Below are positions 1-64,000 of a stretch of 64,000 nt of DNA, piece by piece. Source of the stretch: Bugula neritina (lineage: Eukaryota; Animalia; Bryozoa). Each line of letters starts with the position of its first letter. The first letter of the stretch is position 1. Below the pieces are notes generated by a model. That model worked only from the letters and a program-made list of their open reading frames with translations, did not search any database and had not been told where the DNA came from. The position numbers and the translations under genes are program-made. Location of the stretch: positions 20,257,700 through 20,321,699 of the forward strand of contig OZ037768.1 in assembly GCA_964035545.1 (NCBI GenBank). Direction: 5' to 3'.

Positions 1-249
1 AGAGGTCAACAACCTTAATAACACAGCACCATGGCTTCTTAACATAATTTAATTGCTTTATTATTGACACATCATTTATCTAAATATTGACATTTTTGCT
101 TTCGAAAACTATTTCTACAATCAGCACATTTCACTTTTCCTCTAAAAGCATTTGTAAACAGTTTTTTATGAATGAAAATGTATTTCATGCTGAGGGAAGT
201 AATACATCTATTAGAACAGTGGTTCCCTACCTTTTTCATACCAATCCCC

Positions 250-3013
250 TTTCATTAACGTTTACTATTAATTTCTCCCTTTTTAATGACCTATGTTGGG
301 TGCGCTGGAACACTAACAGCTGAAAGTGATTTGGTAGAAGTAGTTAATTCTACTTTTGGTGATTTCTCCAAAATGCCAAATAGAAAAAGTTTCTCCATAA
401 TGTACAAGGTCTGAGAATATTGGTGGGACAACTGTTAAAGCCAGTCTTGATGAAAGTGTAATCACTAGCATGAAGAAGCTTGAAAAGATGTTGATTAAGA
501 TTGCAGAGAGCTCAAGAACAGCAAAACTGTGGGCCATGTGCTTTATTGGACCAATTTTTACCATCAACACCCACATCATAGCTGTTAGAGAATGAGATTG
601 GGCCTTACACCTAGCAATGGAAGAGGAAATGCACTATCTGCATAGCGTGAAGGTCATGCCACAAGATGTAAGGATTGAATTTGCCGCTGGTAACTACACA
701 ATGCATCATAAACGCGGCCAGCTCGACGGCATCTGGTCGAACATGACCATTGAGGTGACCTTCGTAAGATTTGGTCACAGCACGGGGAATCATTGGCATC
801 ACCACTAAATCCGAAACTCTCAAGGTGTGGGTGTACAGCACTTCTGCATGCAACAAGATACAGTATGGCCGCAGTGACATCAGGGATAAGTCTGAAATAA
901 ATGCTTTTACTGCTCATAAGGATGAGATGCAATCAAGAATCCAATCTGATTCAAAGGACAAGGAGTCTGTCAAACGGAAGATTGAACTCTACAATGACCT
1001 ACTCAAAGAATGATGCCACCCAGTTGCTCTTGTCAATATTGAAGCAGATAAGTGCAACTGAGATGAGGATGCTTCGAAACATTACAATATGAATTGGGAA
1101 GACCATGTAACAAATGATAATATAAATGAGGAGGCCAAAATAGAAGCTATCGCAATAGACATGAGAAGGAGACCTCTTCAATGGTATGGACATGTGCGCA
1201 GAAGAGATACGGAGGAAGATATTATAATGGTGGCTGAGATGAAGATACAGAGAAAGAGAGGGGGGGGCAAAAAAGGTTAATGGATACAGTGAAGGATGGC
1301 ATACTGAAATGTGGCTTCTCAGATAAAGATGTTGACAATAGACTCAGATGACACTCTCTGATAGCACTTGGTGCCCTGCAAAACCGCTACTCATCCTGGA
1401 CCACAGCGTATACTGGGTGAGAAAGTTTGAGACAAAGCCCTATAATGAACAATTTGCTGTCTTCCCATGGCCTCTCAGGGGCAACAATGTAAAATATTGG
1501 AAAGGGAGTCATACTAAATGTCTTGGTAGAAGGAAAGTGTGATTTGGTGACACTAGTGCTTTTTTTCAGGATGACTATTCATACAAGCTACCAAGTTTAT
1601 GCTATGTTGCTACAATTATGCAAAGTGCTCCTCCATGACATCTACAAGACAAAAGGCTTGGGAAACCAAGGTCAGCAATGCTATTTGCGATGTGCCTTCA
1701 ACTTATGTACTTTGTCTCCTACAGATGAAGCTATTGGACAATGTCACCAGAGCACACCTCCAGGTAGCCATATGAAACTGCGGCATTAAACCCACTAGAA
1801 CATTGGTAGGTGATAGGGAATCTAATAGAATCTCTTTTCCCAAAAGGAGTAGGAAATGATGTTGTGCTTACACCAGACAGTATTATGAAGTAGATCATGT
1901 TAGTTAATTTGGTGTACACTCGAAGACTCTAGCTTTTGGCGATTTTTTACGATTTAGCTGCTATTGTATATAGATTTTTGCCTCAAAATATCAAAATTTT
2001 AACAAATAAAACTGAATAATTCCCAGTTATGCATTATTTTCTATGTCTATTCCTAATTTATTATTACATTGGGATATTATATAGGCCGTGATGATCCACA
2101 AATGTATATTTAGCTCGTATGACAATGACGCCGCGCTTAAATGTTGCAGGACCTCTTCCCAGTCATTTTTGTTATGCATAGATAGAATCAGCAAATACTA
2201 TTACCCTATATAGTAAGTTTTTATGAATTTTGAGTAAACTTTAAAATGTTTGATCATAATCTGCTGATGTGTACTAAATAAAGTAAAATGGCCCAAATTC
2301 ATTAAATGCTCTTGTGGAAGCCAACAATCATGCAAAACAACACAATATGGCTATTCTAGTACATCTATTCTATGCACAGAGTTCTGTCCTTGTAAAGCAG
2401 TAACAGAAGTGTGCTGCAATGAACTAACATTTCTAACAAATGCTGATGATAGAAAAAAATGAAAAAGGTGTTTAATATGATCATGAGTGAAAGTTTGTCG
2501 CATTTGTACAATTATATATATGTTCAATTTTAACTTCAGCTGAGCAATATGCTGCATCTGTATCTTTTTTTCACTTTCTATTCACTGGCAATAAGCAATG
2601 TTTTTTTTTTTTTATATCTGTCCAGTGTCCAAACAGTTATTCAAAAACCTTGTATCATTTCTCTGCACCATATGTGATGTTTTATTGAAGCAATTCCGAT
2701 TTTTGAGCTGAGAAACATGTCTCTTGGCTTTTTACTTTGATTTCTTTTTACTGGCATGGCACATATTCATTCTAAAAATGCGCATCTATTTTATTCATCA
2801 AAAAATTTTGTTTTTGCAACATAATACAGACTTTATGCCGACTAGATTACGATTTTTTCATAATTGGCGGCCATCTTGGATTTCTCGAAATGCTCAAGGG
2901 TGACAGGTTCACACCCACCTGGAAACATCTACCTGGACCCTCAAGATAAATAATCAAAAGAGAAAAAAACTTTATCCGAGATTGCGAACCTAACCCCCAG
3001 TTCTGCCAGACTA
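250..3013 (+). mobile_element. Degenerate DNA transposon relic, probably Academ (AcademX)-like, in a NALCN intron
   Basis: Frameshifted and stop-interrupted fragments (RTAKLWAMCFIGP, DWALHLAMEEEM, FAAGNYTMHHKRGQLDGIWSNMTIEVTFVRFGH, GIIGITTKSETLKVWVYS) resemble the large transposase of metazoan Academ-type elements. A GC-richer terminal block ends in ...ttctgccagaCTA at 3013. The family call is from memory, and the left end is not located. Confidence 0.45.
1038..1437 (+). mobile_element. 5'-truncated RTE-clade non-LTR retrotransposon (LINE) fragment nested in the transposon relic
   Basis: Frameshifted peptide ATEMRMLRNITI / WEDHVTNDNINEEAKIEAIAIDMRRRPLQWYGHVRRR..KIQRKRG matches the C-terminal EMRMLR..RLxWYGHVxR motif of RTE-type reverse transcriptases. 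Confidence 0.7.
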
Positions 3014-3299
3014 AAAACTATAAATACTTTGCTAAGCTATGATATTGGATTGTACAATATTTTCTGGCTATATTTATAACTGAGTGGGAGTGTGTGTATG
3101 TGTGCACAACTCTAAGTTCCGGCTGGCTATTTGTGAGCACATCTACCCGTGGTAGTCACAGGCATTATTTGTTGAACTATTAAGATTTTGGAGGGTATCT
3201 CCAGTCTCTGCTGCTTCATATGTTGCAGATTGAAGTATAGTATAGTATTGTGCGGTATTATTATTGTATGGTATAATATTTGTGGCTGTGGTGTTGTAG

Positions 3300-27570
<24,271 letters not shown>

Positions 27571-30500
27571 CAGTTCTGCTAGATATAAGGAATGCCTATT
27601 AGCTTCTAGTTTTGTCCGATAAATTTTTAAAACAAAAAGTTACTTTTACAGATGTAGTATTTAAATGCCTGTGTTTTATAGAGGTTATTGCTTTGAAAAC
27701 ACGTTGAACTATCTCCAGTCTGTTACTGTATTATTTTAATGAGCTTTATACTCGTACTTTTCTCAAAATACTTCCATAGTTTTTCGTATTTTCTCTAATC
27801 TATCAATGTATCTTCTCATCAACCTTTAATTTTTACCATATATCTGTTGGTTCTGTTATTCTATATACATTGAGCAATGTTCTAGTATTGGTGTGTTTAT
27901 TTTACTGATATTGATCGTCTTACTGTGATTATTAGCTTGGTCTGATTTTGTATATGTTCTGTTCATTTTCCTGCAGCTTTCTGGTGATACGAGTACTTGC
28001 AGTGTTTGGTGACTTGCTATATATCGTTCACTCACACATCTCTAACATTAGGTTTTGTAGTATTTATTGCTGTAGTAGTTAGACTATTTTATACATGTTC
28101 TAGTCAGCTATATCGCCCATATCATGGTAAATGGCTCCAAATATTTATTTATATTGAAAGTTATATTTTGATCATTTAGATTATATTTATAGAACTCGAC
28201 TAGGCATGACAGGGTCGAATAATTCAATGTTTTTTGCTCTCTGAACAAATTTTATTTTATGCTATTTTTCTTTAATGTTATTACTAGCCTTGTGTTTCCA
28301 CAGTAATGTAGTGATCATGTTGATACAACACTATAGGTGTAGGCAATTATAAATTACCTTTGTAGTTTGTAAGATGTTTTGTTGATACAAATAAATGATA
28401 ATATAGTTCATGTAATCATAGGATTTATATATTTTAAGAAGTTCTGTAAAAAAAATTTTTGATCAACTACACTTATGTTGATTATTTTGAACATAGTCTT
28501 AAATTTGCTGACTTCCTTTTGATTAAAGGCTTCAATAGCGCAGACTCCTGCACAGCTCGAAATGATTACATGTTCAACACTTAACTCTGTCTCTTCGGCA
28601 AAGAGTAACCAAGTTTACTAGCAAACCCAAAGACTCTACAAATTTGAGGTTTTATCTCTGCTGCTGCTGTTAGTATATTGTTTCCTTCCCCAAAAGTACT
28701 TACTCCATGCAGCTTTGACTCGAATGGTGCCATAACAGAAATTTAGCTGTTTTATTGGTTTGAACTAAACTCTTCGGGCCTGCTTGCTACCAATTTTACC
28801 TCTAATAATTTAGCTCAGTCTCTTATTGGTAAATTTATAACGATTTAATTATTTATTAAGCAATTCAAACAATTGCATAGTACTGTAACTTGTAAGTATT
28901 TAGTTGCATATGCACAGACAAGGAATAAAGGTTTTTAATTTTTAAGACTCAAGTCTTTGATATATAATTATATATGGATAATATGTAATGTCTGTAACTA
29001 TTGACATATCGGAATCCATGATAATACTTTAACCATTGCTTATTTCCTACTAGCTACTAACTGGTCTGCTCGCAAAGTGGTGCACACAACTCCTCTGCTC
29101 TGTATTATCTTGGTAACTAAACAGAGTATCGCAAGAGGTTTACGGGCGTCATCGGTTCAAGCTTCAGAACAAAGTTTAGATTCGTGTCTCCTTTTCCAAC
29201 TGTCTATTGGACAAAAATTATTCGCATGCCGCGGACTACCGAATTTAAATTTCCATCCAAGTTATTTGAATGAAGATGTGAACAGTAACCATATTTAACA
29301 ATAATTGCATTTATCCAATATGAATACCAAATAGTGATATCGTTATTTGCAATTTTACCGTAACTATTTATTCATTGTTTTATGCTTATACTTTAATATA
29401 ATAAATTTAATTACTTATAGTTATCTATTTTATATTTAGTGATAGTGATACTCATACTGATATTGATAATGATAGTAATACTTATACTTATTAGTTATTA
29501 CTTGTTAGATAATTGTAATAATGATAATCCTTGTGATTCAAATTGAAATCATCATATTTTTATTAACTATTAAGTTTAACAGTAACACAATTCACAGTAA
29601 CACTATCTGTAAGTGTAAATAGTAAGTACTAAGTAGTACTAGTACTAGTAGTAGTAGTAGTAGTTACTCAAACTGTAAGACTAAGTGTAAGTCAAAGTCA
29701 AAAGTGTTACTGTTACACTTTGAAAGTGTAACATTAACAGTTATTATTTTGACCCTTATATTTATAATAATAACCTAACTATTATATCATAATAATAATG
29801 GTTTTAATTAGATATTGCCTACTCACAATCAGTGACGATAATCAATAATGACTAATATTTTAATAAATATAATGTTGTTTTTAATGAACAATGCGTAATT
29901 ATAAATGCAAAGTATATCACATAACTATTACATTTTTCTTATTTCTTTATAAAACTGACCACTGAATTGGATTTTTCAAAATTCTCTTTCTTTAAACTCT
30001 CATATTTTAACTTTGACAACAATTGTATTAAAATATTCACAAATGTTTATCAATCTCTATTCTATTCACATAGTTGTTGAGATATGTTATTATGCATTTA
30101 GATTTTTCAGCTGAGCTTAGCAAATATTTCTTTTTTATGTCACAGTCAATTTTGTTATTTTACTGGCTTATTTGGCTTTTATTAAACTTAAAATCTGTAT
30201 GGGACCTAATTGATTTTGTCAATAGTTTTAATATTGTAGTAATTCGTGCAATTACTGTGCGTGAGTTTTCTACTTGCGTATTTAGTTGGCTATTCTACTA
30301 GCAATTACTAGGGTAGCTGTCGAGTAATTACGTTTATTATCCACAATACAATACAAAACAAACATTACATCAAATTACGCTATAACATCAGTCAACTACT
30401 AACACGTGCTTCTACTTCAAGCCCTCGCTCACAACAACGCGATCAATGTCAATTGCCCGGGAACTGTCACATGAGTCGGAAGCATATCTTCTGGTGCTGC

Positions 30501-30846
30501 TGATTGGTTACTTCTTAGGGGCCTTAGTATTCCCAGAACAGAGAGAGGACGATTATCATATTAATACATTGCATGACACTACAATATTCACTACTTTTTG
30601 ATTTGACTAAATAGAATTTATTCAGACATTAGTGGCTAAGTAACTCTAAATCAACAGAACTACTAAAAAAAATTTCTAAATACTAGAAAGCGAATACTAA
30701 AGCAATCATTTGGTTGCATAACATTTGTAGTTGAGCTGGCATATTGAATAAAGGTTTTGCAGCTGCAAAGTGTATTTGCTACTCGTGGTGATGTTGTACA
30801 GATTCAATTTCATTGTTTCGTTCTAATTATCAGTCTACCATCACTG

Positions 30847-33800
30847 ATGGCTTCTAATGATGGCAACCAACTCAGAAATTCGATATTTCAAGACTTGACG
30901 TCAAAAGTGAAACATCTTGACACTTTGTGCTCCACGCTTAAGAAAATGCAGAAAGGGGAAATTCAGCTTGAACCATCCATTACACTGAATAGGATTTTAG
31001 AAGAAGTTAAAGTTGCTGAGGTATTTTATACATTCATTAGTTGTAAAGGAATAGGATTTAAAATCCACTCAAAATAGGGCTGTGGTTGTAATATCCTTAC
31101 TGTGTTTAATTCATCAAAACTCATTTTTATCAAAATGAGTTTTGATAAATTCATAAATGAAAAACCTTTTAGGAATTCAATACATTATAATGACTCGTTT
31201 CTGTTGACTTCAAGATACAGTTGAGAATCCTAAGCTAGTTAAAAGACTAATTAGTAAATTTATGTGCACTTCTAGTATTTTTTGCACAAAGTCAAAATAT
31301 AATCTGTATCAAAATATTCAAATGTTGCATAATAGTTGATAAAAAAGCTAGTTGCTAGAACACCAGCAGGATATATGAAATATATTTTCGAAGTTTCATC
31401 TAGTTTGTGAAAAGGCACTCTTGACTTGAATTATAAAAAACAGCTATATAAATAAATAGAATAGTTGTAAAAAGTTTATGCTAATGATAAATAAAATATA
31501 TGTTTTAAATAATTACGTTGAATATAACAAGGCCTACCATCGACATATTTGTAAAGAGAAGTTATAATGAAATTATTTTTACACAATTTCTAAATAAAAT
31601 CTCCTTTTGATTGAATTAATAGAAAGACATGAGCACATACCTTCACGGACTCAAAGAGCAAAACGAAAATATGGAGAAGACGATAGGAATGGTTAAAACT
31701 GTTACTGTAGCAAGAAGGGAACAGTTGGATAAAGTTGCTTCTGTAATGAAAGACTACACCTGGTAACTCCCTCTCAATCATTTTTATCAAATAGGATAGA
31801 CTCTTTTAACAGCAGTTTAGGGTTGTGTTCTCTCTACAGTAAACTAGTCTAACTATTGCTCTTAGATTGTGTAGACTCTAGAGTATGTTTAAGTAGTCAG
31901 AAATAAGGAAGCTCTGTAAAATCCAACAGAATTTTCTGCTTTATCTCTACAATGGGAAATTTCGTGGTTAAATTTCTCATACCATCTGCTTCAATTTCAC
32001 GCATTAGTTTGACGTTTTGCTGAAAATTACCCAAAGTTATGCTCTATGCTAAGCGGAAGTATTCCTTGTTTGTCATAATATTTCGAAGAATTAAGAATGG
32101 TTTTTATTTTTCAAAAGCACACTCTCTTGATTGCTATGATATGTACTCATGTTACATCCGATACTTTTCAGGCTCTAAACTGTGTAATAAATTCACTTAG
32201 CTTTATTTTTGCTAACTCGGTTTGCTAAAGCATGCATATTTTGCTTGATATTTGTTGGCTTATCTAAATTTGAGAGATTTGGTAATACCGTGGGGGGGGG
32301 GGGTAGACTTAGAGCAAAGAGCTTAGATATCCTTGTTGTGTTCTCGCAGTAGTCAGGAAAATGTGGATGCGCCGGAGACATTAGCTAACTTAAAGGGGCT
32401 CAGTTTAGCATCAGCACCTGTTACTGAGAGTGCATCTAGCAGTGCAGTAGGGGAAGGGTCTCAAGACAGCCTTTCAAAACAAGGTACTTGTCCTCGTTGT
32501 TGCTATTTCTCGCAGTTTCCTTTATTAAACTGGGTACTAATTTGTTTACTGCAATGTTATTAAGTAAAGCTCATAACTTGACAGCATAATGTGTGTACTA
32601 AACCTTTAGTTGTGTTTCCATGGTTACATTGCATACATCTCTCTCTGCAGTGTCTGCACCCCCAACCACCACTGAGGTAGTGCATAATCAACCTGGAACT
32701 CCTAGTCATACCCCGTCACACAGTGTCCCAGTCACTCCCACAGGGTTCGTATAATGTTACTCACTGCTTACGAGACTCTCGCTTATTCTAAGGTCTGCTG
32801 TTTCTCGTTAGGTTATAAGTTAGCTTTGTGTTTCACTGATTGAATTTCTGGTGTCCACTCAAAAATTTTGAACCCCAAAGCCACTCCAAGATAAATCTAT
32901 GTCAATAGTTACAACTAGCAGCTCATGTGGCCCACTAACTTCATACTTGGGGATATAATTGTTTTTTCCAGTTATTTGACTTCAAATATAATTTTCTCCT
33001 TCACGGTGATGTGAATAAGGTGAGGAGATTATTTAGAAAGAATCAGTATTTATATCAAACACCTTAACAACACAAACAACAGCATCGCCTTTCTATTGAT
33101 GCTGTTCAAAATTACTAAGTGTGTTACTGTGTAACCAAATGTGTTACTGTGTAACCAAATGTGTTACTACATGACCAAGTATAATTGAGTGTAGCAAAGG
33201 GGTTTATATGGTGTGATGAGTTGATTTTGTCATGAATTATAGGTAATATGAATAATAAAGTAAACTGTATACTGAAGTAATTTACAGTAAAATTAGTTCA
33301 ACATCAAGAGTGAGATCCTAGTTTTATTCTAGGACAGAGAGTCGAGTCACTGTGAATATAAGAACCCCCAAGCTGACAGACTATCTCCCTCTAGAATCTA
33401 TGTATTCAATGCTTGATAAAGATAATCTCATTACAAAGGCTTCCAAGCGATCCAGTCAAAAGAAACCTCAGCCACAAACACCCAAAAGGTAGGCATATTT
33501 CGTGTAAATCTCTTGTTACTGTGATGCAACTGCGTTCAGATTTTAGTACAAAGTTTCTCAACATAATTTCCCAGTTATTGTTGCGTGATAAGTTTTCCCC
33601 ATTCCGAGTGTTTATATGCATTAAAATATTATGTCATCTTTTCGAGTATGTTTTTTCGTTCATCATGAAAACAATAAATTAAACTCTAAAAAGATGTCCG
33701 AATGTGCCAAATTGCGAAAGTTTATGTATTTCTGTTTATTTTAACAATCCCCCAACTTTATGGATAACAAAATGGTGGTTATCTGCAATATGAAAGTTGG

Positions 33801-36123
33801 TACTATCAAACAGCCACTTAGACTTTGGTATTTGTTCAGATGTATCATTAGGTAGGACTCACTGTCTATGAGATCATACTGACTAGACTGAGAGCTATGA
33901 CCTTGGTTAGTTGTACTATGTACCATTTTGATTATTTTTGTTTTTTGTTTGTAGTGTGAGTAAGCAGGTTAGAAAATCGATATTTCCAACTTCGTCTCAA
34001 GGTTGGTACAAGCTCATTTACACTTTAAACTGCAGTGTGTAACATAACATAGTATTAGATACTCGGTTACTGTCTCCATACACTCTTGTGTGGTGTAGTA
34101 TAGCATACAACTTGCTAGACAGTATAGACTAGAGTGTGCAGCTCCTATATGAACAGTTGTCTGTGTACACTGATTAATATATGGCTTCATTGGTGTGTAT
34201 GTTTGAAAATATCTTGGACAGAGTTATAGAGTTGTATGCTCCTGTAGATAAGCGTTCTATTTTGTTTTGTGAACCCATTTGTTCAACTGAGTCTTAATTT
34301 GGTTCACCCACCGATGGCGTTGAGGTTTGGTGCAGTAAATGTTACGGAACTACTTTTTGCTTTTTCATTTGGCTGCATACATGGCATGGGCTTCAAATCA
34401 CCCTAGTTATTAATCTGTGTATTGCTGCAGCTAAGAATAGTATGTAATAGCACTTGTCCTTTATTGTTACACAGTGTCGTGAACTGAGCTATTGAATCAA
34501 TTAAACGCATAAAACTCAGTCTGCATGAGCATACAATTCTTAATATCTGTATTCAGTTTTAGTCAAAATTTATTTACATGCTTGGATACCGCAGACCTGT
34601 AGCTGATTTAACAGATGTCTTTCATTTTTACTATTGAAAAATTTCATGATTGCTAATAACATGTATTCAGCCAAATAGTAATATACAGTATTCATAAAGA
34701 ATTTAATAATTTTATACTTATAATATTAATAATTATAATGTTATAATATCAATAGTTATAATTATAATAATAGTGTATTAGTCATAGTGTACTTTTATCT
34801 GGGTGTGATGTCCGCATGTGTGTGAGGTCACGTGTTTGTGATGTCACATGTATTTTCATGAAAATTTATGTTTCTTTATTTGCCGTCATTAAATTATTTC
34901 GAGTGAAAATTCAAATTGCGTTTTATTCAACTATTTAAACTCCAACTGGTCTTCCAGTTGAACTCAACACTAATCTAGTTCTCGCACTGTGTGAGGTCCA
35001 TTTGACTACTTTTTATACGTTTATTATAAGCAGAAGGTGAGAAGACGATTTCTACTCCGACTTTACCAAAGATACAGCCGTTGAAACCTTCCGAGTACAG
35101 AATGAATAGGCCAGACTACTCAGACAGGTTCTATTTTTTTGCTTTTTAATCAACAACTCTATTTCCTGTGTAGCTCGATTCAGTGAAGTGCTTTTCTTGT
35201 ATCTAATTCCAGTTTCCTGCAAGAATATTGTATTATGTTGCTGTAGTTATGAGTTGTCCACCCATGTACATCATTTCTTGGTTTTACAGAATCGCGAGGA
35301 TTTCTGCTGATGACTACCACCACCACGTGGAGGATAAAATCCACAAGCTGATCAGCCTTGACCTTATCAATCAAATCGTCTACCGAGTAGACTTGTTGTT
35401 CAAGCTAAATCCAGGTGTTGCGCGTAAGTTGCCTTTTCTAACAATACAGGATGCTAGCTCACACTTTCCCTTTAGCTTTTAATTTACTTTAATTCTATAT
35501 TTTTTCACCTGTAGTACTTATATCTATAGTACTCCTAGTGTTTACATAAAAAACTCACGCAAGTTTATAGTCACTATTCCTGTGAGAAACCCCTGATGAA
35601 AAGGTTTTTAAATCGAGCTAAAGACTTACTCAGATGAGGCACAGGAGCAATTATGACTGGATACTCTTCCTATCATCACCAATGGCCTTTACTGGGGATT
35701 GAACCCATGACTCCGTATTCACTGAGCCAATATTCTAAACCCTAGACCACGTATGCCTTCTGTATACTTAGTATTTCTTAAGTATATACTTAAGTATTAT
35801 ATTTATGCCTGCAGTATACCTAGTATTCACCTATAATTGTCTCTTGGTTATCTGCTGGAAGTTGTCCATATCTATCATATATGCAGTATCTAACATCCAA
35901 GGTATAACATATATTTTCTATCAAACTGTTGGATCTCTTGCTTGTTCATCAACTGTGTCTTCTATTCCTGGTTCCAGTAGATAAAGCTGACTTGCTGGAG
36001 CTGATAACTCCTGTGGCTGGCATCAAGTCACAGCTCTGTCTATCGATATTGACCAAGTTGAAGCGACTCAAGTCAGCACCCGATGGCCAACTTTTACCTG
36101 TTTACGGCAGCATTAATATATAA
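30847..36123 (+). CDS. SKA3: SKA3-like spindle and kinetochore-associated protein
   Basis: Exons 30847-31020, 31623-31762, 32350-32483, 32651-32744, 33333-33488, 33955-34001, 35034-35127, 35290-35423, 35978-36123 are phase-consistent. The N-terminal helical region (LDTLCSTLKKMQKGE..LNRILEEVKVAEKDMSTYLHGLKEQNENMEKTIGMVK..VMKDY) aligns by eye with the SKA3 N-terminal bundle. The middle is TP-rich (RTPKLTDY). The C-terminus is a Ska-type domain (ISADDY..ISLDLINQIV..LCLSILTKLKRL). The gene model is solid; the identity is less certain. Confidence 0.65.
35548..35750 (-). mobile_element. tRNA-derived SINE copy
   Basis: Homologous to 24935-25150 (aaactcacgcaagtttatagtcact...gaacccatgact...cctagaccac). 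Confidence 0.88.
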
Positions 36124-38753
36124 TTGTGTTTATTGTATATGGAAACGCAGCATTTTGGTTTATTTCACTGACAATAATTTGTATGACATGATTGTTGTTA
36201 AGCTCAATAGATTGTTATGATTTTTCTTCACTTTGTACCTTTTGCATGCAATTGAAAATTATATGTTATAGGTTTGCAATAGTTTATCTCCAAGTTGTAT
36301 AGTGTTTAATGGTAAATATTGTCTTTATTGTTTAGGAATAAGATTTTAACACTTGTTTCTTTTTTTCAAATTTATAGTTTATTTTTCAAATACAAAAAGT
36401 CAATAAACTTGAAGTTTTTTTTTCAGAAAAGCTGCATTTATTTACATGTTTATTTACGATTTAGGTCATCGCAATAAATACTAAACTAATTATATAATTG
36501 ACCCACCATACTACTTAAAATGTAATTAGATTGAATTTTTGCTAATCATGTTCAATGAATAACAACTCTATAGCATTCTGAGGTAAATTGAAAGACATGT
36601 ATGTTGTGATAAAAGGAAACTGATACAGGTATGATTTATAAATATAAAAAAATGGGTGGTGTAAATAAAGAAGACAGTGGCTGGCCATCATGCTAACCAA
36701 GTAATTTGATCTTGTTTGAATGTCTATTTGAGAGTGCATGGATCAAAATTAATCGCTGCACTTGATTATTACAAAATTTTCACTTGGCAATGATGCAGTA
36801 AATTATGGAAACATAATATATAATGGAAGTGTGCAAGATGATTTATGAAAGTTTTGACTGCAATGACATGACCCTTTTTATTATACTATTTAAGTCAATG
36901 ACTTTGCTGATAATATAATTAGGTTGCATAATTTGCACACGTTTATCTTCTTTTCTTTCTTTAATACCACCAGAGTTGGTTAGCCACAAAGGTTTTCAAG
37001 TTCGTCAAGTTGGAGCCAAAAAGCAACCGACCTCAGGGCATACAAGGAAAAGTAACTCCCTACAACAAGGAAACGGCGGATAAGCTTTATAAAAGTCCTA
37101 GCCGGAAAAGCTATAATATAGTTGTAGTTATTATACCAAATAGCACTAGCACTTAGGCTACATTTCTCAGAATAATAATATTCTCAATCTTAATCTTACC
37201 ATTGTGACTGTGCGTGTGTGATAAAATTGGGCTTTAACTAGAAACTGTGTTGACCACTGAATTAAAACTTTCAAAAATTAAGCTAAATTAAACCTCCAAA
37301 GATATATTTCAATGGTTTTGACTCATTTCAACCAAGTCTAAAGGTTTGATCTCACAGTTACTGTTAGTAAGGTTATCAAATTATATTTGTATTTCTACTT
37401 CTACTGAGTTCTAGCAGTTGAACTTAAATTAGTTCTACTACTAGTACTAGTACTAGTAGTCTAGTACTAACACTAGTACTAGTAGTACAACTACTAGTGG
37501 TAGTCTAGTACTAGCACTAGTAATAGTACTACTACTAGTAGTCCTACTGCCACTGCTACACCTGTTCAGTGTATAGGGCTAAACTATACAGTCAGGCGCC
37601 GGTATACACTGTATACAGTATAGGGCTAAACTATTGCTATTACTATTAGTATTAGTTTTTGTAATTTATTAATAATTTAATTTGATCATTAGCTGTAATA
37701 GTTTCGTTCGTGACTATGTTACCATTACAATTAATATGAGTATCAGTATCACTATCACTACTAGTACTGACTATGAGTATGAATCTATGACTAATAGTAA
37801 TACTAATAGTAATAGCAATAGCAATACTAATAGTAATGCTACTACTACTACTACCACTACTACTACTACTAATATTATCATTATGAAGTTAAAATGTTAC
37901 AGTTACTTTGACTGCTACACTCACGTTGATCATGAGAGTCAAAGTAAGTGTAGATTTTAAGCTTGAATGTCCAATTAGTATTACCTTAGACATTCAAGGT
38001 GATAGTGATGTGTGGGAGTTGTAACGAGAGTAAGATGTAACATTTAAGTTAGTTTATTGAAGCCACATGTTCTTTTATTGATTTTAGTTTTGTTTTAAAA
38101 GTCAGCAGCATCAATTTATAAAATTAGTTGGCTTAATTTGAATAAGATATAATAGCATAACCTTCAACCATTTACGCCTTAGGCTATGGTATTGTATTTT
38201 TGTGTTTACTCAGCACATCAATGAATTAATGACTGCAGCAAATACATAAAATCTATAAAATAAAAAAGTTTCTGGTTTATTTCTGGTGCTTGGTTTTAAT
38301 ATTTCTAATACATAATGATCACTTACTTTTTTTAACTCACATATAATTACAATAAATTAAATAAAGATAAAATCTAACATAAATACCATAAAACTATATG
38401 TAACAGATATTCTTAACTAATCTTTAATTAAGACTAAAGTAATAAAGAATCAACTGGCAGCTTTGACTTGTACATTGAGAATTGCAGACATAAAATAGAT
38501 TTTTACTCATCTGAAGAAAGTTGCCAAGCTCTAAAAAGGATATATTATTTCACCAGACTTTGCGATTTAAAGTTTTGGGGGTTTTATTCATATTCTAATT
38601 GTTTTGTGCTAAATTTATCTGTTAAATAGGTTATACTAATTTGATAAAACGTCATGCGCAGAGACTAATAAGGGTTGGAAACTTTTAAATCTAAAGCGAT
38701 AACTGTTGGTGGCTGCAGCTTTAGTTTGCTTGTAGAAACTCCTTTCCCTAGTC

Positions 38754-41700
38754 ATGACAGACTTTTCTCGCAATCAACTCACATCTACAACAAAACTGAA
38801 AAGCAACCAGGTAGACCGATGGGTGATTCCAAACGACAGACAGCTCTCTCTGCGAGCCAGGTAAATTCTTGTTAGTATATGAACTTTAAACTTGTGCGTC
38901 TAAAATAACATTCACACCAACGCCAAGTGTTTAAAAAGATTCCAAGACCTTTGATGTTTTTGATTATTAAAAAGCTGGGGACTTGCAGCTTCATGTAGTC
39001 GAATCACAACACTGTAGGCACCACATGGAAGTAGAGCTGCGTCTAATCCTGCTATTGAAATCTATATACTCAGATACAGATCTGTATTTCATAATACATC
39101 TTATTTTATAACCAGTAAAAATAAGTCTTAAGCCTTGCAGTGCTGGTGCAAAGATTAATTTAAGTTAGCTTTTACTCTACTTTGAAGCGCCACCTAATTG
39201 ATGCTAGAGACACAAGGCTACACTGATAGTGGTGTGTGTTTCAAAGGTTAAATCGAGAACATATTATACATGCAGGCTACCATCAGAACGATGCACATTG
39301 TGGATTCCTTTTTCGGCATTCTTCCAATTCTTTTCTCATATGACACATTTATTCATTGCGACTATACAAGAGGAAAAATAGTAAGAGTAGCCTGTGAAAA
39401 AGATGCCTCAGTCAAGAAGGATGTAAAAGTCAGACTCATAATAATTTAAGGGGAAGGGAAATGTCGGTGATTTACAATGTTTCTAGTGAGTGACTGCTAT
39501 TGGAATTATCACTGGCTGTTGGTTTCTCAGTTTGCAGCTCATATGAAGTGTGCAGAGAAAATTATTGTAGTTTTACGTTAGATTGTACAATTTGGGGACA
39601 GTTGAAAAAACTCACGCAAGTTTATAGTCACCATCCTTGTAAAAAAAACCCTGATGGAAAGGGTTTTGTATTAAATAGGGCTAAGAACTTATTCATACTT
39701 GACACAGGAGCAATTATTAATGGATACTCTTCCTAACATCACCAAAGGTCTTTATCTGGACTCGAACCCATGACTTCTGCTTACGAAGCAAAAGCTCTAA
39801 CCTCTAGACCACAGCTGCAATTTGGGAGACAGTTATTGAGGTTAAAACTCCAGATAAATGCTCATTGATTTTACATTCCAACTCTGTACTTGCATTGCTC
39901 TCACATAAAGCTAGATGACCCTTGAATGAATGTAGAGCACTCCTTAATGTCTTGTGTCCATTTACATTCAAGGGTATTACTCTGTACATAGCCGGTTGAC
40001 TTAGGTGGATGCCACAATACACTTGTACCATTATCTAAATATGCTCACATATCTTGCTACATGCGCCATGTACAAGCATGACTACCACATATAGGAAGTA
40101 GGCTGGGTGTGTGGTGTTTAGCCAAGGTGACCAACAATGTTGGCTACGGCAGCTATCACAAATACTTCACTGAAGTGCTGCCAGTAGACTAAGATAGGCT
40201 TACCTAATCACTCAGTCACCAAGTTGTATTTACAATATTGAGTTTTATGAGGGTGTTATGTGCACACCTGAGAGGTTTATTGCAGCTGCTTTGTATATTA
40301 TAACTACTTGACCAACTGGTGGGGCTCTTCAATCTCCTTCAAACTTACAAAATCTGCGTGATTTATGAATTCAAGTGTTTCCCTCAAGCTGTGCTCTACC
40401 GTCTACCAAATTATATGATATACTCTATTTTTATCGTCTCCGGTATTTTCCAATTTTTCACTGAGATTTTCAAAACAAAACCCTGTTTCTATCCCTAATT
40501 TTAAAATAAGTAGTTTTATCAACAATTTGAATCTGTTTTATGCACAACTTATGCTTCATCCAATGTTTACTATCTTTCCTTGACATGTTTTGGTTAACAG
40601 CTTGATTAGCTTTACTGACTGCATACTTAACCATTAGTTGTGGGGTTTGTGGTTCATTCTAGATTGGGTACGGGGTGGTCGGTGCGTACCAACATTTCCA
40701 GTAGCCCCTCGGCCACGGGCACTCAGTACACGCCCCTCAGTCCTGAAGAGCTGCACCACATCCGCAGTGTAGTACACAGAGCCAGTTGCATGGAGAACCA
40801 GGAGCAGCAGAGAATCAGGTATATTACTGTATCTCTCTGTGATGGGGTTATTATATGGAGTACTCTGTATGACTATGTAGTGTATACTTATTATGGTGTG
40901 GGTCATTTTATTTAATTTAGTACACACTGGAAATCTCCAGTTTTTAGCTATTTTTTTACAATTTAGCTGCTAATGAACATGGGTTTTTGCCCAAAACTAG
41001 TAAAGTATCAATAAATACACCTAAATAATCATAGTTCATTTTAATTTTGCTTGATTTCCCATGTCGTGCATTTATATAGTAACAATATTTAATGTATAGT
41101 GATGTAGCACATTTATATGATTATAATATGTGTTAACATATGGTAATATAGTGTGTTTATATGATGATACAGTGTGTTAGTTAACCAGTACCAGTGTCTA
41201 GAATCCAGCTGCAAGAGAAACAGCAATAAGGAGAGTTGCTATGTATGTGGTACAAAGTTTCCGGCACTCAACTGGAAGTCAAGGAACTGTCACAACTGTG
41301 AAAGGGTAGGTGCTGTCTCGTGGTTTCATTGTACATGTGAAAAGATACCATTTTGTTTTGTTTTACCGTTTCAAACATTAATTATAACTGTTATGTTAGA
41401 TAGTTAATAATTATTTATTTGTAATTTGTGTATGTTCAAGTTTAATCTAAAGAAGTGGTGTAATTATAGTACCCCTTTTAGGAGTTATCTTTCCATCTAC
41501 TGGTGGATATTTCTAATAAAAGACTGATTATTATGCCATATTCACGAACCTAGCAGGCAGCTTTAAGCTACAGTGTTACTGCAAGCTTTTTTGACAAGAT
41601 AATTTCTTTTCTTCTTAAAAACGTTTTCTCCCACATATTACATCTTGTTGCATAATGAGATAATGATTCTATTTAGTATGTTTTCTATAAAAATAAATTC

Positions 41701-44700
41701 ACTGTAGGAGGTGTGTCTGAACTGTGTGATAGAAATAAGGAAAATGAAGAAAAACAAGCTAATTATATGCAACCTGTGCAATGAAAGGAGAGAGGTAAGA
41801 ACTCGTATACTGTTGGTGCATTTTCTCATTCATATCAGTACTATATCACAATATAAAATGTAAATGTGGGAGGTATGTGTAGAATGTAGATAAGTATGAA
41901 AAGTACACATATGAAGACGTGTCTATCAAACTTTAACATTTCTAGCGTTTAAGTACAGCAGTGAAATTTATTAATTAAAATATAATAATTTAATATTCAT
42001 TGATCATTTAAGCAACACAATAATTTTTGCAACAGTCTGCATGGAGGTATCAATTTTGATGCATTAATTTTTTTATTCTGTTGCATTTTCAAAATGCAGA
42101 GTTTTATATGAAATCATGCACTTATTTAAACTGCTAATGGAACTTGTTCAGTTCTCAACGCGACCTCTTCTCTCAGCACGACCTCTTCTCACAACACGAC
42201 CTCTTCTCTTATATTTCAGTTGTGGAAAAAGTCGTCTGCGTGGTATTTTGGAGATATTCCTTTTTGTATTGAGAACACGAGTTCTCCTTTTTCGTCTCAA
42301 ACGGGGCCCATCTCAGACCCCCTTCCCAGCTCTCAGCCCTTAGATATTCCAGGCCACGAGCTATCCTCAGATGCTGATGGCTCGTGTCAAGGTCAACAGA
42401 GAGATATAAAGATTGTGAGGTGTAAGCCAGGTGAGTTTGTAGTGTGTACCTTTCAGTACAGGTAGTTTCTCTTATGTACGTCTTTCACAGTTAAGTTGAA
42501 GCTTATTGGTATAGTGTACAGTTATACCTTAGTGAAAAGCTTTTTGAAGAAACACTGTGCAATATATAACAAATACACTATAAAGAAATATGCCTTTTTA
42601 GATTCATCCATGTTCTCTGCAATACAATTAACTCTATGTTGAGTCAATGCAGAAATTTTAAGTTTTGAAAAAGTATAAATAAGCACCTTGAAACTTTTAT
42701 TACTCAGAAAAGCACATTTTTGTTAGCAGAAGTTGGAATATTATATTCTTATTGGGATGTGTTATATTTATGGTGGAAATCTTTGACTTGCTCTGTTTCG
42801 TGTCGAAGTTATTTTCTCCTGCTTCAAAGATAAATGCCAGCTGAATGTACTGTATTATTAGAAGCTTTCATTCTGCATTCAATGGTTATTTCTGGTTGCA
42901 GATTCGGCAGAACACGACTCCGATTCAGACACAGATGCCGAGAGTATCCACAGCACAGGCACTGCGAGTTACAGCGGCTCTTTGCGGAGGTTCAAAAGAG
43001 GTGGGGTTTACTCACTCTTGCCTAGTGATGTAACGCTTTTACTGGAATATGTAAATAGACTTTGGTTAAGTTGTGAGGGAGTGTAGTGTTCAAGTGTAGA
43101 ATTTGTGTTGGTGTTGCTGTGGTGTAGGTAGTGTGGTATAAGTAGTGTGGTATAGGTAGTGTGGTATAGGTAGTGTGGTATAGGTAGTGTGGTATAGGTA
43201 GTGTGGTATAGGTAGTGTGGTATAGGTAGTGTGGTATAGGTAGTGTGGTATAGTGTGGTATAGGTAGTGTGGTATAGGTATTGTGGTATAGGTAGTGTGG
43301 TATAGGTATTGTGGTATAAGTAGTGTGGTATAGGTAGTGTGGTATAAGTAGTGTGGTATAGGTAGTGTGGTACAGGTATTGCATCCCTGAAATCTACTCT
43401 GTTTGTCTTATGTATATATGCAGTGTTTGTACTTTGTGCCTTCCATGCAGCTCATACCTGTATATCTTGTGTCCTTTAAGTCTTATGGTGCTGCCTTGTT
43501 TCTATCTGTCTATTATATATATAGTTTAATTGTTAATAACAAGATGCTCTTCTGCTAATACCTCAGGTGACAGTGAAGATATGCTAGTACACAGAATAAT
43601 ATTATTAAATTCTCTCAAAAGTTCTTGAAAATTTTACAGTGGTGTCATTCAAAAACATTCTGCTCAAATTGTATGAATAAAAAGTCATTGCTTGATTTCT
43701 ACCATTGAAAAACTTTGGAAAAATTATATTTAAAATGTTTTTATCTGATTCCATACTTAGAGATGTTAGTATTGGCTATTCTTGTTCGTAGTCGAGGCAG
43801 ATACAGTGAGTTTAGATTCCCAGCCAATCAAAGACAAGAGTGTGGACAGTTTCGCCGCCCCAACCAATGAGGAGTCTGCAACTGAGAGTCTGCAGGACCT
43901 GAGGCTAATGTCCTTTCAACCAGAAGGCAGCAGTGGTTAGTAGTGATTCCACTTACCACATTTTATATTTATCTCGGCATTCATCACTGCATGTAAATTG
44001 TTACCATTAGTTGTATGGAATTTAAACATACATACATATAATATATTTAAAGAATAGTGAATTATGAGAGTGCAGAAAATGAAAGGAAGTTTTATAAACA
44101 TAATTCTTTATGAAATGCCTAGTGCTGAATGATATTTATATACATTATATTCAGTTTGAGGTACTTTCAAAATGTCTTTGGAAAGTTTTACTAATGCACT
44201 GCTGCTACCATCAGGCCACAGTAGTCCTGCACTAAATAAACGCCGAGGAGTTGTGTCCTTTCACCCCGACACGGTGTCTCAGAAGAGTGATGGTTTTGAG
44301 ATGACGGTGAGAAGCAATCCATTTAATGAGGGAATTCCCAGATGTATTTCCATTCCAAACGCTGATCTCAAAGACATAGAGTATTACGAGGAAGTGGATA
44401 CGGATTGTAAGTTGAGTGTCAGAGAAAGTAGTTCAAGTTTCATATTCACTTGTTAATCGTGTGCTATATGCTCTGCAATAGATGTTATAATGTGTTATAC
44501 GGTAAATCATGAATTATATTCAAGGAAAGTCTCATATTACCCCACGCACACACACACACACACACACAACATGCACTCACAGCACACACTCACACACAAA
44601 CACGCACACACAAACACGCACGCACAAACACGCAACATGCACAAACACGCAACATGCACTCACAGCACACACTCACACATACACACACACGAACACACGC

Positions 44701-47700
44701 ACACACACGAACACACACACTGTAGCTCCTTGTAGCTGCCTCATGTTGTTCATATATGTATTGTAGCTCCCTACGAAGGCCTCTTATTATTCATGTATAT
44801 TGCAGCTCCCTACGGCAGCCTCATATTCACTTTGTTCTATCAAGAGCTTGAAGAGTTGCTGGAGATTGAAGTACTAGGAGCTCAGGTAGAGTTATATTAC
44901 ACTCTAGTCATAGTTTAATACAACAAATTAGCCATTCTCTAGATTTCCCAGAATGCAACTGCTAGTTTGTTTTTATTATTATTTTCTGATACAAGACAGA
45001 ACTTTTTTGTCTGGTCGATCCTTTATTTGAAGAGCTTATGAATTGTAATCATTTAACTGACTGTTAAACATTTGATGCAAAGTTAATACACTATTCACTA
45101 CTTATATGCCTCTGCCTTGTCTCATGCTATGGTTTTGACTACAACATCTCATTTTTTCTCTTTTTCATTTGTTTTACCTGCTTTTCTCTGGAACACACTA
45201 GACATTGGAATAGGCGTTTTGGTTTGTATGTTTCTAGACAAAGTTGCTGTCAACTTGTGTGGCCTGTGTATAACTAGCTAGGCTATAGTGCATTGAGCTT
45301 TGTTGTCATCTCTGTATGTGTAATGCTTTTCTAAATACAATGTTAATGAAATAAAACAAACATTGTGTATTTACTGCTAGCAGAAACTTGCGTCTTAGCA
45401 ATGCAAGCCTACTTATGAGATAATCTTACAAGGATCTTGTGTAACAGGTACATTGAGTGTCATACACTTTATTTTTGGTCATTGCTAAGGAAATTCATAT
45501 TTGTGACCAACTAGTATTTGTGCAACAGAGCCCCAGGTCTACCAGATAAGGTTTCACACATACTGTAGGTAGTTTGCTTCCTATTTTGTAGCATTTACCT
45601 GACATTGGATCTGCGTGCAACCCTTACGTATCCGTCAACCTTGCACCAAGTATTGGCAATGTAAGTGACTCATGTACCTTATGAGTACCCCATGCACTTT
45701 ATCAAATTCTGGATATTTCAACTCACAAATTCTATACGAACAGTGTTCATATGATATAAACTATCAACTTTTTACAAATTTTTGAAAAAATTCAAAACTT
45801 TGTTTATGAGGGTTTGTGTTGTTTGAAACTCGTTGGATTATCTTACAGTCACGCACACAGAGAACGCACGCAGAAACTAACACATTCACACCAAAATGGA
45901 AGCAAAAGATTTCGTATTTCGCACTTCCTGTGGATGAACTTCTCTTCAAATCTCTAGTGTAAGTGATGAGGTACTCTATGACAAATCTAACTAACCTGGG
46001 CGTGTAGTCTATACATTGACACCGTAATGACTGTATCGGTTTGTGTTTGTGTCTGGTTGCAAGATATGCTTTAACTACTAGCCAACTTGGCAACAGGTTT
46101 TCGAGTTTATTAACTGTCAAATCGTACCCTATAAAATGGGAAACATTAGAAATTGTATAAATAAGTAGTCACAATATAAATCAAAATTCAGAGGAACACT
46201 ATGAATATTACAGAACCAAAAAAATTGACATGAACTATTATAATTCTAATAAACTTACAATATTGATGCGTGGATAAAAATCTTAGCCATCACAATGCCG
46301 AAACCGATAGTTTATTCATACAAAGAGTGTAAATATGGCGGTTTGATCATGATACACTGACTCATGCAGTACAGTGAATGAACTAGCTCTGCCAGCTAAT
46401 AGTAGCTTTGGTGAAAGCTTTTGAAGCTTGAAAGCTTTAATGATTGGCTGCCTGCCAATACTTCTGGGTGGCATACCAATACATCGGTGGGGTCGAATTG
46501 TTTGGCAGATACTATTCTGACAAATATTGATAAATTATGTAAATCAAAACAGACAAAACAAACAAAACAAAATAGGATCAGTCACAGACCATGAAATTCT
46601 TGCACCAATCCGCTGATCCCTCCGCGCACCAGCCCGTCCCCCGGAAAACGGATGAATGCGGACCCCCTCCAGCGACACGAGCGTACACGCGGCCAAGACG
46701 GTAGATCAGTCATTTATGGGTTCACCTCAGTTAATAAAGCCAACTTATGCACGCTGCGGGTTATGATAGTGTCTTTACAGCCTACATAGTCCCTCAGTTT
46801 TCCTGCTACCTTATAGTTTGGTCTGCCGTAAATCTGTTTTTCTCCTCTCACAATATACGGACCAAAAAGATCTATCATTACATTGTTGAATGGCGGTCCG
46901 ATCGTTAGTCGTTCTGTAGGTAGACTTCCCATCAGTTGATCAGTAAAGCGAGGTTGTTTGAGTCGACACATTTGGCATGATGTTACAATGCCCCTAGCAA
47001 CTTTAGATCCCTGCATAGTCCAAAACTCTTCTCGGAATCTTGCGAGTGTTGCATCTCGGCCACGGTGATAGCTGTCTGTATGTGCCTGCCGCATTGCCAA
47101 GTAGGTAAAGTAGTGAGTGGTGGGAAGGATTGATTGCGTGTGCGTTTTAATCGCTGTCATGGGGTTATGCCTTAGGAGTCTACTGCCTACTATCCATACT
47201 CCACTCTCTGTCTTAATGGGGTGAAGTCTTGTGTATTTCCCTTTAATCTTGTTCAACTCAGAATCTATAGTGCGTTGTACCTGCTTCAGTAAGTAGAGTT
47301 TGGTCTGCCGTAGATCTGTCACGGTGACGAGATCAGGTTGGATTCCCTTAAAACTTTTGTACTTGAAGACGTTGCGAACTCGAGCTATTGTCCATGTTAG
47401 ACTCTTAAGGCTGCTGAAATTTTCATATTTAATAAATGATTGGACTTCTGTTGATGCAGTGACGGTGTAAACTAATTTCTTCTCTCCAAAGACAAGCTCA
47501 TTCGAGTCAGATGGCGATTTTATATCCCATTGATCCTCAGGCAGATAGAGAAAATTTGGGCCTCTCCACCATTCACTCGCAGGTCCAATGTCATTGACAG
47601 GCTTCCCTCTTGTAAGCCAATCTGCTGTGTTTTCCTTGCCACTTACCCAGTGCCAGCCGCTCATATCTCCATTGGTTGCTCCCTGAATTTCTCCAACACG

Positions 47701-50700
47701 TACACCCTCGTAAACATGAAACCTTGTTGACTTCTTTTGGAGCATCTTGAGCACTGTTTCAGAATCTATAAGCTGATAAACTTTCTCAAACTCATGGCGC
47801 ATTTCAGTCTCGATAACTCGCCTGCCTCTCTTAGACAATACGGCCGCATTGAGTTCTAGTTGAGGAATCTTGAGTTGTTGTTTCATGGGTGCTATACGAC
47901 ATTTAGCAGTAGCTTTGTTTACCCCTTTAGCGGCCACTTTAGATCCTGCCCTCTCATTGTCCAAGACAGGCGTGGATTGTGTGATAGAGGTACTGCTAGT
48001 AAATTCATACTTTCTTTTAATCTCTATAGACATGGTCGTAGAGTCATTGATTTCTAAAGATTTGTTCAACTGTCCAGAACCGATTTGTTCTGCAGACTCA
48101 GTGACTGGGTCTCCCGGGCTCTGTAGCGGGTCGGAGTCATCGGCTAACTCAATCGTACAACATTCAGTGGCTATAGTATGTGATTCACCACAATCTATAA
48201 TAGTCTGAGGTCTTGAAAATGACTTTGTAAACTGACTGGGAGATGCGTCGGGACTATTGACACTGTAGGCTGGCGAAGAAACTGTAGACAAGTCCAAATC
48301 GCAACTGTTAAGCGTGTCATTGTGAATTCTTTGAGAAAATTCGACTTCCTCTAACTTCTCGTGCATCATGGTAGCCTGTACATGGAAAGATGAGGATGGA
48401 AGTGTAGAAAAGTTGCTAAGGGCCGGGTGTGATCCCTGAACACACAGTCCAAAGGGTCCGGAATACACATAGAGGTGCGGTCCTGCTTGATCAACTTGGT
48501 GTTTTGGATGCAATCCAAGAAGATCGTTACCAATTAGCAGGTCGATAGGTCCCGTCTTCTTCAATAGCTTGCTAGTGTCTATTTTTGGGAAGAGAGATCC
48601 GAGGATGTTTGCATCAAGTGGCCTGTTGATAGCCCCTGTGAGTTTCCGAAGGCTGTAAGCTAAAATCGCAAAGGTCCTTCCCTTTGGAGTTTGTAACTTT
48701 ACTTCATAAATAGTAGAAGTTTCGCTAACTTCATGTTCACCAAGTGTGTTCATTTCCAAATTCACCTTATCTATTTGTCGCGCACCCCACGCTTTAGCCG
48801 CTCTCTCCGATATGAATGAAGCATTGGATCCGCCGTCAAAGAATATAATAGCTGTATGAGATGTACCCACTACTTGGGCCTGCTGAATGGCAAATACTGT
48901 AGCATTTCCTGGATGATTGTGCGCTCCATGATTGGGAGACACACGTACCGTGGTGCTAACAGCAGACGCTTCAGAATTCTCGTTACTCTTGTGCTTAATT
49001 TGATCAGCTTTTACTTTATTCTTGTTGGTATTACAATTGGTATGTGTATTAGTTTCAGCTGATTTGATACACAATAATACATGGTGGGTTGTTTTATCAC
49101 AGACTGGACAAGGGGTTCGGAAATTTGGACAGCATTTAGGCTCATGAGTGCTCAAGCACCTAACACATAGAGAATTAGTTTTTATTAACTTGTATCTTTC
49201 ATCTACAGACAACGCCAAGAAATTTCTGCACTCAACAAGACAATGACGCTCACTGCGATGAATAAAACAGTAATTCTTACTATCAATGATTTTGCTATTA
49301 TTAGTAGGCCTGTTACTACTAGACTTTGGGCCACTACTTTCAGTGTGGAACCCTTTCACCTTCTGTTTATGCATACTGGAGGACTGCGGGTTTACAGTTT
49401 CTATACGTCTGAGGGCTATCTGCCGTTCCTGCTCTAGAAACCTCATGAGGTGTGGGAATGGCTTGATTCTCTCCTCGTGAGTAAGTATGTGAAAGTGTCT
49501 ATCCCAGTCCCGTCTAATGCTTGTAGGTAATAGGTTTGCAAGAGTATCGACTTGTGGCAGCGTAACAGTTTGCAAAAGTCCCACTTCACCGAGTTGGCTG
49601 TACGAACTTTCCACTGCATTGGCCATTTTGACGAGTTCTCGTGCATTTCCTTCCCTTACTGGCTTTAGTTCTTGTAGATTGTTGAAGACTGCTTGCACAC
49701 TCATGCTAGGATCATTGTAGACCTCTTCTAATCTACACATCATTCTCTCGTAAGCTTGAGGCTGAGTTGCGAAGATTGGCTGAACCATCTCCAGAGCTTC
49801 GCCTGTGAGAAATTTTTTTAATTCGCAAGCCCTATCGACATCATCGTAAAACATAGTGGCATATCTTAGCCATACTGACCTAAATTCCAGCCAATGGTAT
49901 CTGGTGCCGTTAAATGGCTTGGGTTGTGAATGAGTTTTATGTATAGATGAATTGAAGTTATTTCCACCTGTAAGTCTAGAGTCATAACTTATTTGACTAG
50001 TTCCATTAGGGTAGCTATCATATGCATCGACAACCGAGGAAGTTGCGCCGCGAATGAAAGATTCAGAATGAGCTGCACGATCAGGACTACCATGTAGATC
50101 ACGTACTGAGAATGTAGAAGAACGAACATCTCTGACATTGGTACTTGCTATGACACCTGGATTTGATGCCAAAGCTTCACCGGATGTGTGATCTTCCCGT
50201 AGTACCTGTCTATCACTACCACTTGCTGTGATACCTGGATTTGGTGCAAGAGTAGCCTCATGTGTGCTAGGCTGTGATCTAGGAGGAAACAACCGACTCG
50301 ACGCGACCATAGTCGGTGCATGACTCGCGCCGTCTGAAGGTGACCCCCCACCCACACCGCTCTCCGCGAGACCGGACCGGACCACGAACGAATCAGATTC
50401 ACGGTGTTCGAAATTCATGCTCTGTGACTGAGCCCTTGACATAAGAGTAAACTTAGACATACAATAATCTAAAGATAAAATAACTTCATCTAGTTTTAAT
50501 AATAAATCAGAAAAACCTATGGTATCTGCCAAACTTTCTGAAAGAGCTACACATTTCTTATGATGTTCAGTGATAAGAGTATTGTCAGTACAATCAGCAA
50601 CTAATCCATTGGCTTTCTTAATTGCTAAAATAAGGCTGTGCTTGATTTTATAGAATTTGCTATGCCAAGTATTACAGTCAGAAATAGCTTTGTCATAACT

Positions 50701-53334
50701 AGCCTTTACAGCTTGATAGTACTCTACTGGACTCATCTTATTAACATAAGCAATGTCTTCCATAGACTCATCTGATGAAACGTATTCCAAAAAGTCATAA
50801 TGGATAGTTAGAAACTCTTGATATGTAGATTCAAGCTGAGATCGCAGGCATTCCACTTGTGTAGAGTTGCTACTAGAGATTGCTGATTCTATGAGATTAG
50901 TTAGCATTGTTACCTTAGACCTCAGAGTAGTACGTTGCTTCTTGAGATTAACTATGTCCTGTCGGTCCATGTCAGCCTCATCAATATTGGTACTGTATCG
51001 GTTTGTGTTTGTGTCTGGTTGCAAGATATGCTTTAACTACTAGCCAACTTGGCAACAGGTTTTCGAGTTTATTAACTGTCAAATCGTACCCTATAAAATG
51101 GGAAACATTAGAAATTGTATAAATAAGTAGTCACAATATAAATCAAAATTCAGAGGAACACTATGAATATTACAGAACCAAAAAAATTGACATGAACTAT
51201 TATAATTCTAATAAACTTACAATATTGATGCGTGGATAAAAATCTTAGCCATCACAATGCCGAAACCGATAGTTTATTCATACAAAGAGTGTAAATATGG
51301 CGGTTTGATCATGATACACTGACTCATGCAGTACAGTGAATGAACTAGCTCTGCCAGCTAATAGTAGCTTTGGTGAAAGCTTTTGAAGCTTGAAAGCTTT
51401 AATGATTGGCTGCCTGCCAATACTTCTGGGTGGCATACCAATACAATGACCAATACGTGTTGTTTTGTGGGATATATCTAATAGTCTGAGTAGTGAGTTT
51501 TATAGCTGGGATATATCTATTAGTTTGGGTTTTATAGGTGATGCGCCCTAAAATAATGCAAGAATGTATCATAATTTTACATGCTAATTTTAGTTACTGG
51601 TTATTTTCCCTGCAGATTCACAGTTCTCTCGGAGAGGATGTTGGGTTCTGATGATGTCATAGCAGGATATAGAATGGAGTTGAGACAACTCCAGTCGTAT
51701 GAACTGACGCACTTTCATGTCTACATGGAGCAGAGTGCTACTGTGTGTACTTCACCATCACTTATATAAATATATGTTGTAGTAATAGTAATATATGTTT
51801 ATATTATAGTGATGACTTCTAACCTTTCTGGTTATAATTTACAGCTGACAACAGACGAAGTGGCTGGAGAGGACAATGGGAAGATTCAGCTTTCTATTCA
51901 GTATGACTCGGCGTCCACTCTGCTGTATATAAAGGTGGTACGATGTGCTGCCCTTCATATACCTGGCATAGGCAGAGTTGCTGACCCTTATGTTAAACTG
52001 TACGTCTCATTGGTTATATAACTACTGTGTTAGAGCTCATTGGTTAGATAACTACTGTATTAGAGCTCATTGGTTACATAACTACTGTGTTAGAGCTCAT
52101 TGGTTAGATAACTACTGTATTAGAGCTCATTGGTTACATAACTACTGTGTTAGAGCTCATTGGTTAAATAACTGCTGTGTTAGAGCTCATTGGTTACATA
52201 ACTGCTGTGTTAGAGCTCATTGGTTATATAACTACTGTGTTAGAGCTCATTGGTTAGATAACTACTGTGTTAGAGCTCATTGGTTACATAACTGATGTGT
52301 TAGAGCTCATTGGTTACATAACTGATGTGTTAGAGCTCATTGGTTACATAACTGTTGTGTTAGAGTTCATTGCTTTTTACTGAACTTTATCCTGTTAATA
52401 GAATTGAGAACAAACACAAATTTAACAGTCAAATTGTAAGCAGATGTCTTTTCCAAAATCTCATTTCAAAAATGTTTCTTTAAGCTGTGCAATTATTTAT
52501 TTTCATTTGTATGATTTTCACCTCTCATGACACAATTTTAAACTTCAAATGCTCCTAAATCTTATCAAATATCTTAAAGCCTGAGATAGAAATTTAGAGT
52601 TGCTAAGAGTTGCTTTTGTACTAATTGACTTTTTTCCTTCATCAGGTAGTTTCATGCATAGATAACTTGTATACTGTTCAGAAAAATTGCTAGTAAGGAA
52701 AATCTGTTCCAAACTTACATCATTGAGAAAGACTTTCAACAGTTTCAGATGTTTTGATTATCAACCATCTTTTTATTTACTTTTCAGATATCTGTTACCA
52801 GACAGTTCCAAGTCTAGCAAAAAGAAAACGCTTGTTAAGAAAAACACATTGAATCCTGAATTTCACGAAGAGTTTGTCTATAAAGTACCTCTAGACACTT
52901 TACTCAGCATGTCTCTGGAAATATCAGTCTGGGACCACAACATGACCCGGAATGCTTTCCTCGGTGGGTTCACTGGTTATTGCACATGTGCATATATAAA
53001 TACACACTTTTAATTAGCTGCTATTAGAAATACAAGTGCTTGCCCCAAAGATAATCATAAATCTCATTAAAAATATTTTAAAAACTTTAATACTTCTAAG
53101 ATAAAATATTTTGAACAAACATTAAGTTATTAGTTTGCCTTTTTGTCGTTGGATTAGGTGTCAAGCTCAATTTTTCACTCTACCCATATGGTAATATGAT
53201 ATTTTACAGGTGGTGTATATCTCTCAAGTTCTTCAACAGTGGCTTCAGAGAAAATGCAATGGAATCTTATATCTGAGCAGCCCAATAAGTGGCACAACTC
53301 CTGGCATTGTCTCAGAGACATTCTAAACAAGTAG
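38754..53334 (+). CDS. RPH3A: Rabphilin-3A-like Rab effector (Rab-binding domain with Cys8 zinc finger, two C2 domains)
   Basis: Exons 38754-38860, 40663-40818, 41173-41305, 41708-41794, 42220-42430, 42902-43000, 43792-43935, 44215-44406, 44806-44885, 45592-45660, 45849-45958, 51616-51742, 51845-51999, 52788-52963, 53210-53334 (TAG). Motifs: MTD..RWVIPNDRQLSLRARLGTGWSV, LSPEELHHIRSVVHRA..EQQRI, four CxxC pairs, WKKSSAWYF (SGAWFF-like), and C2B DPYVKLYLLPD..KKKTLVKKNTLNPEFHEEF..ISVWDH. Confidence 0.85.
39605..39818 (-). mobile_element. tRNA-derived SINE copy with a degenerate TSD
   Basis: Homologous to 24935-25150. Flanks caatttggggacagtt (39588-39603) and caatttgggagacagtt (39818-39834). Confidence 0.88.
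43118..43380. repeat. 14-bp minisatellite (gtagtgtggtatag)
   Basis: Tandem copies seen directly. Confidence 0.95.
44542..44720. repeat. (CA)n-rich microsatellite
   Basis: Seen directly. Confidence 0.9.
46032..46483 (-). repeat. 3' LTR of the BEL/Pao element
   Basis: Direct repeat of 50994-51445 with TG...CA ends. Confidence 0.95.
46714..50970 (-). CDS. BEL/Pao Gag-protease-(partial RNase H)-(partial integrase) polyprotein; RT and DDE core deleted
   Basis: Single open frame, first ATG at 50970. DUF1759-like Gag (FNGTRYHWLEFRSVW), three Cys-His knuckles, protease FFDGGSNASFI..IDLLIGND, RNase H part AKCRIAP..IPQLELNAAV..IDSETVL..ENTADWLTRG, integrase HHCC and MGSLPTERL..IDLFGP, then directly the C-terminal RSVHKLALL. 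No YVDD-type RT motif. Confidence 0.88.
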   Translation of the reverse strand: MDRQDIVNLKKQRTTLRSKVTMLTNLIESAISSSNSTQVECLRSQLESTYQEFLTIHYDFLEYVSSDESMEDIAYVNKMSPVEYYQAVKASYDKAISDCNTWHSKFYKIKHSLILAIKKANGLVADCTDNTLITEHHKKCVALSESLADTIGFSDLLLKLDEVILSLDYCMSKFTLMSRAQSQSMNFEHRESDSFVVRSGLAESGVGGGSPSDGASHAPTMVASSRLFPPRSQPSTHEATLAPNPGITASGSDRQVLREDHTSGEALASNPGVIASTNVRDVRSSTFSVRDLHGSPDRAAHSESFIRGATSSVVDAYDSYPNGTSQISYDSRLTGGNNFNSSIHKTHSQPKPFNGTRYHWLEFRSVWLRYATMFYDDVDRACELKKFLTGEALEMVQPIFATQPQAYERMMCRLEEVYNDPSMSVQAVFNNLQELKPVREGNARELVKMANAVESSYSQLGEVGLLQTVTLPQVDTLANLLPTSIRRDWDRHFHILTHEERIKPFPHLMRFLEQERQIALRRIETVNPQSSSMHKQKVKGFHTESSGPKSSSNRPTNNSKIIDSKNYCFIHRSERHCLVECRNFLALSVDERYKLIKTNSLCVRCLSTHEPKCCPNFRTPCPVCDKTTHHVLLCIKSAETNTHTNCNTNKNKVKADQIKHKSNENSEASAVSTTVRVSPNHGAHNHPGNATVFAIQQAQVVGTSHTAIIFFDGGSNASFISERAAKAWGARQIDKVNLEMNTLGEHEVSETSTIYEVKLQTPKGRTFAILAYSLRKLTGAINRPLDANILGSLFPKIDTSKLLKKTGPIDLLIGNDLLGLHPKHQVDQAGPHLYVYSGPFGLCVQGSHPALSNFSTLPSSSFHVQATMMHEKLEEVEFSQRIHNDTLNSCDLDLSTVSSPAYSVNSPDASPSQFTKSFSRPQTIIDCGESHTIATECCTIELADDSDPLQSPGDPVTESAEQIGSGQLNKSLEINDSTTMSIEIKRKYEFTSSTSITQSTPVLDNERAGSKVAAKGVNKATAKCRIAPMKQQLKIPQLELNAAVLSKRGRRVIETEMRHEFEKVYQLIDSETVLKMLQKKSTRFHVYEGVRVGEIQGATNGDMSGWHWVSGKENTADWLTRGKPVNDIGPASEWWRGPNFLYLPEDQWDIKSPSDSNELVFGEKKLVYTVTASTEVQSFIKYENFSSLKSLTWTIARVRNVFKYKSFKGIQPDLVTVTDLRQTKLYLLKQVQRTIDSELNKIKGKYTRLHPIKTESGVWIVGSRLLRHNPMTAIKTHTQSILPTTHYFTYLAMRQAHTDSYHRGRDATLARFREEFWTMQGSKVARGIVTSCQMCRLKQPRFTDQLMGSLPTERLTIGPPFNNVMIDLFGPYIVRGEKQIYGRPNYKVAGKLRDYVGCKDTIITRSVHKLALLTEVNP
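50994..51445 (-). repeat. 5' LTR of the BEL/Pao element, containing a GT-AG intron (51220 to 51091) and AATAAA (51073-51068)
   Basis: Direct repeat of 46032-46483. The minus strand has a GTAAGT donor, a CTAAT branch site and a ttttatAG acceptor. Confidence 0.93.
52005..52372. repeat. 30-bp minisatellite (gagctcattggttacataactactgtgtta)
   Basis: About 12 copies starting 5 nt after the donor at 52000. Confidence 0.96.
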
Positions 53335-56026
53335 TTCTATGTGATATGATTCCCTCATCCTGTGTATGTAAAACAGATGTAAATCACCTTTAAACTTCGC
53401 TTTTTCTAATTGCTTTATTTATTGTGTGTTCAGATAATGTAGATATATTTATTAGAAATTTTCTCTTTCTGGTCAATTTTTCTAGTCACCATCTCTACTT
53501 TGCCCAATGATTATTTAATATCTTATGGGGGCAGTTTCAACTGTGTTTCACTTTGACTTCCAATTTTATACAACTTTTCGATGCAGTGTTTTCACAGGTT
53601 AGTTTTTTGTAAACATGTATATTTACCTAAATTTGGAAAATTGGACATGTTTTCTATATATATATTTTTTTTTCTGCCTGATTTTTCTATGATTTTTTTT
53701 TAGAAATAATACCAATAAAGTCTGTAAGAATTTGTTTTTGTACAAATAGACCTTAGCTGATTGTATTAAAGCTGTAGCTTCATTACAGGGCCAACCCACT
53801 CTGCAGACATACAAGGATATGCTTTGTAGCTGTTAATACTTTATATTTATACTTTATATTATTATGCAATATATTTTATATTTCAATTTTAAAAGTGTCT
53901 ACTTAACTATAATTCTCAAGATAGATTAGAGCTCTTAGATAGTATGTTTCCTTATTACAATTTGGTATATTAATACTTTGTATGTATATGAGTTATACGC
54001 CATGCTCTTGTTCAATGACGTCATAATATTATGTACCTTTGTTTATCACTACACACAGACTAGCATGAAGCCTGTTATAATGACATGTGCTTTTGTTTAT
54101 TAAAATAATTGCAGAAAGAGTGAAACTTGAGATTTCAGCATTCAATGGAAACACATGTTAATAGACTTTATTGATAAAATATTTTTATATTTGTTTCCCC
54201 CCCCCCCCATTAATCTAGCCCTCTATTAACCCAATGACACCAGTTACTGCACTAAAGTTACATATTGCAGAGTCCATAATCAAATTATATTTTGTGCTTA
54301 AAACGTTTCCTCAAGGAATTCTCATAAAACATAATATTGCATAGCAGATATTTTTCATTGCATCTCAAAAAGTAGCTTCAAAATGGTTATCTTTCTGTAG
54401 CAGACTGAAACCATGAGAAAATACATGAGTTTTACTCTTTAAGCTCATCTAATTTCAGTTATATTAAACACATCCACCTTCATCCATTACTGTATGTTAT
54501 TGCCTCTTTGGTTTGCTTCAATTCCAGCATTCATTGTGGTAAGAAGAAATTAAGTCATGTACTTCATAATACTTGTAATGTATCCAACACTTTTACACAG
54601 CTATTTACTTTGTATTGGCAAAAATTATTCAATTATTATTAAAACTTGGTTCCACTCTACAGCTTCTTTTTCATTTAGAATAAATCTTCTTTTGATAAAA
54701 ATCCTTCATAATAGTAAAATAAATGTCTAAGCTAGGCTATAGTAAATGGTACTCCATTTGACTAGCGTTCCCAATGGTATTCCTAACAGCTTATTCCACA
54801 TTATTTGTAAGCTAACCCAGATCATTGAATTTTCAGCTATTGAAAATAATATAGCTAATATCTGTGAAACATTTAAATCATTTTAATATCTTCAAGTAGC
54901 AGCTTTTAGGACTTATATGATAGGTTAATCCCCTCATAAACATCTATAATTCAGTCTAAATTACAATTCTATTCAACATAATACAATATATAAGCTTCTG
55001 CTGTTACTATTACATTGAATAACCAAATATCTTAAGCCTTCACTACACCAGTATGAAACAAAGACCGTTTGCATGTCTTGGAGAATATTACATCACTATG
55101 GAATGCATTAACTTGAATTAGTTAGTATAAACTGTGAGGGCGTACAAGTGCATGTCTCTGTAATTAGGTTTATTTACAAAAGCTTACCAGTTTGTACCAG
55201 TTAGAGCTGCTTTACCCTTGACCCAAATATTTAGGATTTCAAGTGAGATTTGAACTCAAAACTATAAGCACTGTGTTATGATAATATAAGGATTGTATGA
55301 GTCATCTTTGCAAATATAGTGGAATTATTCAAGTACATATTATAATATGAGAAATTTAGTGCATTAGGAATCTTACACTTACTAATGAGGGGTTAAGGTC
55401 AGGCTTCTGAGGTATGTGCAGTAATGGAGAAAAGCCTGTGTTCTAGGTTAGAAATGTACCATAAGAAGTTATGTTCTCACAAGAATTTCAACCAAGAATT
55501 ATAAACACATTTTAACAACTTAGGTCTTAGGCTATCCAAATTTCTCCACTACTGCTCCTAAATGACTTTTCATGATATTGTTTTATATTTTATAATGATT
55601 AGGACTTTTTTTCTGACCAAATTTATTTAAATTATGCCAAAGCATTAAATTTTCAAATACTTATTTTCTATGATATTGAAATGCCTATTTTATGTTGTCA
55701 ATGCATGTTTATCAGAAATTTCTATTCACCATCAAGCAGCTTCTTGTATTCTAAAGTTTTCCAACAGCTCAAAATGCTTTAATAATTGTAACAAAAATAC
55801 TGCTCCAATCTCACAGCACAAGAAATTATATTTATTGTATTCACAATGCATAACGTAAACAAATTGAAACCATAACAAAATGTATGAGTTTTGCTGTTTA
55901 AACACATTTTCCACAATCATTTGTAATAAAATTACACCAATAAGACACTCTCAGAAACATCAAAATATCAAAAGATTAAAAATTTATTTACTGAAAATGT
56001 TATGTGAATATATTCACTAGGATTCT

Positions 56027-58534
56027 TTAGATGCATTCATACAACTGGTAAGTGGGGGGTGTGTCATGCCCGCATATTTTGTGAAGGCATTGTATTTCCT
56101 CATACAGACGGGCTATGTAGCTGTCATAGATGTAGGATGGGGAAACTGGATAACTCTGTAAAACAAGACACACTTTGAATAATGCTTGTCTAAATTACAC
56201 ATTGTTGTATGGTACAATTTAGCACAATTTTCTAAAACACTTTAGGTTTCAAAAGCATTTTCTTTAGATTTCATTTTTTTACTAACGAAAGTATTTGCTA
56301 TTAACTTACAAAGGGTCTGAGATGGCAGTCTTGGGCACTCCCACTCTCGATCATGTTGGTGATGTTCCGCAGATATCCATCAAGTGAATCCATCTCAGAA
56401 AGGTGGAGTTGCAAGTTGCAGCGGTACATGTTGAAACGTCTCGCCATGGTTCTCATATTACTCTAAATAATTATTTTGTTCTTAGAAAACACAATAGATA
56501 AGAAATAAGTAGTTATCTCACAGCTAAACTTTTTGACTATTTAAATGATTCTAATAGCAACTAGCGAGCTGTTAGTTTAACCTAAAAAGGAATTAATGCT
56601 CCTAAAACCAGTTATTTGAATTACGTTCATTTTCAAATTTGTACTCTATAAACAACATATAGGTATATCTTGTGTCATTTCACTTGCTGATCTGCTACCT
56701 TTGTTGAAAATCAGAGTAATATTTTTTAATATTTATATCTACTGAGCATAAATATTACCAAATATTTAATCCAATATTATAAAATAATAACATGTGAATA
56801 AGCTCAAAGCACACTTTTAAAAAGCCTTTTCTATCAGGAGTTCTCACACGAATAGTGACTATAAACTTGAATGAGTTTATTGACATGTGGTGTAACAATT
56901 TATAGCCACATATCACTTACATTGACAAAAAAGCAGTTCAAAGGCTCATCATAAGGGACTGGCTTGTAAGTTTTAATATCCGTGACACATAAATTTCTTT
57001 TCTCCTGAAATTACAAGCAAATGGAATAATAAAAGTTAATGGTGGATTTAATAAGTAATTCGTTGGTATTTCAAGTATGATAGCAAAAATTTCAGGATAA
57101 GTTCTACTAGTAGTGTATAGAGACAAGTTTAATTACTAGTAGTAGAGGTAAGTTTTACTAGTAGTAGAGGTAAGTTTTACTAGTAGTAGAGGTAAGTTTT
57201 ACTAGTAGTAGAGGTAAGTTTTGCTATAGTACAGGTAAGTTTTATTAGTAGTAGAGGTAAGTTTTGCTATAGTACAGATAAGTTTTATTAGTAGTAGAGG
57301 TAAGTTTTGCTATAGTAGCAATAAAAGGGTTATACTTACAAAAACTTGCTTCATTTGCGTCAACATAGCATTAGCCAAACCAAGCTGCTCATGGTGTGAG
57401 GGAGTGGAACAAAATGGAATAACACTACTCTCATAAGTTGTATTCCTACAAGAACAAAAGTTCATAAAATGTGTAATAACAGATATAGTTTTAAATTATA
57501 AGTGCGTATAATTAGATATGATGATAGGCCTATAGACTAGGTCATTCTACAAAGTATTATTATAGACAATAGAGATATTTAGGAGAATATGGCGCAATGA
57601 CTAATTAATTCTTTTTACCTTTTATCGCTTTTCTCAGACTCAATACTTTGATAAATGTCTTCAATTTCCTCCATTATTTCCATTTTGTCAATACTTTCAT
57701 TGCTTTTCTCCATCTTTTCACTTTTCTCAGACTCACTAATTTGATAAATGTCTTCAATTTCCTCCACTACCTCTATTTTGTCAATACTTTCATTGCTTTT
57801 CTCAATTTTTTCACTTTTCTCAGACTCACTAATTTGATAAATGTCTTCAATTTCCTCCACTACCTCTATTTTGTCAATACTTTCATTGCTTTTCTCAATT
57901 TTTTCACTTTTCTCAGACTCACTAATTTGATAAATGTCTTCAATTTCCTCCACTACCTCCATTTTGTCAATACTTTCATTGCTTTTCTCAATCTTTTCAT
58001 TTTTCTCAGTACTTCCAATGCCTTCATCACTTTTTTGCATCTTTTCACTTTTCTCAAGACTTCCAATGCCTTTATCACCTTTCTTCATCGTTTCACTTTT
58101 CTCAATACTTCCAATGCCTTCATCATCTTTCTCCATCTTTTCACTTTTCTCAAGACTTCCAATGCCTTCATCATCTTTCTCCATCTTTTCACTTTTCTCA
58201 ATACTTCCAACTTTATCTATTTTCTCATTTATCTCAATTGTCTTGATTTTAAGCAGTTTCTCATTTGTTCCAATCTTCTCATTCTTATCCATACTCCCAA
58301 GACTTGCTGACTTCAGTTGTTGAGGCATTAAAACCAAAAGAGCGCAGCAAATAACAAAAAAAGTAAGTATGTTATCTAAAAATAAAAGCAAATTAAAATT
58401 AATATTCAAATTTTATTTCTTCTGCCACTTTTCTCTATTTACAGTTATTGCTAAGTCATTCTGTATGATATGAACAAGTTATCTACAAGATAGTTTGAAG
58501 TAAGTAGTTACTATACATTATAATACTCACTCAT
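56027..58534 (-). CDS. Uncharacterised secreted precursor: signal peptide, Glu/Lys-rich repetitive pro-region, KR site, 128-aa six-Cys mature domain
   Basis: Minus-strand exons 58534-58531 (ATGA|gtgagt), 58375-57619, 57445-57340, 56462-56310, 56155-56027 (TAA), all GT-AG and phase-consistent. N-terminus MNNILTFFVICCALLVLMPQQLKSA; cleavage context ..SDKR|NTTY.. Confidence 0.75.
56790..56880 (+). mobile_element. 3' fragment of the tRNA-derived SINE
   Basis: tttctatcaggagttctcacacgaatagtgactataaacttgaatgagttt matches the SINE 3' end. Confidence 0.65.
57134..57318. repeat. 22-bp minisatellite (actagtagtagaggtaagtttt)
   Basis: Tandem copies starting about 20 nt inside the intron after the minus-strand donor at 57339. 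Confidence 0.92.
57625..58215 (-). repeat. Coding tandem repeats of the secreted precursor (48-bp/16-aa and 93-bp/31-aa units)
   Basis: SxEKSEKMEKDDEGIG about 4 times, then xEVVEEIEDIYQISESEKSEKIEKSNESIDK about 3.7 times. Confidence 0.9.
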
Positions 58535-59772
58535 GTTGACACCTAATTCTGTACAACTTTAACCTTCAAGAAGTTTCATAAAACTGAAAATGGCTTACAG
58601 TAAACTTATATTTAAACTTAGTTTGCATTAACAAAGCAGTTACATAACAATAGCAAAAGCTTAGTTCATTCCTTGTTTAAAACCCACTCAATGACAAATA
58701 CAGCCTCTAAACTATTTGGGTTTAGAAATCATTATTTGTTTGTGATTATACAGTACTTTGAGAAAGTATTAATCTGCTTAATAACTTATATGTCAACAGC
58801 TGGGGAGGGGGGACTTACAGTTTATAGTATTTTATGGTGTGTCTAATAAACACAGTATTTATAAACACAGTATATTTATAAAATATTAAATGACTGTATA
58901 TAACTTTGCACAGCCCAAACAATAGTATCTACATTATTGTGGCTCTAGCTATCAATTAGCATTTGCACACAGTTTGGTGAAATTGTAGTTTTATATAAAA
59001 ATTCTAAATATTATTTTTTCTTTTTTCAAAGCACTAAAATAATAAAAAAAATTCAACTTCATAGCACATATTTAACAAAAATATCAAATTAAACAATATT
59101 ATGTAGTCTTGTTTAATTTGCTATAATGATTAAATTTGCTTATTTACTGATTTCCTAACTATATAATTATTATGTGGCTGCCACACTAAAAAGAGGCAAC
59201 CAAAATTACTTTATCAGGGAGATTATAATGTTTAAGCAGCTTATATTTGCTGTATACCTGCATGCAGCTATTCTCAGCTGGTATGTTATTCAATAACCCC
59301 AGTTACAAGAGGAATTACGAGTCTCTATTTGAATAACTCAATCCTCAAAACTATTTGCTTCTGGTCAGGACATAGGGCGGTCAACATCTGTTTAATTTTT
59401 GTGGTCGCCCAGTCTATATTCATTTTTTATTCCAAGTTTTATTGCATTTATTGCCATACTTGATCTACTAAACTGGATCCCAGTGTACAGTTAAGATTAA
59501 GATAAGAAATTCAACAATCAAGAATGCTTCCCTGTACACTTGCTTATCACTGTCACATGATTTTAAGTAGGTAGGTACCATTAGCCCAGTGTAAACAATA
59601 TAGTAGGGAGACTGCTTAAAGTATTAGTGTTTGTTTACCAGTTTAGCTGCTTATTACTTAGTTTGTGTCACCAATATATGGAAGCTATTTGCCATGCATC
59701 CTTAATTTGAGATTTTCTAGGAGAGAGTTTCACTCAACTACAGTTTTGAGGACGACATATTGCTTGCTGACC

Positions 59773-62700
59773 ATGGATATGAAGCCTCTGCATGCTGCTG
59801 CAACTGCAGAAGAAGCAAAACAGCTCATAGAATTCCTTGAGCCAAATCAAAGAAGAGATTTCGTGTTGGCAGTTGATGAAAGTCTGTGTACAGCACTTCA
59901 CTGGGCTGTAACCTTTGGAAGAGTTGAGGTGGTCCGGTACCTCTGTGAGTTGTATCCTTCTGGTGATGAATTGATTTTGATGAAAAATAATAAAGGTCTA
60001 ACAGCACTATATTTTGCTAGAAGCAAAGTTATAGCAAAGCTTCTGGTTGATTCAGTGACACCAGAAAATAGAAAAAAATTTGTGTTGGATGTCGATGAAA
60101 ATCAGCAAACAGTCTTGCATGTTGCTGCTTCACTAAATCAAGTTGAGGTGGTCCAGTATCTCTGTGAGTTATTTCAATCTGACGATGAATTGATTTTGAT
60201 GAAAAATAATAACGGGTTTACAGCTCTAGATTTGGCTAGAAGTGAAGTAGTAACAAAGCTTTTGGTTGATGCAGTAGCTCCAGAAAACCAAAAAGAACTT
60301 TTGTTGAATGTCGATGAAGATCAGCGGACAGTCTTACACGCTGCTGTTCTCTCAAACCTAGTCGATGTGGTAGAATATCTTTGTAAGTCTTTTTCATTTG
60401 CTGATGAATTGATAACAAAAAAAGATAGTGCTGGCAGAACTGCTTTACATTATGCAACAAATGAGAAGATTTCAGAGCTCCTGGTTGGCTCAGTTTCACC
60501 AGCAAAACAAAAGCTCTTCATATTATCTGCAGATAATAATTTGTATACAGCTCTACACATGGCAGTCAAGTTTAATCAAGCAAATGTGGTAGCTTATTTG
60601 TGCAGCTGGAGCTCTACTGTAAATAAATTGCTAACAAAGAAAGCCACTGATGGTAGAACGGCCCTGCACTTAGCTGAAAATCAATCAGTTGCAAAAATGC
60701 TTGTAGAGTCAGCCTCGTTTGAAAATAAAGAAAATTTGTTACTTTCTGTGGATAAATATCAATCGACAGCTTTACACATAGCTGTTATTGGTGGTAGAAC
60801 CGATGTAGTGGAGTACCTTTGCAGTTTAGGCTGCAACAAACTAATTTTCTACAAAAATATGTACGGCACAACAGCTCTACATAACGCAGGTAACAAGAAA
60901 ATAGCAAAATTACTCGTAGAGTCAGTTGCAGAAGAAAGCCGAAACAGCTTTATTTTATCGGTTGATGACAATGAGTGTACAGCTCTACATTTGGCTGTGA
61001 CTACTAACAAATTTGATGTGGTGGAGTATCTTTGCAATTTGCCCTCAACTGCTGATGATCTAATACTAAAAAGAGCTTCTGATGGGACAACCGCGTTGCA
61101 TTATGCTAAAAATCGTCATGTTGCTAGCATCCTTGTAGAGGCATTGAGTCCAGAAAAAAGAAATGAATTGCTCTTTTCTTTGAATAAGGATCAAGGAACA
61201 GTCTTACATGTAGCTACTATGCGTGAAAGAACTGATGTTGTAACATATCTCATTGATGCACTAGTAGTTACCGATGAGCTGACATTAATGAAGGATTTTG
61301 AAGGTACAACAGCTTTGCATCATGCATACAATAGAGAAGTAGCCGAACATCTTGTCAAGTCGGTTACTTCAGAACGGCAGATAGATTTGATATTATCTGT
61401 TTCAAAGAATGGGTACACAGCACTGCAGGCGGCTGTTAGTTATGGCAGAGTTGATGTTGTAAAATATCTTTGTGAACTGAGCTCAGACTATGACGATGAA
61501 TTGATATTTAACAAAGGTATAAACGGTGCAACGGCTTTACACATAGCAGAAAATAGAGAAATTGCAGAATTGCTTGTGTCTTCAGTCTCACAGGAGAAAA
61601 AAAGAGATTTTATACTAGCTGTCGGAGAAAACAATCTCACAGCATTGCATACAGCAGTTACAGCTAACAGAATAGATGTGGTAAGATACCTCTGTGGTCT
61701 CTACCCCTATAATGAAGAACTAGCTTTAGTGAAAGCTAGTCAGGGTTTTACTGCATTATGGTTTGCTAAGAACAAGGAAATGGCAGAGATTTTCGTAACA
61801 TCTTTCACGCCAGAAAAGTTTAGAGAGCTTGCTTTCTGTACTGGCGAACGCAAGTGGACAGTGTTGCATATAGCAGCTCTTCAAAACAACATGGGTTTAT
61901 TGAGTTATTTCTGCAACAGTCTCTCATCAATCACTAAAGAGCTAGTTTTTCTAAAGGATAGCAGCGGTCTTACACCACTATGTTATGCTGATAGTGTGGA
62001 AGTAGCAAAACTGCTTATCAAGTCAGCTTCAGGAGAAAAAGAAAAAGATTTTATATTGTCTGATTCGGAGGATAAATCGACTGCCTTGCATTTTGCAGCT
62101 GCACTAGGTAATGTTGATGTTGTAAAACACTTATGTGGGCTTCACAAAGGAGAGCTGCTATTTCAAGTCACAGATAATAAATGGACAGCTTTACACTTGG
62201 CTAAAAACGAAGCCATAGCAAAACTTCTTATAGATTCAGTACCAGAAGCAAAACAAAGAGATTTTGTCATGTTTACAGACGCCAATTATGAATTAACTGC
62301 TTTGCATATTGCATCAGCTGCTGGAAAAGCTGACCTGGTAAAATATTTGTGTAAACTAGACTGTGATGATGGTAGTATTATTGGTGCTCAAACGACAAAT
62401 GGTGCAACAGCTTTACACATTGCAGGCAGCGGCGAGGTTATTGAGGCTACAGTTACCTCAATAAGTTCTCATGTGGTAAAAAACCTTTTGTTACATGAAG
62501 ACAAGAAAGGGAACACACCATTACTGTCATTAGCTGAATATGGTCGCTACAAAGCCTTGGAACATCTTCTTGACTATATGAGGGATATTTATAAGCCTAC
62601 TGAATTGCAGCGTCATCTGACCAAATGTAACAACAAAAAACAAAACATCTTGCATCTTGCTCCTATGTCTATTGTTTACTGTAAGCAGCTCTTTGAAGTT

Positions 62701-63192
62701 ATGGACGATTGTATTGCTATAGAGAACATGATGCACCCTGATGTACACGGTAATACCCCTATATCTTACATTGCTGCCATAAATGAAACTGGTGTGTTTG
62801 CTGCCATTATGCAGCGCCTTCCTCTGTCAAGCAGACAAAACCTTGCAGATATTTCAAACGAACAGCGGACAAGTTGTAGAAAAATTGTTCTCCAAAACAA
62901 AAGTTTTGATGAAAAATATTACATCTGTAAAGTACTGTGTGATTTGGCAAAGCATAAGCTACAGAATAAGTTAAGAAAACTTATGTTCTTTTATGATGAT
63001 GTGGAAAAAAAAATAAACCACTTTAAAGATAATCCAACATATGATGGAAGGCTTTTGAAAATCTTCAAACTTTTTCTGAATGAGTATGAGTTGCTGGGGC
63101 CCGCTCTCACACCCTCGCTCATAACTCGTGCAGACGATGCGCATAAAGCTATGAAATTAGATGATCAGCTTGAGAACAAAGGGGGAATTTCA
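59773..63192 (+). CDS. Large ankyrin-repeat protein (12 tandem units of about 73 aa, each with two ankyrin repeats), probably continuing in further exons
   Basis: Uninterrupted ORF 59665-63201 with repeated TALHxA..VDVVxYLC motifs. Acceptor ttttctAG at 59720, ATG at 59773. The GTAAGT donor at 63193 just before the stop suggests splicing to downstream exons. Confidence 0.88.
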
Positions 63193-64000
63193 GTAAGTTA
63201 ATCTTTCTATAGTAGTTAGACTCTCTACTTTCTATATTTTTATGCTAAAGAGGAATCATGCCATTTCTGCTTTAAATAATAATCAAAATACCAGGCTGCA
63301 TTTCAGTTTATCCTAATGTTCAATATGTTTACTCACATTATCTATCAAACTCATTAAAATCACATTAATGCAGAAATTACTTTCTAATAACTTGTGATTT
63401 ACTTGATTTTCATTTCGGCCCTTTTTAAAAAATGTCATAGCACAAATTGAATGGCATATCAATCATAGTAAAAGCAATAAAGATGCAAAATCACTTGGCA
63501 AAAACTCACTCATGTATGAGACACAAAATATTTGACGTCATGGTTTACATGCGCAATCTAAAGTACTTTGTAAAACAGGAAATGACTTTGTACGTCTACA
63601 GTTCCAAGTCTATGGGCACACTGCATGTTATAACATTGGCATATAACAACCAAAAGGAAGTCCTGAAGGAAAGGGACAGTTGCACACAGAGAAGATAATA
63701 TTTCCATAAAACGTAGCAGTAAACTTAAATATAAAATTAGCTTTAAAAAACTACTATATGTAGCTGTATTGCTGTAGCAGTTTTACTTATTTATTTTAGC
63801 AGAATTTGCTATTTTATATCGTAAATTGTTTCCAAAAATTTCCAAAAGAACCAATAAGCAAGCAATGATAACACAATGCTTAGTTCCATTTTGTTGCTAA
63901 GAAATTGCTGTGTACTTCTAAAAGAAACTTAGTGACCAAAGGCTCATCGAAAATCATAGTTTCTGCTAATAATTTACTACATCTATTGATTTACACTTGT

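Follow-up and report, generated by a model that had tools for sequence, protein, structure and literature searches.

A BEL/Pao retrotransposon that probably self-primes with an RNA completed by splicing of an intron in its LTR

The BEL/Pao LTR retrotransposon at 46032-51445, on the minus strand of the window (the whole 64-kb stretch of DNA that was analysed), probably primes its own reverse transcription, with a minus-strand primer that would be completed by the splicing of its own RNA. The evidence for this comes from an intron in its LTR, from the complementarity of the spliced junction to the bases that follow the 5' LTR, and from the covariation of these two partners in sibling copies and in other families.

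The element is a member of BEL/Pao (Belpaoviridae), as a first-pass annotation of this DNA had proposed, by its Pfam set, its domain order, its TG..CA LTRs and its 5-bp target-site duplication. Its parts are the following:

46032-51445, minus strand: BEL/Pao element, with identical LTRs and a target-site duplication
50994-51445, minus strand: 5' LTR, 452 nt, TGTATTGG...CCGATACA, 100% identical to 46032-46483
46032-46483, minus strand: 3' LTR, 452 nt, offset by 4962 from the 5' LTR
46027-46031 and 51446-51450, no strand assigned: target-site duplication ATGAC, 5 bp
46714-50970, minus strand: gag-pol, a single ORF of 1418 aa with its ATG at 50970 and with Pfam domains
46820-46832, minus strand: deletion scar, a 13-nt filler in place of 781 nt present in longer copies
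46484-46501, minus strand: C-rich tract ACAATTCGACCCCACCGA, adjoining the 3' LTR on its upstream side, in the place expected for a polypurine tract

Pfam places DUF1759 at aa 371-510 of the gag-pol ORF, Peptidase_A17 at aa 1039-1088 and Integrase_H2C2 at aa 1310-1358, as well as DUF1758 at aa 719-836 with a score under the cut-off, and the nearest relatives have the same set (DUF1759, DUF1758, Peptidase_A17). The integrase comes last, with Integrase_H2C2 following the Pao RT region in agreement with a PR-RT-RH-IN order. The integrase core is absent from the ORF of this copy, and comparison with longer copies shows that it is included in the 781 nt lost at the scar; this loss was considered as a second retro-copied splice and ruled out, because its ends are not GT..AG and it carries the 13-nt filler. 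A similar C-rich tract precedes the 3' LTR in closely related families. An exact-protein look-up of the element's ORF in the window returned no record. The element is young, and its family is young and present in multiple copies.

The features on which the proposed priming depends lie within and just beyond the 5' LTR, and those within the LTR recur in the 3' LTR:

51091-51220, minus strand: LTR intron of spliceosomal type, 130 nt, with donor, branch-like motif, pyrimidine tract and acceptor
51220-51215, minus strand: donor GTAAGT
ending at 51091, minus strand: acceptor TTTTATAG
51230-51221, minus strand: end of exon 1, CATCAATATT, proposed 5' portion of the primer
51090-51086, minus strand: start of exon 2, GGTAC, proposed 3' portion of the primer
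51073-51068, minus strand: AATAAA polyadenylation signal, 13 nt past the 3' end of the proposed primer
50993-50979, minus strand: proposed primer-binding site GTACCAATATTGATG, directly after the terminal CA of the LTR
46129-46258, minus strand: 3' LTR copy of the intron
46259-46268, 46124-46128 and 46106-46111, minus strand: exon-1 end, exon-2 start GGTAC and AATAAA of the 3' LTR

The first-pass annotation had placed the 15-mer, the exon ends, the donor, the acceptor and the AATAAA on the minus strand, and each of these sequences was found exactly where it had put them. The intron has the consensus features of the U2 type, namely GT..AG ends, the GTAAGT donor, a CTAAT branch-like motif ~22 nt ahead of its AG, and TGTTTCCCATTTTATAG. 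The AATAAA at 51073-51068 marks the end of R, and AATAAA or ATTAAA is equally placed in the relatives that were read through (L083, L086, L114, L115/L117, L138 and L139).

Is this intron actually removed from RNA? The exon-1/donor context occurs ~99 times in the genome, and ~99 LTRs contain the intron, while ~24 others in the same genome lack exactly the GT..AG segment. The intron-less junctions occur in three LTR subtypes (A, B and C), and a tree of the copies indicates that the intron state switched at least four separate times within type A. Four elements have two intron-less LTRs, and no element of mixed state was found. Precise absence at GT..AG from ~24 retro-copied LTRs is indirect but strong evidence that the LTR intron, which had been proposed from the window alone, is genuine and is spliced from RNA. 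In public runs, represented by Logan contigs whose status as RNA is uncertain, we found a sibling ~95% identical to the element whose LTR diverges at 51006; 51007-51445 is uncovered in these contigs, none of them shows a 51221/51090 junction, and the contig of the sibling's 3' LTR appears unspliced, its length being that expected with the intron retained. An apparent 120-nt skip in that 3' LTR proved to be unaligned, diverged sequence. A B2 subfamily of LTRs (CATCAATTTT) has ~11 copies, which may be solo LTRs; a search of this genome for the B2 site GTACCAAAATTG with family flanks did not find it.

When the intron is removed, CATCAATATT is joined to GGTAC, and the joined sequence is reverse-complementary to the 15-mer GTACCAATATTGATG at every base; the last C of GGTAC (51090-51086) pairs with the first base past the 5' LTR. 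The unspliced LTR pairs over 11 nt, as had been claimed, and this pairing leaves the last 4 nt before the LTR boundary unpaired. The LTR was also shuffled 3000 times and searched for complements that start from its boundary, whether contiguous or across any GT..AG; one shuffle gave a complement of at least 12 nt and none gave 15 nt. The perfect 15-nt match, on which the first-pass annotation had laid its emphasis, holds for this copy and a few others and does not extend to the family, for which the rule is a complement of 12 nt. Site positions 1-12 (the core, 50982-50993) are invariant in ~30 genome copies save for one compensated copy, and position 13 (50981) is hypervariable (C in 15, T in 10, A in 4 and G in 1) and mismatched in most type-A copies, so that with all four bases present the 15-mer cannot be family-wide. 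When the leaders of natural intron-less copies (not exon sequences joined in silico) were folded, pairing of their first 12-15 nt to the site appeared in the minimum-energy structure and in the centroid structure alike.

The compensated copy, the sibling L058, has a double change, with CAATCTT in its LTR (CATCAATCTT|GGTAC) and AAGATTG at its site (GTACCAAGATTGATG). A second CAATCTT donor was sought near L058 and not found, which indicates that this copy either lacks its 3' LTR or has a more diverged one. The same correspondence was found in nine further families from other assemblies and other animals, which are 34-66% identical in reverse transcriptase and have different LTR introns and junctions of unrelated sequence; their junctions form 10-14-nt complements to their own post-LTR sites, and these sites nearly always adjoin the terminal CA of the LTR. 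Covariation between junction and site, for which the first-pass annotation had proposed a test in relatives, is thus present both within the genome and beyond it. Four of the cases read as follows (vertical strokes within junctions mark the exon boundary):

L093: junction TCAATTTT|GGTAC, site GTACCAAAATTGA
L084: junction CAAAATCTTGT|TAC, site GTAACAAGATTTTG
L103/L110: junction CAACAAC|GTTTTAC, site GTAAAACGTTGTTG
L115/L117: junction TGTTTT|GTCAC, site GTGACAAAACA

The relation holds likewise in L113, L114, L138, L140 and L147, and GGTAC or TAC is kept at the acceptor in relatives. The site of L084 lies 9 nt past the point where its two LTRs cease to match. Control sites (reversed or internal to the ORF) gave 2-4 hits versus 13 for the real sites. 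In the intron-less relatives L083 and L146 the complement is present as a single unbroken stretch; L139, L086, L060 and L076 are imperfect or ambiguous, and the contigs L085, L087 and L088-L092 have no usable 5' LTR or site and so are uninformative. These relatives were found by exhaustive search; a word-based search with the whole ORF gave just four distant matches. In all families the complement starts no more than 11 nt upstream of the donor, a spacing that fits a nearby transcription start.

We propose that the R region of the LTR holds a 130-nt spliceosomal intron, as the intron-less copies indirectly show, and that its removal joins ..CAUCAAUAUU to GGUAC, giving 12-15 nt that would pair with the bases following the 5' LTR, a step to which the complementarity, position and covariation described above all point. 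The element's RNase H would then cut the RNA after ..GGUAC, as in Tf1/Tf2, and from the 3' end made in this way minus-strand DNA would begin at the last base of the LTR. The resulting strong-stop DNA of 92 nt, made up of U5 and the part of R in exon 2, would move to the 3' R, and the sequence upstream would be copied from the 3' LTR of the RNA, giving intron-containing progeny where the 3' intron was retained and intron-less progeny where it was spliced. Both classes of progeny are observed, and their coexistence fits the earlier suggestion that the intron is regenerated from a 3' LTR left unspliced. The compensatory changes suggest, finally, that plus-strand copying of the primer rewrites the binding site in each cycle, which would explain why the site stays matched to the LTR.

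The same pairing could instead be an RNA structure selected for some other role (a translation/packaging switch, dimerisation or control of the gag start have each been considered), with the minus strand primed by some other RNA. The site lies about 9-10 nt before the gag ATG at 50970, an A at position 13 puts an out-of-frame upstream ATG inside it, and the pairing is dominant in the predicted leader folds, all of which would suit such a role. We nevertheless consider it unlikely. The base after the terminal CA of the LTR is exactly where the complement ends in over ten families, and this counts for priming because the 3' end of a primer must sit there to define the boundary; moreover, no alternative site of tRNA type is present beside the LTR, and the compensatory change in L058 is the expected product of the copying of a primer into its site.

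Might the unspliced LTR prime in the classic Tf1-like way, with the contiguous CATCAATATTG (11 nt) and an incidental intron? This copy does have an 11-nt contiguous complement, and Tf1 likewise uses 11 nt (PMC5341516). That complement, however, stops 4 nt before the LTR boundary, and it shrinks to just 8 nt in most type-A copies because of the mismatch at position 13. In relatives exon 1 alone gives 2-8 nt (L147 2, L138 and L140 3, L113/L114 5, L115 6, L103/L110 7, L093 8), except in L084, where it gives 11 nt, and 10-14 nt reaching the boundary are obtained from the spliced form only. Priming by the unspliced LTR is therefore very improbable. We give scarcely any credence to a primer from the host (a tRNA, a piece of one or another small RNA) whose match to the LTR would be coincidental. 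The 12-mer has ~45 genomic matches outside the element copies versus 29 expected by chance, an excess that would favour a host source; against it, the site lacks an initial TGG, and so is not of the tRNA-CCA type (as the first-pass annotation had also noted), no tRNA gene lies within the 64-kb window, and the site varies from family to family while always tracking that family's own LTR junction, a covariation that argues against a host tRNA primer. That the intron-less LTRs arose by DNA deletion, not splicing, and that the complementarity is due to chance is very unlikely, and nothing specific speaks for it: ~24 LTRs, from three subtypes and several independent lineages, have lost the segment precisely at GT..AG, and neither the shuffles nor the control sites often gave complements as long as those observed.

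Self-priming by a spliced RNA, the reading that we prefer, may be taken further. Taken whole, the tentative proposal, to which we give somewhat less than even chances, is that splicing licenses reverse transcription throughout a clade of BEL/Pao elements in animals: an RNA would prime its own copying only once its 5' LTR intron is gone, unspliced RNA would be left for translation, and the intron kept in the 3' LTR copy would hand the intron on to the progeny. Exon 1 might then be a micro-exon of ~6-11 nt, so that the spliced RNA would use its own capped 5' end as the primer, and the hypervariable position 13 might mark the end of the primer as a template. Should the primer be the extreme 5' end of the transcript, as it is in Tf1, exon 1 would have only ~6-11 nt, and so small a first exon is unusual for splicing.

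To our knowledge, the Tf1/Tf2 group is the only one in which experiments have demonstrated self-priming, with predictions of it for a few plant lineages, and priming has hardly been studied in BEL/Pao, the third LTR superfamily. No description of self-priming completed by splicing was found in the literature searched, and the priming proposed here would be a new, previously undescribed variant of Tf1-type self-priming. If correct, it extends self-priming to BEL/Pao and introduces a new principle, a primer that is absent from the DNA and generated by the spliceosome of the host. It would link two fates usually held to be alternatives for retroelement RNA, being spliced and serving as genome, and would account for the keeping of the intron in LTRs despite recurrent intron-less copies. 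It also offers annotators a simple sequence rule for primer sites where tRNA-based tools report no primer-binding site, and because the family is young and multi-copy, RNA or cDNA sequencing could test the idea directly.

How does this element compare with known self-priming systems? Like Tf1/Tf2 of S. pombe, members of the Tf1/sushi group of Ty3/gypsy chromoviruses, it appears to use no tRNA primer, and a short stretch of its own R would pair with a site just past the 5' LTR; the reverse transcriptase of Tf1/Tf2 itself frees the primer there, and the portion of R that lies upstream of the cut is regained from the 3' R (PMC5341516). The primer lengths are close (11 nt in Tf1, 10-15 nt here). 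The Tf1 primer is contiguous and consists of the first 11 nt of the transcript, whereas here it is split by an intron in the DNA and would be whole only after splicing, so that the site complements the element's own R (12-15 nt) only when the intron has been removed. Judged from its sequence, the element would work like Tf1 but outside the Tf1/sushi chromovirus lineage, since its proteins (DUF1759, DUF1758, Peptidase_A17) are those of BEL/Pao. In Tf2 the choice of transcription start sets whether the transcript carries a usable self-primer, and hence reverse transcription (PMC5341516); as a speculation, intron removal could serve here as the switch that start position provides there. Self-priming has been predicted in plants for Tcn1 chromoviruses and the TAR lineage of Ty1/copia (Houba, Osr-1) from complementarity of LTR and primer-binding site and the lack of a tRNA match (PMC6317226), but these belong to other superfamilies, and neither an intron in the LTR nor a dependence on splicing has been reported in their case. 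Elements that prime with half-tRNAs (copia, Ty5 and the plant Osser and Bianca lineages) have sites that match internal parts of host tRNAs (PMC6317226); the present element resembles them in having a non-canonical site that does not begin with TGG, and differs from them in that its site follows its own LTR.

The minus strand of the window carries a complete BEL/Pao LTR retrotransposon with a 130-nt intron inside its LTR. The first-pass annotation had proposed that splicing of this intron makes a self-primer that pairs with the site directly after the 5' LTR, and every motif it listed was found in place when the window was re-read. The parts of the element are as follows (window positions; a slash in sequences below marks the splice point or, before a 3' LTR, the LTR edge):

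46032-51445, minus strand: complete LTR element, with paired LTRs and target duplication
50994-51445, minus strand: 5' LTR, 452 nt, TG start and CA end, 100% identical to the 3' LTR
51230-51221, minus strand: end of exon 1, CATCAATATT
51220, minus strand: donor GTAAGT
Between donor and acceptor, minus strand: LTR intron, 130 nt, AT-rich, with a CTAAT motif and pyrimidine tract
Ending at 51091, minus strand: acceptor TTTTATAG
51090-51086, minus strand: start of exon 2, GGTAC
51073-51068, minus strand: AATAAA
50993-50979, minus strand: primer site, 15-mer GTACCAATATTGATG, abutting the LTR's terminal CA
50970 (ATG) to 46714 (stop), minus strand: single ORF with DUF1759 (gag), DUF1758, Peptidase_A17 and Integrase_H2C2
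46820-46832, minus strand: 13-nt filler in place of 781 nt present in longer copies
46032-46483, minus strand: 3' LTR, 452 nt, TG start and CA end, 100% identical to the 5' LTR

A 5-bp duplication, ATGAC, flanks both LTRs, and the domain order of the ORF is that of BEL/Pao elements; the integrase core is absent. Since the missing 781-nt piece, which includes the integrase core, does not have GT..AG ends, it was lost by deletion rather than splicing. The same shortened 1440-aa open frame is found in at least two other copies, and the defective form therefore appears to have been mobilised in trans. Immediately before the 3' LTR, at 46484-46501, a C-rich tract, ..CCCCACCGA/TGTATTGG, takes the place of a polypurine tract. 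C-rich tracts occupy this position in relatives L083, L084, L086, L087, L138 and L146, which may indicate that plus-strand priming is unusual in the clade; the more distant L090 and L092 have GGGG/TGT there. Two tandem arrays, one of 14-nt and the other of 30-nt period, are not part of the element (43048-43437 and 51946-52455, the second 500 nt outside the 5' LTR).

When the exons are joined they form the exact reverse complement of the post-LTR 15-mer, as originally described, and the unspliced LTR pairs over 11 nt only, ending 4 nt from the LTR boundary. Among 3000 shuffles of the LTR, in which complements were counted if they were anchored at the LTR boundary and either contiguous or across any GT..AG, 12 nt was reached once and 15 nt never.

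The intron itself appears genuine, since about 24 LTRs in the same genome lack precisely the GT..AG segment and read ..CATCAATATT/GGTACGATTTG.. uninterrupted. In the 216-Mb genome, at least 30 copies of the family include internal sequence and its LTRs number about 120, their subtypes (A, A2, B, B2 and C) being named by the bases that precede CATCAAT; intron-less LTRs are found among subtypes A, B and C. Both LTRs are intron-less in four elements and the mixed state was found in none; four intron-less type-A copies are scattered separately among intron-containing ones on the copy tree, which implies four changes of state. Because precise and recurrent GT..AG loss is the signature of reverse-transcribed spliced RNA, these genomic copies show, indirectly, that the intron is real and has been removed in vivo from RNA that was later reverse transcribed. 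In the leaders of natural intron-less copies, predicted folds place the first 12-15 nt on the site. Possibly RNA-derived contigs from public runs (X1, X2, X4 and X9, compared with window 45950-51550) represent a ~95%-identical sibling whose LTR is of another type; among them a 546-nt contig spans the 3' LTR, apparently unspliced, and no read spliced across the intron was found there.

Does the junction follow the site when the sequences change? The compensatory covariation anticipated in the first-pass annotation is present within the genome in copy L058, whose gag is 93.5% identical to that of the window element and whose type-B LTR has a diverged intron: its LTR reads CATCAATCTT/GTAAGT and its post-LTR site GTACCAAGATTGATG, and the paired changes leave 15/15 positions matched. 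Type-B copies with and without the intron (L059 and L078) also match at 15/15 positions, and two old, decayed copies (L060 and L076) have three mismatches each. Beyond this genome, the closest proteins from large libraries share only 38-43% identity with it across pol; searching metagenome contigs yielded 74 relatives, with 24-73% identity in the RT region. In these contigs, the source of most of the relatives, and in one chromosome-level assembly, post-LTR bases were compared with all junctions possible from strong LTR splice sites.

Relatives in which the LTR junction matches the post-LTR site (match in nt)
L093: intron 167 nt; junction TCAATTTT/GGTAC; site GTACCAAAATTGA; match 13
L084: intron 154 nt; junction CAAAATCTTGT/TAC; site GTAACAAGATTTTG; match 14
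L103/L110: intron 97 nt; junction CAACAAC/GTTTTAC; site GTAAAACGTTGTTG; match 14
L138: intron 97 nt; same family as L103; match 10, plus 3 past one mismatch
L115/L117: intron 220-221 nt; junction TGTTTT/GTCAC; site GTGACAAAACA; match 11
L113: intron 239 nt; junction CTATT/GGTAC; match 10
L114: intron 172 nt; junction AATTT/GGTAC; match 10
L140: intron 180 nt; junction ACA/GATTGGAA; match 11
L147: intron 316 nt; junction CT/ATTCGAAA; match 10

All of these sites abut the LTR end, which is ..CA except in L115/L117; in L084, whose 3' LTR appears damaged at its end, the site lies 9 nt past the point where the two LTRs cease matching. Relative to the window element, L093 carries an A-to-T change in exon 1 together with a T-to-A change in the site, and between L138 and L146 the junction shows G/A where the site shows C/T. 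The intron-less relatives hold the complement as a single stretch, CATCAATATTGTCTAC against GTAGACAATAGTGA in L083 (10 nt, plus 3 past one mismatch) and likewise in the decayed L146. In L139 and L086 the match is imperfect or ambiguous. Control sites, reversed or ORF-internal, gave 2-4 matches versus 13 for real sites. At the level of sequence, these comparisons show that the predicted spliced junction is complementary to the LTR-abutting site and that this relation has been kept through sequence change in many families. The complement starts 11 nt or less before the donor in all families, a possible sign of a first exon so short as to be unusual. The more distant L090 and L091, known from 3' LTRs on contigs without the 5' LTR and primer site, have strong donor/acceptor pairs (e.g. 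..GCACG/GTAAGT ... TTTTGAACAG/GAT).

The perfect 15-mer holds for the window copy and a few others; as a family rule it gives way to 12 nt, since position 13 (50981) varies between copies. The site reads GTACCAATATTG-N-TG, with positions 1-12 constant and N being C in 15 copies, T in 10, A in 4 and G in 1. Position 13 is the sole four-allele column among 1896 aligned columns (24 copies) and has changed at least nine times on the tree of these copies, well-supported sister pairs included. Non-templated addition at the point where the primer ceases to act as template may explain this variability; alternatively, the variability may reflect selection against an upstream ATG, as A at position 13 creates an out-of-frame ATG and with it an upstream ORF of 9 codons that overlaps the start of gag. 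One public-run contig breaks exactly at this hypervariable position (50980/50981). The LTR and 5' gag region are 97-100% identical among copies and pol only 90-98% at the protein level, and LTR subtypes are shuffled among internal regions genome-wide, which together suggest that recombination or template switching between co-packaged RNAs is frequent. In copy L036 (C6:8207957) the 5' LTR is rearranged and contains an inserted stretch of internal sequence, and copy L057 (C3:14162508) has an insertion of about 68 nt directly after the primer site.

By analogy with Tf1/Tf2 (PMC5341516), the paired RNA would be cut after ..GGUAC, and the new RNA 3' end would prime minus-strand synthesis from 50994. 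Transfer of the resulting 92-nt strong-stop DNA to the 3' R could then take place via the stretch of roughly 35 nt that separates the cut from the poly(A) site, after which exon 1, intron and U3 would be copied from the RNA's 3' LTR copy, so that the intron status of progeny would reflect splicing at the 3' end. Competence to prime would be set by 5'-end splicing, or by spliced RNA acting in trans. Copying of the primer by the plus strand would rewrite the site, which would account for the compensatory changes.

A full-text search of the open-access literature found no report of BEL/Pao self-priming, of a splicing-dependent primer or of LTR introns so used, and priming goes unmentioned in a 2011 BEL/Pao survey. 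Tf1/Tf2 and the sushi group are established self-primers (PMC5341516; PMC6317226), and self-priming is predicted for the plant Tcn1 and TAR elements (PMC6317226; PMC5341516). The window element lies outside the Tf1 lineage, yet would resemble Tf1 in its working.
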